This document shows, in pieces, positions 1 to 64,000 of a stretch of 64,000 nucleotides of DNA. The notes under the pieces were generated by a model. That model was not told the origin of the DNA, did no database searches, and saw only the letters and a program-made list of their open reading frames with translations. The DNA lies in the NCBI GenBank assembly GCA_035537875.1, contig DATLLJ010000043.1, positions 28,161-92,160 on the forward strand, written 5' to 3'. The translations under genes were made by a program, and so were the position numbers. The stretch's first letter is position 1; the number at the start of each line of letters is the position of its first letter. The stretch is from Vicinamibacterales bacterium. GTDB lineage: Bacteria > Acidobacteriota > Vicinamibacteria > Vicinamibacterales > CAVVIG01.

Positions 1-118
1 TACCGCGCCAGAGTCCGCTGCCCCGCATTTCTGCGCGCGCCGCGTCCCCGCGCGCCCCCTCTTCTTCGTATTCTTCATGGCTTCGTGATAAACAGTCGGC
101 TACAGCAGTCGCCGTTTG

Positions 119-892
119 ATGCGCATCGATCTCAACGCGGACGTCGGCGAGTCGTTTGGAGCCTATACGTTCGGCCAGGACGCCTCGTTGATGGCGTCGA
201 TCACGTCGGCCAACATCGCCGCCGGGTTTCACGCTGGAGACCCGACGGTGCTCCGCACGACCATTCGCCTCGCCAAAGCCCATGGTGTGGCGATCGGCGC
301 GCATCCCGGGTTTCCCGATCTCGCGGGCTTTGGCCGCCGCGAGCTTGGAGTCACGCCACAGGAAGCCGAAGACTTCATCCTCTACCAGATTGCCGCGGTC
401 GCGGGCATCGCCCGAGCCGAAGGCGCCGAGCTGTCGCACGTCAAGGCGCACGGCGCACTGTACAATCGCGCCGCACGCGATCGACCGCTCGCTGACGCTG
501 TGGCCCGGGCTGTCGCGGCCTTCGACCGATCCCTGGTGCTGTTCGCTCCGCCCCGGTCGGCCCTGTTCGACGCGGCACGCGAGGCAGGGCTGCGCGTCGC
601 CGTCGAAGGGTTCGCCGATCGCGCCTACGAGTCGACCGGTCAGCTTGTTTCACGTCAGAAGGCAGGCTCGGTCATCCATGACCTCGCCATCGTCGTGAGC
701 CGTGCCGTTCGGATGGTGACCGAACGCGTCGTGTTCGGCCTCGACGGTTCGGTTGTGCCGCTCGAGCTCGATACGATGTGCATTCACAGCGACACGCCAG
801 ACGCCGGTCGCCTGGCGGCCGCGGTCCGTCACGCGCTCGAGACGGCTGGTGTGGCCGTGAGGCCAGTCAGGGAGCCTCGCCGTGTGGCTTGA
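119..892 (+). CDS. pxpA: 5-oxoprolinase subunit A (LamB/YcsF family)
   Basis: ORF 116..892. N-terminus MRIDLNADVGESFG plus HPGFPD and KAHGALYN motifs are typical of the LamB/YcsF family. ATG at 119 follows TTG at 116. Confidence 0.8.
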   Translation: MRIDLNADVGESFGAYTFGQDASLMASITSANIAAGFHAGDPTVLRTTIRLAKAHGVAIGAHPGFPDLAGFGRRELGVTPQEAEDFILYQIAAVAGIARAEGAELSHVKAHGALYNRAARDRPLADAVARAVAAFDRSLVLFAPPRSALFDAAREAGLRVAVEGFADRAYESTGQLVSRQKAGSVIHDLAIVVSRAVRMVTERVVFGLDGSVVPLELDTMCIHSDTPDAGRLAAAVRHALETAGVAVRPVREPRRVA

Positions 893-2144
893 CTGGTGGC
901 ACGCCGCCGATCGTCGGGCGCGCAGAGCATTCATGGCCGCGTCACTGGGCTGGATGCTGGACGCGTTCGACGTGATGCTCTTTGCGATCGTGGTGGCTTC
1001 CCTCATCGAGGATCCAACGCTCAATCTCTCGTTGTCGGCTGCGGGGATGCTCGGCTCGCTCACGCTCGTCAGCGCCGCCGTCGGCGGTATCGGCTTTGGC
1101 GTGCTCGCCGATCGATTTGGTCGGAAACGGGCGCTGATGGCCGCGGTTCTGCTGTATTCGATCTTCACCGCGGCGTGCGGCTTCGCTCAATCGGCGCTGC
1201 AGCTCGCCGTGTTCCGGGTCTTTGTCGGCCTGGGCATGGGAGGCGAGTGGGCCACGGGAGCGGCGCTCGTCTCGGAATGGTTCCCGCCTGCGCATCGCGG
1301 AAAGGCGCTGGCTTTCGTTCAGAGCTCGTGGGCGATCGGTTACGGCGCGGCCGCGCTCGTCAACATGCTCGTGTTGCCGTACTGGGGGTGGAGGGGTGTT
1401 TTCTTCGTCGGCGTCCTGCCAGCCCTCTTTACGATTTGGATCCGACACGGCGTCGAAGAATCGTCGCTCTGGCGCTCGAGCGTCCCAGCCGATCGCGGCC
1501 GGATGAGCGCCATTTTTGCCCCACCAGTCGGTCAGCTCACTCTGGTCCTCACGCTGATGAATGCCTTCACCTTGTTCGGCTGGTGGGGGCTGAACGCTTG
1601 GGTGCCCGCGTATCTTCGTTTGTCACCGGCTGAGGGCGGCATCGGCCTCACCTCGTCGACGATGTCGCTGTTCGTCATCGCCATGCAGGTCGGGATGTGG
1701 TTCGGTTACGTCAGCTTCGGGTTCTTCGCCGACGGCATCGGACGCAAGCGCGCGTATGTCTTCTACGTGATCTGCGCGAGCGTGCTGCTGCCGATTTACG
1801 GGCTGGTGCGCGACCCGGCGCTTCTGCTGGTGCTCGGTCCGCTCGTGGCTTTTTTCGGGACGGGATATTTCAGCGGTTTCGGCGCGGTGACGGCCGATTT
1901 CTATCCGACGGCCGTTCGCGCCACAGCGCAGGGGTTTACGTACAACACGGGTCGGCTCGTGAGCGCCGCGGCCCCGTTCGTAGTCGGGTCTCTGGCGGCG
2001 ACGCACGGGTTCGGCGTCGCTTTTCTGGTCAGCGGAGCGGCGTTTCTCGCGGCGGCGATTGTCTGGATCTGGATTCCAGACGGCGGCCGCCGCGAGATCG
2101 TCACTAATCAGCGGGAGCGCGGACTACCGACTACGGCAGCTTGA
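882..2144 (+). CDS. MFS transporter
   Basis: 420-aa ORF, hydrophobic throughout. Paired MFS loop motifs DRFGRKRAL and DGIGRKRAY lie in the two halves. GTG start overlaps the pxpA stop. Confidence 0.75.
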   Translation: MWLDWWHAADRRARRAFMAASLGWMLDAFDVMLFAIVVASLIEDPTLNLSLSAAGMLGSLTLVSAAVGGIGFGVLADRFGRKRALMAAVLLYSIFTAACGFAQSALQLAVFRVFVGLGMGGEWATGAALVSEWFPPAHRGKALAFVQSSWAIGYGAAALVNMLVLPYWGWRGVFFVGVLPALFTIWIRHGVEESSLWRSSVPADRGRMSAIFAPPVGQLTLVLTLMNAFTLFGWWGLNAWVPAYLRLSPAEGGIGLTSSTMSLFVIAMQVGMWFGYVSFGFFADGIGRKRAYVFYVICASVLLPIYGLVRDPALLLVLGPLVAFFGTGYFSGFGAVTADFYPTAVRATAQGFTYNTGRLVSAAAPFVVGSLAATHGFGVAFLVSGAAFLAAAIVWIWIPDGGRREIVTNQRERGLPTTAA

Positions 2145-2553
2145 CCTCGTAGGTCTTGTCCGGCAGCTGTTCGCGGTACTGTTTGTGGCAGCCGCCGCAA
2201 GTGCCCGTCACGCCGGCCACCGCTTTTTCGAGCGCCGCCGCATCCTTCTTCGTCGCGGCCGCTTCGAGCTCGAGCGCCGCTTTCGCACCGTTCCTTGCCA
2301 TTTGCGCCGCGGCATCGACCTTCTTGTGGGTGAAGAACGCATCGATGTACGCGTAGTTCGCCTTGTAAGTGGCGACCGTGGCGAGGGCCGCGTCAAAATT
2401 GTTGGCCTTCTGCGCTTCCCTGACGGCGGCATTCGCGGCAGCATTCGCGTTCATGACCGCTTTCATCGCATCCGACGGCTTCTCGTTGGCCGCCAGCAGG
2501 TTGACCCCAAAGGCGACTACGACCGCCAGCATCGACAAACCGAATCTACGCAT
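2131..2553 (-). CDS. class II c-type cytochrome (cytochrome c'-like)
   Basis: 140 aa with an N-terminal signal-like hydrophobic segment and an Ala/Lys-rich helical body. Single C-terminal haem motif CGGCH (CxxCH). AGGAGG Shine-Dalgarno lies 4 nt upstream of the ATG. Confidence 0.65.
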   Translation of the reverse strand: MRRFGLSMLAVVVAFGVNLLAANEKPSDAMKAVMNANAAANAAVREAQKANNFDAALATVATYKANYAYIDAFFTHKKVDAAAQMARNGAKAALELEAAATKKDAAALEKAVAGVTGTCGGCHKQYREQLPDKTYEVKLP

Positions 2554-2646
2554 AGATCCTCCTAAAGGAATCCGTAAGGTGCCCTAGTATAGATCGCCGC
2601 CGCTGAAACGTTCGTACCCACTTGTTGCAATCCGTACCTCGTCCGT

Positions 2647-4347
2647 CTACGCCTGTCCATCCCTCAGCGCCCGTCGGAGGACTTTGCCGACCATCGTCTT
2701 GGGCAGCTCTGTCCGGAACTCTATATGCGACGGTGATTTGTAGGGTGCGAGACGGTCGCGGCAGAAGGACCGCAGCTCCTGATCCGTCACAGCTTTACCT
2801 GCGCGGAGGACGACCCAGGCCTTGACGGCTTCTCCCCGGACGCGATCGGCGATGCCCGCCACGCCGACTTCGGCCACCGCTGGGTGAGCGGCCAGCACCT
2901 CTTCGACCTCCCGGGGCCACACCTGAAAGCCGCTCGTCTTGATGAGGTCTTTCTTGCGATCGACGATGAAAACGTAGCCTTCAACGTCGATATATCCCAG
3001 ATCGCCGGTGTGGAGCCAGCGCCTGACGCCGGACTCGTCGAGGTGTTCACGAAGCATGCTGGAGGTTTCGTCGGGCTGGTTCCAGTATCCACGCATCAAT
3101 TGGCGCGCGGAGAACGCGATCTCGCCGACTTCGCCGGGCGGCATTTCTCTGATCCCTTCGTCGCTGTCGAAGATCCGCACCTGAACGTCCGGGAGCGGCA
3201 TTCCTACCGACCCGATCTTGTTCGGACCCTTCACGGGATTGACGCAGAGAGCCATCATGGCCTCGGTCAGAGAATATCCTTCGACGAGTCGGCCACCGGT
3301 CATCGATTCGAAGCGGTTCTTCGTCTCGGCGAGAAGCGGCGCCGCGCCGGACAGACAGACCTTGATCGACTTGAAGTCGACTTTCCCGCGCTGAACGTCC
3401 CGGTGATTCAACAGTGCGATGTACAGCGTCGGCACACCCACGAAGAAAGCCGGCTTGACCCGGCGAATCGTCCGAATCACATCGGCGATATCACGCGGGT
3501 TCGGGACGATCGCCATCGCGCTCCCGTTGATGAACGCGAGGGACTGCACACCGAGGTTTCCGTACACGTGGAACATGGGCAGCGGCAGCATGAAAACGTC
3601 GCGTTCGCGACTGATCACCGATTGCAGCCAGGCGCCTTCCTGCAGACCGGCGATGACATAGGCCTGATGCCTGCCGACGACTCCTTTGGGAGAGCCGGTC
3701 GTCCCGCCGCTCATCAACAGGACCGCGTCATCCTCGGGCGTGACGACCGCGCGGTCGAAAGGCCGGCCGCGATGTTCGCGCAGTAGAGCGCTGAAATCGC
3801 GGTCGCCCGGCGCGAGCGTGACCCGATCTCCGTCTCGCTTTTCGCGGACAAGGGTGAACAGCAGTTTCAGCAGCGGCGGAAAGTGGTCCTTGATGTTGGT
3901 CGCGACGACCCGCACCAGCGGAGTCCGCGGCTGCACGCGCTTGACCCGCTGGTAGAAGCGGGTCAACGTGACGATGATTTTGATCCCCTGGTCGCGAAGC
4001 GGCGCCTCGAGCTCCTGTTCTCCGTAGATTGGATTGAGGGGCGCCACGATGGCGCCGAGCTTCCAGGAACCGAGCTCGGCGATGAAAAACTGCGGGCAAT
4101 TGGGAAGGAGCAGACCGACGCGATCTCCCGGCTTGACGTCCAGCGACTGGAAGGCGGCTGCGCACGCGTCGCTCAGTTGATCGAGCGCCTGATAGCTGAG
4201 CGTGCCTCCTTTGTACAAGAGCGCTGGCTGCCCTGGACGCTCGCGGACGTTGTCGGCGAGGTAGTCGAGAAGCGTTCGGTTCGGGTAGGGTTCGAGAGTT
4301 GCCGGGACGTCAGGGTCGTAGTGAGAAAGCCAGGGGGCAGGATCCAT
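2647..4347 (-). CDS. AMP-dependent acyl-CoA synthetase/ligase (long-chain fatty acid-CoA ligase-like)
   Basis: 566 aa. AMP-binding signature LMSGGTTGSPKG, plus EGYSLTEA and LHTGDLGY motifs. Confidence 0.8.
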   Translation of the reverse strand: MDPAPWLSHYDPDVPATLEPYPNRTLLDYLADNVRERPGQPALLYKGGTLSYQALDQLSDACAAAFQSLDVKPGDRVGLLLPNCPQFFIAELGSWKLGAIVAPLNPIYGEQELEAPLRDQGIKIIVTLTRFYQRVKRVQPRTPLVRVVATNIKDHFPPLLKLLFTLVREKRDGDRVTLAPGDRDFSALLREHRGRPFDRAVVTPEDDAVLLMSGGTTGSPKGVVGRHQAYVIAGLQEGAWLQSVISRERDVFMLPLPMFHVYGNLGVQSLAFINGSAMAIVPNPRDIADVIRTIRRVKPAFFVGVPTLYIALLNHRDVQRGKVDFKSIKVCLSGAAPLLAETKNRFESMTGGRLVEGYSLTEAMMALCVNPVKGPNKIGSVGMPLPDVQVRIFDSDEGIREMPPGEVGEIAFSARQLMRGYWNQPDETSSMLREHLDESGVRRWLHTGDLGYIDVEGYVFIVDRKKDLIKTSGFQVWPREVEEVLAAHPAVAEVGVAGIADRVRGEAVKAWVVLRAGKAVTDQELRSFCRDRLAPYKSPSHIEFRTELPKTMVGKVLRRALRDGQA

Positions 4348-5295
4348 CTAGCCGAGCAGCATCGACAGAAGAGCCTTCTGTCCGTGAAGCCGATTCTCCG
4401 CCTGGTCGAACACGACAGACGCCGGCGACTCGAAAACCTCTGCCGTGACCTCTTCGCCCCGGTGGGCCGGCAGGCAGTGCATGAAGAGCGCATCGGGCTT
4501 GGCGGCGGCCATGAGCGCGCTGGTCACCTGGTACGGGGCGAACACACTCCGACGCACGTCCGCTTCGGCTTCCTGTCCCATCGAGGTCCAGGTATCAGTG
4601 TACACGGCATCAGCGCCGCGAACCGCGGCCGTCGGATCGGTGAACAGCCGCAACCGTGCGCCGTGCATCGCGGCCTTCGCCGCCTGCTGGACGATTGATG
4701 ACGGCAGCTCGTATCCTCGGGGGCTGGCAAGATGACAGTGGACGCCGCAGAGCGCCGACGCGTGCGCGAGCGAGGCGGCGATGTTGTTGCCGTCGCCCAC
4801 GAACGCCAGCGTGCGGCCGGTCAGCGTGCCGAATCGTTCTTTCAGCGTGACGAAGTCGGCAATCGCCTGGCAGGGGTGCTGCTGGTCGCTGAGCGCGTTG
4901 ATGACGTGCAGCCGGCTGGCCGCTGACGCAAACTCTTCGAGCGTTTGCTGGGAAAACGTCCGGATGACCACCGCGTGCACCCAGCGCTCCAGATTTCTGG
5001 CGACGTCGACGATCGGCTCACGCAAACCGAGTGCTGCGTCGGATTGCAGCGCGATCACGTCGCCGCCCAGTTCGCGGACCGCGATTTCGAAGGTGGTGCG
5101 CGTCCTGAGTGAGGGTTTCTCGAAGAGCATCGCCACGTGACGTCCGGCGAGAGCCGCTGAGGTTCCGGCCTTGGGCCCGAGGGGGCGCTCCGCCTTCATC
5201 TGAAGTGCGAGTTCGAGGCAGCGCTCGAACTCGAGGGCGTCGAAATCGATGACCGACAGGAAGTCCTTCGGGTGGGCAAGGGCAGCGTCTGGCAT
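4348..5295 (-). CDS. argF: ornithine carbamoyltransferase
   Basis: FEKPSLRTRTTFE (SxRTR), HPCQ and HCLPAHRGEEV motifs. Start trimmed to the ATG at 5295, just downstream of the argJ stop (5298-5300). Confidence 0.85.
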   Translation of the reverse strand: MPDAALAHPKDFLSVIDFDALEFERCLELALQMKAERPLGPKAGTSAALAGRHVAMLFEKPSLRTRTTFEIAVRELGGDVIALQSDAALGLREPIVDVARNLERWVHAVVIRTFSQQTLEEFASAASRLHVINALSDQQHPCQAIADFVTLKERFGTLTGRTLAFVGDGNNIAASLAHASALCGVHCHLASPRGYELPSSIVQQAAKAAMHGARLRLFTDPTAAVRGADAVYTDTWTSMGQEAEADVRRSVFAPYQVTSALMAAAKPDALFMHCLPAHRGEEVTAEVFESPASVVFDQAENRLHGQKALLSMLLG

Positions 5296-5297
5296 GG

Positions 5298-6503
5298 CTA
5301 GGTTCTGTAGTCCGCGTTGATCCGGACGTACTCGGCGCTGAGGTCGCAGGTCCACACGGTGGAGGACGCCGGGCCGGCACCGAGATCCACCGACAGCGCG
5401 ATATCGGTGCCTTTGAGGTACGTCGCCGCTTCGTCAGCCGCCTCGTCGTGGGGCTGTCCGTCCTTGAACAGCATCGTCGGACCAATCATCACCGCCGCCC
5501 GGGACAGGTCGAACGCGACGCCCGAGCGCCCGGCGACGGCAATGAGCCGGCCCCAGTTGGGATCGCCGCCGTGGATTGCCGTCTTGACGAGCAGCGAGTT
5601 GGCGATAGCTTTTGCCGCCTTCCGCGCCTCGGCGGCGGACGCGGCGCCCGACACCGTGACGGTCACGAGTTTGGTCGCACCCTCGCCGCCCCGAACGATA
5701 CCGAGCGCCAGTTCGTGACAGACGGCGCGCAATCCCTGCATGAACGCGACGTAAGAGCTCTCGTCCACGCGGGCGCCGCCAGCGCCATTCGCCAGCAGCA
5801 TGACCGAGTCGTTGGTCGAGCACTCACCATCCACCGTGATCGCGTTGAACGTCTCGTCCACGGCTTCACGCAAAGCGCGGGCGAGAAGCGGCTGAGGCAC
5901 GGCAGCGTCCGTGGTGATGAAGCCGAGCATGGTGGCCATCATGGGCTCGATCATCCCGGATCCCTTGGCCATGCCGCCAATCCGCACTTGACGGCCGCCC
6001 AGTCGCACTTCCGTCGCGGCTTCTTTAGGAAACGGATCCGTCGTCATGATGGCCCGGGCGGCGGCCGATCCCTGGTCGTTGGCGAGACCGCGCACGGCGG
6101 CCGGCAACGCCGCGCAGATCTTCTCAATCGGCAGCGCCACCCCGATGACACCGGTAGACGCCACGAGCACCTCGGGAACGGCGCAGTTCACGAGCGCGGC
6201 CGTCTGGGCGGCCATCTCGTACGCCGCCTTCAATCCCTGCTCCCCGGTGCATGCGTTCGCGCATCCGCTGTTCACCACGATGGCGCGGGCCGTGCCACCG
6301 CTCGTCTTCAGATGCTCGCGCGAGACGATGACGGGCGCAGCCTGAGCGCGATTGATCGTGAACACTGCCGCTGCGGTGGCGGGAGTGTCTGAAACCAGCA
6401 GTGCGAGATCGAGGCCGCGATTCGCCTTGATGCCTGCACTCGAACCAGACGCGCGATAGCCCAGGGGGGTCGTGATGCCGCCGATTCCGACACTCGCGCT
6501 CAT
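5298..6503 (-). CDS. argJ: bifunctional glutamate N-acetyltransferase / amino-acid acetyltransferase
   Basis: ArgJ family, with the self-cleavage region MMATMLGFITTDA. Start trimmed to MSASVGIGG (ATGA overlap with the upstream GNAT stop). Confidence 0.85.
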   Translation of the reverse strand: MSASVGIGGITTPLGYRASGSSAGIKANRGLDLALLVSDTPATAAAVFTINRAQAAPVIVSREHLKTSGGTARAIVVNSGCANACTGEQGLKAAYEMAAQTAALVNCAVPEVLVASTGVIGVALPIEKICAALPAAVRGLANDQGSAAARAIMTTDPFPKEAATEVRLGGRQVRIGGMAKGSGMIEPMMATMLGFITTDAAVPQPLLARALREAVDETFNAITVDGECSTNDSVMLLANGAGGARVDESSYVAFMQGLRAVCHELALGIVRGGEGATKLVTVTVSGAASAAEARKAAKAIANSLLVKTAIHGGDPNWGRLIAVAGRSGVAFDLSRAAVMIGPTMLFKDGQPHDEAADEAATYLKGTDIALSVDLGAGPASSTVWTCDLSAEYVRINADYRT

Positions 6504-7030
6504 GCGTAACGGCCGACCGCGGGCTCGTGCGCCGGTGTGCGGTCTCCCTCGTAGGCCGAGTCGATCGGGACCACCATCGCGTACTGTCCGCACTGGCGAA
6601 ACAGCGGGCACTTGACGCAGTCGGTCGTCACCTTCTCGAGCAGCCAGGTGTGTGGAACGATCGAGAATCCCATCGGAATGAAGTAGGCCGGGGCATGCGT
6701 GAACGCACACAGCTTGTCGAAGCCTTCGGCCCGCGCACGCCGGCGCAGTTCGTCGACGATCATCGTCCCGACGCCGTGGCCGCGTTCGCCAGGGTCGACG
6801 ACCAGTGAGCGCACCTCGGCAACGTGCGCGCTGAGCGCCGCCAGCTCGGCGCAGCCGACGATGCGACGGCCGCGCGTCGCCACCACGAATCGACCGGCGT
6901 GGATCTTCAGCTCGCCGAGCGTCCGCGGCAGCAGGTGGCCCTCCTCGAGGTTGGCGGAAATCAGGGTGTGGAGCGCTCGTGCTTCGGAGGTCGTCGCCGA
7001 GCGCAGCATGACGGCACTTCGTGGTTTCAT
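6500..7030 (-). CDS. single-domain GNAT N-acetyltransferase (short N-acetylglutamate synthase-like)
   Basis: 176 aa with acetyl-CoA motif RGHGVG. Embedded between argD and argJ with 4-nt overlaps on both sides. Size and context resemble the short mycobacterial ArgA type. Confidence 0.6.
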   Translation of the reverse strand: MKPRSAVMLRSATTSEARALHTLISANLEEGHLLPRTLGELKIHAGRFVVATRGRRIVGCAELAALSAHVAEVRSLVVDPGERGHGVGTMIVDELRRRARAEGFDKLCAFTHAPAYFIPMGFSIVPHTWLLEKVTTDCVKCPLFRQCGQYAMVVPIDSAYEGDRTPAHEPAVGRYA

Positions 7031-8235
7031 TCAGCGGCTCCTACGGCGGAAAACGCCGCGTCGAGACGGCCGAGTGCCTCGTCGATCTCCGTCTCGGTAA
7101 TCACCAGCGCCGGCAGCAACCGCACGACCGTTTCCGCCGTGCGGTTGACGATGACGCCCCGTGCCAGACCCTGCTCGACGACCGGCGTGGCGTCACGCGT
7201 CAACTGGAGGCCCCACATCAAACCCGCGCCCCTCACTTCTTTGATCAAGGGATGTTTCGACGCCATCGCGCGGAGGCCCCGCTCCAGATGGTCGCCGACC
7301 CGGGCCACGCGAGCGAGCAGTCCGCCGCGGTCGAGCTCGTCGAGGAAGCAGAGAGCGGCTCGACACGCCAGCAGGTTCCCGCCGTACGTGCTGCCGTGGT
7401 CTCCGAAGGCAATCGTGTCGGCCACCTCCTGGCTGACCAGCGCTGCGCCGACCGCCACGCCGCCGCCGAGCGCCTTCCCGATGGAGATGAGGTGCGGGTG
7501 GAGACCCAGGACCGGTCCGTAGAACGGGTAACCGGTGCGCCCCAGCCCGCTCTGCACTTCATCGGCAATCACGAGGGCGCCGGTCCGTGACGAGGCCTCG
7601 ATGATGGCCAAGGCGAAAGCCGGGGTCAGCGGACGAACTCCACCCTCGCCCTGCACCGGCTCCGCGATGATGGCCGCTGTCGCTTGGGAGACAGCAGCCA
7701 GCAATGCTTTCGGGTCGTCGGCCGGGACAAAGCGAACGCCGGGCACCAGCGGTTCGAACGGAGTGCGGTAGTGTTCGTTGGACGTCACGGACAGCGCCCC
7801 GAACGTTCGTCCGTGAAAAGAGTTTTCCAGGGCGATGATTTCGGCGCGCGGTTCGCCGCGCGTATACCAATACCGCCGCGCGAACTTCAGGCAGGCCTCG
7901 ACGGCCTCGGTCCCGCTGTTGCAGAAGAAGGCGCGCGGCAGCCCCGACAGGCTCGCCAGACGTTCGGCGAGCTGCCCCTGGTAGGGGTGGTAGAACAGAT
8001 TGGAGGTGTGGATGAGAGTCTGCGCCTGTTCTGCGATCGCTCGCGCAAGGCCGGGATGGCCGTGCCCGAGAGAAGCGACGCCAATGCCCGACAGCAGATC
8101 AAAGTACTCGCGTCCCTCGGCGTCGTACAACTTCACGCCCTGGCCGCGCACGAACGTGATCGGCGCACGCCGGTAGGTCTGCAGAACGTGTCGCGATTCG
8201 AGCGCCTGAATCTCGTCGATGGTTGTGCTCTCCAT
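7027..8235 (-). CDS. argD: acetylornithine aminotransferase
   Basis: 402 aa class-III aminotransferase with PLP-lysine context SIGKALGGG. Lies in the arg operon. Confidence 0.85.
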   Translation of the reverse strand: MESTTIDEIQALESRHVLQTYRRAPITFVRGQGVKLYDAEGREYFDLLSGIGVASLGHGHPGLARAIAEQAQTLIHTSNLFYHPYQGQLAERLASLSGLPRAFFCNSGTEAVEACLKFARRYWYTRGEPRAEIIALENSFHGRTFGALSVTSNEHYRTPFEPLVPGVRFVPADDPKALLAAVSQATAAIIAEPVQGEGGVRPLTPAFALAIIEASSRTGALVIADEVQSGLGRTGYPFYGPVLGLHPHLISIGKALGGGVAVGAALVSQEVADTIAFGDHGSTYGGNLLACRAALCFLDELDRGGLLARVARVGDHLERGLRAMASKHPLIKEVRGAGLMWGLQLTRDATPVVEQGLARGVIVNRTAETVVRLLPALVITETEIDEALGRLDAAFSAVGAAE

Positions 8236-8283
8236 ATGTCTCGGAGGGCGTGAAGCCCCCCGCTCCTTCTCTCAGTCGGGCTG

Positions 8284-9150
8284 CTAGCGGCGCACGCTCT
8301 CCGGTAGCCGATCGCCCGCGTACGTGTTCCGCCCCGTGACTCGCGTCGAGCCGGGCGGTACTTCGCCCTTGGCCGCGGCGACAATTGCCGAGTCATCGCG
8401 ACCATCGATGATGACGGCATCTCCCACGCCGGCGGCTACCGCCTGCTCGCAGGCACGCAGCTTGGCGACCATGCCCGCCGTTGCCGTGCCGTCTGAGACC
8501 AGCCGCTCAATCGCCGCCTGGTCCAGCAGAGCCCGCGTCGACCCATCCGGCCCCAGCACGCCAGCGGTGGTTCCCGCGATGACCAGCCTGTTCGCCCCGA
8601 GCCGTGCCGCCAGATGGCCGGCCAGTGTGTCGGCGTTGACGTTCAGCAGATCGCCGTTGCGCGTCATCCCGATGCAGGCGACAACCGGCAGGAACCCGTT
8701 GCCGAGGAGTGTGGCCAGAAGGGTCGTATCCGACGAGGAATTCGGAATGCCGACGCGTCCCAGGTCCACGGCGCGGCCGTCGACGGCCTGGTGGATTGGC
8801 GCCGGGTCCGACAACCCGCAACCCGCATCTGCACCGGTCAATCCGACGGCTCGGACTCCCGCCGCGGTCAATGCGGCAACCAACCGTGTGTTGATGGATC
8901 CGGCCAATACTCCAACCACCACGTCCAGCGTCGCTTCGTCTGTAATGCGCAAGCCGTCGACTTGACGCGTCTCGATGCCCGCTGCCTTCAGCGCGCGGTC
9001 GATTTCTTTGCCGCCGCCGTGAACGACGACCGCCGCGAACCGGGGATCTTCACGGGCGACCCGTGCCACGGCGGAGACGACAGTGTCGAGGCGAACCCGA
9101 TCCTCGAGGAGTTCGCCGCCGAATTTCAGGACAAGACTCACAGAGCTCAC
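8284..9150 (-). CDS. argB: acetylglutamate kinase
   Basis: Amino-acid kinase fold: LVLKFGGELL, VVHGGGKEI. Confidence 0.9.
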   Translation of the reverse strand: MSSVSLVLKFGGELLEDRVRLDTVVSAVARVAREDPRFAAVVVHGGGKEIDRALKAAGIETRQVDGLRITDEATLDVVVGVLAGSINTRLVAALTAAGVRAVGLTGADAGCGLSDPAPIHQAVDGRAVDLGRVGIPNSSSDTTLLATLLGNGFLPVVACIGMTRNGDLLNVNADTLAGHLAARLGANRLVIAGTTAGVLGPDGSTRALLDQAAIERLVSDGTATAGMVAKLRACEQAVAAGVGDAVIIDGRDDSAIVAAAKGEVPPGSTRVTGRNTYAGDRLPESVRR

Positions 9151-10229
9151 AGCAGACCTGTTCGGTCGTCGAGCCCCAGCATGACGTTCATGTTCTGGAC
9201 CGCCTGCCCCGACGCCCCCTTCAGCAAGTTGTCGATGACCGAGACGAGAATGGCACGGCCCGAGGGGTCCACGCGCCAGCCGATGTCGCAGAAGTTTGTA
9301 TGCGCGACCTGCTTGATCTCGGGCATGGCGCCCCCGGTGAGGCGCACGAACGTCTCGTTGCGGTACGCGCCCTCATACAAGTCGCCGAGGGCCGCCTCGG
9401 TCGTTCCAGGGGCGACGCGGACGTAGATCGTTGCCATCAGGCCCCGGTCGAGTGGCACCAAGTGAGGCGTGAACGTGAGATTCGCGGATCCACGCAGCCC
9501 CTGTTCAATTTCGGCCGCGTGCCGATGGTTGAACACGCCGTACGCGGACAGATTGCCATGACACTCCGAGAAATGTGTCCGCTCCGTCGGCGTCTTTCCG
9601 GCTCCGGACACGCCCGACTTGGCGTCGACGATGATGTCGGCGTCGGCGAGAAGCAGGCCGGCGGCGACAAGGGGGGCGAGTGCCAGCAGCGAGGCCGTCG
9701 GGTAGCAGCCCGGATTGGCGACGAGGCGCGCGGCCCGAACGTTCGTGCGATCGAGCTCGGTGAGACCGTACGCCACACCCGTGGGGACGGCATGAGTTTC
9801 GGGATACCAGCGCGCGCGCGCCGTCTCGTCGCGCAGGCGAAAGGCGCCGGAGAGGTCGATGACGCGCACGCCCGCGTCGACGAGCGAGGGGGCGATCTCG
9901 GCCGCTGCCTTGTCGGGCAGCGCCAGGAAGATCAGATCGGCCATGCCGGCGAGCCCATCGGTGGAGAGAGGCACGATCTCCCCATCCCAGATTCGGGCGA
10001 GCGCCGGCAGACGTCGCAGCGCGGTGCCGCTCGTCCCGGAGGACGTCGCCGCGGTGACCGTGACCGCCGGATGGCGACCGAGCAGCCGCAGGAGCTCCTG
10101 GCCGGTGTAGCCGGTGGCGCCGGCCACGGCCACGCGCGTGCCGGCCGTCACGGGACTCTTTCCACCCGGTGACGACCCGCGCTCGTCCGATCTCGCCGGC
10201 TGCGATCCGGCTGGTGTGACGGTATGCAT
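9147..10229 (-). CDS. argC: N-acetyl-gamma-glutamyl-phosphate reductase
   Basis: VAVAGATGYTGQELLRLL NAD-binding motif and active-site ANPGCYPTA. The N-terminal 30 aa are low complexity, so the true start may be internal. Confidence 0.85.
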   Translation of the reverse strand: MHTVTPAGSQPARSDERGSSPGGKSPVTAGTRVAVAGATGYTGQELLRLLGRHPAVTVTAATSSGTSGTALRRLPALARIWDGEIVPLSTDGLAGMADLIFLALPDKAAAEIAPSLVDAGVRVIDLSGAFRLRDETARARWYPETHAVPTGVAYGLTELDRTNVRAARLVANPGCYPTASLLALAPLVAAGLLLADADIIVDAKSGVSGAGKTPTERTHFSECHGNLSAYGVFNHRHAAEIEQGLRGSANLTFTPHLVPLDRGLMATIYVRVAPGTTEAALGDLYEGAYRNETFVRLTGGAMPEIKQVAHTNFCDIGWRVDPSGRAILVSVIDNLLKGASGQAVQNMNVMLGLDDRTGLL

Positions 10230-10235
10230 AAAAAA

Positions 10236-10291
10236 GGATAATTATACATGTCTGGTCGTTTGGCGCAAGGAAAATCGATGTATAATCATCC
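10236..10291. promoter_or_regulatory. candidate ArgR operator: 14-nt inverted repeat in the argC/argR divergent spacer
   Basis: GGATAATTATACAT (10236-10249) and ATGTATAATCATCC (10278-10291) are reverse complements with 1 mismatch. They sit in the only strongly AT-rich stretch of the region. TATGCATAAAAAAGGATA loosely resembles the ARG-box consensus TNTGAATWWWWATTCANW. Confidence 0.5.
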
Positions 10292-10298
10292 ACTCGAG

Positions 10299-10757
10299 AT
10301 GAAGGCACGCCGTCAGTCTGTGATTCTGGAACTGATCGACCGCGACCCGCTCCACAGTCAGGAGCAGTTGCGTCGCCGGCTGCGGCAACGGGGATTCGAC
10401 GCCACGCAGGCGACCATCTCCCGCGACATCGCTGACCTCGGGTTGGTCAAGCGGGCCGGCGACGGCGCCTATCAGCGGCCCGGCGTGGACGCCACCAATC
10501 CGGAAACGGCGCTCACAGCCCTCGAGCGAGCCATCGCGAGCTTTCTGCGCAGCCTGGATCGCGTGCAGCAGCTCGTGGTCGTCCGGACGGGACGCGGACA
10601 GGCGCAGGCGCTCGCCGAGGCGATTGATCGCGCGCAGCTTCGAGAGGCGGTGGGCTCGATTGCCGGTGACGACACGATTCTCGTCATCGCGCGCGGCGCG
10701 CGCCCGGCCGCGGCGCTCGTCAGGCGTCTCGAAACCTACGCCGCCAGATCGCGCTGA
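10299..10757 (+). CDS. argR: arginine repressor
   Basis: Winged-helix SQEQLRRRLRQRGFDATQATISRDIADLGLVK and C-terminal GSIAGDDTILVI. Start placed at MKARRQ; ATG 10278 is an alternative. Confidence 0.85.
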   Translation: MKARRQSVILELIDRDPLHSQEQLRRRLRQRGFDATQATISRDIADLGLVKRAGDGAYQRPGVDATNPETALTALERAIASFLRSLDRVQQLVVVRTGRGQAQALAEAIDRAQLREAVGSIAGDDTILVIARGARPAAALVRRLETYAARSR

Positions 10758-10759
10758 CC

Positions 10760-11890
10760 ATGCGAAGGATCGTGCTCGCGTATTCTGGTGAAAGCGACGC
10801 CTCGGCTGCCGTCGGCTGGCTTGCCGCCACCTACGGCGTCGAGGTCGTGGCGGTCACACTGGATCTCGGTCAGCGCATCGCGCTCGAGGAGGTGCGCGAC
10901 CGCGCCCTGGCGGGCGGGGCAGTTCGCGCGCACGTGCTCGATGTCCGCGATGAGTTCGCGCGCGACTTCGTGCTTCCGGCTCTCAAGGCCGACGCGTTCG
11001 ACCAGCATGGCTCGCCGACGAGCGCCGAGCTCGCGCGCCCGCTGATTGGCCAGAAGCTGGTCGAACTCGCCGCGATCGAACAGGCCGACGCCATCGCCTA
11101 CGGTTTCGCCGGCACAACCAGCCATCCGTCGCGTCTCGACGTGGCCGCGCGCACGCTCAACCCCTCGCTGACGATCCTCGGGCCGCTTCGCGATGCCGTG
11201 CGCTCCACGGCGGTCGACTTCGCGCACTCTGACGATCTCGGTGTCGTGGACCAGGAGGAGACGTACCGCACGGACGTGAACCTGTGGGGCCGGGTGGTCG
11301 AGTGGAGAAGCGCCGACGTCACGTGGGCGGAGCCTCCGGAAAGCATCTACACCCTGACCAGGCGCCCTGCCGACTGCCCCGACGAGCCAGCTTTCGTCGA
11401 GCTGACCTTTGAAGCGGGGATGCCGACGGCCATCAACGGTGTCACGATGCCCTTCGTCGAGCTCATCGCGAGTCTCGGCACCATCGCCGGGGCCCACGGC
11501 GTGGGTCGCATCGCCAGGGTCAGGCACAGCGCGGCCGGGTTGGAGTGGCGGATGGTTTGGGAGGCGCCGGCCGCGATGGTCCTCCGCGGCGCGCACAGTG
11601 AGCTGCAGCAGATGGTCACGTCCTCCGAAGCTTCCCGCTTCATGCGGCTGGTGCGCATCGAGTACGGTGACGTCATAAGCCGCGGATTGTGGTTCACATC
11701 GCTGCGGGAAGCTCTTGACGCCTGTGTCGAGAAGATCCAGCAACGCGTCAGCGGGACCATCCGCCTCCGACTTTTCAAAGGCGGCTGTCACGTCGTACTC
11801 GCGACGGCCGAGTCCGCAGGAAAACGAACCGTGCGGTCCTCGACCGTGGTCCGGCAGGAGATGACCCAGGGGGGCGGCCCCACAATCTGA
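10760..11890 (+). CDS. argininosuccinate synthase homolog with degenerate signature motifs
   Basis: Collinear by eye with ArgG (RIVLAYSG..., DEFARDFVLPALKA, ARPLIGQKLVE, HGVGRI, LRLFKGG) and located between argR and argH. Both classical ArgG signatures are eroded (see findings). Confidence 0.7.
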   Translation: MRRIVLAYSGESDASAAVGWLAATYGVEVVAVTLDLGQRIALEEVRDRALAGGAVRAHVLDVRDEFARDFVLPALKADAFDQHGSPTSAELARPLIGQKLVELAAIEQADAIAYGFAGTTSHPSRLDVAARTLNPSLTILGPLRDAVRSTAVDFAHSDDLGVVDQEETYRTDVNLWGRVVEWRSADVTWAEPPESIYTLTRRPADCPDEPAFVELTFEAGMPTAINGVTMPFVELIASLGTIAGAHGVGRIARVRHSAAGLEWRMVWEAPAAMVLRGAHSELQQMVTSSEASRFMRLVRIEYGDVISRGLWFTSLREALDACVEKIQQRVSGTIRLRLFKGGCHVVLATAESAGKRTVRSSTVVRQEMTQGGGPTI

Positions 11891-11895
11891 GACCC

Positions 11896-13299
11896 ATGAC
11901 AGACGATCAACGACCGCCGACCACGCTGTGGTCGGGTCGCTTCGGTGAAGCCCCCGACGCTGCGGCCTTCGAATTCGGATCGTCGTTCCGCTTCGACAGA
12001 CGCCTTTTCCAGGACGACGTCGCGGGAAGCCTCGCATGGGCGAGGGCCCTCGCCAGGGCCGGCGTACTGACACGAACCGACGCGCAGGCGATCGAGCAGG
12101 CGCTCAGCGAGATCCTTTCACAGGGCGTCGCGAATCCCGACTACGTGGCCGGCGGCGACGAGGACGTCCACAGCTTCGTGGAGCGGAAGCTTGTGGAACG
12201 ACTTGGCGACGCGGGACGACGGCTTCATACGGGACGGTCGCGGAATGAACAGGTCTCACTCGATTTGCGTTTGTACTTGCGGCGTCGCATCCCCGCTCTT
12301 CAGCGGGCCGTGGCTGGCCTCATCGAAGCGTTGTGGCGGCAGGCGTCGAGCGCTGACGGCGCTCTTATGCCCTCGTACACCCATTTCCGACCGGCGCAGC
12401 CGGTGCTCGTCGCTCATTTCTATCTGGCACATGTCGCCGCTTTGCGGCGCGACTTCGAGCGCCTCGCATCCGCTCGGGCTGAAGCCGACGTGTTGCCACT
12501 CGGCTCGGGAGCCATTGCAGGCACGAGCTATCCAATCGATGTGGAGGCGCTCGCGCTCGATCTCGGCTTTTCGCACGTCGTCGCCAACAGCATCGACGCC
12601 TCGTCCGATCGAGATTTTGCGGCGTCCTTCGTGTACGCCTGCACTGTCACGATGGTGCATCTCAGCCGGTTGGCCGAGGACCTGATCATCTTCTCAGGCG
12701 ACGAACACCGTTTCTTCGAGCTGTCCGACCGTCTCAGCACCGGCAGCAGCATGATGCCGCAAAAGAAGAACCCTGATCCCCTGGAGCTCGTACGTGGCAA
12801 ATCAGGACGCGCGTTAGGTCACCTGGTCGCGATGCTGACCGTGATGAAGGGGCTGCCGAGTGGGTACAACAAGGACCTGCAGGAGGACAAAGAAGGTCTG
12901 TTTGACGCCGAAGACACCCTGGCCGGATCGCTGGCCGTCGTCCAGTCCGTTGTGGCCGGCCTGACGCTCGTGCGGGGGCGCGCCGAATCGGCGGCATCGG
13001 GATTGCTGTTGGCTACCGACGTGGCGGATTATCTCGTGGGCAAGGGCATGCCGTTTCGACGGGCGCACGAAGTTGTCGGGACGTTGGTCCGCAAGCTGGA
13101 TAGCGAGGGAAGGGATTTCGAAACGTTGTCTCTCGATGAATGGCGCGCCGCCAGTGAGCTCTTCGACGAGGACGTGGTTGCCAGAGTCACACCGCGTGCG
13201 TCCCTGTCGGGAAAGCGCACTCCGCAATCGACGTCCCCGCCGGCGGTCGAGGCCCGTTTGAGGGAGGTTGGGAGCTGGTTGGAGGGGTTGGCGGGGTAG
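11896..13299 (+). CDS. argH: argininosuccinate lyase
   Basis: 467 aa with fumarate-lyase signature GSSMMPQKKNPD. Confidence 0.9.
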   Translation: MTDDQRPPTTLWSGRFGEAPDAAAFEFGSSFRFDRRLFQDDVAGSLAWARALARAGVLTRTDAQAIEQALSEILSQGVANPDYVAGGDEDVHSFVERKLVERLGDAGRRLHTGRSRNEQVSLDLRLYLRRRIPALQRAVAGLIEALWRQASSADGALMPSYTHFRPAQPVLVAHFYLAHVAALRRDFERLASARAEADVLPLGSGAIAGTSYPIDVEALALDLGFSHVVANSIDASSDRDFAASFVYACTVTMVHLSRLAEDLIIFSGDEHRFFELSDRLSTGSSMMPQKKNPDPLELVRGKSGRALGHLVAMLTVMKGLPSGYNKDLQEDKEGLFDAEDTLAGSLAVVQSVVAGLTLVRGRAESAASGLLLATDVADYLVGKGMPFRRAHEVVGTLVRKLDSEGRDFETLSLDEWRAASELFDEDVVARVTPRASLSGKRTPQSTSPPAVEARLREVGSWLEGLAG

Positions 13300-13393
13300 A
13301 GCCCGACGGTATTGCCTCGCCCGAACCAGCTCTGCTAAGATGAGCCCGCCTTTCGCAGTACCTTCCCCTCCATCGGATCCTTGGAGTTCTTGG

Positions 13394-14140
13394 ATGCAAC
13401 AGCGCCAGCTTCGGCTTGGTGACATTCTGGATGATTACTGCACGCGAGAGCGGCGCCTGACGAACCATGCCATCGTCGCGATGGTTGGGGCCGAGGTCAA
13501 GCAGACGCGCTGCACGACCTGCGACACTGAGCACGAATACAAGCACGCCAAGGTCCCTCGTCAGCGCCGCAAGGCCGACTCTCCCGCAGCGCTCTATTCC
13601 CAGGTTGCCGCCAATGCGCCGAAGCGTGTCAGTCCGTCGGGATCGACGTCGATGAAGGCTGGCGGCGAGCGGATCGAGGAGCATGACGATCACGAGACGA
13701 TGGAGACGCCTGCGCAGCGTGAAGGTGGTCCAGTGACCGACGAACGCCAGGACGTTCCGGAATCGCCCGTTGCGCTGAGCTCGCAAAGCGATCAAGGCGC
13801 AGACGGCGGAGCCGAGGATGACGATCGGGGGAATCGCGACGACGAGGGTCCGGTGCATCGCCCGCTGATTCGCGCCTCGCTTCCCCGCGAAGGCCAGCCG
13901 CCGCCCGCGCGGCCGATCCCGGAGTTCACGATTCGCCATCCGGCCGGGGGGCGTCCCGGCCGATTTCGCCCTCGCCATCAGCGCGGCGGGCAGCCGTTTC
14001 AGAGCGAGCGCTCGAGCGGCAACGGCTTCGGCGGACCGCGGAATGCCGGCCAGCGCCATGGAAGCGGGCGTCCGCCTCAAGGATCCATGGCTCCCCGCCA
14101 GGGGAGACGCCACGGCCCAGGCCGCAAACGATCGAAGTGA
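13394..14140 (+). CDS. hypothetical protein: structured N-terminal ~60 aa, then an acidic and Arg/Gly/Pro-rich tail
   Basis: ORF 13268..14140 trimmed to MQQRQLRLGDILDDYCTRE. Three Cys (C-x32-C-x2-C). The remainder is low complexity. No family recognised. Confidence 0.45.
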   Translation: MQQRQLRLGDILDDYCTRERRLTNHAIVAMVGAEVKQTRCTTCDTEHEYKHAKVPRQRRKADSPAALYSQVAANAPKRVSPSGSTSMKAGGERIEEHDDHETMETPAQREGGPVTDERQDVPESPVALSSQSDQGADGGAEDDDRGNRDDEGPVHRPLIRASLPREGQPPPARPIPEFTIRHPAGGRPGRFRPRHQRGGQPFQSERSSGNGFGGPRNAGQRHGSGRPPQGSMAPRQGRRHGPGRKRSK

Positions 14141-14192
14141 TCAGTCTCCGCCCGCGCGGCCGATGTAACGCGTGGCCAATCGCCCTCACAGC

Positions 14193-14966
14193 ATGAGTGA
14201 TCTATCCGGCAAAGTCGGTCTCGTCGTCGGTGTCGCGAACAAACGGTCGATCTCGTGGGCGATCGCCGAAGCGGCCTCGAGGGCAGGCGCGCGCGTCGCC
14301 TTGACCTACCAGGGAGAGCGGCTGGAAGAGAACGTTCGCGAGTTGGCCGCCACGCTGCCAGGTACGCTCGTCGCACCGTGCGATGTGGGCGACGATGGCC
14401 AGATCGGCGACGTGTTTGTGAAGGTCGAGCGGGAGTTCGGAGGCCTCGACTTTCTGGTCCACGGGGCAGCATACGCTCCGCGCGAGGAGCTTTCGGCGCC
14501 TTTCGTGCAGACCTCGCGCGTCGGATTCCGGACGGCACTCGAGATCAGCACGTATTCCCTCATCGCCCTCGCTCGTGGCGCCGCGCCGCTGATGGAACGA
14601 CGGGGAGGCGGAAGCATTCTCACGCTCACCTACCTGGGCAGCGAACGTGTCTTCACGAACTACAACGTGATGGGTGTCGCGAAAGCCGGATTGGAGGCGT
14701 CCGTACGCTATCTGGCTGCAGACCTCGGTCGGGCCAACATCCGAGTCAATGCGATTTCAGCGGGGCCCATCAAGACGCTGGCGGCCTCCGGTATCTCCGG
14801 GTTCTCGAGCATCTTGCAGGTCTATCGTGACCGCGCGCCGCTTGGACGAAACGTCGAACTCGGGGAGGTGGCCGATACAGCGACCTTTCTCCTGAGCTCC
14901 GCGTCCCGTGGAATCACCGGCGAGATCGTGGTGGTCGATGCCGGCTTCCATATCATGGGAACGTAG
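14193..14966 (+). CDS. fabI: enoyl-ACP reductase (NADH)
   Basis: GKVGLVVGVANKRSISWAIA and the catalytic YNVMGVAKAGLEA (Y-x6-K) motif. Confidence 0.85.
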   Translation: MSDLSGKVGLVVGVANKRSISWAIAEAASRAGARVALTYQGERLEENVRELAATLPGTLVAPCDVGDDGQIGDVFVKVEREFGGLDFLVHGAAYAPREELSAPFVQTSRVGFRTALEISTYSLIALARGAAPLMERRGGGSILTLTYLGSERVFTNYNVMGVAKAGLEASVRYLAADLGRANIRVNAISAGPIKTLAASGISGFSSILQVYRDRAPLGRNVELGEVADTATFLLSSASRGITGEIVVVDAGFHIMGT

Positions 14967-15022
14967 CCGGACTCAATCTGCCCGCCTGAATCACATCGCC
15001 GCAGGGTGAGCGCACCGCGACG

Positions 15023-15784
15023 TCAGGTCCACTGCTCGACCCTGATCCTCGAGGGTGGAATACCGACGTCGGTGAGCAGGCCCGCGGTGTCCGCCACAAA
15101 AGCCGGTGGACCACAGATGAAGCACAGAGTCGCGGAATCCTGCACCATCGATGCTAGTTGTGCGCGGTCGATTCGTCCTCGCGGACCGCTCCAGCGCTCT
15201 CCGACCGAGCGGGTGACGGTCTGGCGCAGCTCGATCCGGCCGTCCCGGGCGAGCCTGCGCCACTCGTCATCGTAGGCGAACTCATCGGGCGATCGTGCGC
15301 TGTAGAAGAGGCCGATGTGCTCGTGAGGGGTGCTGAGCGCATGATGCAGCATGGCGCGCAGCGGTGCGATGCCCGTTCCCCCTGCAATGAACACGAAGCG
15401 CTGTTCGGCCGGCTCGCGAGGGAAAGTAAAGGATCCCAATGGCCCTTCCACCGCGACCAGATGCCCAGGGTCGAGCGTCAGATGCGGCCCGGGGGCTCCG
15501 TTCTCGCCGACGCCGACGAGCAGCTCGAGGCAGCCGGTCCGGCGCGCTTCTTCCGGCGGGGCGGCCAGCGAGTAGGGGCGCTTCAACCCGCCGACGGAGC
15601 CCACAAGGACGGCTTGTCCGGCCTGGTACTCGAACGGGGCGCCGCGCAGATCGAGACGGACAACGCGGGCACGCGGCGTGGCAGGAAGCACTTCCCGGAT
15701 ATCAAGCGTGAGGACCACGTCGGATAATGCTAGCGCATGGCTGTGCGTCGCGCGCGCGGTGTCGTCCTCAGGCTCGTGCGGCAT
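15023..15784 (-). CDS. ferredoxin-NADP reductase-like FAD/NAD(P)-binding oxidoreductase
   Basis: RPYSLA (RxYS FAD motif), GGTGIAPLRAML and ICGPPAF. Confidence 0.7.
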   Translation of the reverse strand: MPHEPEDDTARATHSHALALSDVVLTLDIREVLPATPRARVVRLDLRGAPFEYQAGQAVLVGSVGGLKRPYSLAAPPEEARRTGCLELLVGVGENGAPGPHLTLDPGHLVAVEGPLGSFTFPREPAEQRFVFIAGGTGIAPLRAMLHHALSTPHEHIGLFYSARSPDEFAYDDEWRRLARDGRIELRQTVTRSVGERWSGPRGRIDRAQLASMVQDSATLCFICGPPAFVADTAGLLTDVGIPPSRIRVEQWT

Positions 15785-15964
15785 CGGCGCCTTGCGATTG
15801 CAGTCGGCCTCGCGATGGTCGCTCCTGCGGCCTGGCTCGAGTTCAGCGGCCGTCCCGCCGCCTGGTGGCTCGATGGCCTGGGGCTGGTCGTGGGCGCCAC
15901 AGGGGTCGCGTTGGTGTGGGCGGGACTGACCGGCTCGAAACCGGATTGGATTGATGAAGGCTAG
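15737..15964 (+). CDS. possible small two-helix membrane protein
   Basis: 75-aa ORF with two hydrophobic segments and high third-position GC. It fills an otherwise ~195-nt gap. No homology recognised, and it overlaps the divergent FNR-like start. Confidence 0.3.
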   Translation: MAVRRARGVVLRLVRHRRLAIAVGLAMVAPAAWLEFSGRPAAWWLDGLGLVVGATGVALVWAGLTGSKPDWIDEG

Positions 15965-15979
15965 TGGCCGTCACTGGAC

Positions 15980-18523
15980 TCAGAGAATTCCCACCGACGC
16001 GCGCTTGAGCTCGACGTCGGACAGGGTCGGCTGATCCCCCGCGCTTGGCTGCGGCGACGGCCCGCGTCCCGCGACGCGCTTGCGACGCGTCTTGTCACGG
16101 TACATGCGGCTGTCGGCCGTAGCGAGCAGCGCCTCGTAAGTATCGCCGTCGTGCGGGAAGATCGCCGCGCCGATGCTGATGGCCAACGGCAGGATCTTGC
16201 CCGCGCGCGGCTCGAACGACAGCGTATCGACGGCGTGCTGCAGCTCACCACGTTTGCGTTCCGCTTCCTCGCCGCCGCACCCGGAGAGGACGACGATGAA
16301 TTCGTCCCCTGCGTATCTGACGCAGATGTCGTAGGGTCGGATGGCCGCCCGCAACACGGTTGCCACGTCCCTGAGCGCCCGATCTCCGATGTGATGGCCG
16401 TAGGTGTCGTTGATGTCCTTGAAGCTATCAAGGTCCATCACCAGCAACGACACCTCCGACTTGAGACGTTCGGCGCGGGCGAGTTCCCGCGTCAAGTGCA
16501 TGAACATGAACCGCGTGTTGGGCAGCCCGGTCAGCGGGTCGGTGAGCGAATCCTCCTGCGTCTGTTCGAAAATCATCGAGTTGTAAATGACCGCCGCTGC
16601 CTGTTCGGAGATGCGATCGAGGAGCCGGCGATGGTCGTCGGTGTAGACCGTCTGCTCGACGTGGTAAACGCAGATGGCGCCGATGAACCGCTCGTTGAAG
16701 ACGAGCGGACAGACCAGCGCTGACTGGAGCGATGTCTGATCGGGCGGATGCCCGGCGGCCTCGAAGTCGGCGCTCGGTCGCGCGTTGACGAGGGGACGCC
16801 GGTTTCGTGCCACCCACCCGGTCAGCCCGTGTCCGTTGCGGATGGTCAGCGTCTGGATGACCTCGGATTCGACGCCGGTCGCGAACCGGCACCGCAGGGT
16901 CTCCATTTCGTCGTTGTAGAGAAAGAGAGCGCAGCACGAGAACGGCACGATGTTGCTCAGCTTGGAGGATATCAGCGCCATCGTGTCCGACACCCCCAAG
17001 CTGCTGCCGAGGGCCTGCGCGATTTCGTACAGAGCGTAAATTTCGCGGTGTGCCAGCGCGATGTCCTGGAACACGTTCGTCCGCGCATGCGAATCGGAGA
17101 CCAGGCCCACCGCTGGCTGCGCCGCCGTTGGCTCGGCCGAAATTCGTGTCAGCTTGCGCATCGGCTGCTGGCTGGCCTCGGCCTCGGCGGTCAGCGCCGG
17201 ATAAAGTTCCACGAACGTCTGGACGACGCGCGGATCGAGCGCCTTGCCACTCTCCTGGTGGAGCAGACCGATCGCCTTGTCGAACGTCATCGGCTTGTGG
17301 TACGGCCGCTCCGACATCAAGGCATCGAAGTAGTCGACGACGGACAGAATGCGGGCGCCCAGCGGGATTTCTTCGCCCTTCAGGCCGCTCGGGTAGCCCT
17401 TCCCGTCCCACCGCTCGTGGTGGCTCAAGATCAGCGGCGCCACCGGATACGGGAATGGCACGCCGCTGATGATTTCGGCGCCCACCTGGGGGTGAATGCG
17501 AATCTTTTGGAATTCTTCCTGGGTGAGCGGTCCAGGCTTCGACAGGATGTGCTCGGGCACCGCGAGCTTGCCGATGTCGTGCAGCAGTGCCGCGGTCTTC
17601 ACGCCCTGGATTTCGTTCTCGGGCATGCCGAGCGCCCGGGCGAGGCCGGCCGCGTACACCTGGACGCGCCGGATGTGACTCTGTGCCGTCTGGTCCTTCG
17701 CATCGATCGCGAGCGCGAGCGCCTCGATTGTAGCGAGGTGCAGATCGGAGACCTGCTGCACGTGCCGCTGTTGATCCTGAATGCGTCCCATGTAGACCTT
17801 GTACGTCCGGTAGATCAGATACACGGGAGCGGCGGTCAGCAGCGCCATCCAGTAGCCGCCGCGTTCGACAACGGCCGCCGCGACGCCGGCCGCGCCGGCC
17901 CCAAAGAAGTAGCTGGGTGCGCTCCACAGAAAGTTCTGGTTCCAAACGTTCCAAACCCGGGTGACGGAGATGGAACCCTTCGTCGACAGGCCAATTGCGG
18001 TGGCGACCAGAATCGTGTTGCACAGGAAATACGCGGTGGCCGCCCCGACCAGCGGTTTTGGAATCGTGAGCAGCGTGTAAGGCGTGAAGGGTGGCGGTCC
18101 GTCGAGCAGCATGTACACCCAGCCGGCCGTTTTCACGGTCAACACCAGGGACGCCATGCTGAAGGCGGTGCGGAACGGCGCGCTGCGAGCGCGCGTCTTG
18201 AACGTGCACTGCGCCCAGGCGCTGGTCCCGGCGACGAGCATCGTTTCGTCGGCACCCAGGAGCATGAGCGACGCGAAGTCCACGGCGTACGATACCGACA
18301 TCGTGGAGCCGCCCGAGGCCAGCGGCAGGTTGACTTTGAGCGCCGAGGCCAGCGACGAGCAGAGCAGGAGCGCGACGAAGATGCCCGGGTGCGCGATCCT
18401 GTTCGGGAAGAAGACGAGAAAAGCCACCGCGCCGGCGATGATGACGGTGATGACGTACAGCCGGGCAGCGAGAGGAAGTTCCTTCATAGGATGCGGTTGG
18501 ACTTCTTCGCCGTCTGGCCACAC
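15980..18523 (-). CDS. membrane-anchored HD-GYP + GAF + GGDEF(AGDEF) c-di-GMP signalling protein
   Basis: Polytopic N-terminal region; HDIGKL...HHERWDGKGYP (HD-GYP); GAF-like middle region; C-terminal DPLTGLPN...RYAGDEFIVVL. Alternative start at ATG 18487. Confidence 0.85.
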   Translation of the reverse strand: MWPDGEEVQPHPMKELPLAARLYVITVIIAGAVAFLVFFPNRIAHPGIFVALLLCSSLASALKVNLPLASGGSTMSVSYAVDFASLMLLGADETMLVAGTSAWAQCTFKTRARSAPFRTAFSMASLVLTVKTAGWVYMLLDGPPPFTPYTLLTIPKPLVGAATAYFLCNTILVATAIGLSTKGSISVTRVWNVWNQNFLWSAPSYFFGAGAAGVAAAVVERGGYWMALLTAAPVYLIYRTYKVYMGRIQDQQRHVQQVSDLHLATIEALALAIDAKDQTAQSHIRRVQVYAAGLARALGMPENEIQGVKTAALLHDIGKLAVPEHILSKPGPLTQEEFQKIRIHPQVGAEIISGVPFPYPVAPLILSHHERWDGKGYPSGLKGEEIPLGARILSVVDYFDALMSERPYHKPMTFDKAIGLLHQESGKALDPRVVQTFVELYPALTAEAEASQQPMRKLTRISAEPTAAQPAVGLVSDSHARTNVFQDIALAHREIYALYEIAQALGSSLGVSDTMALISSKLSNIVPFSCCALFLYNDEMETLRCRFATGVESEVIQTLTIRNGHGLTGWVARNRRPLVNARPSADFEAAGHPPDQTSLQSALVCPLVFNERFIGAICVYHVEQTVYTDDHRRLLDRISEQAAAVIYNSMIFEQTQEDSLTDPLTGLPNTRFMFMHLTRELARAERLKSEVSLLVMDLDSFKDINDTYGHHIGDRALRDVATVLRAAIRPYDICVRYAGDEFIVVLSGCGGEEAERKRGELQHAVDTLSFEPRAGKILPLAISIGAAIFPHDGDTYEALLATADSRMYRDKTRRKRVAGRGPSPQPSAGDQPTLSDVELKRASVGIL

Positions 18524-18595
18524 CGCCCAACCCGGGGCCGGGGATGCTTGAATGACACGTCAGCGGGCCTTCCGATGTCCCCTTCGACCTGCGGT

Positions 18596-19960
18596 CTACG
18601 TGGTCGTTTCAGCTTCGCGGTTGCGTCGCCCGCCGGGGCGCGATTCGGGCTCGAGCTGAAATTCCTCGATCTTGCGATACAAGGTGCCGCGGCTGATGTC
18701 GAGAACTCTTGCGGCTTCTTTCTTGTTCCACTGTACCGCTTCGAGCACCCGCACGATATGCGCGCGCTCGGCCTCGGCCAGTGAAGGCATCCGGTCGCCC
18801 GTCGGCGCCGGCACGCTCGTGTTGGCGTGCAGAAATTCGATGTCGGTGCCGCGGATGATGCGCCCGGGCGCTGACAGCGCTGCGCGGGAAACCGTGCTCT
18901 CGAGCTCGCGGATATTGCCCGGCCAGTGATAGTTCACGAGCAGGTCCAGCGCTTCACGGGAGAAGGCCTTGCTGTCGAGCGGCATGCCCTGGGCGGCGCA
19001 GTACCGTGCCAGGAATCGCTGGCCGAGAACGGGGATGTCCACCTGTCGCTCGCGGAGCGACGGCAGCCGGATGGCGAACGCGTTGACGCGGTAATACAAG
19101 TCCTCGCGGAACCGGCCGTCCCGCACGAACTGCTCGAGGGGCCGGTTGGTCGCCGAAATGAGCCGGAAATCGACCGTGATGGCCTTGTTGCCGCCAAGCC
19201 GTTCGAAACGGCGCTCTTCGAGTACCCGCAGCAGCTTGGCCTGCGCGATGAGCGACGTGTCGGCGATCTCGTCGAGAAACAACGTGCCCTCGTTGGCCAG
19301 CTCGAGGCGCCCGGGCTTGCGATCGTGGGCGCCGGTGAAGGCTCCCTTTTCGTAGCCGAAGATTTCTGACTCGAACAGGGTGTCGGGCAGCGCGGCACAG
19401 TTCACCGCCTGGAAATTCGCCACGCTGCGCGGGCTGAGCTCGTGAATCATCCGAGCCACGACTTCCTTGCCCGACCCGGTCGGCCCGAGAATCAACACGG
19501 AGATGTCGGACTTGGCCGCCGTCCGGATCCACTCGAAGACGATCAGCATCTTCTCGTCGCGCCCGATCATTTCGCGGAAGCGCTGCACCGACGGCGACTG
19601 ATCCTCGGTCGAGACCGTTGCGCGGCGCTCGAGGAAGTGGTCCAGCAGCTCGGCCAGCGCGTCGTTGACCGGCCGCGCGGCGATGTACTTCACGGGCGTG
19701 CCGCCGATCGCGTAAGCCACGCCGAAGTCCACGAGCTCCTTGACGCAGTTTTCGACGTCCATCCGGAGCCGGCCGAACGTCTGCATCAGCGACTCGACGT
19801 CGAAGCTCTCCTCCGGACGGGCACTGAGATAGCGAAGGATGCCGGCGCGCAGCGGTGACTGCACCAGCCCTCGAAAGCGTGTCTCGAGGTCGGCCGGTTC
19901 CGAGTTCCTCGCCGAGGCTGCCGCACTGGCGCGCCGGGCGCTGAAGGTGAGATCGTCCAT
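18596..19960 (-). CDS. sigma-54-dependent transcriptional activator (bEBP) with a non-receiver N-terminal domain
   Basis: Walker A GPTGSGKEVVAR, sigma-54 contact motif GAFTGA, and C-terminal Fis-type HTH AARVLDISRGTLYRKI. Confidence 0.85.
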   Translation of the reverse strand: MDDLTFSARRASAAASARNSEPADLETRFRGLVQSPLRAGILRYLSARPEESFDVESLMQTFGRLRMDVENCVKELVDFGVAYAIGGTPVKYIAARPVNDALAELLDHFLERRATVSTEDQSPSVQRFREMIGRDEKMLIVFEWIRTAAKSDISVLILGPTGSGKEVVARMIHELSPRSVANFQAVNCAALPDTLFESEIFGYEKGAFTGAHDRKPGRLELANEGTLFLDEIADTSLIAQAKLLRVLEERRFERLGGNKAITVDFRLISATNRPLEQFVRDGRFREDLYYRVNAFAIRLPSLRERQVDIPVLGQRFLARYCAAQGMPLDSKAFSREALDLLVNYHWPGNIRELESTVSRAALSAPGRIIRGTDIEFLHANTSVPAPTGDRMPSLAEAERAHIVRVLEAVQWNKKEAARVLDISRGTLYRKIEEFQLEPESRPGGRRNREAETTT

Positions 19961-19975
19961 TCCTAGCCGTTTACG

Positions 19976-20437
19976 TTATCGGCGGGAAACGACCGGCCCG
20001 ACAGGGGGGTGGCCAGCGGCCCCGGATCCCCGGTAATACTGGGTCTGGTAGTGCTCGACGAGGTCTTTGATGGCCGACGCGTCGCGGTTGCGGTGGCCAT
20101 GGCAGCGAATCGGGTCCGAGCCGCCGCTGGTCTCGATGAGCACGTCGGACAGCAGCATGCCCGTATCGATCTTTACCGACGAGACATGGGCGAGGTGAAT
20201 CGACTTTTCGAGCCGTCCGATCCAACTTGGGGAGTACTGGACAACAGTGTTAGGGGTGATCAGGACTTGCGTCGGAAATAGACGGTTGCCGGTGCTCAGC
20301 CGGCTGGCGCGAAAGACATCGCCCTGCGCAAAGGGTCGGCCCTTGCGCCAGATCCACAGGAGCGTCACCAGCGCCGCCGCTCCCAGCGCGAGGAACGTCC
20401 AGGCCACCCATGGGTTGTCAGCGAACCAGGCGTTCAT
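19976..20437 (-). CDS. membrane-anchored PH-domain-like protein
   Basis: 153 aa with one N-terminal TM helix. The body resembles bacterial PH (bPH) domain proteins. Family call is weak. Confidence 0.5.
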   Translation of the reverse strand: MNAWFADNPWVAWTFLALGAAALVTLLWIWRKGRPFAQGDVFRASRLSTGNRLFPTQVLITPNTVVQYSPSWIGRLEKSIHLAHVSSVKIDTGMLLSDVLIETSGGSDPIRCHGHRNRDASAIKDLVEHYQTQYYRGSGAAGHPPVGPVVSRR

Positions 20438-20485
20438 CGCTGCGGCTCGCCAGTCACAAGAGCAGATGTTAAGCTATTTCCAGCG

Positions 20486-21622
20486 ATGCCGTACCGCGCG
20501 CCAGGGTCTCGTGAACAGTCCCGCTCGAAGGTCCTCTCGGGAAAGCCGATTCGATATTACCGGCCGACAGGAAGCCAGGACATCCGTCGGCTCGTCGACG
20601 AGGGATTTCAGGCCTTCAACGCCGCTCGATTATCGGAAGCCTGCGCGATCTTCTCCGACAAGATGCTCGACCCAGCCGAAGACACGACCATCGCCCTCAC
20701 CGTCGCCGGCGCCCTGACGCCCGCCGGCCTCGGTGGCTGCGTCATCGAGCTGATGGATCGGGGCCTCGTCGACTTCGTCATCTCGACCGGCGCCAACCTG
20801 TATCACGACCTCCATTACGCGCTGAACTTCACGTTGAGACGGGGGTCGCCCTTCCTCGACGATGTCCAGCTGTACGAAGATGGGGTGATTCGGATTTACG
20901 ACGTGCTGTTTCCCGCATCGGTTCTGCTCGAAACCGATGCGTATATCCGCGACTTCCTCGTGCGCTGCGGCCTGACCGGGCCGACCACCACGTCGGAGCT
21001 TCATTACCGGCTGGGACGGGATCTGCTCGAGCGTTTCCCGGGCTGCGAAGAGCACTCTGTCGTCGCTCGCGCCGCGCTCGCCGGGGTGCCCATTTACACT
21101 TCTTCCCCGGGCGACAGCTCCATCGGGATGAACGTCGCGTATCACGAGCTGATGAACGACAGCGGCCTGATGATCGATCCGAACCGGGATGTGAACGAGG
21201 TGTGCGCCATCGTCCTCAACGGCACGCGTAACGGCTGCGTCATCCTTGGCGGAGGATCGCCGAAGAACTTCTACCTCCAGGGTCAGCCGACGTTGTGGGA
21301 GGTGTACGGAATCCCCAAAGGGGGCAACGAATACTTCATCCAGATCACCACCGACTCGGTCGTCTGGGGTGGGCTGTCCGGCGCGACGCCGGCAGAGGCC
21401 GTCAGCTGGGGCAAGGTCAACCCGGGCGTGCTGCCCGATACGGTGGTCGCGTACTGCGATTCAACCATCGCGTTCCCGATCTTCTGTGAGTATGCGATTG
21501 GATCGCCCAACGGACGTCGGCCGCGCAAGGAGCTGGTGCACAGACGGGATGCTTTGGTGGCCAATCTCAAGCGCGAGGCTCTCGCCGCACAGGAAAAAAA
21601 GGGACTGGCAAAGACCCAGTAG
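20486..21622 (+). CDS. deoxyhypusine synthase family protein
   Basis: 378 aa. TVAGALTPAGLGG and FVISTGANLYHD are typical of the DHS family. Confidence 0.8.
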   Translation: MPYRAPGSREQSRSKVLSGKPIRYYRPTGSQDIRRLVDEGFQAFNAARLSEACAIFSDKMLDPAEDTTIALTVAGALTPAGLGGCVIELMDRGLVDFVISTGANLYHDLHYALNFTLRRGSPFLDDVQLYEDGVIRIYDVLFPASVLLETDAYIRDFLVRCGLTGPTTTSELHYRLGRDLLERFPGCEEHSVVARAALAGVPIYTSSPGDSSIGMNVAYHELMNDSGLMIDPNRDVNEVCAIVLNGTRNGCVILGGGSPKNFYLQGQPTLWEVYGIPKGGNEYFIQITTDSVVWGGLSGATPAEAVSWGKVNPGVLPDTVVAYCDSTIAFPIFCEYAIGSPNGRRPRKELVHRRDALVANLKREALAAQEKKGLAKTQ

Positions 21623-21636
21623 ATTGCATTCGTGCA

Positions 21637-22077
21637 TTGATCCCCATGGGCACCCTGTCGTCTGAGCTCACGCCCCACGCGCAGCGCATCGCCTCGCGCC
21701 CCCGGATCTACGCCGATGCCAACGTACCCGCCGGTATCGTGGCTCACATGCGCATCAGGCTGCAGTGGGACGTCCTGTTCGTCGTCGAAGAAGAGACCCT
21801 TCGGCGGGCCCCCGACCTGAAGCACTTCCGCCTTGCCCAGCAGCTCGGTCGGACGCTCGTCACGATGGACCGGGACTACCTCGATGACAAGCGCTTTCCG
21901 CCGGATGAAGGCAGCGGCGTCCTGGTGATCAACGCGCCGGACGAGCAACAGCTGACGCTGCTGCTGGAGCGGGTCGACCGATCCTTGTTTCGGCCTGACG
22001 CAGACAGTCCGGTTGCGCTGCCCCTGGCCGGGCGCAAGCTGCAGGTGAACTCGGACTGGGGTCGCGAGTCCTGGTGA
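21637..22077 (+). CDS. PIN-like DUF5615-type protein (toxin-like, no partner seen)
   Basis: Pattern YADANVP...WDVLFV...TLVTMDRDY...GVLVI resembles DUF5615/Mut7-C-like PIN folds. No adjacent DUF433-like ORF. Confidence 0.45.
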   Translation: MIPMGTLSSELTPHAQRIASRPRIYADANVPAGIVAHMRIRLQWDVLFVVEEETLRRAPDLKHFRLAQQLGRTLVTMDRDYLDDKRFPPDEGSGVLVINAPDEQQLTLLLERVDRSLFRPDADSPVALPLAGRKLQVNSDWGRESW

Positions 22078-22138
22078 TGACTTCCTCCGGCGCTCTGAAT
22101 GCGGAGCGCGGCAAACCGTCGGGACCGGGCGCTGTGAG

Positions 22139-23368
22139 ATGACGATCCTGTCAGGCGCTCAGCTGGTGCTGCCTGACCGGATTCTCGCGCCCGGCACGCT
22201 CGCCATTGATGGCGACCGCATTACGGACGTACGTGAAGGCTCCTGGTCGGGGCGCGACGCTCGTCGCTCTCCCGTCTTCGCCTTCCACGGCCACACGATT
22301 GTCCCTGGCTTCATCGACGTGCACGTCCACGGTCTCGAAGGCATCGACACCCTCGATGGCCACGACGACAGCGGAAGAACCGCCGTGGCAGCCATGGCCT
22401 CCAGGCTTCCCCGATACGGAGTCACCGCGTTCTGCCCGACCACGGTTGCCTGCGCGCCGGACGCCCTGCGCCGCGTGCTCGAGAGCGTCGCCGCGGCACG
22501 GCGACCGGGACGCGACCTTGGCGCCGCGCGTGTCCTCCCGGCGCACCTCGAAAGCAACTTCATCAACCCGGATTTTCGCGGCGCTCAACCTGCTGGCTGT
22601 CTGCGGAGTCCGCGCCAGGCCCTGTCTCCGATTCACCAGCCGTCCGACGGCTTTCAGGCCGCCGAGCTCCTCGCGGAGATCGTCCGCGCCGGCGCAGATG
22701 TCGGTATCGTGACGGTCGCACCGGAGCTCGATGGTGGGCTCGACCTCGTGCGCTGGCTGATCGCTCGTGGGTACCGGGTGTCCCTTGGCCACTCCGGTGC
22801 CACCTTTGAGCAGGCGCTCGAGGCCATTGCCGCCGGAGCGCGACAGGCCACGCATCTGTTCAATCGAATGCCGCCACTCGCACATCGCGCCCCTGGACTT
22901 GCCGGTGCCGTGCTGTCCTCCGACGAGATCGCAGCCGAGATCATCTGCGACGGCTATCACGTCCACCCAGCCCTCGTGCGCACGGCCGTCACCTCCAAAC
23001 ATCCTTCGCGGGTCATGGCCATCACTGACGGGACGGCACTGTCCGGGCTTGCCGTGGGTTCGCGCGGCTCGCTGGGTGGGCAACCCATCGTGGCCGGCGA
23101 GTCGGCGGCCCTGCTGGCGGATGGGACGCTCGCCGGCAGCGTGTGCACGATGGACCGGGTGTTTCGAATGCTCGTCGGGCCGACGAGGCTGCCGCTGGTC
23201 GCGGCTGCGGCGTTGTGCGCGACGACCGCGGCGCGCGAGATGGGCCTGGAGGATCTGGGTGTCATCGCGCCCGGAGCCATCGCCGATCTGGTCGTCCTGG
23301 ATGACCGTCTGTCCGTGGTCCAGACGTACGTCGGCGGACATCTCGCGTATCGACGCAACGAGCCCTGA
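22139..23368 (+). CDS. nagA: N-acetylglucosamine-6-phosphate deacetylase
   Basis: GFIDVHVHG and ATHLFNRMP motifs of the amidohydrolase NagA family. Confidence 0.8.
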   Translation: MTILSGAQLVLPDRILAPGTLAIDGDRITDVREGSWSGRDARRSPVFAFHGHTIVPGFIDVHVHGLEGIDTLDGHDDSGRTAVAAMASRLPRYGVTAFCPTTVACAPDALRRVLESVAAARRPGRDLGAARVLPAHLESNFINPDFRGAQPAGCLRSPRQALSPIHQPSDGFQAAELLAEIVRAGADVGIVTVAPELDGGLDLVRWLIARGYRVSLGHSGATFEQALEAIAAGARQATHLFNRMPPLAHRAPGLAGAVLSSDEIAAEIICDGYHVHPALVRTAVTSKHPSRVMAITDGTALSGLAVGSRGSLGGQPIVAGESAALLADGTLAGSVCTMDRVFRMLVGPTRLPLVAAAALCATTAAREMGLEDLGVIAPGAIADLVVLDDRLSVVQTYVGGHLAYRRNEP

Positions 23369-23370
23369 CC

Positions 23371-24087
23371 TCAGGACTGCTCGATATAGTGGCGATCGAG
23401 GTAGGAGGTCGGGTCGGCGACGCCGGCCTCGAGAAAGGCGTCGTGGCGCTCGCGGCACTTGCTGCAGACGCCGCAGTGCAGCGCGCGAGAGGCTCGAATG
23501 CCCCGGCTCTCGCCGCTGTCCTGAGGCGGTTTCATGCAGGACAACGTCAGGTGGAGCGGCACTCCAAGCAGCGCTCCACGCTCGACGACGGCGGATTTGG
23601 CGAGGCTCGCGAACGGCGCGTCGATGGTGAGCGTGTGGGCGAGTCCCAGAGACAAGGCCACAGCCATCGCCCTGCGGAATTCGTCGGTGGCGTCCGGAAA
23701 CGGATTGTGTCCGAGCGTACCGAGAACGAGCCGATCGATCTGTGACGCTGCGCAGAAGACCGCGGCCTTCCCGAGCAGGATGACGTTGCGGCCCGGAAGA
23801 TAGACGTCCTCATCGGGCGTATGGTAGCCCGGTGGCCGTCCGCCGACGGCCCAGTGGTCGCTGGCGTATACGTCCCGCATGTCGACGGTCAAGGATACGA
23901 GCGGACGAGTGCGGCCTCGAAGGGGCTCCTGACCGAGCAATTCGCGCACCGCTGCCTGCTCGCCATCCTCCCAGGCCAGCCCGACCCGAATGTAGACTGG
24001 ATGGATCGTGCCGCTGCCGCGCGCCGCTTCGTCTGCGAGAAGTACGGCGCTGTCGAGGCCGCCCGACATCAGCACGGCAGTCTGCAT
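23371..24087 (-). CDS. queC: 7-cyano-7-deazaguanine synthase
   Basis: PP-loop VLMSGGLDSAVLL and a C-terminal Cys cluster including CGVCSKCRER. Confidence 0.85.
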   Translation of the reverse strand: MQTAVLMSGGLDSAVLLADEAARGSGTIHPVYIRVGLAWEDGEQAAVRELLGQEPLRGRTRPLVSLTVDMRDVYASDHWAVGGRPPGYHTPDEDVYLPGRNVILLGKAAVFCAASQIDRLVLGTLGHNPFPDATDEFRRAMAVALSLGLAHTLTIDAPFASLAKSAVVERGALLGVPLHLTLSCMKPPQDSGESRGIRASRALHCGVCSKCRERHDAFLEAGVADPTSYLDRHYIEQS

Positions 24088-24111
24088 CGAGTAAGATTAT
24101 CCACTTACCCG

Positions 24112-24513
24112 ATGTACTCCGTCACCAAGCGGATTGAGTTCTGCTACGGCCACCGCCTGCTGGACTACGACGGCGTTTGTCAGCATCCGCACGGTCACAA
24201 CGCCATAGCCGAGATCGAGGTCAGCACCGTGGAGCTGGACCGGCGCAACATGGTGTGCGACTTCGGCGACATCAAGCGGGTTGTGAAAGGGTGGATCGAT
24301 CGCGAGATCGATCACCGCATGCTGCTCCGCCACGACGATCCGCTGGTCAAGCCGCTGCAGCAGCTCGGCGAGCCGGTCTACCTCCTCGACAGCAATCCCA
24401 CGGTCGAGCGGCTGGCGCGACTGATCTTCGACTACACGACCGAACAGGGCTTTCCGGTCGTCCGCGTCACCGTGTGGGAAACGCCCACGTCGTTCGCCGA
24501 GTACCGCGAATAG
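24112..24513 (+). CDS. queD: 6-carboxy-5,6,7,8-tetrahydropterin synthase
   Basis: MYSVTKRIEFCYGHRL...HGHN motifs of the PTPS/QueD family. Start trimmed to ATG 24112. Confidence 0.85.
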   Translation: MYSVTKRIEFCYGHRLLDYDGVCQHPHGHNAIAEIEVSTVELDRRNMVCDFGDIKRVVKGWIDREIDHRMLLRHDDPLVKPLQQLGEPVYLLDSNPTVERLARLIFDYTTEQGFPVVRVTVWETPTSFAEYRE

Positions 24514-24514
24514 C

Positions 24515-25165
24515 GTGGTCTACGCCCTGTACGTGTTCGATCTCGACGGCACGCTCGTCGATTCGCGGCGCGACATCGCGGAATCGGCGAACGAGCTGCT
24601 CGAAACCTGCGGGGCATCGGCGCTCCCCGAAGAAGTGGTCGGCAGAATGGTCGGTAACGGCGCCCCCGACCTGGTCGCCCGAGCGTTTGCCGCCGCTGCG
24701 ATCGAGCCCCCTGCGGATGCGCTCGAGCGCTTTCTGCGCATCTACGATCGGCGCCTTCTGGCCCATACGCGGCCCTACGTTGGGATCCCCGAGGTGCTCG
24801 AGGCGCTGCAGGTGAGGGCGCCGCTGGCGGTGCTCACGAACAAGCCGCTCGCGGCCACACGATCGGTTCTCGACGGACTGGGCCTCGCCCGGTTTTTCGA
24901 CGCCGACGCCGTGGTGGCGGGTGACGGAGCGTTCGGACGCAAACCCGATCCCGCGGGGTTACAACACCTCTCGTCGCGAGCCGGCGTTCAGCCGGGTGCT
25001 ACTCTGCTCGTTGGGGATTCGCTCGTGGACTGGCAGACCGCCCGCAACGCCGCGGCGCCAGTCTGTCTGGCCCGCTACGGGTTCGGGTTCGAGGACTTCC
25101 CCGTTCAGAGGCTTGGTCCGGCGGACCATCTCATCGAGAGGCCGTACGACCTTCTGGTCTTGTAG
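24515..25165 (+). CDS. HAD-superfamily phosphatase (phosphoglycolate phosphatase-like)
   Basis: YVFDLDGTLVDS (DxDGT), LTNK, GDSLVD. Confidence 0.7.
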   Translation: MVYALYVFDLDGTLVDSRRDIAESANELLETCGASALPEEVVGRMVGNGAPDLVARAFAAAAIEPPADALERFLRIYDRRLLAHTRPYVGIPEVLEALQVRAPLAVLTNKPLAATRSVLDGLGLARFFDADAVVAGDGAFGRKPDPAGLQHLSSRAGVQPGATLLVGDSLVDWQTARNAAAPVCLARYGFGFEDFPVQRLGPADHLIERPYDLLVL

Positions 25166-25256
25166 CGCCGCTGCTCCTGTAGCGTTCCTGTACGTCGCGG
25201 CGGCCGATATTGATGGGCTTTGATGCAGCCGACTCGTCTTTGCGCGCGCCGTCCGG

Positions 25257-25272
25257 TGGCATCTCCGTTGCT
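25257..25272 (+). promoter_or_regulatory. candidate sigma-54 (-24/-12) promoter upstream of the gvp locus
   Basis: TGGCATCTCCGTTGCT versus consensus TGGCACG-N4-TTGCW. GG and GC elements are at the canonical spacing. About 70 nt upstream of the first gvp ATG (25341). Confidence 0.4.
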
Positions 25273-25340
25273 CTGGTAAGCGGGCCCGTCTGCTGAGACC
25301 TCGAAATTGCGAGCGCGAACTCCCATAGAATAGCCAAGCT

Positions 25341-25673
25341 ATGCCGACGCCACTCAGCGGTGAGAGTCACGGTCGCTCTACCGGTCTGGTCGAGGTGCTG
25401 GACCGTATCCTCGACAAAGGCTTGGTGGTGGCCGGCGACATCAAAGTGTCCCTGGCCGAAGTCGAGCTGCTCACCATTCGGATTCGCCTTCTCATCTGCT
25501 CGATCGACAAAGCCGAGCAGATCGGTCTGGACTGGTGGAAGTTCGATCACCATTTGTCCCCGGGCAAGCAGGCGTTGTCGGCTGAGAACGAAGAGCTGAA
25601 GAAGCAGGTCCGGGCCCTCGAGCGGCGTCTGTCTTCGCTGACGCGCCATCGATCGGTTCGCGGGCTGCGATAA
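25341..25673 (+). CDS. gas vesicle protein, GvpA family (GvpJ/S-like)
   Basis: LVEVLDRILDKGLVVAGDIKVSLAEVELLTIRIRLLICSIDKA matches the GvpA/J/M/S core. Confidence 0.8.
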   Translation: MPTPLSGESHGRSTGLVEVLDRILDKGLVVAGDIKVSLAEVELLTIRIRLLICSIDKAEQIGLDWWKFDHHLSPGKQALSAENEELKKQVRALERRLSSLTRHRSVRGLR

Positions 25674-25702
25674 CCGGCGTGACGGAATGAAGGAGTGGTG
25701 CG

Positions 25703-26029
25703 ATGCCCGTTGAGCGAGCCGCTGGTGGATCCAGCCTGATCGACGTCCTTGATCGGGTCCTCGACAAAGGCATCGTGATCGATGCCTGGGTTCGAGTCTC
25801 ACTGGTCGGCATCGATCTCATCACCGTCGAGGCGCGTGTCGTCGTGGCTTCTATCGATACATACTTGAAGTACTCGGAAGCAGTCGGCCAGGTCGCCCCG
25901 GTGTCGAAGCCGGCGATCGAAGGCAGAGGCTATGAGGAAGTCATTGCAGAAAACGCCGCGCTACGCGCTCAGCTCAAAGCCGGCGCCTCTGCGGGCCGAC
26001 CTGTTGGCCGGCGGCGTCAGCGCGGATAG
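25703..26029 (+). CDS. gvpA: gas vesicle structural protein GvpA
   Basis: [50 protein letters not shown] is a near-canonical GvpA core. Confidence 0.9.
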
Positions 26030-28193
26030 GGGAAACGGGTCGGCCGCGACCCGGCGCCTCCCGGCTGCGGCGGTCACGCTTGGCGACGACCAGGGGGCCC
26101 GGGTCCGTTTGCTCGAGGCGTTGATCAACTTGAGCGACGTGGCCGACTGCGCGCAGTACGCGCTGCAGTGGCTCCGCGATACGCTCAATCTGGCCCGATC
26201 GCTCTGCCTGCTGAAGCCGGTCAACGAGGATGCCCTCCTGACCGTGGCCGCGCAGGGCCTCCCCGGCAGTGCAGCCTCGCGCTTCACGGTTTCGCTCGAC
26301 GACTGGAGCAACCCCCTCGTCGTCGCCTTCAACAACCGCGAGACGGCGTTCTTCCGGGCTGTGAGCAACGCCGCCGATCGAAAGCGCCGACCCTCCACTC
26401 CTTTCGAGGACGCGCCGTTTCATGTCGTGCCGCTCGCCTCCAAGCAGTTCGGGGGTGAGGCGTTCGGTCTGCTCATGATCGGCAGCGTCGGCATGCTGTC
26501 GCGCGAGCTCCCTTATTTCTCGCACGTCTTCTCCCAGAAGATCGCGCAGGTTCTCCGGCAGCAGGCGCTCGTCGAAGGCGATCGCCGGCAGGGCCGCGAG
26601 CGTTCGCTCCTCTACAACATCATCAACGCGGTCACCGACCCGATCTTGTTGACCGACACCGAAGGCCGCCTGCTCATCGCCAACGCCCGCGCGCTGACGC
26701 TCTTCACGGCGTCCGAGGAAGAGAGCGAGGGGCGACGCGGAGCGGTGCGGCTGAACAACATGTTGTTGTCGTCGGCGCTGTCGAGCAAGGCGATCGAGGA
26801 AAGGGGTGCCGCGCGGCGCGAGCTGGTCCTGGTGAACCCGGTCGACGGGTCGGATCTGGTGTTCGAGCTCCTGAGCACCATCACGGAGGATGGGCGGCAG
26901 GGAAGCGGCGTGGTGTCGATTCTGCGCAACGTCACCGATTTGCGGCGCGCCAGCGAGGAAATCGAGGAGAACTACCGTCGGCTCCGGATCGCCGAGGCGC
27001 AGGCGAGGGCGGAGAGCGATCGACTGAACGTGATCATCGATTCGGTCGCCGACCCCATCGTGGTGACCGACGCGGGAGGGGCGACCTCGCTGATGAACGA
27101 TCGCGCCGAGCGTCTCTTCACGACGCCCGCCAAGGCCACGGCTCGCGAGCAGCGCTGGGTTCAAGCGAACGATGCGCATTTCTCGTCGTTCATCGCCGGC
27201 ATGCTCGTCGGCGCCGACGAGCGGCGCATCGGGGAAATCGCCTTGATCGATCCGGTCACGGGTGAAGCGCTCCCGGTCGAGGCCATCGCTGGTAAGATGC
27301 TGTCGGACCACGGCGAGCTCACGGCGGTTGTGACCATCCTGCACGATCGACGCGAGGCGATGGAGACCGCGAGGCTGTACGAGCAGTTGAAGCAAGCGTC
27401 CGACGAGCTGGAGCGACGTATTCAGGCGGCGACGTCGGACATCGCGCACCAGAACGAGCTGCTTCGCCGGCAGGCCATCGAGCTCGAGCAGGCGTCGGCG
27501 CTGAAATCGCAGTTCCTGGCCAACATGTCGCACGAGTTCAGGACACCGCTCAACGCGATGCTCGGCTATACGTCGATGCTGCTGCAGGGCGTGGGGGGCT
27601 CGCTGGAGCCGAGCGCCAAGCGCCATCTCATGCGCGTCGAGTCCAACGGCAGACATCTGCTCACAATCATCAACGAGATCCTGGACATATCCCGCATCGA
27701 AGCGGGCCGAATGCCTCTGCAACTGTCCCGTGTCGATGTGCCGGCGCTCATCGCCGAGGTGAAATCGGAGCTCGAGCCGATCATCCTGCGGTCGAAGCTT
27801 CTCGTCACGGTGGACGTCCCGGCCACGCTGCCGCCGCTCGTCTGCGACCGGCAGAAGGTGAAGCAGATTCTGCTGAATTTTCTCAGCAACGCCCTCAAGT
27901 TCACGCATCGCGGCAGCGTGGTGATCAAGGCCCGTCGCAACGTCAAAGACCGCACGCTGACGTTGTCGGTGACCGACAGCGGCATCGGCGTCGCTCCGGC
28001 CGATCACCAGAAGATCTTCGAGGACTTCCGCCAGTTGGACAACTCACCGACCCGAAAGTACGGCGGCACCGGCCTCGGGCTTTCGATTTGCCGGCGGCTG
28101 GCTCAGATGCTCGACGGACGTATTACGTTGCGCAGCGACGTGGGAAAGGGATCCACGTTCGCGCTCGTATTGCCACTGAGGGGGAGGACATGA
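25932..28193 (+). CDS. cytoplasmic sensor histidine kinase (GAF/PAS-type sensory region + HisKA + HATPase)
   Basis: H-box [15 protein letters not shown]-box [11 protein letters not shown], and G-boxes DSGIGV / GGTGLGLSI. The long N-terminal region has PAS-like repeats. Start is uncertain: the ORF overlaps the gvpA 3' end, and in-frame TTG 26109 is an alternative. Confidence 0.8.
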
Positions 28194-28615
28194 CCGCCAA
28201 GGGTGAGCGCCCGCGCGTGCTCGTCGTGGATGACTATCCGGACGCGCGGGAAATGTACGCAGAGTACCTGCAGTACTCAGGGTTCGATGTGATCGAAGCA
28301 GGCAACGGCATCGAAGCCCTGGAGCGTGCGGCAGACAGCGCGCCGGACATCATTCTCATGGACCTGTCGCTGCCGGTCATGGACGGCTGGGAGGCCACCC
28401 GGCGGCTCAAGGCCGACAAGACGACGGCCCGCATCCCCATCGTGGCGTTGACCGGACATGCCCTGGCGGGCATCCACGAAGGGGCGAAGAATGCCGGCTG
28501 CGATGCGTTCGTCACCAAACCCTGCCTCCCTGAGGATCTCGTGAAAGAAATCCGGAAGGTGCTGGGTACGACCGCGACGGCCAAGAAGCCTCGGAGGAGT
28601 GGCAAGTATGCGTAA
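28190..28615 (+). CDS. stand-alone receiver-domain response regulator (CheY-like, no output domain)
   Basis: VLVVDDYPD...IILMDLSLPVMDG...ALTGHA...KP. ATGA overlap with the kinase stop. Confidence 0.85.
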   Translation: MTAKGERPRVLVVDDYPDAREMYAEYLQYSGFDVIEAGNGIEALERAADSAPDIILMDLSLPVMDGWEATRRLKADKTTARIPIVALTGHALAGIHEGAKNAGCDAFVTKPCLPEDLVKEIRKVLGTTATAKKPRRSGKYA

Positions 28616-29585
28616 ACCGGCGGCTAAGGGCCGTAAGGCCCCTCCTTCGCGTCGCGCGGTCTCGGCGGCGCGCTCGGCGCCCGCCAGGGCGATCCCCAAG
28701 GGACGCATGAGGAAGCCAGCGCCTCGCCGGCGCTCCGAGCCGGCACCGATGGACTCGGCCACGAATGGCGAGCGAGCCGTGAGCGAGAGAGTCGTGCGCG
28801 GCGGCCGCGCGGCTGTCGCCCAGCCGTCGCGGGCAGCAAGTCGCGGCAAATACGTGTACTGCATCATCGAGGCCACCGAATCCCTGCGTTTCGGTCCGGT
28901 CGGCATCGGGACCGAACCCTCGGACGTCTACACCGTGCACTACAAGAATCTCGGTGCCGTCGTCTCGGATGCGCCGCTCGAGGTGCTCGATTCGACCCGC
29001 GAGAACGTCCTGGCGCACGAACGCGTCAACGAGACCGTCATGCGAGAGCACACCGTTATCCCGATGTCATTTGGAACGGTGTTCAAGACGCGGGAAGACA
29101 TCGTGGAGCTGCTGCGCTCGGCCGCCGACGCGTTCGGCGACGTCTTGAACAAGATGCAGAACAAGCTCGAGTTCGGCCTGAAGGTCTTGTGGGATCGCGA
29201 CCAGGCGGTCAGGGAGGTCGAGTCCGAAGATGACGACATCAGTCGGCTCAAGCACGAGATCTCGAGCCAGAAGGGGCCAACCTACTTCGCTCGCATGCAG
29301 TACGGCCGGCTGGTGGACGCCGCGCTGCACGCGCGATCCGAGCGGTACGTCGCGGCCGTGCTGGGGGAGCTTCGCGAGGTGTCGGTCGCTTCGCGCATCA
29401 ACAAGCCCATCGGCGACAAGATGATTCTGAACGCCGCCTTCCTCATCTCGCGCGACCAGGAGCATGCCTTCGATGCCAAGGTGAAGTCGATCGCGAGCCA
29501 CTTCGACAAATTGACGTTCAAATACACGGGCCCGTGGCCGCCCTATAACTTCGTGAATATCCGGCTGAAACTGGAAAGAGCCTGA
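28599..29585 (+). CDS. gas vesicle protein GvpF/GvpL family
   Basis: GKYVYCIIE...VVSD...AHERV...TVIPMSFGTVF...YTGPWPPYNF. The N-terminal ~80 aa are Arg/Ala/Pro-rich, so the true start may be internal (e.g. ATG 28749). Confidence 0.85.
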   Translation: MASMRKPAAKGRKAPPSRRAVSAARSAPARAIPKGRMRKPAPRRRSEPAPMDSATNGERAVSERVVRGGRAAVAQPSRAASRGKYVYCIIEATESLRFGPVGIGTEPSDVYTVHYKNLGAVVSDAPLEVLDSTRENVLAHERVNETVMREHTVIPMSFGTVFKTREDIVELLRSAADAFGDVLNKMQNKLEFGLKVLWDRDQAVREVESEDDDISRLKHEISSQKGPTYFARMQYGRLVDAALHARSERYVAAVLGELREVSVASRINKPIGDKMILNAAFLISRDQEHAFDAKVKSIASHFDKLTFKYTGPWPPYNFVNIRLKLERA

Positions 29586-29597
29586 GGCGCATTTCCG

Positions 29598-29894
29598 ATG
29601 TTCATCCTGGATTCGCTCCTCGTCGGCGGCCTCCGCTTCGTGTTGGAGAAGATCGCCTCCGCCGCTGATGCCGAGGCTTCCGACGATACGTCGTTGCGGG
29701 ACCGCCTCCTCGAAGCGCAGATGCAGCTCGAACTCGGGGATATCTCCGACGAGGAGTTTGCCTCCATCGAGCGCGACCTGCTGGCGCGCATCCGGCAGAT
29801 CAAGGGCACCCGTCCCGACGCCATCACGATGACCGACACGCACCGGGTCACCGGCGTCGATGTGGAGAGTTACGACGAAAAGGTAGACGGTTAG
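29598..29894 (+). CDS. gvpG: gas vesicle protein GvpG
   Basis: MFILDSLLVGGLRFVLEKI...LELGDISDEEFASIERDLLARI is a typical GvpG pattern. Confidence 0.8.
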   Translation: MFILDSLLVGGLRFVLEKIASAADAEASDDTSLRDRLLEAQMQLELGDISDEEFASIERDLLARIRQIKGTRPDAITMTDTHRVTGVDVESYDEKVDG

Positions 29895-29899
29895 AGAGT

Positions 29900-31882
29900 T
29901 TGCCCGCGTTCACCTTCTTCGCCGGAAAGGGTGGCGTGGGCAAGACCACCTGCGCCGCCGCCGCCGCCGTTGCAGCCGCCGCTGCCGGGGCACGCGTGCT
30001 CGCCCTGTCAACCGATCCCGCCCACTCCCTCGGGGATGTCCTGGCCGTTCCTCTCTCGCATCGACCGAAACGTCTGCGGTCGCGCGCGCTCAAGGCAGCA
30101 GCGCCAGGATCGCTGGACGCCGCGGAGATCGATGGGCCCCGCGCATTTTCACGATGGCTGGCCCTCCACCGACGGGCTCTGGGCGACATCATCGAGGAGG
30201 GGACGTGGCTCGACCGCTCCGATATCGACGCGCTTCTCAGCCTCTCGGTCCCGGGCATCGACGAGCTCGTCGGGCTCATTGAAATCGTCCGCCTGGCGCG
30301 GCCCGACTACGATCGCGTCGTCGTCGATACGGCTCCTACAGGTCACACGCTCCGGCTCCTCGATGCGCCAAGCACCGTCACCGCCGTTGCGCGCGTCCTC
30401 GACGAGTTGTACGAGGAGCACCGGATGGTTCGCGATCAGCTGGCTCGAGTCGCGCGGCCGGAAGCGGCCGACCGTCTGATCGAGCTGCTGGTGCGGGAGG
30501 CAGGTGAGGCGGGCGCACTGCTGCGCGACCCGACCAGGGTGCGCGTCCGTTGGATTACGTTGCCCGAAGAGATGTCGCTCGCCGAGTCCCGGGACGGGAT
30601 CGGCACGCTCGACCGTATGGGACTCCGGGTCGACGCCGTGGTCGTCAACGCGGTGATTCCCGCGGGAGCGCCGTGCCCGGTCTGCGATCGCCGTCGGCAG
30701 AGCGAGCAGCGTGTGATCCACCGGATCAGGAAAGCCCTGGGTCAGGATCGTTCGCTGCTAATCGTCCCGGAACAGCTGCAGGAGCCTCGCGGTGTCGCCG
30801 CGCTCCGTCCTGTCGGGCGGCGGCTCGAAGCGTCGCCGGTGGAGAGGCGGCTGAGCAGACCGCTGCGGAGGGATCTGAGGGGCGTCGCATTCAGCGCCCC
30901 GGCCCACGTTGGGGTGACGGCGTCCGAGCTCCCGTCTGCGCTTCGCGATCTCATGTTGCTGTTTGTTGGCGGCAAAGGGGGTGTGGGGAAGACGACGATC
31001 GCTGCCACCCTGGCGCTGACCCTGGGGCGATCGGACTCGAGGCGGACCCTGCTGCTGTCGACCGATCCCGCGCATTCACTCGGTGACATTCTCGGGCAGC
31101 CGGTCGGTGACGGATTCGTCCGCATACCGGGTGGGCCACGGAATCTCTGCGCGCGCGAGGTGGATGCTGCAGCGGCGCTCAGGATGTGGCGGACGCGGCT
31201 GGAGGGTGCGCTCGAAGAAATCATCGCGGCGTCTGGGGTCACTTCGGGTCTGACGAGCGATGGCCGCGGTGCGGCTGAGCTGATGGACCTGGCGCCGCCC
31301 GGGATGGACGAGCTTTTCGGCCTGCTGTCTGTAATCGAGTCGCGGGAACGATTCTCCCGAGTTGTCGTGGACATGGCACCGACCGGACACGCGCTCCGGC
31401 TCCTGCAGACGCCGGACGCCGCTCTGGCGTGGGTTCGGCTACTGCTGCACGTGCTCCTCAAGTATCGGTCGGTCGTTCGGCCCGGGAAGATGGGATCGGA
31501 GCTCGTCGAGCTCTCGCGCTCCATTCGTGCGTTGCAGCGAGACCTTCTCGATGCTCGAAGGACCGGTTTCGTTGTGGTCACGCGGGCAGCAGAAGTGCCC
31601 AGGCTGGAAGCTGTTCGTCTCCTCGAGCGATTGCGTCGTTCGCGGTTGTCTGTCCGTGCAGTCGTGGTGAACGCCTTGACGCTTGCGCCAGGACGCTGTT
31701 CGAGATGCCGTGCTGTGTCCATCGCGGAAAGACGTCAAGTGGCGCGGTTGCAGCGGATCCGGCGTCAGAGACCGCGCTGCGCTATCATCCAGACCCCGCT
31801 CACTGCCCCTCCGGTGCGAGGATTCGTGGCGCTGGAACGTTGGGCGAAGGCGTGGAACCCGGGGCCACGACAGATTCGGTAG
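29900..31882 (+). CDS. tandem (two-halves) ArsA/Get3-family P-loop ATPase
   Basis: Two deviant Walker A loops GKGGVGKTT (N-half FAGKGGVGKTTCAAA, C-half VGGKGGVGKTTIAAT). Two ArsA-type signature loops: VVVDTAPTGHTLRLL and VVVDMAPTGHALRLL. One CxxC per half (CPVC, CSRC). TTG start. Confidence 0.85.
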   Translation: MPAFTFFAGKGGVGKTTCAAAAAVAAAAAGARVLALSTDPAHSLGDVLAVPLSHRPKRLRSRALKAAAPGSLDAAEIDGPRAFSRWLALHRRALGDIIEEGTWLDRSDIDALLSLSVPGIDELVGLIEIVRLARPDYDRVVVDTAPTGHTLRLLDAPSTVTAVARVLDELYEEHRMVRDQLARVARPEAADRLIELLVREAGEAGALLRDPTRVRVRWITLPEEMSLAESRDGIGTLDRMGLRVDAVVVNAVIPAGAPCPVCDRRRQSEQRVIHRIRKALGQDRSLLIVPEQLQEPRGVAALRPVGRRLEASPVERRLSRPLRRDLRGVAFSAPAHVGVTASELPSALRDLMLLFVGGKGGVGKTTIAATLALTLGRSDSRRTLLLSTDPAHSLGDILGQPVGDGFVRIPGGPRNLCAREVDAAAALRMWRTRLEGALEEIIAASGVTSGLTSDGRGAAELMDLAPPGMDELFGLLSVIESRERFSRVVVDMAPTGHALRLLQTPDAALAWVRLLLHVLLKYRSVVRPGKMGSELVELSRSIRALQRDLLDARRTGFVVVTRAAEVPRLEAVRLLERLRRSRLSVRAVVVNALTLAPGRCSRCRAVSIAERRQVARLQRIRRQRPRCAIIQTPLTAPPVRGFVALERWAKAWNPGPRQIR

Positions 31883-31910
31883 GGCAGTTCAACTGCCAGG
31901 ATGCACAACC

Positions 31911-32702
31911 ATGGCGACTGCCGGAACCTACGTGTACTGCGTGATTCGCGCCGGACGCCCGCCTCGGATTCGTCGTCGGTTTCCACGCCTGCCAGGGATG
32001 GGTCCCGTGCGGCTGCTGCCGCTGGACCCGCACTTGTGGCTCGTGGTGGCGGACGCTCCGTTGGATCAATACGGCGAGCGGCGCATCAACAAGAAGCTGT
32101 CGGATCTCGAATGGGTGTCTCGCGCAGCCATCGCGCACGAGGCAGTGGTCGAGGCGCTCGTCCGCCATCAGGCGCTGCTTCCGATGAAACTGCTGACGAT
32201 TTTCAACAGCGACGCCCGCGCGGTCGAGCAGGTGCTCAAAAGCCGACGGCGCGTTGACGCGTTGTTGAGACGAGTCGCTGGCCACCTCGAGTGGGGCGTC
32301 CGCATTACGTCGAAGGCGCCGTTGTCGAACGAGATGCGGCCGGCTGGCAACCGAGCTTGGGCAAAGACGACGGCCGAAGCTCGAGGGGCGGGCGCCCGCT
32401 ATCTGAGCCTGAAGAAGGCGCAGCGCGAGGCTGAGACCGAGCGAGCCCGTCACGGGAGCCGAACCCTGAAGGACGTGTACGATCGCTTGAGTCGTCAGTC
32501 GACGCTCGCCAAGCGCCGATCGTCCTCCGAGCTGCCGCTGCGGGATGGTCCCTTGCTGCTCGACGCGGCCTTCTTGGTGCCAAGATCACGCATGCGTCAG
32601 TTCCGATCCGCCGTCATTCGGGAGCGGATGCGGCTCGGCCGCGTCGGATATCAGCTGGTGCTGACGGGCCCGTGGCCCCCTTACACGTTTGTGAAAGACT
32701 GA
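31911..32702 (+). CDS. gas vesicle protein GvpF/GvpL family (second copy)
   Basis: MATAGTYVYCVIR...VVADAP...AHEAVVEAL...LLPMKLLTIF...LTGPWPPYTF. Start trimmed to ATG 31911. Confidence 0.8.
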   Translation: MATAGTYVYCVIRAGRPPRIRRRFPRLPGMGPVRLLPLDPHLWLVVADAPLDQYGERRINKKLSDLEWVSRAAIAHEAVVEALVRHQALLPMKLLTIFNSDARAVEQVLKSRRRVDALLRRVAGHLEWGVRITSKAPLSNEMRPAGNRAWAKTTAEARGAGARYLSLKKAQREAETERARHGSRTLKDVYDRLSRQSTLAKRRSSSELPLRDGPLLLDAAFLVPRSRMRQFRSAVIRERMRLGRVGYQLVLTGPWPPYTFVKD

Positions 32703-32706
32703 CGCG

Positions 32707-32976
32707 ATGCCCCGAAACGATCGCGTCCGCATGCGTCGCACTCCACCGCTCGTCCAGCGCGTGCTCCAGCCGCCGGATACCTCCCTTCTGGACGTGCTCG
32801 ACCATCTGCTCGACAAGGGGGTCGTGGCCGACGGCGAAGTGACGCTGGGCGTCGCGGGCGTGGATCTGATCTACCTCAGGCTGGCAGCGATCCTCTGTGC
32901 GGCCGACCGGGTGCTGCCTTCCAGCTCGCGCCAGAACCCGAAGAGGGCGCGACGACGGCGACGGCGCCGATCATGA
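32707..32976 (+). CDS. gas vesicle protein, GvpA family (GvpJ/M/S-like) with poly-Arg tail
   Basis: LLDVLDHLLDKGVVADGEVTLGVAGVDLIYLRLAAILCAADRV. The C-terminus is KRARRRRRRRS. Confidence 0.7.
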   Translation: MPRNDRVRMRRTPPLVQRVLQPPDTSLLDVLDHLLDKGVVADGEVTLGVAGVDLIYLRLAAILCAADRVLPSSSRQNPKRARRRRRRRS

Positions 32977-33377
32977 AACGATCTCCTCATCGGGCTCGGC
33001 GTTCGAAGCCTCCAAAGACTGCGAGTCCAAAACGGTCGCGCAAAGCCGTTTCGGCTGCGCCAGTCACGGCCGCCGAACTGCGCGCCCTCCGGCGCGAGCT
33101 CGAGCGACGGGCGACGGCACGGTGGAATCCTGAGGTCGAAGACGTCGAGCGTTCGGTCGCGCAGCTGGTGCTCACCATCGTCGAATTTCTGCGAAAGTTG
33201 ATGGAACGGCAGGCGATCCGCCGCATGGAGCAGCACACGCTGACACGGAAGGAAGTGGAGGCCGTCGGCGTCGCGCTGATGCGCCTGGAAGAAACGGTCA
33301 AGGAGATCGGGGCCAGGTTCGGTCTTTCCCCGGAAGACCTCAATCTGGACCTGGGGCCGCTCGGCCGGCTGACATAG
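32973..33377 (+). CDS. gvpK: gas vesicle protein GvpK
   Basis: VAQLVLTIVEFLRKLMERQAIRRME...EAVGVALMRLEETV is a GvpK-like core. ATGA overlap with the preceding gene. Confidence 0.8.
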   Translation: MKRSPHRARRSKPPKTASPKRSRKAVSAAPVTAAELRALRRELERRATARWNPEVEDVERSVAQLVLTIVEFLRKLMERQAIRRMEQHTLTRKEVEAVGVALMRLEETVKEIGARFGLSPEDLNLDLGPLGRLT

Positions 33378-33384
33378 CAGGGCG

Positions 33385-34071
33385 CTACTGATTCGGTGTG
33401 CCGTCGACTTCGACGAGCAGTTTCGAGGCGGCCCGAGCACCGATCGTAATCGTCCGCCGGTCTTTCCCACGCAGCAGCACCGAATCGGCCGCCGTATCTC
33501 GTGCCTCCACTTCGACCGATTGCCCCGGTTTCAATTCGTTCTTCTCGATGAAGTAAAGGAAGGCAGGATCCTGATCGGCGATGCGGGCCACGATCAGCGG
33601 TGTGTGGAGCGGACAGGTCAGCAGCGTGTCCAAGTGTTTGGTCGCAATCGCTCCTTCTGGGTTTGGTATCGGATCGCCGTGCGGATCGTGGGTCGGTCGT
33701 CCGAGCATGGCGTCGATGCGGTCGATGAGGCGCTCTGAAACGACGTGCTCGAGTTGCTCGGCCTCGTCGTGGACCTCGGCCCAACTCATGCCCATGACCT
33801 GCACGAGAAACAGCTCGACGAGTCGATGACGCCGGAGGACCAGTCCGGCAAGCCTTTCACCCGCGGCGGTGAGACGGACCCCGCTGTAGGGCTCGTACTC
33901 GGCGAGTCCCGATTCGGCCAGCGCCTTCACCATGGTCGTTGCTGTCCCGGGTGTCACGCCCAGCGCCGAGGCGACACTCCCCATAGGCACCAGCCGCACG
34001 GTCCCGGTTAATGCGGACTGGCCCTGATAGATCGCTTTGAGGTAGTTCTCGACCGTGCTCGACGGGAGCAT
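33385..34071 (-). CDS. DtxR/MntR-family metal-dependent transcriptional regulator with C-terminal FeoA/SH3-like domain
   Basis: ENYLKAIY...ALGVTPGTATTMVKAL...RHRLVELFL...HDEAEQLEH...DPHGDPIP. Confidence 0.85.
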   Translation of the reverse strand: MLPSSTVENYLKAIYQGQSALTGTVRLVPMGSVASALGVTPGTATTMVKALAESGLAEYEPYSGVRLTAAGERLAGLVLRRHRLVELFLVQVMGMSWAEVHDEAEQLEHVVSERLIDRIDAMLGRPTHDPHGDPIPNPEGAIATKHLDTLLTCPLHTPLIVARIADQDPAFLYFIEKNELKPGQSVEVEARDTAADSVLLRGKDRRTITIGARAASKLLVEVDGTPNQ

Positions 34072-34082
34072 GTGCGGATATT

Positions 34083-34862
34083 ATGCATCCGGTTCTGCGG
34101 CTGTCCGGGCGATCGGGGCATCTCGTGTCGTTGAACGACCAAATCGCGACCCCAGAAGGCAAGAGCCGGTTCGTCCGATCGTTGTTTGCGACGATCGCCG
34201 ATCGATATGACCTCATCACGGTGGTGTTGTCGTACGGACAGGATCGCCGATGGAAGAAGCGGCTCGTCGCCCTGGCGCCTCCGCTCGTCGGGTGTCGCGC
34301 CCTCGACTTGGCGACGGGCACCGGCGATATTGCGTTCTCGCTGGCCTCCTCCGGCGCGCGCGTGGTTGGCCTCGATATCACGCCGCGGATGATCGAGCTG
34401 GCAGCAAGAAAAGCGGCGACCCAGGCTCCCTGCGGATTTGTCGTGGGGGACATGCTGGCCTTGCCGTTTCCCGACCGGGCGTTCGATCTGGTGACGACCG
34501 GGTACGGATTGCGAAACGTGCCGAATCTTGGCGTCGCGATCGACGAGATCGCGAGGGTTCTTGCACCCGGGGGCGTCGCCTTGTCGCTTGATTTCAACAA
34601 GCCCGCCAACCGGTTCGTCTGCGGAGTGTACCTTCTGTACTTGACGATCGTCGGGGCGCTGCTCGGCTGGATGCTCCATGGCGATTCCGACACCTACCGG
34701 TATATTCCGGCCTCCATTCGGAGATACCCTGGGGCGGAGGCGGTCGCGCGGACGCTGGCTGCGCGGGGTTTCCGAGACGTACGCTCGGTGCCCGTGCTGG
34801 GCGGGCTCATGGCGATCCACTATGCTCGGCGTGCACCTTCCAGAACAGACTGCCGCGTCTAG
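34083..34862 (+). CDS. ubiE: demethylmenaquinone/ubiquinone C-methyltransferase
   Basis: FATIADRYDLITVVLSYGQDRRWKK, SAM motif ALDLATGTGDIA, and TTGYGLRNV. Confidence 0.8.
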   Translation: MHPVLRLSGRSGHLVSLNDQIATPEGKSRFVRSLFATIADRYDLITVVLSYGQDRRWKKRLVALAPPLVGCRALDLATGTGDIAFSLASSGARVVGLDITPRMIELAARKAATQAPCGFVVGDMLALPFPDRAFDLVTTGYGLRNVPNLGVAIDEIARVLAPGGVALSLDFNKPANRFVCGVYLLYLTIVGALLGWMLHGDSDTYRYIPASIRRYPGAEAVARTLAARGFRDVRSVPVLGGLMAIHYARRAPSRTDCRV

Positions 34863-34879
34863 GCTCGGTTCAGCAGATC

Positions 34880-35308
34880 ATGGAGCTTGATACATCGAAA
34901 TGGTCGGGGGAGGGCGAGTTCACGACGGTGCTCATCGAGCGCCTTCGGGGTGTGGAGTCGATCGTGTTCCTGCGCGTAGAAGACGCGCCGGCCACGCGCA
35001 GCGACGCCGACTTCAATTTCATCAGCAACGAGCTCTTTGTCGCGTTCAAGACCCGTGTTCGTCGTGAGCGGATCCGCCGGTTCGGATTCCTGCCTCTGTC
35101 ACGCGAGGTCGAAGAAAAGGACATGACCGTCCCCGGCCTCGAACAGGTGCTTGCCGACCTCCCTGATGTCGGCGCGCCCGACTACTCGGACGGAGGGATG
35201 CTGCAGTATCTTCGGGCTGAGCGGATTGTGCCGCCGTATCAGACTCGAGGCTACAAGCTGGTCGAGCTCGTGCGGATCTACGAAGTGGGTGCCGACCGTC
35301 GTTCCTAA
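34880..35308 (+). CDS. hypothetical protein
   Basis: 142-aa ORF with a coding-like composition. No family recognised. Confidence 0.4.
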   Translation: MELDTSKWSGEGEFTTVLIERLRGVESIVFLRVEDAPATRSDADFNFISNELFVAFKTRVRRERIRRFGFLPLSREVEEKDMTVPGLEQVLADLPDVGAPDYSDGGMLQYLRAERIVPPYQTRGYKLVELVRIYEVGADRRS

Positions 35309-35381
35309 TGCCCAGGAAAGCTCATGCCGACACTCCTGTCGTCACCACTGCGCACACAGCTGTGCCGGCACGTGCAACTGA

Positions 35382-37172
35382 GTGAATGAAGTGAACCTTG
35401 TTCCCTCGCTTCTCCAGGCGATTATCCGGATCGATGGCGAAGTGCTCGTCATGCACCCCGGGGACAAGCCGTATGTGGTGGCGCCGTCCGGACAGGTGGA
35501 GCTCGCCAGCCGTGGCTTGACGCTCGACGCCGTCACCGGCATTGTCGCGCAGCTTCTACCGTCAGAGGTGCAGGACGCACTCGACCACGTAGGGGCCGTG
35601 CAATACACGATGCCTTCGTCGCCGGAATTTCCTCACGACCGGTTCACGGTGGTCGTCGCCCGCGGGACCTCCGACATCTGGGCCGAGATCCGGCGCAGAC
35701 GTCCCGGTCACCTCGAGCGAAGCGAGACGGTCGTTGCTGACGCGCCTCCACCGCCGGTGATGCCGACCGCGTCGGCTCGCGATCAGGAAGCGGGGTTGTC
35801 CGAGACCGACATACCGTCGTCGGTCGCAGCCGAACGTCTCGCAACCGTTCCCCCGCTCGAGCCTGAACCGGACAAAGGTGACGCTCAATCGATCGCCGGC
35901 GACGAGCTGGAGCCGGAGGAAGCGCCTGAGCCGATCGAAGCGTCAGGGGCGGCGCCGACTGCCGAGTCTCTCACCGAGCCTTCGCCGCGAAACGCTCCGT
36001 CGGCTTCGGCCGTGGTGCTACCGATGTCCCGCAACCCAATTCGCGCCGAGCCTTCACCCGCCCCGGCTTCCGACGCCTTGTCAGGCCTTGAACGCCTCTT
36101 ACGGACGGCCGCAGCGCGGGGCGCGTCGACTCTTTATCTCTCATCAGACGCTCGACCCTCAGTGCGCGTCGACGGTCAGCTCCAGGGCCTGGACGGCGAG
36201 CCGGTGCACACCTCGAGCGATGTCATCTCGCTGCTGCTCACCCTGATGCCCGAACGCAGTCATGAATCGCTGCGTACGGGAGCGACGACCGAGTGGATCT
36301 GCGACATCGAGGACGTCGGTCGCGTGCGTTGCATGAGTTTCAGCGACCATCGCGGCCCGGGTGGCGTGTTCAGGCTCATGCCGAACCGGATTGTTTCCGT
36401 CGAGCAGCTCGGACTGCCGCGGGACGTGCAGTCGCTGGCGATCGAGCCCGAAGGCCTGGTGCTCATCGTCGGACCTCGTTCGAGCGGCAAACGCACCCTC
36501 ATTTCAGCGCTCGTCGACCTGATCAACCGGCTGAGGCGCGACCACGTCATCACCGTCGAGCGCGAAGTCAACATCGTCCACGAACGCGGAAGCTCGTTCG
36601 TCAGCCAGCGTGAGGTTCGAGGCGGCGACGACGAAGTGCTGGCGGCTGCGCGTGCGGCGCTGCGCGAAGACCCCGACGTGCTCGTGCTGGGGCAGATTCG
36701 AACCGGACCGCTGATGAACCTGGCGCTCGAGGCCGCCGCCTCGGGGCATCTGATCATCGGCGGGTTCTGGGCGCACAACGCCGCCGAATCGATCGATCGC
36801 ATTCTCGATTTGTACGGCCCGGAGTCTGCTCGACAGGTCCAGCTGGCGCTGGCCGACACCCTGCGTGGCGTCGTCGCCCAAGTACTGCTGCCGAAGGTCG
36901 GGGGGGGGCGTATCGCGGCGCGAGAGGTTCTGCTGAACACGGCCGCGGTCGCCAGCGTCATCGCCGAAGGCAAAACGTCGCAGCTGCCGATGGCGATAGA
37001 AGGAGGGCGCCGATCAGGAATGGTCCCTCTCATCGACGCGCTCGCCGCTTACGTCGAGAATGGCGTGGTGGACATCCGCGAGGCGTACAGGCACGTTGCC
37101 GATCGACCGGCGTTTGTGGCGACTCTCAAGCGTCACGGCGTCGACACCTCAGCGGTCGAACGTCTCGCCTGA
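35382..37172 (+). CDS. PilT/PilU-like type IV pilus retraction ATPase homolog with extra N-terminal domain and degenerate catalytic boxes
   Basis: Collinear with PilT: RGASTLYLSSDARPSVRVDG, GPRSSGKRT (Walker A), ALREDPDVLVLGQIRT (Walker B region), LNTAAVASVIAEGK. GTG start. Confidence 0.8.
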   Translation: MNEVNLVPSLLQAIIRIDGEVLVMHPGDKPYVVAPSGQVELASRGLTLDAVTGIVAQLLPSEVQDALDHVGAVQYTMPSSPEFPHDRFTVVVARGTSDIWAEIRRRRPGHLERSETVVADAPPPPVMPTASARDQEAGLSETDIPSSVAAERLATVPPLEPEPDKGDAQSIAGDELEPEEAPEPIEASGAAPTAESLTEPSPRNAPSASAVVLPMSRNPIRAEPSPAPASDALSGLERLLRTAAARGASTLYLSSDARPSVRVDGQLQGLDGEPVHTSSDVISLLLTLMPERSHESLRTGATTEWICDIEDVGRVRCMSFSDHRGPGGVFRLMPNRIVSVEQLGLPRDVQSLAIEPEGLVLIVGPRSSGKRTLISALVDLINRLRRDHVITVEREVNIVHERGSSFVSQREVRGGDDEVLAAARAALREDPDVLVLGQIRTGPLMNLALEAAASGHLIIGGFWAHNAAESIDRILDLYGPESARQVQLALADTLRGVVAQVLLPKVGGGRIAAREVLLNTAAVASVIAEGKTSQLPMAIEGGRRSGMVPLIDALAAYVENGVVDIREAYRHVADRPAFVATLKRHGVDTSAVERLA

Positions 37173-37199
37173 GAGCCACGCCTCTTGTGGTGCTCCCTG

Positions 37200-37619
37200 T
37201 CACCGTTCAACCAACGGCTCCAGCCCCTTCAGGACGAAGGACAGGACTTCTTCTTCCCCGAGCTCGGCCGGGCTCCCCAACGATGCCTCAGACTCGACAA
37301 TCCGTCGCCCCCGAATTCGACTGACGTGCCCGCTGACGACAGGCCTGTCGCCACCGGTATCGAGCGTCAACTCGACGTAGTCTTCGGCGGCTCGATCGGA
37401 CATCAACCGGACGCTTCCAGCCGGCGTGAACACCGAGAAGGCGAACCCCTCCGCGCGCAGAACGTTGGCCACCTGTTTGAAGATCGGGATCGCCCGCTGA
37501 TCGAGGAACACTCCATATTCGCGCGCGGCGTCGGCGGCACGAGACCGCCGGTCGCCCGCCTCGCGTCTGGCGCGGTCGATTGTCTCGACGACCTGTCGCT
37601 TGATGTCGGCAATTTCCAT
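37200..37619 (-). CDS. hypothetical protein
   Basis: 139-aa ORF. No family recognised; amino-acid composition is balanced and protein-like. Confidence 0.4.
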   Translation of the reverse strand: MEIADIKRQVVETIDRARREAGDRRSRAADAAREYGVFLDQRAIPIFKQVANVLRAEGFAFSVFTPAGSVRLMSDRAAEDYVELTLDTGGDRPVVSGHVSRIRGRRIVESEASLGSPAELGEEEVLSFVLKGLEPLVER

Positions 37620-37710
37620 CGGACCCTCGGGAGTGACGCCTTGAAAGGCTGATTATGGTTCGGACGCCGGTCCTGCGTGTTGAGGGTGCGGCGAGGCTAT
37701 ACTGGGCATT

Positions 37711-38502
37711 TTGACGCTGGGCACACTTCCAGACCTCTCACGGATTCCTGCTGGCGAGTTCCTGATGGGCGCCGCCGACGCCGCCGCTGACGAGCGTCCG
37801 GTTCACCGTGTGTACGTCAGCGAGTTCTTCATCGGACGGTTCGCCGTGACCAACGACGAATACGCCCGATTCATCAAGGCCACGGGACACCCCCCGCCTT
37901 CTGTGAGCCGCCTGCCCCTTATTGCTGGAGGAGGCCGCGACGTCATGTTCAGAGAGCTCGCGAGGCCGTACCTGTGGGACGATGGGGAGCCACCTGTCGG
38001 ACGCGGCAGCCATCCGGTTGTGCTCGTGAGTTTCGAAGACGCCGAGGCGTATTGCCAATGGCTGTCGGATGGGCTCGAGCGAGCGGTGCGGCTTCCGACC
38101 GAAGCCGAATGGGAAAAGGCGGCGCGTGGAGGGCTGGAGGGTCGCCGTTACCCGTGGGGCGACGAAATCGACAGCTCGCGCGGCAACTTCCTCGACAATC
38201 CTGCGGTCAAGCACAAGCGGGGAACCCGGCCGACCGGCACGTATCCGGCGAACGGTTACGGGTTGTGCGACATGGCCGGAAACGTATGGGAATGGGTCGG
38301 CGACTGGTACGCGGCTGATTACTATGGCGGCGGCGATATGAAGGATCCACGTGGTCCTGCACACAGCGCCATGAGAATAGTCCGCGGCGGATCCTGGGTG
38401 AGCGAAGACGCGGCGATGTTGCGCTGCGCCTGCCGGCATACCGTGCCGCCCGACACCTACGCCTACAGTATCGGATTTCGCATCGCATGCCCGGCGTCGT
38501 GA
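37711..38502 (+). CDS. formylglycine-generating enzyme (SUMF1/FGE-sulfatase) family protein
   Basis: PAGEFLMG...HRVYVSEFFIGRFAVTNDEY...LPTEAEWEKAARGG...NVWEWV...RGGSW...GFRIA. Confidence 0.8.
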   Translation: MTLGTLPDLSRIPAGEFLMGAADAAADERPVHRVYVSEFFIGRFAVTNDEYARFIKATGHPPPSVSRLPLIAGGGRDVMFRELARPYLWDDGEPPVGRGSHPVVLVSFEDAEAYCQWLSDGLERAVRLPTEAEWEKAARGGLEGRRYPWGDEIDSSRGNFLDNPAVKHKRGTRPTGTYPANGYGLCDMAGNVWEWVGDWYAADYYGGGDMKDPRGPAHSAMRIVRGGSWVSEDAAMLRCACRHTVPPDTYAYSIGFRIACPAS

Positions 38503-39146
38503 AGTCAAAATCGTCTCAGCTGAAGGGGCTCGATCCAGAAGGGTACGAGAGAGCGCGGCGCCTGCTCTTGCGTCGTGACCCCGTGCTCGGTGCGGTCATC
38601 CGCCGCCTGGGTCCGTGTGGAATGGCGGCTCGTCAGCGCGACGATCACCTCTCTGCTCTCGTGGGCGCCATCGTCAGCCAGCAGCTGTCGACGAAAGCTG
38701 CGGCCACAATCTTCGGACGTTTTCTCGCCCTCTTCCCGGACGGGCAGAAGCCGGACGTCTCCGCGATTGCGGCCTTGGAAGATACGGCGCTGCGGGGTGT
38801 TGGCCTGAGCGGGCAGAAGATCGGATATCTGAGAGATCTCTGCGCGCGGATCGCAGATGGCCGCCTGGCGCTCGCCGAGCTGGACACCTTGCCTGATGAG
38901 GTCGTCATCGAACGCCTGACGGCCGTCAAAGGGTTTGGGCGCTGGACAGCCGAAATGTTCCTGATGTTTCGCCTGCATCGACCGGACGTGCTGCCGGTCG
39001 GTGACTTGGGAATCGTCAAGGCCGTGTGCAAGACGTACGGCTTGCGCAAGCCACCCGACGCAAAACGGCTCATGCGGATTGGCGAAGCCTGGCGACCGTA
39101 TCGCTCGGTCGCGTGCTGGTATCTCTGGCAGTCGCTCAAGCTTTGA
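38487..39146 (+). CDS. DNA-3-methyladenine glycosylase II (AlkA-like, HhH-GPD)
   Basis: IVSQQLSTKAAATIFGRF, HhH GVGLSGQKIGYLRDL, GFGRWTAEMFLMF, VLPVGDLG. Confidence 0.75.
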   Translation: MPGVVKSKSSQLKGLDPEGYERARRLLLRRDPVLGAVIRRLGPCGMAARQRDDHLSALVGAIVSQQLSTKAAATIFGRFLALFPDGQKPDVSAIAALEDTALRGVGLSGQKIGYLRDLCARIADGRLALAELDTLPDEVVIERLTAVKGFGRWTAEMFLMFRLHRPDVLPVGDLGIVKAVCKTYGLRKPPDAKRLMRIGEAWRPYRSVACWYLWQSLKL

Positions 39147-39771
39147 GCCACAGCAGCGCGAACCCGCCGCCGATCGCGAGCAGCGTCCCACGTTCGCTGT
39201 ACAGCGTCTCGCGCCACGAATACTTCGGTCGCGACACGGGGGGTGCGCGACGCGCGATCGAGACGTCCGCCCGCCGCAATCGATCTCCGTGGCGCAGTCG
39301 TGGGATCCATCGTGGCACCCGCGCCAGGTACTTTCGGTACGGCTCGCCGAGGCGTTCGGTCAGCAGCTGTTCTTCCCATCGGACGATCGCGTGGTACTCG
39401 AATGCGAGGATCAGGACAAAGAGCGGCGCGAGCCACGGCAGTCGCGCGGCCAGGGCGAAGCCGGTCCAGAGCGCGATATTGCCGACGTACAGAGGATTTC
39501 TCACGAACGCGAACGGTCCTGAGGCGACGAGCGGACCGAGCCGATCGCTGCGGGTGCGCGAGACCATGCCGATGTGACGGACTCCCCACAGTCGCAGACC
39601 CTCACCCGCGACCACGAGGGCGGCGCCGAGGAACGTGAGTACAGCAGGTCCGCGCTCGAAGGTCGCGGGTATGAGCAGGATAGACAGAGCCATTGGGAGC
39701 GGAACGAGCGTGCGGTGGCGAAACAGCCACCAGCCGATTCCTCCGGTCTTTGCTGCAAGTGACTGTGGCAA
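39136..39771 (-). CDS. isoprenylcysteine carboxyl methyltransferase (ICMT)/phospholipid methyltransferase family membrane protein
   Basis: Polytopic, with GPFAFVRNPLYVGN and EEQLL motifs. Confidence 0.65.
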   Translation of the reverse strand: MPQSLAAKTGGIGWWLFRHRTLVPLPMALSILLIPATFERGPAVLTFLGAALVVAGEGLRLWGVRHIGMVSRTRSDRLGPLVASGPFAFVRNPLYVGNIALWTGFALAARLPWLAPLFVLILAFEYHAIVRWEEQLLTERLGEPYRKYLARVPRWIPRLRHGDRLRRADVSIARRAPPVSRPKYSWRETLYSERGTLLAIGGGFALLWLKA

Positions 39772-39866
39772 CTTATGTTAGGGAGGAGACCGACCCCACC
39801 AGCGCGGGTCTGTTCGACGGAAACGGCCAGGCTCGCGGCTGGTCGGGTTGGCGAGTATAGCCTGAT

Positions 39867-39894
39867 TTGACAGCCTTGCTTCGGTTGGTATAAT
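39867..39894 (+). promoter_or_regulatory. consensus sigma-70-type promoter upstream of cysM
   Basis: Exact TTGACA (39867-39872), a 16-nt spacer, then exact TATAAT (39889-39894). This lies about 30 nt upstream of the cysM start cluster GTGATGATG (39923). Confidence 0.55.
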
Positions 39895-39922
39895 TCGGAC
39901 TACTTCGGTCGTATATAGAGCC

Positions 39923-40900
39923 GTGATGATGTCATCATCAACGTCCCAGGGGTCGGTGGCCGACTCTCGCACCAGCTCGTCTGTCCTCGACATGATCGGT
40001 CGGACGCCGCTCGTCCGGTTGCGGCGTTTCGAACGCGAGATACCGGCGGGCGTCGAGTTGTACGCGAAGGCGGAATGGCAGAATCCGGGCGGGTCGGTGA
40101 AAGACCGTGCGGCCGCCCGCATGATTCTCGAAGGCGAGTCGTCGGGCAAGTTGACCCACGATCGCACCATCCTCGATGCGACATCGGGAAACACCGGCAT
40201 CGCCTATGCGATGGTGGGGGCCGCCCGCGGCTACAAAGTGAAGCTGTGTGTGCCGGCAAACGCCAGCGCTGAACGGAAGCTGATGCTGCGTGCGCTCGGG
40301 GCCGAGCTCGTGCTCACGGACCCGCTCGAAGGAGGAACTGACGGCGCTATTCGGGAAGCGCGTCGTCTGTACGCCGAGCATCCCGATCGCTATTTCTATC
40401 CGGATCAATACAACAACGATGCGAACTGGCGTGCGCACTACGATACGACTGGTCCCGAAATCATCGAGCAGACGAGCGGCCGGCTGACTCACTTCGTGGC
40501 CGGTCTCGGGACGAGCGGGACGTTTGTCGGGACGGGCCGGCGACTGAGAAAGTTCAATCCCGCGATTCGTCTGATTTCATTTCAGCCGGATGCCGCCTTC
40601 CACGGCCTCGAAGGATTGAAGCACATGGAGTCGGCGATCGTCCCGGGGATTTACGACCCGACGCTCGCTGACGAGGACCTGAGGATCAGCACGGAGCGCG
40701 CGCACGAGATGGTCAGGCGGCTGGCGCGAGAGGAAGGGCTGCTGGCAGGGGTTTCATCGGGCGCGGCGCTGGCGGCAATGCTCGATGTCGCGTCCCGAAT
40801 CCATACGGGAGCTCCGGCGATCATCGTGACCATTTTCCCGGACGGCGCTGAGAAGTATCTGTCCGACGCGTTCTGGACGGCTGGGGACAATGGCGAATAA
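39923..40900 (+). CDS. cysM: PLP-dependent cysteine synthase (CysM type, CysO-thiocarboxylate-dependent by context)
   Basis: AEWQNPGGSVKDRAA (PLP lysine) and TSGNTGIAYA. Followed by JAMM and CysO/MoeZ genes, as in the mycobacterial mec-cysO-cysM arrangement. Confidence 0.85.
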   Translation: MMMSSSTSQGSVADSRTSSSVLDMIGRTPLVRLRRFEREIPAGVELYAKAEWQNPGGSVKDRAAARMILEGESSGKLTHDRTILDATSGNTGIAYAMVGAARGYKVKLCVPANASAERKLMLRALGAELVLTDPLEGGTDGAIREARRLYAEHPDRYFYPDQYNNDANWRAHYDTTGPEIIEQTSGRLTHFVAGLGTSGTFVGTGRRLRKFNPAIRLISFQPDAAFHGLEGLKHMESAIVPGIYDPTLADEDLRISTERAHEMVRRLAREEGLLAGVSSGAALAAMLDVASRIHTGAPAIIVTIFPDGAEKYLSDAFWTAGDNGE

Positions 40901-41354
40901 GCACCGGCTCGTCATGAGCGCAACGGTGAACGAAGCCATTCGCAGGCATGGCGAGGAGACCTACCCACATGAGTGTTGCGGTGCGCTCGTGGGGCACGCG
41001 GACCAGGTGACGATGACGGTACCGCTGCCGAATACCACTGAGGAAGGACCCCGCCGCCGATTTCTCGTGCGCCCGTCGGACTACCGTATGGCCGAAGGGC
41101 GTGCGCACGAGCTCGGCGGAGAGCTGCTGGGGTTTTATCATTCACATCCCGACCACCCCGCGCGCCCGTCGCAGTACGACTTGGACCACGCGTGGCCGAC
41201 TTTCGCGTATCCCATTGTCGCCGTGGCGGCGGGCCGCGCCGGGGAGATGACCGTCTGGTGGTTGAAAGAGGACCGGTCGAGCTTCGAAGAGGGCGAACTG
41301 CATCATGGCAACGAAGATTCTGATTCCAACACCGCTCAGGCCGTACACCGATAA
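40890..41354 (+). CDS. mec: JAMM/MPN+ metalloprotease (Mec-like)
   Basis: ECCGALVG (catalytic Glu) and HSHPDHPARPSQYD (HxHx7Sx2D). Confidence 0.8.
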   Translation: MANKHRLVMSATVNEAIRRHGEETYPHECCGALVGHADQVTMTVPLPNTTEEGPRRRFLVRPSDYRMAEGRAHELGGELLGFYHSHPDHPARPSQYDLDHAWPTFAYPIVAVAAGRAGEMTVWWLKEDRSSFEEGELHHGNEDSDSNTAQAVHR

Positions 41355-42810
41355 GAAGGACGCCGTCGAAGCCGACGGCGGCACCATCGGCGAGCTGCTC
41401 GCCGATCTCACGCGCAGACACAGCGGTCTGAAGGCGCATCTGTACAACGATCAAGGAAAGCTCCGCAGTTTCGTGAACGTGTATGTGAATGACGAGGACA
41501 TTCGGTACCTGCAGAAGGAACAGACCCCTGTCTCGTCGTCGGACACCGTCAGCATCATCCCGTCCGTCGCTGGTGGCGCAGACGCCGCCGACAAGGGCCC
41601 TCGCACCGTGTCGACTTCAGCCGTCGCCGAACAAGGGGCGCTTCCGCGCACCGGACGCGAGCTTCCGGCGCTGACGAACGACGAGATCAAACGCTACAGC
41701 CGTCACCTGATCATGCCGGAGGTCGGGATGGATGGGCAGCGGCGGTTGAAGGCGGGGAGCGTGCTGTGCGTCGGCGCGGGCGGCCTCGGTTCACCGGCGG
41801 CGATGTATCTAGCGGCGGCCGGGGTCGGCACCATCGGCGTGGTTGACTTCGATGTCGTCGACTTCAGCAATCTGCAGCGGCAGATCATCCATGGAACGTC
41901 AGACGTCGGCCGCTCGAAGCTCGCGTCGGCGAGGGACCGCATCAACGCCATCAATCCCCACGTCGACGTTCAGACCTACGAGGTGATGCTGACGTCGGAA
42001 AACGCGCTGAAGCTGTTCGAGCCGTACGACGTGATCCTCGACGGGACCGACAATTTTCCTACCCGGTACTTGACCAACGACGCCTGCGTGCTGCTTGGCA
42101 AGCCGAACGCGTACGGCAGCATCTTCAGGTTCGAGGGGCAGGCCTCGGTCTTTGCCACGAAAGAGGGCCCCTGCTATCGGTGTCTGTATCCCGAACCGCC
42201 CCCGCCCGGACTGGTGCCCAGTTGCGCCGAGGGCGGAGTGCTCGGTGTTCTGCCGGGCATCGTCGGCGTGATCCAGGCAACGGAGGCGATTAAGCTCATC
42301 ACCGGCATCGGCGAGCCGTTGATTGGCCGCTTCCTGATTTACGACGCCCTGCGCATGAAGTTCAGGGAACTGAAGCTCAGGAAGGATCCGGACTGCCCGG
42401 TGTGCGGCCTCCACCCAACGGTCACGAAGCTGATCGATTACGAGCAGTTCTGCGGAATTCACCCCCCGGCGAACGAGCCGGCAGCCACGAGCGGCACGGA
42501 AATCACCTCGGTTGAGCTGAAGCAGCGGCTCGATCGGGGAGATGACCTGTTCCTCCTCGACGTGCGCGAACCGCACGAGTATCAGATCAACCGAATCGAG
42601 GGTTCGACGTTGATTCCGCTGGGGGAAGTGCCGAGACGGTACGCCGAGCTCGACCCGGACGACCAGATGGTCGTGTATTGCAAGGTGGGCGCGCGGAGCG
42701 CCAGAGCGGCTGATTACCTGCGGACGGTCGGTTTCAAGAAGGTCTTGAACCTGAAAGGCGGCATTCTCGACTGGATCGACAAAGTTGACCCGACGCAGCC
42801 TAAATACTAA
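41305..42810 (+). CDS. CysO-like ubiquitin-fold sulfur carrier fused in-frame to MoeZ-type adenylyltransferase/sulfurtransferase (E1-like + rhodanese)
   Basis: aa 1-91, ILIPTPLRPYT...FVNVYVNDEDIRY...TVSIIPSVAGG, resemble M. tuberculosis CysO, which ends in AGG. No stop follows GGT GGC (41572-41577). After about a 35-aa spacer come YSRHLIMPEVG, GAGGLGSPAAMYLAAAGVG, DGTDNFPTRYL, PSCAEGGVLG and a C-terminal rhodanese with YCKVGARS. Confidence 0.85.
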   Translation: MATKILIPTPLRPYTDKKDAVEADGGTIGELLADLTRRHSGLKAHLYNDQGKLRSFVNVYVNDEDIRYLQKEQTPVSSSDTVSIIPSVAGGADAADKGPRTVSTSAVAEQGALPRTGRELPALTNDEIKRYSRHLIMPEVGMDGQRRLKAGSVLCVGAGGLGSPAAMYLAAAGVGTIGVVDFDVVDFSNLQRQIIHGTSDVGRSKLASARDRINAINPHVDVQTYEVMLTSENALKLFEPYDVILDGTDNFPTRYLTNDACVLLGKPNAYGSIFRFEGQASVFATKEGPCYRCLYPEPPPPGLVPSCAEGGVLGVLPGIVGVIQATEAIKLITGIGEPLIGRFLIYDALRMKFRELKLRKDPDCPVCGLHPTVTKLIDYEQFCGIHPPANEPAATSGTEITSVELKQRLDRGDDLFLLDVREPHEYQINRIEGSTLIPLGEVPRRYAELDPDDQMVVYCKVGARSARAADYLRTVGFKKVLNLKGGILDWIDKVDPTQPKY

Positions 42811-42832
42811 AATACGACTGAATGGGTCGTAG

Positions 42833-43282
42833 ATGCTAAGGCTTTCAAAAAAGGCCGATTACGCGCTGATGGCGATGAAGCACCTCGCCTTGCGGGGCGA
42901 TAGCGGATCGTCCAACGCCCGCGAAATCGCGGAGCAGTACGACATCCCCATCGAGTTGATGGCCAAGGTGCTGCAGCGACTGGCGCGCCGCGGCCTGCTG
43001 CGATCGCACCAGGGGACGCGGGGCGGTTATCAGTTGGGCCGGGGGCCGGCACAGATCTCCGTGGCCGACGTCATTCAGGCAATCGACGGACCGGTCGCCG
43101 TGACCGCCTGCGCGGCCGAGGAAAGACAGTGCGAGCAGTTTTCGAAGTGCAACGTGCGTGATCCGCTGTTCAAGGTGCGCGATCGGATTCTCGCGGTGCT
43201 GGCGGAGTGCACCATCGCCGAGCTCGCCGCCGAGCCGCCGAGTCCGGCCTCGCGGGCCGCGGTGCTCCATACACACATTTGA
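42833..43282 (+). CDS. iscR: Rrf2-family Fe-S cluster regulator
   Basis: MLRLSKKADYALMAM, a winged helix, and Cys ligand region CAAEERQCEQFSKC. Confidence 0.85.
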   Translation: MLRLSKKADYALMAMKHLALRGDSGSSNAREIAEQYDIPIELMAKVLQRLARRGLLRSHQGTRGGYQLGRGPAQISVADVIQAIDGPVAVTACAAEERQCEQFSKCNVRDPLFKVRDRILAVLAECTIAELAAEPPSPASRAAVLHTHI

Positions 43283-43303
43283 GAGGCTGGAACGAGAACC
43301 ATC

Positions 43304-44524
43304 ATGGCAGTCAAACTTCCGATCTACATGGACTATCACGCAACGACGCCGGTCGATCCGCGCGTCGTCGAGGCAATGGTCCCGTTCTTTACGACGCACT
43401 TCGGCAACGCGGCGAGCCGGAATCATCCCTTCGGCTGGGAAGCCGAAGAGGCCGTCGAAACGGCGCGCAAGCAGGTGGCGGATCTCATCGGCGCCAACGC
43501 GAAGGAAATCGTCTTCACGAGCGGCGCCACCGAATCCGACAACCTGGCGATCAAGGGCGTCGCCGAGATGTATCGGGAGAAGGGCAATCACATCATCACC
43601 TGCGTGACCGAGCACAAGGCGGTGATCGACACCTGTAAACGGCTCGAGAAGGATGGTTACCGCGTTACCTATCTGCCGGTTCAGAAGGACGGACGCATCA
43701 GTCTCGACGATCTGAAGGCCGCCATCACCGACAAGACGATCCTCATCTCGATCATGACCGCCAACAACGAGATTGGCGTCATGCAGCCCATTGCCGAGAT
43801 TGGTGCGATTGCCAAGGAGAAGGGCATCCTGTTCCACACCGATGCCGTCCAGGCCGTGGGCAAAGTGCCGTTCAATGTCAACGAATTGAAGGTGGATCTC
43901 GCGTCGATCAGCGCCCACAAGATGTACGGGCCGAAGGGCGTAGGGGCGCTGTACGTGCGACGGCGGAATCCCCGCGTGCTGCTCTCACCGATTATCGATG
44001 GCGGCGGCCACGAGCGCGGGATGCGATCGGGCACCCTCAACGTGCCGGGCATCGTCGGCTTCGGAAAGGCGGCGGAGCTCTGCAAGGCGGAAATGGTCGA
44101 GGAATCGACGCGGCTGCGGGGGCTGCGCGATTACCTGAACGACAAGCTGCACAGGAGCCTGGACGAAATCTACATCAACGGTTCGATGGAGCACCGGCTG
44201 CCCCACAACCTGAACATCAGCTTCGCGTACGTGGAGGGCGAATCGCTGCTGATGGGAATCAACGACGTTGCGGTGTCGTCTGGCTCGGCGTGCACGTCGG
44301 CCAGCCTGGAGCCGTCATACGTGCTCAAGGCGCTCGGCGCAGGCGACGATCTGGCGCATTCGTCGATCCGCTTCGGCCTCGGACGCTGGACCACCAAGGA
44401 AGAGGTCGACTACGTGTCGGACAAGTTGACGACGGTGGTGACGAGGCTCCGCGACATGTCGCCGCTCTACGAGCTGGCGAAGGAAGGTGTGGATTTGTCC
44501 ACGATGCAGTGGCAGGTGGACTAG
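43304..44524 (+). CDS. iscS: cysteine desulfurase
   Basis: [12 protein letters not shown] (PLP Lys), SSGSACTS (active Cys), RFGLGRWTT. Confidence 0.9.
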
Positions 44525-44528
44525 CGGG

Positions 44529-44611
44529 GAATTGAGTCATCGGGCATCTCGTCATCTGGTCAATTGATCGAGGGATTGAATGACCGGACGACCAAATGAC
44601 CAGATTGAAGG
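44529..44611. repeat. octamer-periodic imperfect hairpin element A (GGTCAT subtype), iscS-iscU spacer
   Basis: Left arm GAATTGAG-TCATCGGG-CATCTCG-TCATCTGG-TCAATTGATCG. Right arm GGATTGA-ATGACCGG-ACGACCAA-ATGACCAG-ATTGAAGG. Confidence 0.7.
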
Positions 44612-44618
44612 AGCAGAA

Positions 44619-45044
44619 ATGGCCTATTCGGAAAAAGTAATCGAGCACTACGAGCGCCCGCGCAACGTCGGATCGCTGCCGAAGGAAGACCCCAACGTAG
44701 GCACGGGACTGGTCGGCGCGCCCGAGTGCGGCGACGTCATGAAGCTGCAGGTCAAGGTGAATCCCGACACCGGGGTCATCGACGATGCGAAATTCAAGAC
44801 GTTCGGCTGCGGCTCGGCGATCGCCAGTTCGAGCCTGGCGACGGAGTGGTTGAAGGGCAAGACGGTCGATGAGGCGCTCGCCATCAAGAACACCGATATC
44901 GTCGCCGAGCTCAGCCTGCCGCCCGTCAAGATTCACTGCTCCGTGCTTGCGGAGGACGCCATCAAGGCGGCGATCTCCGACTACAAGAAGAAGCAGCAGG
45001 GGACGGCCGCGACGGCGACCAAGTCGGAACAGCCGACGGCGTAG
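44619..45044 (+). CDS. iscU: Fe-S cluster assembly scaffold
   Basis: GAPECGDVMKL, FKTFGCGSAIASS, LPPVKIHCS. Start trimmed to MAYSEK, because the longer ORF start lies inside repeat A. Confidence 0.9.
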   Translation: MAYSEKVIEHYERPRNVGSLPKEDPNVGTGLVGAPECGDVMKLQVKVNPDTGVIDDAKFKTFGCGSAIASSSLATEWLKGKTVDEALAIKNTDIVAELSLPPVKIHCSVLAEDAIKAAISDYKKKQQGTAATATKSEQPTA

Positions 45045-45056
45045 ACCAGGGCGATC

Positions 45057-45160
45057 ATCGGGTAATTGGGTAATCTGGTAATCGGGTAATTGATTGGGCC
45101 ATTGAGCTTGGGCCATTGAGCAATCGATTACCCAATTACCCAATTACCCGATTACCAAAT
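45057..45160. repeat. octamer-periodic hairpin element B (GGTAAT subtype), iscU-iscA spacer
   Basis: Left arm CGGGTAAT-TGGGTAAT-CTGGTAAT-CGGGTAAT-TGATTGG. The loop holds a direct duplication, TTGGGCCATTGAGC x2. Right arm CAATCG-ATTACCCA-ATTACCCA-ATTACCCG-ATTACCAA. Confidence 0.85.
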
Positions 45161-45171
45161 GTAGAGAACGC

Positions 45172-45498
45172 ATGATTGAGATCACTGACAACGCGGCGAA
45201 GAAGATTCGCACGCTGATGGCCAAACAGGGCCTCACCGAGGGTGGCCTGCGCGTGGGTGTCAAGGGCGGCGGGTGCTCGGGTCTGAGTTACACCTTTGCG
45301 TGGGAAAAGCAGGCGCGGGCGGGTGACGAGGTGTTCGAGGGACCGGAAGGCGCGAAGATTTTCGTCGACAAGAAGAGCCTGTTGTATCTCAACGGAACGA
45401 TCCTCGAGTACGACGCAAGTCTGCTTGGAAAGGGATTCGTCTTCAACAACCCGAACGCGAAAACCACCTGCGGATGCGGCAGCTCTTTCGGGGCCTAA
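45172..45498 (+). CDS. iscA: Fe-S cluster insertion protein (IscA/ErpA, HesB family)
   Basis: GVKGGGCSGLSY and the C-terminal CGCGSSF motif. Confidence 0.85.
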   Translation: MIEITDNAAKKIRTLMAKQGLTEGGLRVGVKGGGCSGLSYTFAWEKQARAGDEVFEGPEGAKIFVDKKSLLYLNGTILEYDASLLGKGFVFNNPNAKTTCGCGSSFGA

Positions 45499-45507
45499 AA
45501 GGGTTTC

Positions 45508-45593
45508 GGGCTTAAGACTCAGGGCTCAGGGCACTTGAGCCAGCCCAAGCCTAAGCCCCTAAGCCTTGAGCCTTGAGCCCTAAGCCCTAAGCC
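45508..45593. repeat. heptamer/octamer-periodic hairpin-like element C, iscA-hscB spacer
   Basis: Left: GGGCTTAAG-ACTCAGGG-CTCAGGG-CACTTGAGC. Right: tandem CCTAAGC/CCTTGAG units (about 6 copies) that pair with the left arm, partly through G-U-type wobble. Confidence 0.7.
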
Positions 45594-45599
45594 TTATTT

Positions 45600-46304
45600 A
45601 TGTCCTCCGAAACGACCGGTCGCGTGCTTCAGGCTTGCAAGAATTGCGGTGGCGGCGCGCCGATGGACGTGCACTTCTGTCCACAGTGCAGTCAGATTCT
45701 GACGATCGGCCGTCACGGCGATTATTTCGCGTTTCTCGGCATCCCTCGCAGGCTGAACCTCGACGTGACGGATCTCGAGCGACGCTTCCGTGCGCTCAGC
45801 CGCCAGTTTCACCCGGACTATTTCTTCAACGCGAGTCCGGCCGAACGCCGGGCCAGCCTCGAAAGATCGTCCTATCTCAACGATGCGTACCGGACGTTGC
45901 GCAATCCCGTCGCCCGTGTCGAGTACCTGCTCGGGCTCGAAGGATTTCCTCCGAGGCAGCCCGAGAGCGGAGACGGCACGCCGAAAGTTCCGGCCGAGAT
46001 GCTGGAGGAAGTGTTTGCGCTGAACGAGGAACTCGACGAAGTCCGTGCCTTGCGTGCCGGCGGTGCGGCGCCCGAGGTCTGGCGGGCGAGGCTCGAGCGC
46101 GCCCGGGCGCCGATTGATGCCCGGCGGGCGGCGCATGAAGCGGAGCTGGAGGACTTGTCTGCCCGGTGGGACGGGCTCGGCGACGATGCTGGCGCGGACG
46201 GTCGCGGGAGGGAGGCGATTCTCGGGGCGCTCCGCGAGCGTGTCCTCGAGCGGAATTACATCAACAACCTGCTCGAAGGGGTTGAACGGGAACTGAACGC
46301 GTAG
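45600..46304 (+). CDS. hscB: Fe-S co-chaperone HscB with N-terminal Cys4 zinc-ribbon-like motif
   Basis: CKNCGG...CPQC, then a J-domain DYFAFLGIPRR...LSRQFHPD. Confidence 0.8.
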   Translation: MSSETTGRVLQACKNCGGGAPMDVHFCPQCSQILTIGRHGDYFAFLGIPRRLNLDVTDLERRFRALSRQFHPDYFFNASPAERRASLERSSYLNDAYRTLRNPVARVEYLLGLEGFPPRQPESGDGTPKVPAEMLEEVFALNEELDEVRALRAGGAAPEVWRARLERARAPIDARRAAHEAELEDLSARWDGLGDDAGADGRGREAILGALRERVLERNYINNLLEGVERELNA

Positions 46305-46306
46305 GG

Positions 46307-46349
46307 CGGGCAGAGGCTAGAGGGCAGAGGTTAGAGGCCAGAGCGCAGG
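46307..46349 (+). repeat. tandem heptamer array D (NNAGAGG x ~6), hscB-hscA spacer
   Basis: GCAGAGG-CTAGAGG-GCAGAGG-TTAGAGG-CCAGAGC-GCAGGA, ending 5 nt before the hscA ATG (46354). No inverted partner seen. Confidence 0.7.
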
Positions 46350-46353
46350 ACTC

Positions 46354-48183
46354 ATGGGCAAAGTAGTTGGAATCGATCTCGGCACCACAAACAGCCTCGT
46401 CGCCTATGTGGCCGACGGTGTCCCCGTCGTGATCCGCGATCGCACCGGCGACGCCCTGGTGCCGTCCGTGGTGTCCGTCGCGGACGACAGCACCGTCTTC
46501 GTCGGCCGTGAAGCCGAACGTCGGCTGCTGACCGATCCGGCCCGCACGATCTATTCGGTGAAGCGTTTCATGGGCAAGGGGATGCGCGACGTCGGTGACG
46601 AGGCGCGACTGTTCCCCTTCAGCCTCGTCGGCGATCCAGGCGGTATCGTCCGCATCGGCCTGGGGACCCGCGACTTTACCGCTCCGGAGATTTCCGCGTT
46701 CATTCTGCGCGAGCTGAAACATCGCGCCGAGGCGCATTTCGCCGCTCAAGGGGAAATCGATTCCGAGGTGGACCGCGCGGTGATCACCGTGCCGGCGTAT
46801 TTCAACGATGCGCAGCGGACCGCGACCCGCGACGCGGGGCGCATCGCCGGGCTCGACGTCCTTCGCATCATCAACGAGCCGACGGCCGCGTCGCTCGCCT
46901 ATGGGCTGGACAAGCGGCACGCGGGCCTCATCGCCGTCTACGATTTCGGGGGCGGGACGTTCGACATTTCCATCTTGCGCGTTGAAGACGGCGTCTTCCA
47001 GGTGTTGGCGACCAACGGCGACACTCACCTTGGCGGTGACGATATCGACCTGTTGTTGATGAAGCAGATCCTGGCTGAGACGAAGAACGCGGGAGCCTCC
47101 GGCGCCGAGATCCAGGCCATCCGTCAGGCGGTCATTCAGGCCAAACTCGATCTGTCTGACCGCGACGAGACCGAAGTCATCGTCGGCACGCACCGGAAGC
47201 GGATCGCTCGAGCGGAGTTCGAGTCGGTCATTCGTCCCATCGTCGAGCGCACGCTCGAGCCCTGTCGTCAGGCGCTCGTCGATGCCGGCCTGCAGCCATC
47301 GCAAATCGACGAGGTGGTGTTGGTGGGCGGCTCCACGCGCATTCCGCTGGTGCGTCGTCTGGTTGGCGAGCTGTTCGGCAGAACGCCTCATACCGAGCTG
47401 AACCCGGATGAGGTGGTGGCGCTCGGTGCCGCCATTCAAGCCGACATCCTCATGACCGGCAACCGTGAGCTGCTGCTGCTGGACGTCACGCCTCTGTCGC
47501 TCGGCATCGAGACAATGGGTGGGGTGATGTCGAAGATCATCCTGCGGAACTCGACGATTCCGGCGACCGGCAGCGAGATGTTCACCACCTTCGTCGACAA
47601 CCAGACGGCCGTGGACATTCACGTGCTGCAGGGCGAACGTGAGCTGGTTGCCGACAACCGTTCGCTCGCCCGGTTCAAGCTGCGCGGCATTCCGGCGATG
47701 CCTGCGGGGATGCCCCGGGTCCAGGTGCAGTTCCAGATCGACGCCAACGGCATCCTCAGCGTGACGGCCCGCGAGCTGCGGACCGATGTGGAACAGACCA
47801 TCGAGGTCAAGCCGTCGTACGGGTTGACCGACGACGAAGTCGAGCGGATGCTGCTCGATTCGTTCGAGCATGCCGAGGCCGACTTCGCGGCGCGGTTGCT
47901 GATCGAGGCACGGAATGAGGCCGAGACGGTCATTCGCGCAACCGCGAAGTCACTCAGGTCGCGGGAGTTCGCCGAGATTGCTGAGAGCGAGTTGAAGCCC
48001 GGCGAACTGGAGCGGATCGAAGGCGCCCTCGCCAATGTGACGGCCGTGCTGAACGGACCGGACCGCGAGCTGATTAAAGCGAGGACGCACGATCTCAACG
48101 AGGCCACCCAGCACCTGGCCGAAGTGATGATGAACCGATCGGTGCAGGCGGCGTTGACGGGGAAGAGCATCGACCGGTTGTAG
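46354..48183 (+). CDS. hscA: Fe-S chaperone HscA (Hsp70 family)
   Basis: [32 protein letters not shown]. Confidence 0.9.
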
Positions 48184-48190
48184 GCACCCT

Positions 48191-48571
48191 ATGCCGAGAG
48201 TCACCTTCATCATCGACGGCGACGAGCAGACCGTCGAGTTCGAGCACGGCAAGCTGCCGTACTCGCACCATGGAAAACCAGAGTCCTTTCTTGACGTCGC
48301 CAAGAATTTCGACGTGCCGCTCGAGCATGCCTGTGGCGGGAGTTGCGCCTGCACGACCTGTCACGTGATTATTCGCGACGGCGAACAGCACCTGAGCGAG
48401 ATGCAAGACGATGAGGCCGATCGTCTGGACACGGCGTGGGGCCTGACGGCCCGCTCCCGCCTGGGCTGCCAGGCGGTGATCAGCGGCGACGTCGTGTGCG
48501 AATTGCCTATGTATACCCGCAACTACGTGCAGGAGGGCGGCGGCATCCAGCTGGGGAAGTCAGGAGGATAG
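48191..48571 (+). CDS. fdx: [2Fe-2S] ferredoxin (ISC type)
   Basis: EHACGGSCACTTCHVII...SRLGCQ. Confidence 0.85.
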   Translation: MPRVTFIIDGDEQTVEFEHGKLPYSHHGKPESFLDVAKNFDVPLEHACGGSCACTTCHVIIRDGEQHLSEMQDDEADRLDTAWGLTARSRLGCQAVISGDVVCELPMYTRNYVQEGGGIQLGKSGG

Positions 48572-48574
48572 GCT

Positions 48575-48781
48575 GTGAAGTGGACCGACTCCGAGGACAT
48601 TGCCGTGGCGCTCGTCGAAAAGTATCCCAGCCTCGATCCGTTGACCGTGCGCTTCACCGACCTGCGGGCGCACGTGCTGGCCCTCGATGGGTTCGACGAC
48701 GATCCGAAGACGTCGAACGAGCCGAAGCTCGAGGCGATCCAGATGGCCTGGTACGAGGAATACAAGGACGCCCGGGGATAG
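48575..48781 (+). CDS. iscX: Fe-S assembly protein IscX (YfhJ-like)
   Basis: 68 aa, MKWTDSEDIAVALVEKYP...DPLTVRFTDL...EAIQMAWYEE. GTG start directly after fdx. Confidence 0.75.
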   Translation: MKWTDSEDIAVALVEKYPSLDPLTVRFTDLRAHVLALDGFDDDPKTSNEPKLEAIQMAWYEEYKDARG

Positions 48782-49276
48782 ATGGACGTTCGTGGTCTGT
48801 TGCGGCCGGGCATGCGGGTCTATCTCATCCCGCTCGCAGCGGGAGTGGCGCTCGCGATCAGCACGTTTCTGCCGTGGGTAGTCGTTGGCGGGGTGCCTTC
48901 AGGTGGCCTTCCGGATATTGCGGCGCTGTGGGTCCTCAGTCTGGGTGCCCTGTCGGTCCTGCTCGCCACGCTCAGCCTGATCACTCGCAAGAATTCACGC
49001 CATCCACTTCTCGTGGTGGGGCTGGCAGCCCTCGGCATCACATACCTCTCGTTTCGGATTATGCCCCGGCTGGCCGGCGAACACGCGCTGACCGTGTCCC
49101 AGGCGTTGGCAATCGTGGAGAACCGGCCGGTGGGATCTCCTCCGCCCGCCGTGGTTGGAGCCGGACTTTACCTGGGCCTCGTAGCCTCTGCCGTGATCGT
49201 CGCGTTCGGCCTCACTATAGTGATCAAGCGGGCATCGACCCCGTACGTCGTCGTTGATCCGGACGACGATGTATGA
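48782..49276 (+). CDS. hypothetical integral membrane protein
   Basis: 164 aa with about 4 hydrophobic helices. No family recognised. Confidence 0.5.
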   Translation: MDVRGLLRPGMRVYLIPLAAGVALAISTFLPWVVVGGVPSGGLPDIAALWVLSLGALSVLLATLSLITRKNSRHPLLVVGLAALGITYLSFRIMPRLAGEHALTVSQALAIVENRPVGSPPPAVVGAGLYLGLVASAVIVAFGLTIVIKRASTPYVVVDPDDDV

Positions 49277-49297
49277 CGTCTAATAGAGCTGACGACG

Positions 49298-50539
49298 GTG
49301 AGTGACCTCAAAGACGATCTGGCTGCCCTGCGCATTCAGCGCGAGCCCGAACGGCCAGGCCTGGGCCGCTGGCTCGGCTGGATCGCGCTCGCCGTGCTGC
49401 TGGTTGGCGGTGGCGCCGCCGCCTGGGCCTGGACGACACGCGAGCGCACGATCGAGGTGGAGGCCGTGTCGGTGACCGAGCGCCCCGTCGGCGCGCAGGC
49501 TTCTGTACTGAACGCGTCGGGTTACGTCACCGCCAGACGCCGTGCCACCGTGTCCTCGAAGATCACCGGGAAGGTGATTGAGGTGAACGTCGAGGAAGGG
49601 ATGGCCGTTCGAGAGGGTCAGGTGCTCGCGCGGCTCGACGACTCGACGCCCCGCGCCGCGTTGGCGCTGTCGATGGCTCAGGCCGAGTCGGCACGCAAGG
49701 CCGTGACGGAGAATGAAGTGCGCCTCGCTCAGGCCAGGCTGACGCTGGGACGGATGATGGCGCTCCAGAAACAGGGCATTGCCACACAGGCGGATGTCGA
49801 TCAAGCGAAGGCGGAGGCAGACAGCATCGACGCGCGGATCCTTGCTCTGCGCGAGCAGGTCAACGTGGCCGAACGCCAGATTGCGCTGCAACAGACCGAC
49901 TTGGACAACACGATTATCCGGGCGCCGTTTGGCGGCATTGCGATCTCGAAGGATGCGCAGCCTGGAGAAATGGTCTCGCCGGTCTCCGCAGGTGGCGGTT
50001 TCACGCGAACGGGCATCTGCACGATCGTCGACATGAAGTCGCTCGAGATCGAAGTGGATGTCAACGAAAGCTACCTCAATCGGGTGCAACCGAAGCAGGC
50101 GGTGTCGGCGGTGCTCGACGCCTACCCCGACTGGCAGATTCCCGGCCATGTCATCACGTTGGTGCCGGCGGCCGATCGACAGAAGGCGACGGTGCTTGTC
50201 CGGATAGGGTTCGAGCAGCTCGATCCGCGCATCCTGCCCGACATGGGCGTGAAGGTCACATTTCTCCGCGACGATCGCCATGCCGGCGCTGCGGCGGATG
50301 TCGCGTCGGCGCGACCCATGACGCTCGTGCCGAAAGGCGCGATCCGGATGGACGACGTCAGCAGCTATCTGTTCGTCGTCGGTGGTCCGGAGGGCAACGT
50401 GGTCACGAGGAAGACCGTCAAGGTGGGGGACACCGATGGTGATCGCGTCGAGGTCCTCGGCGACGTTCGAACCGGCGATCGCGTGGTCGTGAGCCCGCCG
50501 CCAGAGCTCGCTGATGGCGCCAGGGTGGCGGTGCGATGA
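49298..50539 (+). CDS. efflux transporter periplasmic adaptor (HlyD/MacA family)
   Basis: N-terminal TM anchor; lipoyl/coiled-coil pattern (VLNASGYV..ARR...SKITGKV, LARLDD, long coiled coil, IRAPFGG). Confidence 0.8.
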   Translation: MSDLKDDLAALRIQREPERPGLGRWLGWIALAVLLVGGGAAAWAWTTRERTIEVEAVSVTERPVGAQASVLNASGYVTARRRATVSSKITGKVIEVNVEEGMAVREGQVLARLDDSTPRAALALSMAQAESARKAVTENEVRLAQARLTLGRMMALQKQGIATQADVDQAKAEADSIDARILALREQVNVAERQIALQQTDLDNTIIRAPFGGIAISKDAQPGEMVSPVSAGGGFTRTGICTIVDMKSLEIEVDVNESYLNRVQPKQAVSAVLDAYPDWQIPGHVITLVPAADRQKATVLVRIGFEQLDPRILPDMGVKVTFLRDDRHAGAAADVASARPMTLVPKGAIRMDDVSSYLFVVGGPEGNVVTRKTVKVGDTDGDRVEVLGDVRTGDRVVVSPPPELADGARVAVR

Positions 50540-51231
50540 GCGTGCTCGTCAACATCAAGGACGTGCAGAAGCATTTCACCAGGGGCAGCGAGCGTATCGA
50601 GGTGCTGAAGGGGGTGAACCTGCAGATCCCTCAAGGCGATTTTCTCGCCCTGATGGGCCCATCCGGTTCCGGCAAGACGACGCTGCTCAACCTGATGGGT
50701 GGATTGGACACGCCGACGGGCGGGTCGGTCGAAGTCGGCGGTGTGCGCATCGATCAGCTGAGCGGAAGCAGCCTGTCCCGATGGCGTTCGCAGAACATCG
50801 GCTTCGTCTTCCAGCTCTACAACCTGCTTCCCGTGCTCACAGCCGAGCGCAACGTGGAGCTGCCGCTGCTGTTGACGAAGCTGTCCAAGAGCGAGCGACG
50901 CAAGCGCGCCGGCATCGCGCTCAAGGTGGTCGGTCTGGCGGACCGCGCGGATCATTACCCGCGCCAGTTGTCAGGTGGTCAGGAACAGCGGGTCGGCATC
51001 GCCCGCGCGATCGTGATTGATCCCACGCTCCTGCTCTGCGACGAGCCGACAGGCGATCTGGATCGGAAGGCTGGCGACGAAATTCTGGAGCTGCTTCAGA
51101 CGCTCAATCAAGAGCACGGGAAGACCATCGTCATGGTCACCCACGATCCGCACGCTGCCGAGCGCGCGCGCCGCACGCTGCACCTGGACAAAGGCGTCTT
51201 GACAGAGGCGACAGAGGCGCAGATGGCATGA
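50536..51231 (+). CDS. ABC transporter ATP-binding protein (MacB/LolD-type)
   Basis: GPSGSGKTT, LSGGQEQRV, LLLCDEPTGDLD. Confidence 0.9.
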   Translation: MSVLVNIKDVQKHFTRGSERIEVLKGVNLQIPQGDFLALMGPSGSGKTTLLNLMGGLDTPTGGSVEVGGVRIDQLSGSSLSRWRSQNIGFVFQLYNLLPVLTAERNVELPLLLTKLSKSERRKRAGIALKVVGLADRADHYPRQLSGGQEQRVGIARAIVIDPTLLLCDEPTGDLDRKAGDEILELLQTLNQEHGKTIVMVTHDPHAAERARRTLHLDKGVLTEATEAQMA

Positions 51232-52379
51232 AGTTCCTGTCGCTCGTGTGGAAGAACATGTGGCGCCGGAAGCTCAGGACCGTCTTCACGCTCCTGTCGA
51301 TTTTCGTCGCGTTCGTGCTGTTCGGCTTCCTGATGACCATTCGCACGGCGTTCACGTTCGGCGTGGACATCGCCGGGCTGGACCGCCTCGTGCTGATCCA
51401 CAAGATCAGTCTGATCATGCCGCTGCCGATTGCGTACGAAACGCGGCTCGAGAGCGTGCCGGGCGTGGAACTGGTCTCGCACCAGACCTGGTTTGGCGGT
51501 GTCTATCAGGATCCGTCGAACTTCTTCGCGCAGATGGCGGTGGATCCTGAGTCGTTTCTCAAGATCTATCCGGAGTTCAAGCTCCCTCCGGATCGGGTCA
51601 AAGCATGGCTCGGCGACCGGCAGGGAGCCGTGGTCGGCAAGGATCTGGCGGAGCGATTCGGCTGGAAGATCGGCGACCGCATTCCCATCCGTGCCACGAT
51701 CTGGCAGCCGAAAACGGGCGGACAGACCTGGGAGTTCAACATCGACGGCATTTACGACGGCGATGATGGCGTGGACAAGACGCAGTTCTTCTTTCGTTAC
51801 GACTACCTCGACGAGAACCGGTCTGGTGGCAACGGGCTCGTCGGTTGGTACGTGGTGAAGATTCAGGATCCGTCACGGGCCGTCGCGCTCGCGCACACCT
51901 TCGACGAGATGTTCGCCAACTCCTCGGCCGAAACGAAGACGACCACCGAAAAAGGCTTCGTGGAAGGGTTTGCCAAACAGATCGGCGACATCGGCGCCAT
52001 CATGATCGCGATCGTCACGGCGGTGCTGTTCAACATCCTGCTGATTGCAGCCAGCACGATGGCGCAGTCAGTGCGCGAACGGACCAGCGAGCTTGCGGTC
52101 CTCAAGACGCTCGGCTTCACCGACCGTCTGATTCTCATGCTCGTGCTCGCAGAATCGCTGTTCATTGCGCTGGTGGGCGGCGCCCTGGGCCTTGGCGTCG
52201 CGTGGTTGTTCGTTCAGAACGGCGATCCCACCGGCGGCATGCTGCCGATCTTCGTTCTGCCGGCGCGCGACGTAGCGATCGGCATCGGATTGATGGTGCT
52301 GATGGGAGTGCTCGCAGGCCTGACGCCCGCTGTGGCCGCGATGCGGCTGCGGATCACTGACGCGCTGAGGAGAAGCTGA
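51228..52379 (+). CDS. ABC transporter permease (FtsX/MacB-type)
   Basis: N-terminal TM helix, large periplasmic domain and a C-terminal FtsX-like 3-TM bundle. 4-nt overlap with the ATPase gene. Confidence 0.8.
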   Translation: MKFLSLVWKNMWRRKLRTVFTLLSIFVAFVLFGFLMTIRTAFTFGVDIAGLDRLVLIHKISLIMPLPIAYETRLESVPGVELVSHQTWFGGVYQDPSNFFAQMAVDPESFLKIYPEFKLPPDRVKAWLGDRQGAVVGKDLAERFGWKIGDRIPIRATIWQPKTGGQTWEFNIDGIYDGDDGVDKTQFFFRYDYLDENRSGGNGLVGWYVVKIQDPSRAVALAHTFDEMFANSSAETKTTTEKGFVEGFAKQIGDIGAIMIAIVTAVLFNILLIAASTMAQSVRERTSELAVLKTLGFTDRLILMLVLAESLFIALVGGALGLGVAWLFVQNGDPTGGMLPIFVLPARDVAIGIGLMVLMGVLAGLTPAVAAMRLRITDALRRS

Positions 52380-52380
52380 C

Positions 52381-53571
52381 GTGCGCTGGTTGTCCCAGAC
52401 GCTGGCCGTGATGGCGCTCAACTTCCGGACCATCCCGCAGCGGCTGAGCTCGTCGGCGGTCGCCATCGTGGGGATCGCTGGTGTCGTCGTCGTCTTCCTG
52501 TCGGTGTTGTCGATCGCGGCGGGCTTTTCAGCCGCCATGACCCAATCGGGGTCTCCGCGCCGGGCGCTCGTCATGCGGAGCGGCGCTGATAGTGAGATGA
52601 CGAGCGGCCTGGGCGGGCCTGAAGTGGACATCATCAAGCAGGCGCCCGGCATGCAGCGAGACGGGCAGACCGCGCTCGCCTCTGCCGAGCTCTACGTGAT
52701 TATCGATTTGCCGAAGAAGTCGTCTCCGGAGGCCCCGGCCAACGTGCCGATGCGCGGCATCGAGCCGACCGGGATTCGCGTCCGCGAGGAGGTCTCGATC
52801 ACGCAAGGACGCATGCTCGAATTCGGCACGAACCAGGTGATCGTCGGACGCGGTGCGAACGCGCAGTTCGTCGGCCTGGACGTGGGCGACACGATCGTGT
52901 CAGGGGAAAACCGCTGGCAGGTCGTGGGCGTCTTCGAGGCGGATGGCGGCGTGGCCGAATCGGAGATCTGGGGAGACTCGCGAGCGCTGCAGGGCGCGTA
53001 CCGGCGCGGCAATTCCTACCAGTCCGTGCTCGTCAGTCTGGACTCGGCGGATTCGCTCTCGACATTCACCGATTGGTTGACCTCGAATCCCGCCGTGAAC
53101 GTCATGGTGCGGCGCGAGAACGAGTACTACGCGGGTCAATCGCAGGCCTTGACGACGCTGATTCGCACGATCGGCTTCGGCATAGCGGGGCTCATGGGCA
53201 TCGGGGCCGTCTTCGGGGCCATTCTGACGATGTACACCGCTGTAGCAACGCGGGCGCGTGAAATCGCGACGCTGCGCGCGCTCGGATTCAACACCCTGTC
53301 GGTTCTGGTATCGGTGCTCGCCGAATCGCTGGTGCTCGGCGCGATCGGCGGTCTCATCGGCGGGGTAGCGGCGTATCTCGCGTTCAATGGGTATCAGACA
53401 TCGACGATGAACTTCCAGACCTTCAGCCAGGTGGCGTTTGCCTTCGCGGTCACGCCCTCGCTGCTCGCGCAGGGGCTGACCTACGCGCTCGTCATGGGCT
53501 TGATCGGTGGCCTCTTACCCGCCATTCGAGCCGCACGCCTTCCGATCTCGTCAGCGCTCCGCGAGCTCTGA
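52381..53571 (+). CDS. ABC transporter permease (FtsX/MacB-type), second copy
   Basis: Same architecture as the preceding gene, with EIATLRALGF in the FtsX domain. Confidence 0.8.
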   Translation: MRWLSQTLAVMALNFRTIPQRLSSSAVAIVGIAGVVVVFLSVLSIAAGFSAAMTQSGSPRRALVMRSGADSEMTSGLGGPEVDIIKQAPGMQRDGQTALASAELYVIIDLPKKSSPEAPANVPMRGIEPTGIRVREEVSITQGRMLEFGTNQVIVGRGANAQFVGLDVGDTIVSGENRWQVVGVFEADGGVAESEIWGDSRALQGAYRRGNSYQSVLVSLDSADSLSTFTDWLTSNPAVNVMVRRENEYYAGQSQALTTLIRTIGFGIAGLMGIGAVFGAILTMYTAVATRAREIATLRALGFNTLSVLVSVLAESLVLGAIGGLIGGVAAYLAFNGYQTSTMNFQTFSQVAFAFAVTPSLLAQGLTYALVMGLIGGLLPAIRAARLPISSALREL

Positions 53572-53586
53572 GAACACCGAGCACCT

Positions 53587-54420
53587 ATGAAGATCCATCT
53601 CGCCCACAGCCCCGACTCCGATGACGCCTTCATGTTTTACGGCCTCGCCAGCGGCAAGGTCGCGTCGGACGGGTTCGAGCTGGAGCATGTACTTGCCGAT
53701 ATCGAAACGCTCAATCGTGCCGCGTTCGAGGGGCGGTACGAGGTCACGGCCGTATCGTTTCATGCATACGCGCATTTGACGGACCGATATGTCCTGCTTC
53801 CGCACGGCGCCAGCATGGGCGACCGCTACGGTCCGGTCGTCGTGACGAAACGGGACGGGCCCAGATCGCTGAAGGGCGTGCAGGTCGGTGTGCCGGGCGA
53901 GATGACGACCGCGTTCCTGACCCTGCGGCTCTACGACCCAAGTGTGGAGTACGTGGTCATGCCGTTCGATCGGATTCAGGAGGCCGTCCACAGCGGTGAG
54001 ATCGCCGCCGGCCTGCTGATTCACGAAGGCCAGGTCACGTATGAGGAGGAGGGCTTGCGAAAGCTCGTCGATCTCGGCGAGTGGTGGGCCGACCGAACCG
54101 GCGGGCTGCCGCTGCCCCTCGGCGGCAACGTCATCAGGCGCGATCTCGGCGAGGCCACAATCGCTCGGCTTTCGGGACTCCTTCACGACAGCATCGCCTT
54201 CGGCCTCGCGCACCGGGATGAGGCCGTGCGGTATGCGATGCAGTTCGGCCGCGGGCTCGACGAGGGGCTGACCGATCGGTTCGTCGGGATGTACGTCAAC
54301 GACCTGACGCTCGACTACGGAACCCGCGGGCGCGCGGCGGTGCAGCGCCTGCTCGGTGACGCCCAAAGTGCCGGGCTGCTGCCGAAACCTGTCAGCGTCG
54401 AGTTTGTTCACGTGAATTGA
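53587..54420 (+). CDS. menaquinone (futalosine pathway) MqnA/MqnD-family protein, MqnD-like
   Basis: MKIHLAHSPDSDDAFMFYGL resembles the MqnD N-terminal HSPCPND pattern; periplasmic-binding-like fold family. I cannot separate MqnA from MqnD with certainty. Confidence 0.6.
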   Translation: MKIHLAHSPDSDDAFMFYGLASGKVASDGFELEHVLADIETLNRAAFEGRYEVTAVSFHAYAHLTDRYVLLPHGASMGDRYGPVVVTKRDGPRSLKGVQVGVPGEMTTAFLTLRLYDPSVEYVVMPFDRIQEAVHSGEIAAGLLIHEGQVTYEEEGLRKLVDLGEWWADRTGGLPLPLGGNVIRRDLGEATIARLSGLLHDSIAFGLAHRDEAVRYAMQFGRGLDEGLTDRFVGMYVNDLTLDYGTRGRAAVQRLLGDAQSAGLLPKPVSVEFVHVN

Positions 54421-54527
54421 GTCATCTGGTCATCTGGTCATCTGGTCATTGATTGGAGGATTGAGTGGAAAATCGGTCCAATCAAATGACCAGATGACTG
54501 GATGACTTGACCAGATGTGATTGGGCC
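54414..54527. repeat. octamer-periodic hairpin element E (GGTCAT subtype)
   Basis: Left arm GAATTGAG-TCATCTGG x3-TCATTGATTGG; ~22-nt loop; right arm CCAATCAA-ATGACCAG-ATGACTGG-ATGACTTG-ACCAGATG-TGATTGGG. It contains the mqnD-like stop codon and the 3' end of the convergent gene. Confidence 0.85.
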
Positions 54528-55309
54528 AGGATGTCGTGAATCTGGCGCACACCATCGGTCAGCGCCGCTGGTCCCGGCTGCAGGATGTAGGCTGATCTCA
54601 CTTCGAAGATTCGATCGTTGACGATCGCGCTGATCGCCCCCCAGCCTGGACGCTGACGGATGCGGGCGGGCTGAACCTTCTTCCCGCACCACGACGCCAG
54701 CACGAACTCCGGATTACGTCGAACGACGTCCAGGGGATCGACGATCCGATCGCGCGCAAGACGGGCGCCGGCCAGCTCGGGAAAAATCGGTACGCCGCCT
54801 GCAATCTCCACAAGCTCCTCGACCCACCGGATTCCTGATATCAGAGGCTCGTCCCACTCCTCGAAGAAGACCCGCGGGCGGCTGGCGAAACGCGAGGCCG
54901 ATCGCCGAATCTGCTCGAGGCCCTCGTTGAGTCTGTCGGCCAGCTGCTCGGCCTCGCCCTGGCACCCGACGAGGCCGCCGACCATTCGAACCATCTGCAG
55001 GATCTCGGCGACCGAGCGCTGGTTGAATGTCAACACCGCGATGCCGCGCCTCACGAGCTCAGCCGAAAGATCGGCCTGCAGATCCGAGAAGGCGAGCACG
55101 AGGTCGGGCTCGAGCGCGACGATCTTGTCGAATCTGGCGCTGGTGAATGCCGAAATCCGCGGTTTCTGTCTCGCTTCCGGAGGTCTGACCGTATAGCCCG
55201 AGACGCCGACGATACGGTCACCTTGTCCCAGAAGATACAGGGTTTCCGTGGTCTCCTCGGTAAGACACACGATGCGGCTGGGGAATTTGTTCATGCCCCA
55301 ATTCTTCAT
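54482..55309 (-). CDS. BtuF-like (periplasmic-binding-protein fold, PF01497-type) cobalamin/siderophore-binding protein lacking a signal peptide
   Basis: RIVCLTEETTETLYLLGQGDRIVGVSGY...ALEPDLVLA pattern. The N-terminus MKNWGMNKFPSRIV has no hydrophobic leader. ATGA overlap with the upstream gene at 55306-55309. The last ~8 codons are encoded by repeat E. Confidence 0.7.
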   Translation of the reverse strand: MKNWGMNKFPSRIVCLTEETTETLYLLGQGDRIVGVSGYTVRPPEARQKPRISAFTSARFDKIVALEPDLVLAFSDLQADLSAELVRRGIAVLTFNQRSVAEILQMVRMVGGLVGCQGEAEQLADRLNEGLEQIRRSASRFASRPRVFFEEWDEPLISGIRWVEELVEIAGGVPIFPELAGARLARDRIVDPLDVVRRNPEFVLASWCGKKVQPARIRQRPGWGAISAIVNDRIFEVRSAYILQPGPAALTDGVRQIHDILAQSHLVKSSSHLVI

Positions 55310-55962
55310 TGAAGGTCGGCGAACACGAACCCATCTCTCTCCACCACGATGCCGCGTCGAATTGGAATGGGGTGTCGGAACATCGGGCCATCGTACGCAA
55401 ACGAATGGAACTCGCCGCGCTCGCCGCAAGGGTCCACGCCCGCCGGCAGGTCGGCGAGCAGCGATGAATCGAATTCTCGCCCAACGAAGCCTCGGTCGAG
55501 AACGGCCGGGTTGACACAGGTGATTCGTGCCGCGAGCCCAGCGCCGATCATTTGGCGGGCGAGGGCCGCAGTGTCAGAGCCAAACAGAGGAAAGATCGGC
55601 GACAGGCCGGTCCCGGCCAGACGCTCTTCCCGGTACCGCCGCACATCTTCGAGGAACAGATCGCCGAAGGCGATGTGGGTGAATCCTTCGCGGACGGCCC
55701 GTGCGACGACTTGACCCATCGCCTGCTCGTAGATCTCGTTCGGACATGGTGAAGGGATCGGCACTGTCCACAGCGGCAACCCGAGCGCTTCGGCTTGCGC
55801 GTCGAGCAGCTCCATGCGGACCGCGTGCATCGCAACCCGCTGGGCTGCCTCGTTGACCGTCGTCAACAGACCAGCCAACAACACATCACTCCGTTGCCGC
55901 AGCACGTGGACCATCCACGCGCTGTCTTTACCGGTGGACCAGGAGAGCAGACACTTGGTCAT
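55306..55962 (-). CDS. DUF71/COG2102 (ATP_bind_4, Dph6-related) PP-loop ATPase, copy 2
   Basis: LLSWSTGKDS PP-loop, HIAFGDLFLEDVRRYRE, DPCGERGEFHSF. The start codon lies inside repeat F. Confidence 0.7.
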   Translation of the reverse strand: MTKCLLSWSTGKDSAWMVHVLRQRSDVLLAGLLTTVNEAAQRVAMHAVRMELLDAQAEALGLPLWTVPIPSPCPNEIYEQAMGQVVARAVREGFTHIAFGDLFLEDVRRYREERLAGTGLSPIFPLFGSDTAALARQMIGAGLAARITCVNPAVLDRGFVGREFDSSLLADLPAGVDPCGERGEFHSFAYDGPMFRHPIPIRRGIVVERDGFVFADLQ

Positions 55963-56104
55963 TGGGTCATCCGGTCATCGGCCATCTTCTCGAGCTCGTT
56001 GCGAACGGCCCGCGCCATCTTCAAGCCCAGCCCTACACTCAACAGCTCCAATCCCAATCCCCCAATCAATGACCAGATGTCCAGATGACCAGATGCCCCA
56101 ATTC
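55960..56104. repeat. hairpin element F (GGTCAT subtype, long interrupted loop)
   Basis: Left: CATTGG-GTCATCCG-GTCATCGG-CCATCT. Right: CCAATCCCAATCCCCCAATCAAT-GACCAGAT-GTCCAGAT-GACCAGAT-GCCCCAATTC. The core CCAATCCCCCAATCAAT is shared with element G. Confidence 0.7.
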
Positions 56105-56105
56105 C

Positions 56106-56993
56106 CTATCTCCAAGCCCCAGGGTGCAGCGTGCGTGCGAACCGTTCGGCGGCCAGAACGATGCGTGGTCCTGGCACGACGAACTCGTCGCCCGCGAGCA
56201 GATAGACCCGGTCGGATTTGACCGCCGGCACCGACGCGAGCGCATTCCACACGAGACGCTCCGATCCCATCTTGTCGGGCCTGAGCGAGTTGCCGTAGTG
56301 CAGCTCGATGACCACGTCTGGCGCTCGCGTCAGAATCAATTCGGTGCTCATGTCAACCGACTGTTTCTTCACATCCGCGAGGACATTGGCGCCGCCTGCG
56401 AGTTCGAGCACGTCGTGCAGAAACCCGTAGCCCCCGCTTGCGTTGATCTGTCGCAACGTCCCCGGCTCACGTCCGAAGACGAGCAGCGTCCTCGGCCTGG
56501 GCCTGCCGCTCACGCGACGGCCGACGGCGGCCAGCTGCTGCTCGATGCGTGAGGCGATGGCGTCCGCGTCGCTGGCCACCCCAATTCTCGCGCCCAGCGT
56601 CCGCATCGTCTGCGTGATGTCCCTCAAGTCGCGGTGCACGTAGTTGAACATCGGGATCTGCGCGCGTTCGAGCTGTCTCTTGAGATCGGTCTGCGTGTCG
56701 TAGACGACGACGAGATCGGGTTTCAGCGCGAGCAACCGTTCGACGTCCGGATCGACCAGGCCGCCGACCCGCGGCAGCCGATCGACCTCTGGAGGGAAGC
56801 GGTCGTAGGTGCCGACGCCGGCGAGCCGACCACCGGCTCCCATCGCGAAGATCATCTCGGTTACGGCGGGAGCGAGCGAAATGATGCGTTGCGGCGGATC
56901 GGCAGCTCGAGCCGTGACGACGGACAGCGCCACGATCAGCGCGGTACGAGCGATCGATGCTTTCGGTGTCAGACGCGTCGCAGCAGGAGCCAT
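56106..56993 (-). CDS. btuF: periplasmic cobalamin/iron-siderophore binding protein (BtuF-like) with signal peptide
   Basis: Signal-like ARTALIVALSVVTARA, then RIISLAPAVTEMIFAMGAG..LAGV and LKPDLVVV. Confidence 0.75.
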   Translation of the reverse strand: MAPAATRLTPKASIARTALIVALSVVTARAADPPQRIISLAPAVTEMIFAMGAGGRLAGVGTYDRFPPEVDRLPRVGGLVDPDVERLLALKPDLVVVYDTQTDLKRQLERAQIPMFNYVHRDLRDITQTMRTLGARIGVASDADAIASRIEQQLAAVGRRVSGRPRPRTLLVFGREPGTLRQINASGGYGFLHDVLELAGGANVLADVKKQSVDMSTELILTRAPDVVIELHYGNSLRPDKMGSERLVWNALASVPAVKSDRVYLLAGDEFVVPGPRIVLAAERFARTLHPGAWR

Positions 56994-58012
56994 AAGAACA
57001 CCGGTCCTCCAACAAGGGCCGTGATGATGCCCACGGGCAGTTCAAGGGGGGCGATGATGGTGCGGGCCACGAGATCGCAGCCGATGAGAAACGCGCTGCC
57101 GAACAACGCCGAGGCCGGCAGGACGAGCCGGTGATCGGCCCCGACGATGAGCCGGACCAGATGCGGCACGATGATGCCGACGAACGAGACCGGTCCAGCG
57201 AGCGACACGGCGGCACCAGTCGCGAGCGACGCGCTGACGAGCGCCACACGTTCGGCCCGTTCGATGTCGACGCCGCGCGCAGCCGCCGACTCGCTGCCTA
57301 CGCTGATCAGGTCGAGTGCACGCGGTAGCGTGGCGAACCCCGACCAGGCCAGGGCGAGCGGCAGGAGCGACGCCCAGATGGGGGCATAGGACGCCACATC
57401 GAGCGATCCCATCAGCCACCGGACGTTGCGGAAAGTCTGCGTGAAGTCCGCCAGATACTGGACGAAGGCGATCACCGCCGAGAGTAGCGCCTGCACCGTC
57501 ACGCCACCGAGCAGCAGGACGATCGCCGACGTGCCCCGGCGCCTGGCCGCCGACAGGCCGTAGACGATGGCCAGCGCGCCGAAGGACCCGGCGAAACTCG
57601 CCAGCGGCACGGCCGAAATGCCCAACAGCGAAAAATCGAACCCGAAGGTGATCGCGATCATGGCGCCGAGCGAGGCGCCGGCAGACACGCCGAGTGTGTC
57701 GGGCGACGCGAGCGGGTTCCTGAGGAGCGCCTGGAATACGACCCCGGAGAGCGCAAGTGCGCTGCCGACGAGCGCGGCGGCGAGGACGCGCGGCAGGCGC
57801 GCGACAAAAAAGATTTGAGCGTCGATGTTGTCGGCGTACGGGATCGACCGGTCGAAGACGGCACCGAGATGAATGCGGGTGCTCCCGGCCAGCGGGGCGA
57901 ACAGGCAGGCGGCTATCGCCAACGTGCCAAACGCCATCAGCGTCCATGCGAGCCGGCGTCGGATGGACGCGCGGGGATGGAAGCCGACGAGCGCGTCAGT
58001 ATGCCCGGCCAA
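56969..58012 (-). CDS. btuC: FecCD-family ABC permease (BtuC-like)
   Basis: 347 aa, about 9-10 TM helices. C-terminal GIITALVGGPVFLWLL is typical of the FecCD family. Confidence 0.85.
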   Translation of the reverse strand: MAGHTDALVGFHPRASIRRRLAWTLMAFGTLAIAACLFAPLAGSTRIHLGAVFDRSIPYADNIDAQIFFVARLPRVLAAALVGSALALSGVVFQALLRNPLASPDTLGVSAGASLGAMIAITFGFDFSLLGISAVPLASFAGSFGALAIVYGLSAARRRGTSAIVLLLGGVTVQALLSAVIAFVQYLADFTQTFRNVRWLMGSLDVASYAPIWASLLPLALAWSGFATLPRALDLISVGSESAAARGVDIERAERVALVSASLATGAAVSLAGPVSFVGIIVPHLVRLIVGADHRLVLPASALFGSAFLIGCDLVARTIIAPLELPVGIITALVGGPVFLWLLLRRV

Positions 58013-58775
58013 TCGGCACCACCGTCAAGCGACCGGCGCGTTCATGAAACGTCACGTCCGCATCGACGTCGTACAGCGAGCGGACGTTCTGCGCCGTCAG
58101 CGTTTCTCTGGTCGGACCCTGCGCGATGACGCGGCCCTGCTTGAGCAGCACGATGCGCTCACAGAGAGCCGCTGCCAGATTCAGATCGTGCGTGGACACG
58201 ACCATCGTCGTGCCGCGTTCCACGTTCAGCCGACCGAGCAGCGCCGCAATTTCAAGCTGATAGCGAAGGTCGAGCGCGGCCGTCGGCTCGTCCAGCAGCA
58301 GCACATCGGACGCCTGGGCGAGGGCGCTCGCGATGACGACGCGCTGCTTCTCCCCGCCGCTGAGCGTGGAGAAGCGCCTGGCCTCGAATGCGGCGGTTCC
58401 CGTCGCGGCCAGCGCCTCCTTCGCGATCTCCAGATCCGCGGCGCCTTCCAGCGCGAATGGACCGAGGTGCGGGTAGCGGCCCATCAGCACCATGTCCAGA
58501 ACGCTGAAGTCGAATGTCGTCTGGGTTTCCTGAGGAACGACGGCGACGCGCCGCGCGAGCTCGCGCCGCGTCATGAGCGCCAGGGGCTGACCGTCGATCG
58601 CCACGCGACCGGCCGCGGGCGTCAGAATCCCAGCCAGGATCCGGAGCAGCGTGGTCTTGCCGGATCCGTTGGGCCCGAGGAGGCCAACCATCGCGCCGCG
58701 ATGCACCTGCAACGACACCCCGTGCAGCACGGGCGTACCGCGATACGCAAACGACACGTCAGTCGTGTGCAGCAT
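57996..58775 (-). CDS. btuD: ABC ATP-binding protein (BtuD/FepC-like)
   Basis: GPNGSGKTT, LSGGEKQRV, LLLDEPTAALD. Start trimmed to MLHTTDVSF. Confidence 0.85.
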   Translation of the reverse strand: MLHTTDVSFAYRGTPVLHGVSLQVHRGAMVGLLGPNGSGKTTLLRILAGILTPAAGRVAIDGQPLALMTRRELARRVAVVPQETQTTFDFSVLDMVLMGRYPHLGPFALEGAADLEIAKEALAATGTAAFEARRFSTLSGGEKQRVVIASALAQASDVLLLDEPTAALDLRYQLEIAALLGRLNVERGTTMVVSTHDLNLAAALCERIVLLKQGRVIAQGPTRETLTAQNVRSLYDVDADVTFHERAGRLTVVPIGRAY

Positions 58776-59490
58776 CCGGCACCACGTCGAGCGCCCAGCA
58801 GTCTGCGCGCTGCACCGTGTCTCCTGCGCGCAGCCATAAGGGGCGCCGAAAAAGGGGGCTGTCGGTGACGACCGTGTGATACTCGCCCCGCTCGCCGCAG
58901 GGGTCGACGCCGAGTTCCGCAAAGCGCGGCAGAAGATCAGCGGTCAACCGTCGGCCGAGCCAGCGACGGTCGAGCAGCGCTGCGCGCGTGGTGACGATGA
59001 GGGCTTCGGAGCCCGAGGCCACCCACTCGTGAAACAACGTCGTCGTGGACGAGCCCCAGAGCGGTTCGACGGCAATGAGTCCGGCCCGCTCGCACATCTG
59101 CTCGGCCCACCGTCGATGTTCGTCGAACAGGATATCGCCGAAGATCACGTGCGTGATTCCTGCCGACGAGAGCTCGCCGAGAGCGGTGCCGAACGCCTCG
59201 TCGTACGTCGCCCATGACGATCGGCCGGTCACTTGACGGAGGCCCAGCCGCTCGGCCTGTGCCGTCAGCACTTCGGGCCGCAGCCCGTGAGAGCGGCTGC
59301 GCAGCCGCTCCTCGTCGAACATCGTGAGCATCGCGACGACGTCGAAGGCCTCACGCGTCCGCTGCAGGGCGGCGCAGCTGTCCTTGCCACCGCTCCACGA
59401 GATTGCGGCGAGCGGTCTCACAGGCACGCGGTCACCGGCCGAATCACTCGAAAGGCTTGGGGATGAGGGCAGCCATTCACGGGCCGCCAT
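58759..59490 (-). CDS. DUF71/COG2102 (ATP_bind_4, Dph6-related) PP-loop ATPase, copy 1
   Basis: ISWSGGKDS, HVIFGDILFDEHRRWAE, DPCGERGEYHT. Start uncertain (ATG 59490 or GTG 59529). Confidence 0.7.
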   Translation of the reverse strand: MAAREWLPSSPSLSSDSAGDRVPVRPLAAISWSGGKDSCAALQRTREAFDVVAMLTMFDEERLRSRSHGLRPEVLTAQAERLGLRQVTGRSSWATYDEAFGTALGELSSAGITHVIFGDILFDEHRRWAEQMCERAGLIAVEPLWGSSTTTLFHEWVASGSEALIVTTRAALLDRRWLGRRLTADLLPRFAELGVDPCGERGEYHTVVTDSPLFRRPLWLRAGDTVQRADCWALDVVPDAAHD

Positions 59491-59549
59491 CGGCGGGGGA
59501 TGCGCATCGAGCTCCTTCCGGCGTCTCACGCGCCGAGCAAAGGACGCCC

Positions 59550-59750
59550 CCGATGACCAGGTTTCCTGACTCGCGGATCGCTGCGGCGCGCGGTCTTCCC
59601 AGACCCTGCGGCCCTTTCTGGCCGTGACAGTCCAGTGACGTTCTACAACGCGTCGCTAGCCGCTTACAGTGGCGGGACCGTGCGGGCTTTCCACCCACTT
59701 CCCTGGCCGCCGGGGCGAGCGTCAAATTGTGCACGCACGGCGGTGGCGCC
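59550..59750 (-). promoter_or_regulatory. cobalamin (B12) riboswitch
   Basis: The minus strand reads ...GGCCAGGGAAGUGGGUGGAAAGCCCGCACGGUCCCGCCACUGUAAGCGG...CACUGG...UGGGAAGACC...GAGUCAGGAAACCUGGUC. This matches the conserved AGGGAA, GGUG-AAA-CC, B12-box GCCACUG, GGGAAG and AGUCAGGA-ACCUG elements. It sits immediately 5' of the DUF71-btuDCF operon. Confidence 0.8.
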
Positions 59751-59895
59751 GCGCGTCGTTCCGCCGTCGGGCCGCGCCCTCAGGCAGACGTGCGAGTATA
59801 CTGCGAAACGGTCAGGGGGCTGAGTCGAGTTGCCTCAGGTGTATCTTTTTGCGTAACATATCCCGGATTATTCCTACAACCGAGAGGGAGCGTGC

Positions 59896-60399
59896 ATGAG
59901 CAAGAGTTCGACCGTCACCGTACGCGAGCGGCCTGTTGAAGATATCGCCAGCGCGTCGGTCGGTGGCCTTACGATCCACGGTGAGACGCTGGTCATCAGC
60001 ACGGATCAGCGCATCGAGTTGGTCGATCTCACGAACAAGGTCATGGAGTTCGTGCGGCGCTTCAACATGCGCGAGGGGCTCGTCAGCCTCTGGTCGATGC
60101 ACACCACCTGTTCGCTCTTCATCAACGAGTTCCAGACGGCGCTGCTCACCGACATCCGCCGGTTTCTCGAGCAGATGGTCGCGCGCGACGCGGAGTGGAT
60201 GCACAACAACCCGGAACACTCGGACTGCGATCGGATGAACGCCGACTCGCACCTTCGGGCGGTCCTCCTCGGTCACCACGTCACGCTTCAGGTCAGCGGC
60301 GGAGAAGTCGTGCTGGGCCAATGGCAGCGGATCCTGATGGCAGAGCTCGACGGCCCACGGGCTCGATCGCTGCGCATCCAGATCTTCGGGATCTCGTAG
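59896..60399 (+). CDS. yjbQ: YjbQ/UPF0047 family protein (secondary thiamine-phosphate synthase-like)
   Basis: EGLVSLWSMHTTCSLFINE...DSHLRAVLLGHHVTLQVSGGEVVLGQWQRI. Confidence 0.8.
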   Translation: MSKSSTVTVRERPVEDIASASVGGLTIHGETLVISTDQRIELVDLTNKVMEFVRRFNMREGLVSLWSMHTTCSLFINEFQTALLTDIRRFLEQMVARDAEWMHNNPEHSDCDRMNADSHLRAVLLGHHVTLQVSGGEVVLGQWQRILMAELDGPRARSLRIQIFGIS

Positions 60400-60402
60400 A
60401 GC

Positions 60403-60518
60403 GAATTGGGTAATTGGGTAATCGGGTAATCTGGTAATTGATTTGGAGATTGATCAGGACGCTCGACCCAATCCCCCAATCAATTACCCAATTACCCGAT
60501 TACCCAATTACCCAATTC
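60403..60518. repeat. octamer-periodic hairpin element G (GGTAAT subtype) with perfect terminal inverted repeat
   Basis: Left arm GAATTGGGTAATTGGGTAATCGGGTAATCTGGTAATTGATTTGG. Right arm CCAATCCCCCAATCAATTACCCAATTACCCGATTACCCAATTACCCAATTC. The outer 20 nt are exact reverse complements. Confidence 0.9.
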
Positions 60519-60532
60519 ACCGTCATTCCCGT

Positions 60533-61624
60533 TTGTCCTCGTCCGGTCTCCTCGCCATCTCCGACAAACTGGCGGCCGGCGTTCGCCTGACGCTCGAGGA
60601 CGGGATCCGGCTGTTCGAGTGCCCGGATTTGCTGGCCGTTGGTGCGCTCGCCAATGCGGACCGTGAAAAGCGGCACGGTCACAGGACCTACTACAACTAC
60701 AACATCCGTCTCGAAGCGACCAACGTCTGCGTGGCCAGCTGTCTGTTCTGTTCGTTCGCGCGGCTGAAGCCCGGCGACCCTGGCGCGTACACCATGTCGC
60801 TCGAACAGGCGTGGGACAAGCTTCGGCGTCGCGCGCACCAGCCGCTGACCGAGGTGCACGTCGTCAACGGTCTCCATCCCGATTTGCCGTTCGATTACTA
60901 CACGGAGATGCTCCGGGGCTTCAAGCGGATCCGTCCCGGTATCCACTTGAAGTGCTTTACGGCAGTCGAGATCGCATTTTTCGCGGATCTTTACGGGATG
61001 AGCGACGAACAGGTGCTGCGCGAGCTCATGGCGGCCGGCCTCGACTCGCTGCCAGGCGGCGGGGCCGAAATCTTCGCTGACCGCGTCCGTCGCAAGATCG
61101 CCAACGACAAGTGCGGCACGGAACGCTACCTCGATATCCATCGGAAGGCGCACGGGCTGGGCCTGCGCAGCAACGTCACGATGCTCTACGGGCACATCGA
61201 GACGGCCGAGGAACGTGTAGACCACATGCTGCGGGCGCGCGCGCTGCAGGACGAGACGGGAGGTTTCCAGGCGTTCATTCCGCTGGCCTTCCATCCCGAC
61301 AACAACCAGATGCGGAAGCTGCCGGCGCCGAGCGCGGCCGACAGTCTCCGGGTGCACGCCGTGTCGAGGCTGATGCTCGACAACATCGCGCACGTCAAGG
61401 CCTTCTGGATTGCGACGGGCGTGGAAGTGGCGCAGACCTCCCTCTGGTTCGGGGTCGACGACCTCGACGGGACGGTGCAGGAGGAACGCATCTATCACAT
61501 GGCCGGCGCCCGTACGCCGGAGGCGATGACGCCGCGCGAGATCGAACGGCTGATTGTGGCGGCGGGACGTCAGCCGCTTGAACGCGACACGTTCTACAAC
61601 GTCGTTCCCCGGGCCATCAATTAG
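60533..61624 (+). CDS. radical SAM menaquinone biosynthesis enzyme, MqnE/MqnC family (aminofutalosine synthase-like)
   Basis: SDKLAAGVRLTLEDGIRLFE..DLLAVGALAN..., radical SAM cluster motif CVASCLFCSF. Start set to in-frame TTG 60533, because the longer ORF start (60443) lies inside repeat G. Confidence 0.75.
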   Translation: MSSSGLLAISDKLAAGVRLTLEDGIRLFECPDLLAVGALANADREKRHGHRTYYNYNIRLEATNVCVASCLFCSFARLKPGDPGAYTMSLEQAWDKLRRRAHQPLTEVHVVNGLHPDLPFDYYTEMLRGFKRIRPGIHLKCFTAVEIAFFADLYGMSDEQVLRELMAAGLDSLPGGGAEIFADRVRRKIANDKCGTERYLDIHRKAHGLGLRSNVTMLYGHIETAEERVDHMLRARALQDETGGFQAFIPLAFHPDNNQMRKLPAPSAADSLRVHAVSRLMLDNIAHVKAFWIATGVEVAQTSLWFGVDDLDGTVQEERIYHMAGARTPEAMTPREIERLIVAAGRQPLERDTFYNVVPRAIN

Positions 61625-61644
61625 CCTGCTATACTGATCTGGAC

Positions 61645-61684
61645 GCCAAGCCCCGATCGTCGAGATCGCAGGTCTTGGCTTTTT
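61645..61684 (+). terminator. Rho-independent terminator candidate after the mqnE/C-like gene
   Basis: GCCAAG(61645-50)...GATC-GTCGA-GATC...CTTGGC(61674-79) followed by TTTTT. Confidence 0.6.
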
Positions 61685-61737
61685 CAAGTCGCTAGATTGA
61701 GAAAAATTTCACAAATCGAGCGACGTACTTAGAAAAA

Positions 61738-62904
61738 ATGCTGATTCCGCTGCTGACCGAATACGAGAAAGCGAACATCGGCGAGCGACAGCCGCTCCCC
61801 GACAGGTATCTCGGCCTGTCGGATCAGGAAATGGACGAGCGGATCGCCGCCGCGAGGGCACAGCTCGGCCGTCGACTCGTCATCCTCGGTCACCACTATC
61901 AGCGCGACGAGGTGATGAAGTTCGCCGACTATACCGGAGACTCGTTCAAGCTGGCGCGGCATGTCAGCGAGCGGCCCGAAGCCGAATTCATCGTCTTCTG
62001 CGGCGTGCATTTCATGGCCGAAAGCGCCGACGTGCTGTGTGCTCCACATCAGCAGGTGATCCTGCCGGATCTCGCGGCTGGCTGCTCGATGGCGGATATG
62101 GCGGCGCCCGATCAGCTTGACATGTGCTGGAGTGACCTCCAGCAGATGGGTCTTCTCAAGGGAGGCACCGTTCCGGGCCAGAGCGATCCGGGCGTGGTTC
62201 CGGTTACCTACATCAACTCGGCTGCTTCCATCAAAGCGTTCTGCGGGGAGCGCGGCGGCGTTGTCTGCACTTCGTCGAATGCTGCGGCGACGCTCAAGTG
62301 GGCCTGGCAGCGGGCGGAGCGTGTCCTCTTCCTCCCCGATCAGCATCTCGGTCGAAACACGGCGTTCAAGCTCGGCGTCCCGCTGGACCAGATGGTGGTC
62401 TGGGATCCGAACGAAATCTGGGGTGGACTCGAACCGGACGTGGTCAACCGGGCGAGGATCGTGCTGTGGAAAGGTCACTGCTCGGTCCATACGCGCTTCA
62501 CCGTCCGCCAGATCGAGAACCTTCGCGCGCAGCATCCCGGCATTCGCGTGATCGTTCATCCCGAGGTTCCATGGGAGGTCGTGCAGGCGGCGGACGATTC
62601 GGGCTCGACCGAATACATCATCAAGACGGTCACGCAGAGCCCGGTGGGTTCGGTCTGGGCGGTCGGCACGGAAATCCATCTCGTCAACCGGCTTGCTCGG
62701 CAGGTGGCACCGGAACGTACCGTCCTGTCGCTCGATCAGTTCGGCTGCCTGTGCTCGACGATGTTCCGCGTGTCCCCCAATCACCTCCTCTGGATTCTCG
62801 AAGGGCTCGTCGAGGGACAGGTGCACAACCGCGTGGTCGTTCCAGAGGACCAGAAGCACTGGACGAAAGTGGCGCTCGACCGGATGCTCTCGATCCACGA
62901 CTAA
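61738..62904 (+). CDS. nadA: quinolinate synthase
   Basis: 388 aa. [44 protein letters not shown]. Confidence 0.9.
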
Positions 62905-63046
62905 GGCCGAGGCGGCTGTCGCCGCCTTGCGCCCCGTCGCGCCCGGAAGTACGATCCTCCGCTTGCGGATCGCCGACCAGACCGGCGATTCTTCGACCTC
63001 GCTCAGGATCGGCTTGAGCAGGTCCAGACGACAAGGAGGACGCCCG

Positions 63047-63646
63047 ATGGCCCACTCGCTCCCCGCTCTCCCCTATCCATCAGATGCGCTCGAACCTCAC
63101 GTCGATAAGCAGACGATGGAGATCCACCATGGGAAGCATCACAACGCGTACGTGACCAATCTCAACGCTGCGCTGGAGAAGCACCCCGAACTGCAATCGA
63201 AGAGCCTCGAGGATTTGTTGAAGGGGCTCAGCAGTGTTCCCGAGGACATCCGGACAGCGGTCCGCAACAACGGTGGCGGCCATTGGAACCATTCGATGTT
63301 CTGGCAAATCATGGGCCCCCAGGCTGGAGGGCCGCCGAGCGGCGCGATCGCCGACGCGATCACGTCCGCGTTCGGCAGCTTCGACAAGCTCAAAGAGGAG
63401 TTCAAGAAAGCGGCCGTGGGGCGGTTTGGCAGCGGCTGGGCCTGGGTTGTCAGCAGCGGCAACAAACTGACGATCGAGAGCACGCCGAACCAGGACACTC
63501 CGGTCATGGAGGGCAAGAAGGCAGTGTTCGGCATCGACGTCTGGGAGCATGCCTATTACCTGAAGTATCAGAACCGCCGGCCCGACTACGTTGACGCGTG
63601 GTGGAACGTCGTGAACTGGGCCGAGATCAACAAGCGACTGCGGTAA
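63047..63646 (+). CDS. sodA: Fe/Mn superoxide dismutase
   Basis: [33 protein letters not shown]. Start trimmed to ATG 63047, preceded by AAGGAGGA. Confidence 0.9.
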
Positions 63647-63675
63647 CCAGAGAGCGGGAGAAGCAGGAGTCTGGC

Positions 63676-64000
63676 GTGGTTCTGTTCCTGTTTCTCGCGC
63701 ATCTCGGCGTCGGTATCGCGCTCACGCTCGTGTTCGTGTCGCGCGAGGCGGGCGTGAAGTTCTTCAGGTTCAACGCGGGCCTGGCCGCCATTCTCATCGC
63801 GATTGCGCTGGCGTTTCGCTCTCAAGAGCCAGGCGACCCGGCGCTCGTCGCGCTCGTCGTTTCCGAGGCGGCCCTCGTTCTGTACTGGGCGTCGATCGGC
63901 CGCATGCTCACTCGGGTCCGGCCTGCGATCGTCACGTTTGGCGTGGGAGCAGGCGTCGTGGCCCTCGTCCTCCAGGCGCTCGCCGTGAGCGAAGGAGGTT
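63676..64000 (+). CDS. partial integral membrane protein (runs off the window end)
   Basis: Open frame from GTG 63676 (VVLFLFLAHLGVGIALTLVFV...) to the window edge. Hydrophobic helices, a GGAGAAGCAGGAG purine tract upstream, high third-position GC. It is absent from the ORF track because it has no stop. Confidence 0.4.
   Translation, partial: MVLFLFLAHLGVGIALTLVFVSREAGVKFFRFNAGLAAILIAIALAFRSQEPGDPALVALVVSEAALVLYWASIGRMLTRVRPAIVTFGVGAGVVALVLQALAVSEGG

Follow-up and report, generated by a model that had tools for sequence, protein, structure and literature searches.

The protein-thiocarboxylate route to cysteine of Mycobacterium tuberculosis employs the sulfur carrier CysO, the synthase CysM, the JAMM protease Mec+, and MoeZR, an E1 enzyme with a C-terminal rhodanese domain (summarized in PMC3227635). 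CysO, a free-standing protein of 93 aa, terminates in its Gly-Gly (GG) motif, MoeZR serves both CysO and MoaD, and Mec+ is required only for the release of cysteine from CysO. Other carriers are capped, as they are made with residues beyond the GG and need a JAMM protease, namely QbsE with QbsD in thioquinolobactin synthesis and PtmS2 with PtmS1 (PMC6006322). In these systems the post-GG residues, only one or two in number and later lost, block activation until the clustered JAMM protease exposes the GG.

Ubiquitin-fold carriers also occur joined via GG to a partner enzyme, as in natural Ubl-MoaE proteins and in an engineered SAMP1-MoaE fusion, a linear protein that HvJAMM1 cleaves in vivo only when the GG is present, thereby restoring activity (PMC4443979). 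Iyer et al. 2006 (PMC1779556), who described operon types 4c and 4d, proposed JAB cleavage of fused ThiS/MoaD and reported that the thiamine operons of delta/epsilon-proteobacteria and Firmicutes encode Ubl-ThiF fusions, in which an N-terminal beta-grasp domain is carried by a ThiF/MoeB-type E1 and with which no JAMM enzyme has been described.

Here we analyze a window of 64,000 nucleotides (positions 28,161 to 92,160 of the forward strand of contig DATLLJ010000043.1) from a soil acidobacterium of the Vicinamibacterales, the genome of which is 98.96% complete. Its plus strand encodes, in order, cysM, a JAMM gene, and an ORF in which cysO is fused to moeZ (cysO::moeZ). All four functions of the M. 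tuberculosis pathway are represented, the carrier by a CysO-like domain, the synthase by a CysM-type enzyme, Mec+ by a JAMM protease, and MoeZR by an E1 that ends in a rhodanese domain, and the cluster is likely to be the form that this protein-thiocarboxylate route takes in Vicinamibacterales. Unlike in M. tuberculosis, moeZ lies in the same operon and is fused to the carrier, and a maturation cut would be required, because 410 residues, the linker and the E1, follow the GG.

Organization of the locus

The three genes are tightly packed (Table 1), with an 11-nt overlap between cysM and the JAMM gene and a 50-nt overlap, in different frames, between the JAMM gene and the fusion ORF. The order cysM-JAMM-cysO(-)moeZ is kept in nearly all of about 110 loci. 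The gene for the Rrf2-family regulator downstream has its own promoter-like site at 42785-42813.

Table 1 Features of the cysM-JAMM-cysO::moeZ locus, in positions of the window.
Feature	Position	Strand	Basis or remark
Predicted sigma-70-type promoter-like site	39867..39894	+	TTGACA-16-TATAAT, 12/12 consensus match only; ahead of cysM
cysM-type PLP cysteine synthase, 325 aa	39923..40900	+	Pfam PALP 236 bits
JAMM/MPN+ metalloprotease, Mec-like, 154 aa	40890..41354	+	Pfam Prok-JAB 85.2 bits, cut-off 25
cysO::moeZ fusion ORF, 501 aa, 54.5 kDa	41305..42810	+	Open reading frame, domain matches
CysO-like beta-grasp sulfur-carrier domain, aa 1-91	41305..41577	+	Pfam ThiS; ends Ala-Gly-Gly
Gly90-Gly91 codons GGT GGC	41572..41577	+	Proposed scissile bond Gly91-Ala92
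Linker, aa 92-120, 29 residues, ADAADKGPRTVSTSAVAEQGALPRTGREL	41578..41664	+	Unconserved, predicted disordered
ThiF/MoeB-type adenylating (E1) domain, aa 131-366	41695..42402	+	Pfam ThiF 283.9 bits
Rhodanese domain, aa 404-492	42514..42780	+	Pfam Rhodanese 72.1 bits
Rrf2-family (IscR/SufR-like) regulator heading downstream isc genes	42833..43282	+	Context only

The JAMM protein carries HSHPDHPARPSQYD together with an upstream Glu in an ECCG motif, in agreement with the E...HxHx7Sx2D metal site of the JAMM proteases that act on sulfur carriers (Mec+, QbsD, HcyD, HvJAMM1), and in the PDB it matches 2kcq_A best (E 8e-25). The CysM-type protein matches PDB cysteine synthases, among which M. tuberculosis CysM (3dwg_A, E 3e-57) is not the top match, and it scores 349.1 bits with the TIGR01138 cysM model, under the cut-off of 394.2; it is the presumed client of the carrier thiocarboxylate.

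Anatomy of the fusion protein

An earlier note on this DNA, made from the sequence alone, had read the ORF as a CysO-type carrier fused in frame to MoeZ, with a JAMM gene and cysM upstream, and each of these assignments is borne out by the searches reported here. The GG codons are followed directly by GCA GAC GCC with no stop codon. The best PDB hits for residues 1-91, each an end-to-end alignment, are CysO from Amycolatopsis (A. orientalis; 4n6e_B, E 1.2e-20) and CysO from M. tuberculosis (3dwg_C, E 1.6e-19). Both of these chains terminate at the GG equivalent to residues 90-91 of the fusion. The Pfam ThiS model matches aa 5-91 (E 5.5e-14, 52.9 bits, cut-off 22.5), and the domain, if released, would have a calculated mass of 9,957 Da. 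Carriers of the ThiS/MoaD/CysO family (PF02597) have a GG at the chain terminus; here the motif occupies aa 90-91 of 501, and the fused carrier would come to end in GG only after proteolysis.

The remainder of the protein is comprised of an adenylating domain (Pfam ThiF at aa 131-366, E 1e-84) and a rhodanese domain (aa 404-492, E 5.8e-20). Matches to the NCBIfam models for MoeZ and MoeB start at aa 121-123, run to aa 501, and reach about 550 bits, but the MoeZ model NF005902 (550.6 bits, equivalog cut-off 647) and the MoeB model NF005646 (555.8 bits, cut-off 633) both stay under threshold, and of these models NF006444 alone exceeds its own cut-off (477.4 vs 449). Because the equivalog cut-off is not reached, we name this part MoeZ-type rather than an equivalog. 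The E1 domain contains a GAGGLGSP motif as its GxGxxG loop, the CxxC zinc-motif pairs C290/C293 and C364/C367, and the loop residue Cys307, while the rhodanese active-site Cys459 lies in YCKVGARS (codon 42679-42681). Foldseek superposes the E1 domain on MoeB (1jw9_B, TM 0.96, rmsd 1.4), and the best structural match is Uba4 (6yub_A, 7e-37), which likewise consists of an E1 and a rhodanese.

The AF2 model (overall pLDDT 85.8) consists of three folded domains. The carrier is predicted with pLDDT 88-96 across aa 1-80 and with a confident strand-helix fold for aa 1-86, whereas pLDDT falls below 50 for residues 89-112, such that predicted disorder starts at residue 89, immediately before the GG.

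A bacterial Ubl-conjugation defense system (CBASS Cap2/Cap3 or Bil-type) was considered for this protein and rejected, as Pfam finds no E2 domain; PADLOC E1-E2 models give only partial matches over about 100 Rossmann-fold residues, at 57.6 bits or less, versus about 550 bits to MoeZ/MoeB.

Conservation and distribution of the fused and split states

The comparison covered 113 non-redundant related loci, of which 82 are in the fused state and 31 in the split state. Fused loci occur in Acidobacteriota, Gemmatimonadota, Armatimonadota, Eisenbacteria, and Bacteroidota, and within Acidobacteriota the fusion is found in about 51 of 301 sampled genomes. A search of a representative library with aa 1-200 returned matches covering CysO and E1 in a single stretch from many clusters (formed at 50% identity), the most distant at about 41% identity, many of these matches being gene fragments. 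In an alignment of 54 fused proteins, the catalytic elements of the E1 and rhodanese domains (GAGGLGSP, C290/C293, C364/C367, C307, and C459) are invariant.

All 31 split carriers extend past the GG, by 1-25 residues. The split relatives are thus exactly of the QbsE/PtmS2 type, and trimming after the GG would be needed in both states. The hallmarks of a capped precursor are therefore found together in this family: 410 residues after the GG in the fusion, an adjacent JAMM gene, and short caps in all split orthologues. In some split loci, all that separates them from the fused state is a stop codon in frame with an ATG after it (as in GGNGDR*MALSNDEV). The two states alternate many times among relatives, although a number of the split MAG loci may owe their state to frameshifts in assembly (e.g. 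L022 and L044), which would inflate the count of transitions.

Proposed maturation and alternative explanations

We favor, with good confidence, the reading that the fusion is a polyprotein cut after Gly91 by the JAMM enzyme. This was proposed in the earlier note, and every comparative test that we ran supports it. Domain anatomy, conservation patterns, and distribution are what the analysis shows; cleavage, the bond that is cut, the identity of the protease, and the catalytic activities are inferred. In the proposed mechanism, ribosomes would make the sulfur carrier as the N-terminal 91 residues of a polyprotein, the remainder of which is the carrier's own activating enzyme, and the JAMM metalloprotease encoded upstream would hydrolyze the putative scissile bond, Gly91-Ala92 by analogy with known systems, in the disordered linker. 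The products would be a CysO of about 10 kDa, the Gly-Gly carboxylate of which is free, and a MoeZ of 44.6 kDa. Gly91 would then be adenylated by MoeZ, the persulfide of rhodanese Cys459 would turn the adenylate into a thiocarboxylate, and CysM would transfer the thiocarboxylate sulfur onto activated serine, after which the JAMM enzyme would hydrolyze the CysO-cysteine adduct, like Mec+ in M. tuberculosis.

The fusion may have originated when loss of a stop codon or a frameshift extended a post-GG cap into moeZ. Such an extension would have been tolerated because the carriers of this operon family always carry post-GG residues that the JAMM enzyme must remove, and this tolerance would explain the alternation of fused and split states.

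The needs of the rest of the genome point in the same direction. The fusion is the only PF00899 (ThiF-family E1) match over the cut-off in this nearly complete genome, which also encodes ThiS (before thiG) and MoaD (after moaE), both ending exactly at GG. Since the fusion holds the only E1, free E1 would be needed for these carriers as well; it probably serves several carriers, like MoeZR, and MoeZ freed from the polyprotein would also supply ThiS and MoaD. A further extension of the polyprotein reading is speculative and rather improbable, that the fusion is a zymogen-like gate with a 1:1 stoichiometry of carrier to E1. The uncleaved carrier may dock in cis with its tail through the adenylation site, holding the only E1 of the cell inactive, so that the JAMM enzyme may license all thiocarboxylate-dependent sulfur traffic at once, that is, to cysteine, molybdopterin, and thiamine.

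The alternative that fares best holds that the fusion is never cleaved and that the CysO-like domain, permanently tethered, serves MoeZ in regulation or as a scaffold, while a separate, free carrier feeds CysM. The distinct Ubl domains fused to some ThiF proteins may act in this way, and the genome does encode a second CysO-like protein of 95 aa that ends in GG (G000:C141). Such a paralogue is, however, found in only 7-8 of 41 relatives, in fused and split genomes alike, such that the fused domain is usually the only CysO of its genome. It is also, in contrast to the domain of Ubl-ThiF proteins, a bona fide CysO, closest to true CysO carriers, and Ala89, Gly90, and Gly91 are invariant across the alignment of 54 fused proteins. 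The ratio of CysO to MoeZ identity is 0.93 in fused lineages and 0.94 in split lineages, and on this measure the carrier domain is equally constrained in both. A toggle by a single stop codon is hard to square with two different functions, and we regard an uncleaved module as unlikely.

The polyprotein might instead be cut after the GG by another cellular protease, or process itself, without the neighboring JAMM enzyme. Three fused genomes do lack an adjacent JAMM gene, but each of them encodes a JAMM orthologue elsewhere (53-64% identity). In nearly all other loci, the JAMM gene is a direct neighbor, and its catalytic motif, HxHx7Sx2D, is kept in 108 of 108 adjacent genes checked. Adjacency in itself is weak and nonspecific evidence for precursor processing, because Mec+-type cysteine release already requires a JAMM enzyme. 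JAMM enzymes are, though, known GG-specific processors of sulfur carriers, and neither Pfam nor the AF2 model reveals a protease-like or intein-like element in the fusion. Cleavage by a different agent is therefore distinctly improbable, and the JAMM-cleaved polyprotein remains the preferred reading.

Equally doubtful is the idea that free MoeZ arises mainly from internal initiation in the linker, at the GTG of VSTS, with the full-length fusion serving only as a carrier precursor. An in-frame GTG is present at aa 102, and split relatives begin MoeZ near that position, often with a Shine-Dalgarno site. The internal start suggested in the earlier note nevertheless does not hold up, as no Shine-Dalgarno-like site precedes this GTG, the linkers of 34 of 81 fused genes lack any in-frame ATG, GTG, or TTG, and a Shine-Dalgarno-like site combined with a start codon occurs in only nine of the 81. 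Nothing in the linker is conserved: across the 82 fused relatives it is A/P/T/V/E-rich, ranges from 6 to 38 aa, and has no conserved column, and its DNA is unalignable even inside the genus. Internal initiation could in any case not release the carrier.

The genome is a MAG in 173 contigs, and an error in sequencing or assembly might have removed a stop codon after the GG; the earlier note had advised a survey of orthologs. Such an artifact has a negligible chance of being the explanation, because all 120 of the best database homologues (81-94% identity, from independent metagenomes and projects) share the ThiS, ThiF, and Rhodanese architecture, and the fused loci counted above span several phyla with junctions that differ in sequence and length.

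Relation to known systems

The proposed polyprotein shares its logic with several described systems while differing from each in its partner. QbsE and PtmS2 likewise depend on a clustered JAMM protease, but the caps they lose are a residue or two, whereas the "cap" here is a 44.6-kDa enzyme, the carrier's own activator. SAMP1-MoaE is likewise a carrier joined via GG to an enzyme, but there the carrier is linked to MoaE, which accepts the sulfur, and the fusion examined had been engineered, whereas the present fusion is natural and its partner is an E1. Ubl-ThiF proteins share the present order of an N-terminal beta-grasp domain on a ThiF/MoeB-type E1. In eukaryotes, polyubiquitin and ubiquitin-ribosomal protein fusions are cut after GG by deubiquitinases. 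These precursors resemble the fusion described here in being linear ubiquitin-fold fusions with a GG-specific peptidase and a functional downstream partner; they differ in serving conjugation rather than sulfur transfer, and in that the partner here is an E1.

The layout is real and common in databases, and the principle, put forward in 2006, has been shown for SAMP1-MoaE. A literature search found no paper on this particular cysO::moeZ fusion and no experiment on any member of the fusion family. What is gained is thus a variant that would be easy to test, rather than a new principle. If cleavage is confirmed, this would be a natural bacterial case of a ubiquitin-fold protein that is made as one chain with its own E1 and then freed by a JAMM enzyme, a close parallel, within sulfur metabolism, to the processing of eukaryotic ubiquitin precursors. 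The role of Mec-type JAMM enzymes would then extend from product release to precursor maturation, and these abundant soil bacteria would have, in the protease, a point of control over their only E1. Because every unfused carrier examined is capped, the comparison suggests that, outside Actinobacteria, carriers as a rule mature through a JAMM enzyme, and this universal capping would explain how easily the fusion arises and reverts.

Variation at the junction

One database protein, P0033 (639 aa), is a triple fusion of JAMM, CysO, and MoeZ, an architecture absent among the roughly 110 loci examined. It is encoded on one contig only, and at the junction a single base sets it apart from the window, so P0033 may be the result of an indel error.

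The residue that follows the GG is small (A/S/V/T/G) in 77 of 81 fused genes vs 15 of 31 split genes, a difference with a naive Fisher p of 8e-8 that is not significant in a lineage-paired test (median p 0.125). This bias is suggestive only, and could reflect a constraint on the new N-terminus of MoeZ, through either an N-degron or the P1' position.

A carrier joined in frame to its activating enzyme

The earlier note proposed that a CysO-type carrier is fused to MoeZ with no stop after its diglycine, downstream of cysM and then a JAMM protease gene. Both the fusion and this gene order are borne out by ORFs and domain matches. The GGT GGC codons at 41572-41577 are followed directly by GCA GAC GCC, and from residue 121-123 to its end the fusion scores ~550 bits against the NCBIfam MoeZ and MoeB models. 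Along their whole length, residues 1-91 align with the CysO structures from Amycolatopsis orientalis (4n6e_B, E 1.2e-20) and M. tuberculosis (3dwg_C, E 1.6e-19), with the GG of residues 90-91 matching the last residues of both chains. An AlphaFold2 model of the fusion (54-sequence alignment; mean pLDDT 85.8, pTM 0.79) contains three confident domains; its E1 part superposes on MoeB (1jw9_B) with a TM of 0.96, and Uba4 is the best structural match for the whole chain. The pLDDT falls below 50 at residues 89-112, suggesting that the GG would begin a disordered, accessible stretch.

Features of the cysO::moeZ locus and other carriers of the genome
Feature	Location	Strand	Remarks
Promoter-like TTGACA-16-TATAAT	39867-39894		perfect match
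CysM-type cysteine synthase	39923..40900
Prok-JAB/JAMM protein	40890..41354		with HSHPDHPARPSQYD
cysO::moeZ fusion ORF	41305..42810	+	501 codons, uninterrupted
ThiS domain	residues 5-91 of fusion		Pfam
ThiF domain	residues 131-366 of fusion		Pfam
Rhodanese domain	residues 404-492 of fusion		Pfam
Promoter-like TTGACC-17-TAAAAT	42785-42813		weaker, 10/12; overlaps last moeZ codons, 20 nt upstream of Rrf2 regulator gene
MoaD	after moaE		ends at GG
ThiS	before thiG		ends at GG
CysO-like 95-aa ThiS-family paralogue	G000:C141:53268-53555 (L129:1435-1722)		outside window; ends at SGG

The pathway encoded here is the CysO/CysM/Mec+/MoeZR route of M. tuberculosis. The cysM and JAMM genes overlap by 11 nt, and the JAMM and cysO::moeZ ORFs by 50 nt (window 41305-41354) in different frames; the JAMM domain finishes ~25 residues ahead of its ORF's stop codon. 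Given the weaker promoter-like site, the isc genes, headed by the Rrf2 regulator, may have their own promoter. A defence-type Ubl-conjugation system was excluded: an E2 domain is absent, and PADLOC returned only partial Rossmann-fold matches.

In this 98.96%-complete genome, only the fusion carries a ThiF-family domain over the Pfam cut-off, and three other ThiS/MoaD-type proteins all have GG as their final residues. This requires the E1 to act in trans on these other carriers, as has been shown for mycobacterial MoeZR (PMC3227635). One of them, the CysO-like paralogue, immediately precedes a 370-aa BNR/Sortilin-Vps10-repeat protein. This paralogue, with its BNR-repeat partner, is limited to 7-8 of 41 relatives, some fused and some split, so that the fused domain is the only CysO-like carrier in most fused genomes.

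Distribution of fused and split loci

The fusion is real and widespread. A survey of orthologues, suggested in the earlier note, recovered the same ThiS+ThiF+Rhodanese architecture in 120 of the 120 best homologues in a large protein collection (81-94% identity, many projects). Junctions were also collected from two sets, 39 same-family or same-order relatives and the 80 best loci found by scanning one genome per species; after removal of duplicates and broken copies, 113 non-redundant cysO/moeZ loci remained, 82 fused and 31 split. Together, these counts exclude an assembly artefact. Fused genes are found within Vicinamibacteria, Bryobacterales, Blastocatellia, Terriglobia and Thermoanaerobaculia, and also in Gemmatimonadota, Armatimonadota, Eisenbacteria and Bacteroidota; of 301 evenly sampled Acidobacteriota genomes, ~51 match residues 1-501 without a break.

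Parsimony on a tree built from the MoeZ part needs 14 switches between fused and split, of which well-supported branches force at least 8. Some may be assembly frameshifts, but clean changes exist in which an in-frame stop is directly followed by ATG (GGNGDR*MALSNDEV, GGMY*MANVEL).

Carrier processing

All 31 split carriers run on past GG, by 1-25 residues. The carrier is thus always capped in this operon family, and trimming after GG is required whether or not the genes are fused. Just such trimming of a capped carrier has been described for QbsE/QbsD and PtmS2/PtmS1 (PMC6006322). Linkers of fused genes span 6-38 residues (median 13) and are rich in Ala, Pro, Thr, Val and Glu; they contain no conserved column, and their DNA is unalignable even within the genus. 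Across 54 fused proteins, Ala89, Gly90 and Gly91 are invariant. CysO identity divided by MoeZ identity gives 0.93 for fused lineages and 0.94 for split ones, and by this sequence measure the carrier domain is equally constrained in both states.

The best-supported reading, and the main interpretation of the earlier note, is that the fusion is a polyprotein cleaved by the JAMM protein, with Gly91-Ala92 as the proposed bond; the comparative evidence makes this likely, although we infer the cleavage, its site and the protease. The HxHx7Sx2D motif is intact in all 108 adjacent JAMM genes, and the three fused genomes that lack such a neighbour all encode an orthologue elsewhere. The Mec+ role would already account for adjacency as such. 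Cleavage would yield a 9,957-Da carrier and a 44.6-kDa MoeZ (computed masses), which would adenylate and then thiocarboxylate the released carrier; CysM would take up the carrier's sulfur, and the JAMM protein, like Mec+, would also free cysteine from the carrier. The evolution of the fusion was probably permissive rather than adaptive: because the cap would always be removed, a lost stop extending it into moeZ would cost little, and the states flip repeatedly.

That the fused domain is instead permanently tethered and no longer a carrier is unlikely, being contradicted by the invariant GG, the equal constraint in fused and split lineages, the scarcity of alternative carriers and the single-codon toggling between states. 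Slightly less probable still is free MoeZ from an internal GTG start, an idea of the earlier note that did not hold up: no Shine-Dalgarno-like site precedes this GTG, 34 of 81 fused genes lack any in-frame linker start codon, and only 9 of 81 combine a linker start with such a site, whereas most split moeZ genes have their own. Cleavage by a protease other than JAMM is without support and equally improbable.

The pathway and the principle of JAB cleavage are already known or proposed. Iyer et al. 2006 (PMC1779556) listed the operon type of ThiS/MoaD, E1-rhodanese, JAB and cysteine synthase for Acidobacteria, with the fusion unmentioned, and suggested that JAB enzymes cut ThiS/MoaD from fusion partners, freeing the carboxyl terminus; HvJAMM1 cleaves linear SAMP1-MoaE in vivo in a GG-dependent manner (Cao et al. 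2015, PMC4443979). Our literature search found no paper on a cysO::moeZ fusion. The difference here lies in the partner, which is the carrier's own E1 and also the cell's only one.

Variant loci

The linker of locus L017 (G012:C11) is interrupted by one in-frame TGA (GGSRS*SGASEQVVTSMSS...), beyond which MoeZ continues without a change of frame; this one-codon difference between split and fused could reflect a genuine stop, read-through or an error. In some split relatives (L109, L030), short tandem repeats, e.g. TTTAGATTCTAGATTTTAGATTCTAGATTC, fill the cysO-moeZ spacer, and such insertion may be one way in which a fusion is broken. The database protein P0033 (639 aa, single ENA contig) joins JAMM, CysO, MoeZ and rhodanese in one frame (junction EEGELH|MATRIL), with one base fewer than the window where JAMM and cysO overlap; it could be a genuine self-processing triple fusion or else the product of an indel error, and none of the ~110 loci examined has this arrangement. 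Four public MAG loci titled Bifidobacteriaceae, Cyanobacteriota, Heliobacteriaceae and Clostridia (L054, L058, L100, L105) carry a Vicinamibacteria- or Blastocatellia-like cysM-JAMM-cysO::moeZ at 60-74% identity to the window protein; they are placed among Acidobacteriota on the tree, and their labels or binning are probably wrong.

Follow-up and report, generated by a model that had tools for sequence, protein, structure and literature searches.

The short-period repeats that occupy the spacers of an isc operon in a Vicinamibacterales-like soil acidobacterium are interpreted here as DNA-level, slippage-prone tandem-repeat palindromes, i.e., as self-renewing genomic repeats and not as dedicated isc regulators, a reading to which we assign a probability of about 50%. 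On the best explanation they represent an abundant class of non-coding repeat DNA in this bacterium and in many others. The elements were shown to be hypervariable in steps of whole units and to be confined to intergenic DNA. Compared at the sequence level, both arms were shown to keep a common unit while this unit changes between lineages, and a GGTAAT/GGTCAT subfamily to be dispersed with conserved sequence across loci and genomes.

The window, as the whole analysed stretch of 64,000 nucleotides is called here, contains the genes of an isc operon, identified with NCBIfam and all on the + strand. An earlier note on this DNA had described short-period repeats in four consecutive spacers (iscS-iscU, iscU-iscA, iscA-hscB and hscB-hscA) and related copies at 54.4, 56.0 and 60.4 kb, and TRF and a repeat finder recovered all of these arrays, those of the isc spacers consisting of 7-8 nt units. 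Genes and elements are arranged as follows:

42833-43282, + strand: Rrf2 regulator (NCBIfam)
43304-44524, + strand: iscS (NCBIfam)
44529-44609, no strand: element A, iscS-iscU spacer, decayed GGTCAT-type octamer palindrome
44619-45044, + strand: iscU (NCBIfam), true ATG at 44619
45056-45161, no strand: element B, iscU-iscA spacer, GGTAAT-type octamer palindrome
45172-45498, + strand: iscA (NCBIfam)
45497-45598, no strand: element C, iscA-hscB spacer, heptamer palindrome
45600-46304, + strand: hscB (NCBIfam)
46305-46349, + strand: element D, hscB-hscA spacer, one-sided array of about six NNAGAGG heptamers
46354-48183, + strand: hscA (NCBIfam)
48191-48571, + strand: fdx (NCBIfam)
54414-54524, no strand: 54.4 kb copy, GGTCATCT-type palindrome between convergent genes
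55955-56107, no strand: 56.0 kb copy, GGTCAT-type palindrome whose loop measures about 90 nt, filling the spacer between two - strand genes
60403-60518, no strand: 60.4 kb copy, GGTAAT-type palindrome, the best-preserved copy

The pattern is far above chance: a strict periodicity detector found seven arrays in the window against none in each of ten shuffles, and GGTNATNNGGTNAT with at most one mismatch was matched 26 times against 1.45 +/- 1.18 times in shuffled sequence, 24 of the 26 matches lying inside the five GGTMAT (GGTAAT/GGTCAT) elements. The cores ATTGATTGG and CCAATCAAT occur exactly four times, every time within an element. Periods given by TRF in the window were 7, 8 and 14, with two to seven copies per arm. 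All seven elements are intergenic and lie between 44.5 and 60.5 kb, and in the first 44 kb the periodicity detector and a check of the spacers revealed no spacer with an element. Together they make up about 2.5% of the sequence in the stretch that was compared with ENA contig k141_2263670. A, B, C and the copies at 54.4, 56.0 and 60.4 kb are paired inverted arrays of the same unit, convergent, on opposite strands and close to each other. A 9-mer duplication at 51201-51223 is situated within a coding region and is unrelated to the elements.

Whether each isc spacer holds a hairpin or an array, as first proposed, can be affirmed with a distinction of shapes, B and C being very stable hairpins, A a decayed one and D a one-sided array. 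A consists of xGTCATxx octamers, in the order (GAATTG)AGTCATCG GGCATCTC GTCATCTG GTCAATTG to the left of the loop and ATGACCGG ACGACCAA ATGACCAG to the right; its array at 44536-44562 has period 8 (TRF), was also found as inverted repeat I9, and folds weakly (-27.6 kcal/mol, z -1.2), with the Shine-Dalgarno motif GGAG of iscU (44610-44613) directly 3' of it. B has four GGTAATNN units to the left and four NNATTACC units to the right of a loop in which a 14-nt unit is present twice, with TGATTGG as the inner junction between the left units and the loop; its arms (45056-45096 and 45121-45161, 41 nt each) are 83% complementary and the fold reaches -56.2 kcal/mol (z -6.8). C, recovered by the repeat search as CTCAGGG heptamers against GCCTTGA/GCCCTAA, reaches from the stop codon of iscA up to 1 nt short of the hscB ATG (45600), pairs about three left units (GGCTTAA/GACTCAG/GGCTCAG) with about seven right ones (GCCTAAG/GCCTTGA/GCCCTAA) and folds at -53.2 kcal/mol (z -6.2). 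D, correctly seen beforehand as an array without a hairpin (z +0.5), spans 46308-46348 according to TRF, with period 7 and a 14-nt super-unit, and AGGA stands at D immediately 5' of the hscA ATG. Outside the operon, the 54.4 kb copy has an array at 54421-54449 with 100% matches (TRF) and folds at -57.3 kcal/mol (z -6.9), the 56.0 kb copy has arrays at 55957-55979 and 56069-56095 (TRF; z -3.0), and the 60.4 kb copy, which has a YjbQ-family gene on one side (stop 60397-60399) and a radical-SAM gene on the other (start 60533), has arrays at 60404-60440 and 60481-60517 (TRF) and the fold values -72.3 kcal/mol and z -12.7.

Instability of whole units is apparent from a near-identical strain. The window and contig k141_2263670 are 99.93-99.96% identical with 11 differences, three of which fall in elements; both indels are located in C and comprise one heptamer, absent from the right arm of the strain, and 1 nt, and the 60.4 kb copy differs by one substitution at 60415, a variable unit position. 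Among 80 orthologous isc operons of relatives, elements were found to be present or absent, and spacer lengths are bimodal, i.e., spacers are either compact or overlapping, or filled with similar elements. Of 108 unique long spacers 44 are periodic, 35 of them with period 7, seven with period 8 and two with period 9, at a false-positive rate of 0.001 in shuffles, hscB and hscA overlap in 34 of 64 loci, and the gap between iscU and iscA measures at most 8 nt in 17 of 54. An empty site reading 'tgaTCACCatg' in L149 corresponds to an 89-nt CACGAAA hairpin at the equivalent place in L141, and a growth series leads from two units (L178) over three (L147) to 4+7 (L164, L148, L136). The spacer orthologous to D contains complete periodic hairpins in L119, L123 and L125-L127 and a one-sided array in L122, and the genes overlap in L120 and L121; the iscS-iscU spacers of L129, L180 and L173 carry GGTCAT and GGTAAT elements better kept than A. 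GTAG-tagged hairpins, a separate class, are also present in isc spacers of relatives.

That the architecture is retained while the unit sequence differs, as the earlier note stated for the window, is true there and across relatives as well. Iron-sulfur operons of different clades have GGCTCAG, GTCTCAA, GGTTCTG, GGTTCAG, GGTTCAC or AGTTAGA as units between iscA and hscB, and in spite of these clade-specific units the consensus sequences of left and right arm are identical at six to seven of seven positions. The unit type is particular to each isc spacer and follows the HscB phylogeny. An alignment of the iscA-hscB spacers with a consensus-structure fold, in which the periodic arms align ambiguously and which was used solely for homology and unit-number variation, indicated that the spacers are homologous and vary in unit number; sister lineages accordingly have C homologues with other unit numbers.

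In the preferred reading, arrays would lengthen and shorten via replication slippage, as was proposed for bacterial heptamer repeats (PMC4692102), and intra-strand template switching at a DNA hairpin, i.e., quasi-palindrome correction, would generate the arms and preserve their complementarity; template switching is able to form hairpin stems and to sustain them (PMC8794818). Alternatively, arm complementarity could result from selection on a strand-symmetric DNA structure, and new copies would arise through some copying route. Several observations run counter to this reading. A related iscA-hscB element is kept across lineages with only 64-80% HscB identity, which is unexpected for neutral DNA in bacteria, and L133 possesses a non-periodic, perfect 24-bp hairpin in the equivalent spacer; both fit selection for a hairpin. 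Variable unit positions are not mirrored from arm to arm in B, nor between L136 and L146, so whole-arm copying cannot be the only process. Four spacers in a row are filled and a stretch of 16 kb contains five GGTMAT copies, compared with a density of about 1.2 extra ones per 100 kb in other sequence; this local excess is unexplained, and no dispersal mechanism was identified. A more far-reaching version, which we regard as possible but tentative, would see in these elements an unnamed, phylum-spanning class of bacterial tandem 7-8 nt palindromes, kept at orthologous spacers across deep divergence with joint replacement of the unit in both arms, and would imply either homogenisation of the arms at the DNA level or selection for structure. 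In the first case an unrecognised mechanism might act between the arms, namely templated repair at extruded hairpins; in the second, a sequence-independent, strand-symmetric cruciform might serve supercoil management or mark replication or recombination in highly transcribed operons.

The distribution beyond the isc genes speaks against a role dedicated to this operon, which the first description had considered, since array density outside the isc genes is similar to or higher than that within and copies sit beside many unrelated genes, among them hrcA, rplK/rplA, secY and nuoK-like genes. The arrays are neither confined to the window nor frequently intragenic, two outcomes that had been named as refuting the first description: they occur in many genomes, and in high-GC loci, where ORFs take up about 80% of the sequence, 30 of 39 array clusters fall outside CDS. 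Soil Acidobacteriota contigs that were examined contain roughly one to four arrays per 10 kb. GGTAAT/GGTCAT octamer arrays are present in many phyla and form a dispersed palindromic family of conserved sequence in the Acidobacteriota, where 21 of 32 loci are paired and the palindromic form is typical, while the Bacteroidota arrays found are one-sided. The order TG/CT/CG/TG of the variable dinucleotides in the left arm of B recurs in other Acidobacteriota genomes, the arrangement GGTAAT-TG/CT/CG/TG-ATTGG being conserved between the window, L019, L021, L024 and L049. By comparison, a search among 199 loci for C units and GGTTCA units elsewhere returned only the orthologous spacer and one Bacteroidota array; heptamer families thus look locus-specific, and C and D, both built of heptamers, seem to have been inherited and reshaped at their present sites.

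It had been suggested that RNA hairpins set the stoichiometry of IscS, IscU, IscA and HscBA. As operon elements at the RNA level, they would act as barriers to 3'-exonucleases, processing sites or partial terminators tuning IscS, IscU, IscA and HscB/A. The very stable folds of B and C exactly between a stop and the next start are in accordance with this, as are the strong hairpins, periodic or not (L133 included), in corresponding isc spacers of about half of the relatives, and the long retention at iscA-hscB. A precedent exists in E. coli, where iscRSUA decays differentially under the influence of a strong structure in the iscR-iscS gap (PMC12533949). However, mismatches between the arms show no G.U excess on the sense strand (72 G.U versus 80 A.C), and the sense fold of periodic hairpins is the more stable one in 19 cases and the antisense fold in 23, unlike non-periodic hairpins in the same spacers, which favour the sense strand 27:18 (p 0.039). 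Many orthologous junctions are overlapping or compact, D and several orthologues are one-sided and structureless, and like elements are also situated between convergent genes or overlap gene ends. No terminator-like site (GC-rich stem plus U-tract) was found on the + strand between 42.5 and 49.5 kb, a promoter and terminator scan gave no signal within elements, Rfam 15 at gathering score yielded only a cobalamin riboswitch in the window, with only sub-threshold microRNA-hairpin matches in the spacers at permissive thresholds, and a tRNA/tmRNA search found none. The elements thus behave neither as intrinsic terminators nor as an Rfam family nor as strand-specifically conserved RNA. Stop codons close 2.48 sense frames versus 2.14 expected, a slight excess in favour of an RNA function whose significance is not established, and show no antisense excess; the idea that units are selected as all-frame stop signals was rejected, this excess being only small. 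On balance we consider an RNA-level function rather unlikely, and the proposed setting of stoichiometry is unsupported, there being no sense-strand bias and many orthologous spacers being missing. The isc elements are best read as co-transcribed passengers, lodged between a stop codon and the ribosome-binding site that follows. The RNA hairpins predicted for them (-28 to -56 kcal/mol) probably hinder exonucleases or uncouple translation, and any such effect is probably incidental, a by-product rather than the reason for their existence.

The earlier note had alternatively named a MITE-like family targeting spacers, and for the GGTAAT/GGTCAT copies alone, with their conserved sequence and intergenic position, this is partly supported. 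Classical MITE- or REP-like elements would be moved in trans by a transposase recognising the arms, e.g., a tyrosine transposase of the RAYT/TIRYT type, or by an insertion sequence with matching ends. The shared TGATTGG inner junction and TGAATTG...CAATTCA-like ends of copies across loci and genomes would be expected of such elements, as would several copies within 16 kb, the strong intergenic bias and the occurrence of filled and empty sites; furthermore, TIR-associated tyrosine transposases, together with TIR repeat families, have been reported from Acidobacteria (PMC3733652), and insertion sequences stand at a fixed distance from analogous Geobacter sites (PMC2700814). Yet the ends fade as degenerate units with no sharp stop, no target-site duplication flanks the window copies or those of L019, L021, L024 and L093, and length, unit number and loop (24-130 nt) of the GGTMAT copies vary widely. 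Between the array pairs of five candidate loci (L004, L011, L052, L062, L076) no transposase ORF was detected, only housekeeping genes. The unit type is spacer-specific and tracks HscB, the C heptamers are restricted to the orthologous spacer among 199 loci, and periodic elements lack the GTAG tag. Such mobility is judged unlikely.

Quite improbable in our view are protein-binding arrays, i.e., operator-like sites or sites of nucleoid proteins (with IHF/HU, gyrase or a metalloregulator like Fur as binders), the occupation of which would organise the chromosome or block transcription. The Fur box is built from GATAAT hexamers, which GGTAAT resembles, degenerate outer units read GATAATTG, the window elements lie among iron- and cofactor-related genes, and the constraint is strand-symmetric. 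The annotation of analogous paired repeats in Geobacter names putative sites for a global regulator or for IHF/HU (PMC2700814). Units differ completely between spacers and between clades at one spacer, however, which is hard to square with one sequence-specific protein, the 7-8 bp period is out of phase with the DNA helix, and copies in other genomes adjoin unrelated housekeeping genes. Identity with the Fur box was set aside, the units being too variable and copies elsewhere unlinked to iron genes.

That no named family fits is a fair assessment as far as it goes, but the architecture has published precedents (PMC4692102, PMC2700814), and what the elements represent is an abundant, little-studied kind of repeat. 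The GGGAATC heptamers of Xanthomonas, which resemble GGGTAATC, form arrays of about four or more copies, 89-93% of them intergenic and near the upstream stop codon, mostly between co-oriented genes, and are transcribed; 70-75 convergent inverted pairs per genome are capable of forming stem-loops, and position is conserved between species with variable length (Rehm et al. 2015, PMC4692102). Tandem 7-nt units and inverted pairs are common to both, and A, B, C and the three further copies have this paired organisation. In Xanthomonas, however, a single G-rich unit dominates and a G-quadruplex was proposed, whereas here many unrelated units occur, arm complementarity is conserved and, in the window, octamers and heptamers are equally prominent. 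With regard to runs of three or more G in at least four units, the pattern that would give G-quadruplex potential, B and the 60.4 kb copy carry three GGG units and one TGG in their left arms, and most other units have GG or no G-run. Cyanobacterial STRR (Calothrix/Nostoc) are likewise tandem heptamers between genes, several unit types being present in one genome, and one classical unit, TTGGTCA, is the GGTCAT motif in heptamer form. Head-to-tail arrays (by definition of 5-11 nt units in at least three copies), unit polymorphism and intergenic location, all typical of STRR-type repeats, were found here, but the cyanobacterial arrays are mostly one-sided, with few inverted pairs reported in Nostoc, and the present elements mostly palindromic. 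An excess of heptamer repeats in large bacterial genomes has been explained by slippage (cited in PMC4692102).

Class 1-3 'putative global regulator binding sites' of Geobacter metallireducens are pairs of three to five tandem 7-9 nt repeats on opposite strands, with variable pair distance, several unit classes per genome, dozens of copies and some sites within operons, e.g., proB-proA (Aklujkar et al. 2009, PMC2700814). They agree with the present elements in paired opposite-strand arrays, several unit classes and intra-operon sites and differ in their units (GTTGCTYN, TCTCCGTS, MTYCTGA); they were read as putative IHF/HU or regulator sites, insertion sequences adjoin some, and no comparative or polymorphism analysis was reported (PMC2700814). 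REP/BIME of enterobacteria, for which mRNA stabilisation or gyrase/IHF binding was proposed, are also abundant extragenic palindromes, often downstream of genes in operons and co-transcribed. REPs, however, are single stem-loops of 20-40 nt that bear a GTAG tag, the feature to which RAYT transposases respond (PMC3733652), whereas the periodic elements measure about 80-150 nt and have periodic arms and no GTAG (or CGTC) tag. Foldback transposons of Drosophila have long inverted arms that consist of short tandem repeats, and both arm length and centre vary; being eukaryotic, kilobase-sized and mobile, they offer an architectural analogy only. A literature text search for the literal array sequences gave no match.

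Extrapolated to whole genomes, the densities would correspond to several hundred or more arrays per genome, and related arrays are known in Chloroflexota, Bacteroidota, Xanthomonas, Geobacter and cyanobacteria. Unit polymorphism between strains, concerted change of the arms, the missing RNA-strand signature and one dispersed subfamily turn a curiosity into testable alternatives, i.e., homogenisation by template switching, structural selection and transposition. Covariation-based searches for RNA motifs would misread such elements as conserved RNA structures, and polymorphisms at them are assembly-sensitive. Gene calls are distorted as well, since units supply stop and start codons: the first degenerate unit of the 54.4 kb copy holds the TGA stop (54418-54420) of the upstream + strand gene, its right arm is read through by the called C-terminus of the - strand gene ending at 54482, and the called ATG at 55960-55962 (- strand) is a portion of an ATGACC unit of the 56.0 kb copy.

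The canonical ISC operon of the window lies on the + strand and comprises the genes for an Rrf2 regulator, iscS, iscU, iscA, hscB, hscA and fdx, the true start of iscU being the ATG at 44619 with GGAG directly 5' of it. Repeat detection (TRF and inverted repeats) confirmed the tandem-unit arrays which the earlier note had described in four consecutive spacers of this operon (elements A to D), as well as the related copies at 54.4, 56.0 and 60.4 kb, all of which are of the octamer type.

Elements built from short tandem units in the window
44529-44609, A, iscS-iscU spacer of the + strand operon: octamers xGTCATxx opposite their complements
45056-45161, B, iscU-iscA spacer: four GGTAATNN units and four complementary ones around a loop formed by a duplicated 14-mer
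45497-45598, C, iscA-hscB spacer: heptamers, about three GGCTYAG-type versus about seven GCCTTGA/GCCCTAA units
46305-46349, D, hscB-hscA spacer: one-sided, about six NNAGAGG units
54414-54524, further octamer-type copy
55955-56107, further octamer-type copy
60403-60518, further octamer-type copy

The periodic pattern is far above chance, with 26 matches to GGTNATNNGGTNAT in the window against 1.45 expected and seven strict periodic arrays, where ten shuffles gave none. Fold z-scores of -6.2 to -12.7 were obtained for B, C and the copies at 54.4 and 60.4 kb; the hairpin of A is weak and decayed (z -1.2), and D, correctly recognized before as one-sided, does not fold (z +0.5). A periodicity search found no spacer with such an element in the first 44 kb of the window. 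At the N-terminus of HscB (45600-45720), an extra stretch of about 40 residues contains two CxxC pairs (CKNCGG...CPQC); the HscB profile match begins only at residue 40, so that the stretch looks like a zinc-ribbon-like addition.

Orthologous isc operons were compared in 80 metagenome loci encoding HscB relatives of 64-80% identity, in which the isc genes were mapped. Spacer lengths were bimodal: hscB and hscA overlapped in 34 of 64 loci, iscU-iscA measured at most 8 nt in 17 of 54, and iscA-hscB at least 45 nt in 40 of 74. By a periodicity criterion which 0.1% of shuffles reach, 44 of the 108 unique long spacers were periodic (period 7 in 35, 8 in seven, 9 in two), iscA-hscB being the most frequently occupied (25/39). 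The unit type is specific to each spacer and tracks the HscB tree, the iscA-hscB consensus being GGCTCAG/GGCTTAA in the clade of the window and GTCTCAA, GGTTCTG, GGTTCAG, GGTTCAC, AGTTAGA or AGTTCGA in other clades, and in every iscA-hscB clade the left-arm and the reverse-complemented right-arm consensus are equal at 6-7 of 7 positions. Within the window's clade the aligned iscA-hscB spacers have flanks and cores in common and differ in unit number, and in one clade the spacers grade stepwise from two units of 9 nt up to 4+7 heptamers. Orthologues of D range from complete periodic hairpins in five sister lineages through a one-sided array (L122) to gene overlap in two others, so that a half or decayed element is the best reading of D.

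Of the remaining long spacers, most hold hairpins of other kinds, among them GTAG-tagged REP-like stem-loops. These constitute a second class of spacer element in the relatives and occur singly or in tandem (e.g., GTAGCGCAGCCCTTCAGGGCTGC, GTAGTGTCCGGCTTCAGCCGGAC) in iscS-iscU (loci L141, L142), iscU-iscA (L124, L125, L131) and hscA-fdx (L148). Their presence varies between very close relatives: iscU and iscA overlap in L123, and L125 carries a 63-nt doublet.

The spacer hairpins had been proposed to be RNA stabilisers or attenuators setting the IscS:IscU:IscA:HscBA stoichiometry. Were they kept as RNA in the isc transcript, enrichment of G.U among the arm mismatches on the sense strand and a better sense fold would be expected; neither was observed. 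Across 59 spacer hairpins, arm oppositions on the sense strand comprised 72 G.U versus 80 A.C, and of 42 periodic hairpins 19 were more stable in sense and 23 in antisense; 45 non-periodic hairpins of the same spacers were more stable in sense in 27 cases and in antisense in 18 (p 0.039). No U-tract terminators were found by a terminator scan of the isc region, and searches of the window and the spacers matched the elements to no Rfam family. Moreover, the density of arrays in the relatives' contigs is no lower outside the isc genes than within them, and the isc operon is thus not a special target; the window shows a local excess, with four occupied spacers in a run and five copies of the GGTAAT/GGTCAT octamer family in 16 kb. 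The stoichiometry proposal was therefore not supported, and maintenance of the hairpins for a role in isc mRNA appears unlikely, despite two points which favour it and count against mere passengers. The iscA-hscB element has been retained over a long time, and in locus L133 (364-426) a perfect, non-periodic 24-bp hairpin before TTTCAC-ATG replaces the palindrome of GGTTCA heptamers which other members of its clade, the one with the graded series, carry at iscA-hscB before this context. The latter is the strongest single hint that a hairpin per se may be wanted in this spacer.

The public contig that matches the window, ENA metagenome contig ERZ27256789 k141_2263670, is near-identical. Nine substitutions and two indels over 28.4 kb, both indels in C, identify the window as a strain-level variant of it; a Vicinamibacterales MAG shares gene synteny at 7-13 kb with 50-64% amino-acid identity, and the source is therefore probably an acidobacterium belonging to this order. 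The indels (45552-45568), one whole heptamer and one single base, affect the right arm of C, and one substitution (60415) alters the 60.4 kb copy at a variable position. Of the 11 differences, 3 hence fall in the elements, which make up about 2.5% of the sequence; this directly shows microsatellite-like instability acting on whole units.

Copies beyond the window were indeed found. A scan for three GGT[A/C]AT octamers with one genome per species gave at least 117 loci, and among the matches listed 32 were assigned to Acidobacteriota, 24 to Chloroflexota and 31 to Bacteroidota, besides Armatimonadota, Planctomycetota, Nitrospirota and others. Acidobacteriota typically have the palindromic form (paired arrays in 21/32 of these matches), Chloroflexota less so (8/24), and arrays of Bacteroidota are one-sided (2/31 paired). 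An intergenic bias was evident in high-GC loci, where 30 of 39 clusters lay outside predicted CDS though ORFs make up about 80% of the DNA. In Acidobacteriota, several copies at unrelated loci have the unit, the order of variable dinucleotides and the inner junction in common (GGTAAT-TG, -CT, -CG, -TG-ATTGG; near-perfect palindrome in L019), so that a genuine dispersed family is present, in whose C and A base variants (GGTCAT/GGTAAT) a change in one arm is compensated in the other.

The suggestion of a MITE-like family thus held for dispersal and intergenic position, but not for the hallmarks of a classical transposase-driven MITE, which we consider decidedly improbable: outer ends fade to degenerate units (TGAATTG...), no target duplication was seen at the copies inspected, and no transposase lay between the arrays of five candidate pairs, which enclose hrcA, rplK/rplA, secY and similar genes. 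REP/BIME elements and MITEs remain functional or mechanistic analogies, whose GTAG tag and sharp ends are not found in window-type elements either. GGTAAT/ATTACC arrays stand directly 5' of rplK (ribosomal protein L11) in a Bacteroidia and an Acidobacteriota MAG (L026 and L062), and further copies adjoin secY, hrcA and nuoK-like genes, which suggests that spacers of housekeeping operons with high expression may be preferred. In Chloroflexota and Bacteroidota (L003, L020, L031, L085, L102) the GGTAAT/GGTCAT arrays lie within compound tracts of several different, successive 7-11 nt units (e.g., GGAGATTG, CACCTTG, TTCAAGG), reminiscent of cyanobacterial repeat clusters.

DNA-level repeat elements carried as passengers are our preferred reading, with a probability of about 0.5 and other readings lower, because counter-points exist: the long retention at iscA-hscB, L133, and variable unit positions, which are not mirrored between the arms and pull the other way. 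As passengers, arrays would lengthen and shorten by slippage, and inverted copies would arise and stay complementary when the template is switched at hairpins; this mutational mechanism is established and can create and maintain stems (PMC8794818). At least one family (GGTAAT/GGTCAT) disperses. The elements take up the only sites that are tolerated, from a stop codon to the ribosome-binding site that follows, and sometimes supply the stop or start codon themselves: the TGA of the VitK2-biosynthesis gene (54418-54420) lies inside the first unit of the 54.4 kb element, whose right arm is translated as the called C-terminus of a periplasmic binding protein (54482-54530), and for the - strand gene after that the ATG as called (55960-55962) is an ATGACC unit of the 56.0 kb element. 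Either the gene calls are possibly mistaken here, or these proteins may bear tails derived from the repeats. Transcribed elements are bound to fold into strong hairpins, which makes an influence on decay or translational coupling plausible, with an E. coli precedent for mRNA decay in the iscR-iscS structure (PMC12533949); the data show no sign of maintenance by such an effect.

The architecture is already known from other bacteria, never explained. Arrays of the heptamer GGGAATC number about 186 in Xanthomonas genomes and form 70-75 convergent inverted pairs; they are intergenic, beside stop codons, and conserved in position with variable length (PMC4692102), and tandem heptamers of cyanobacteria are cited in the same work. 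In Geobacter metallireducens, tandem repeats of 7-9 nt are paired across the two strands and fall into three classes, which were annotated as putative regulator sites (PMC2700814). That the present arrays bind a protein is very doubtful. Our finding is therefore a variant of a known, uncharacterised kind; new are the breadth across phyla, many unit types side by side, arms that evolve in concert at orthologous sites, unit polymorphism between strains and, for periodic hairpins, the lack of an RNA signature.

A tandem 9-mer (GACAGAGGC, 2.7 copies, 51201-51223) is coding and apparently unrelated to the spacer elements; it stands in frame where a gene for an ABC ATPase reaches its 3' end, and this gene and the following one overlap by ATGA. 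A cobalamin riboswitch (59559-59704, - strand, Rfam RF00174, 82.6 bits) sits 5' of a - strand operon of periplasmic binding protein, FecCD permease and ABC ATPase, which includes the 56.0 kb element. Immediately past the stop codon of the - strand gene ending at 55306, GGGGAATTTGTTCATGCCCCAATTC (55280-55305) repeats ATGCCCCAATTC, the terminal motif of the 56.0 kb element, and could be what is left of a further element or the seed of one.
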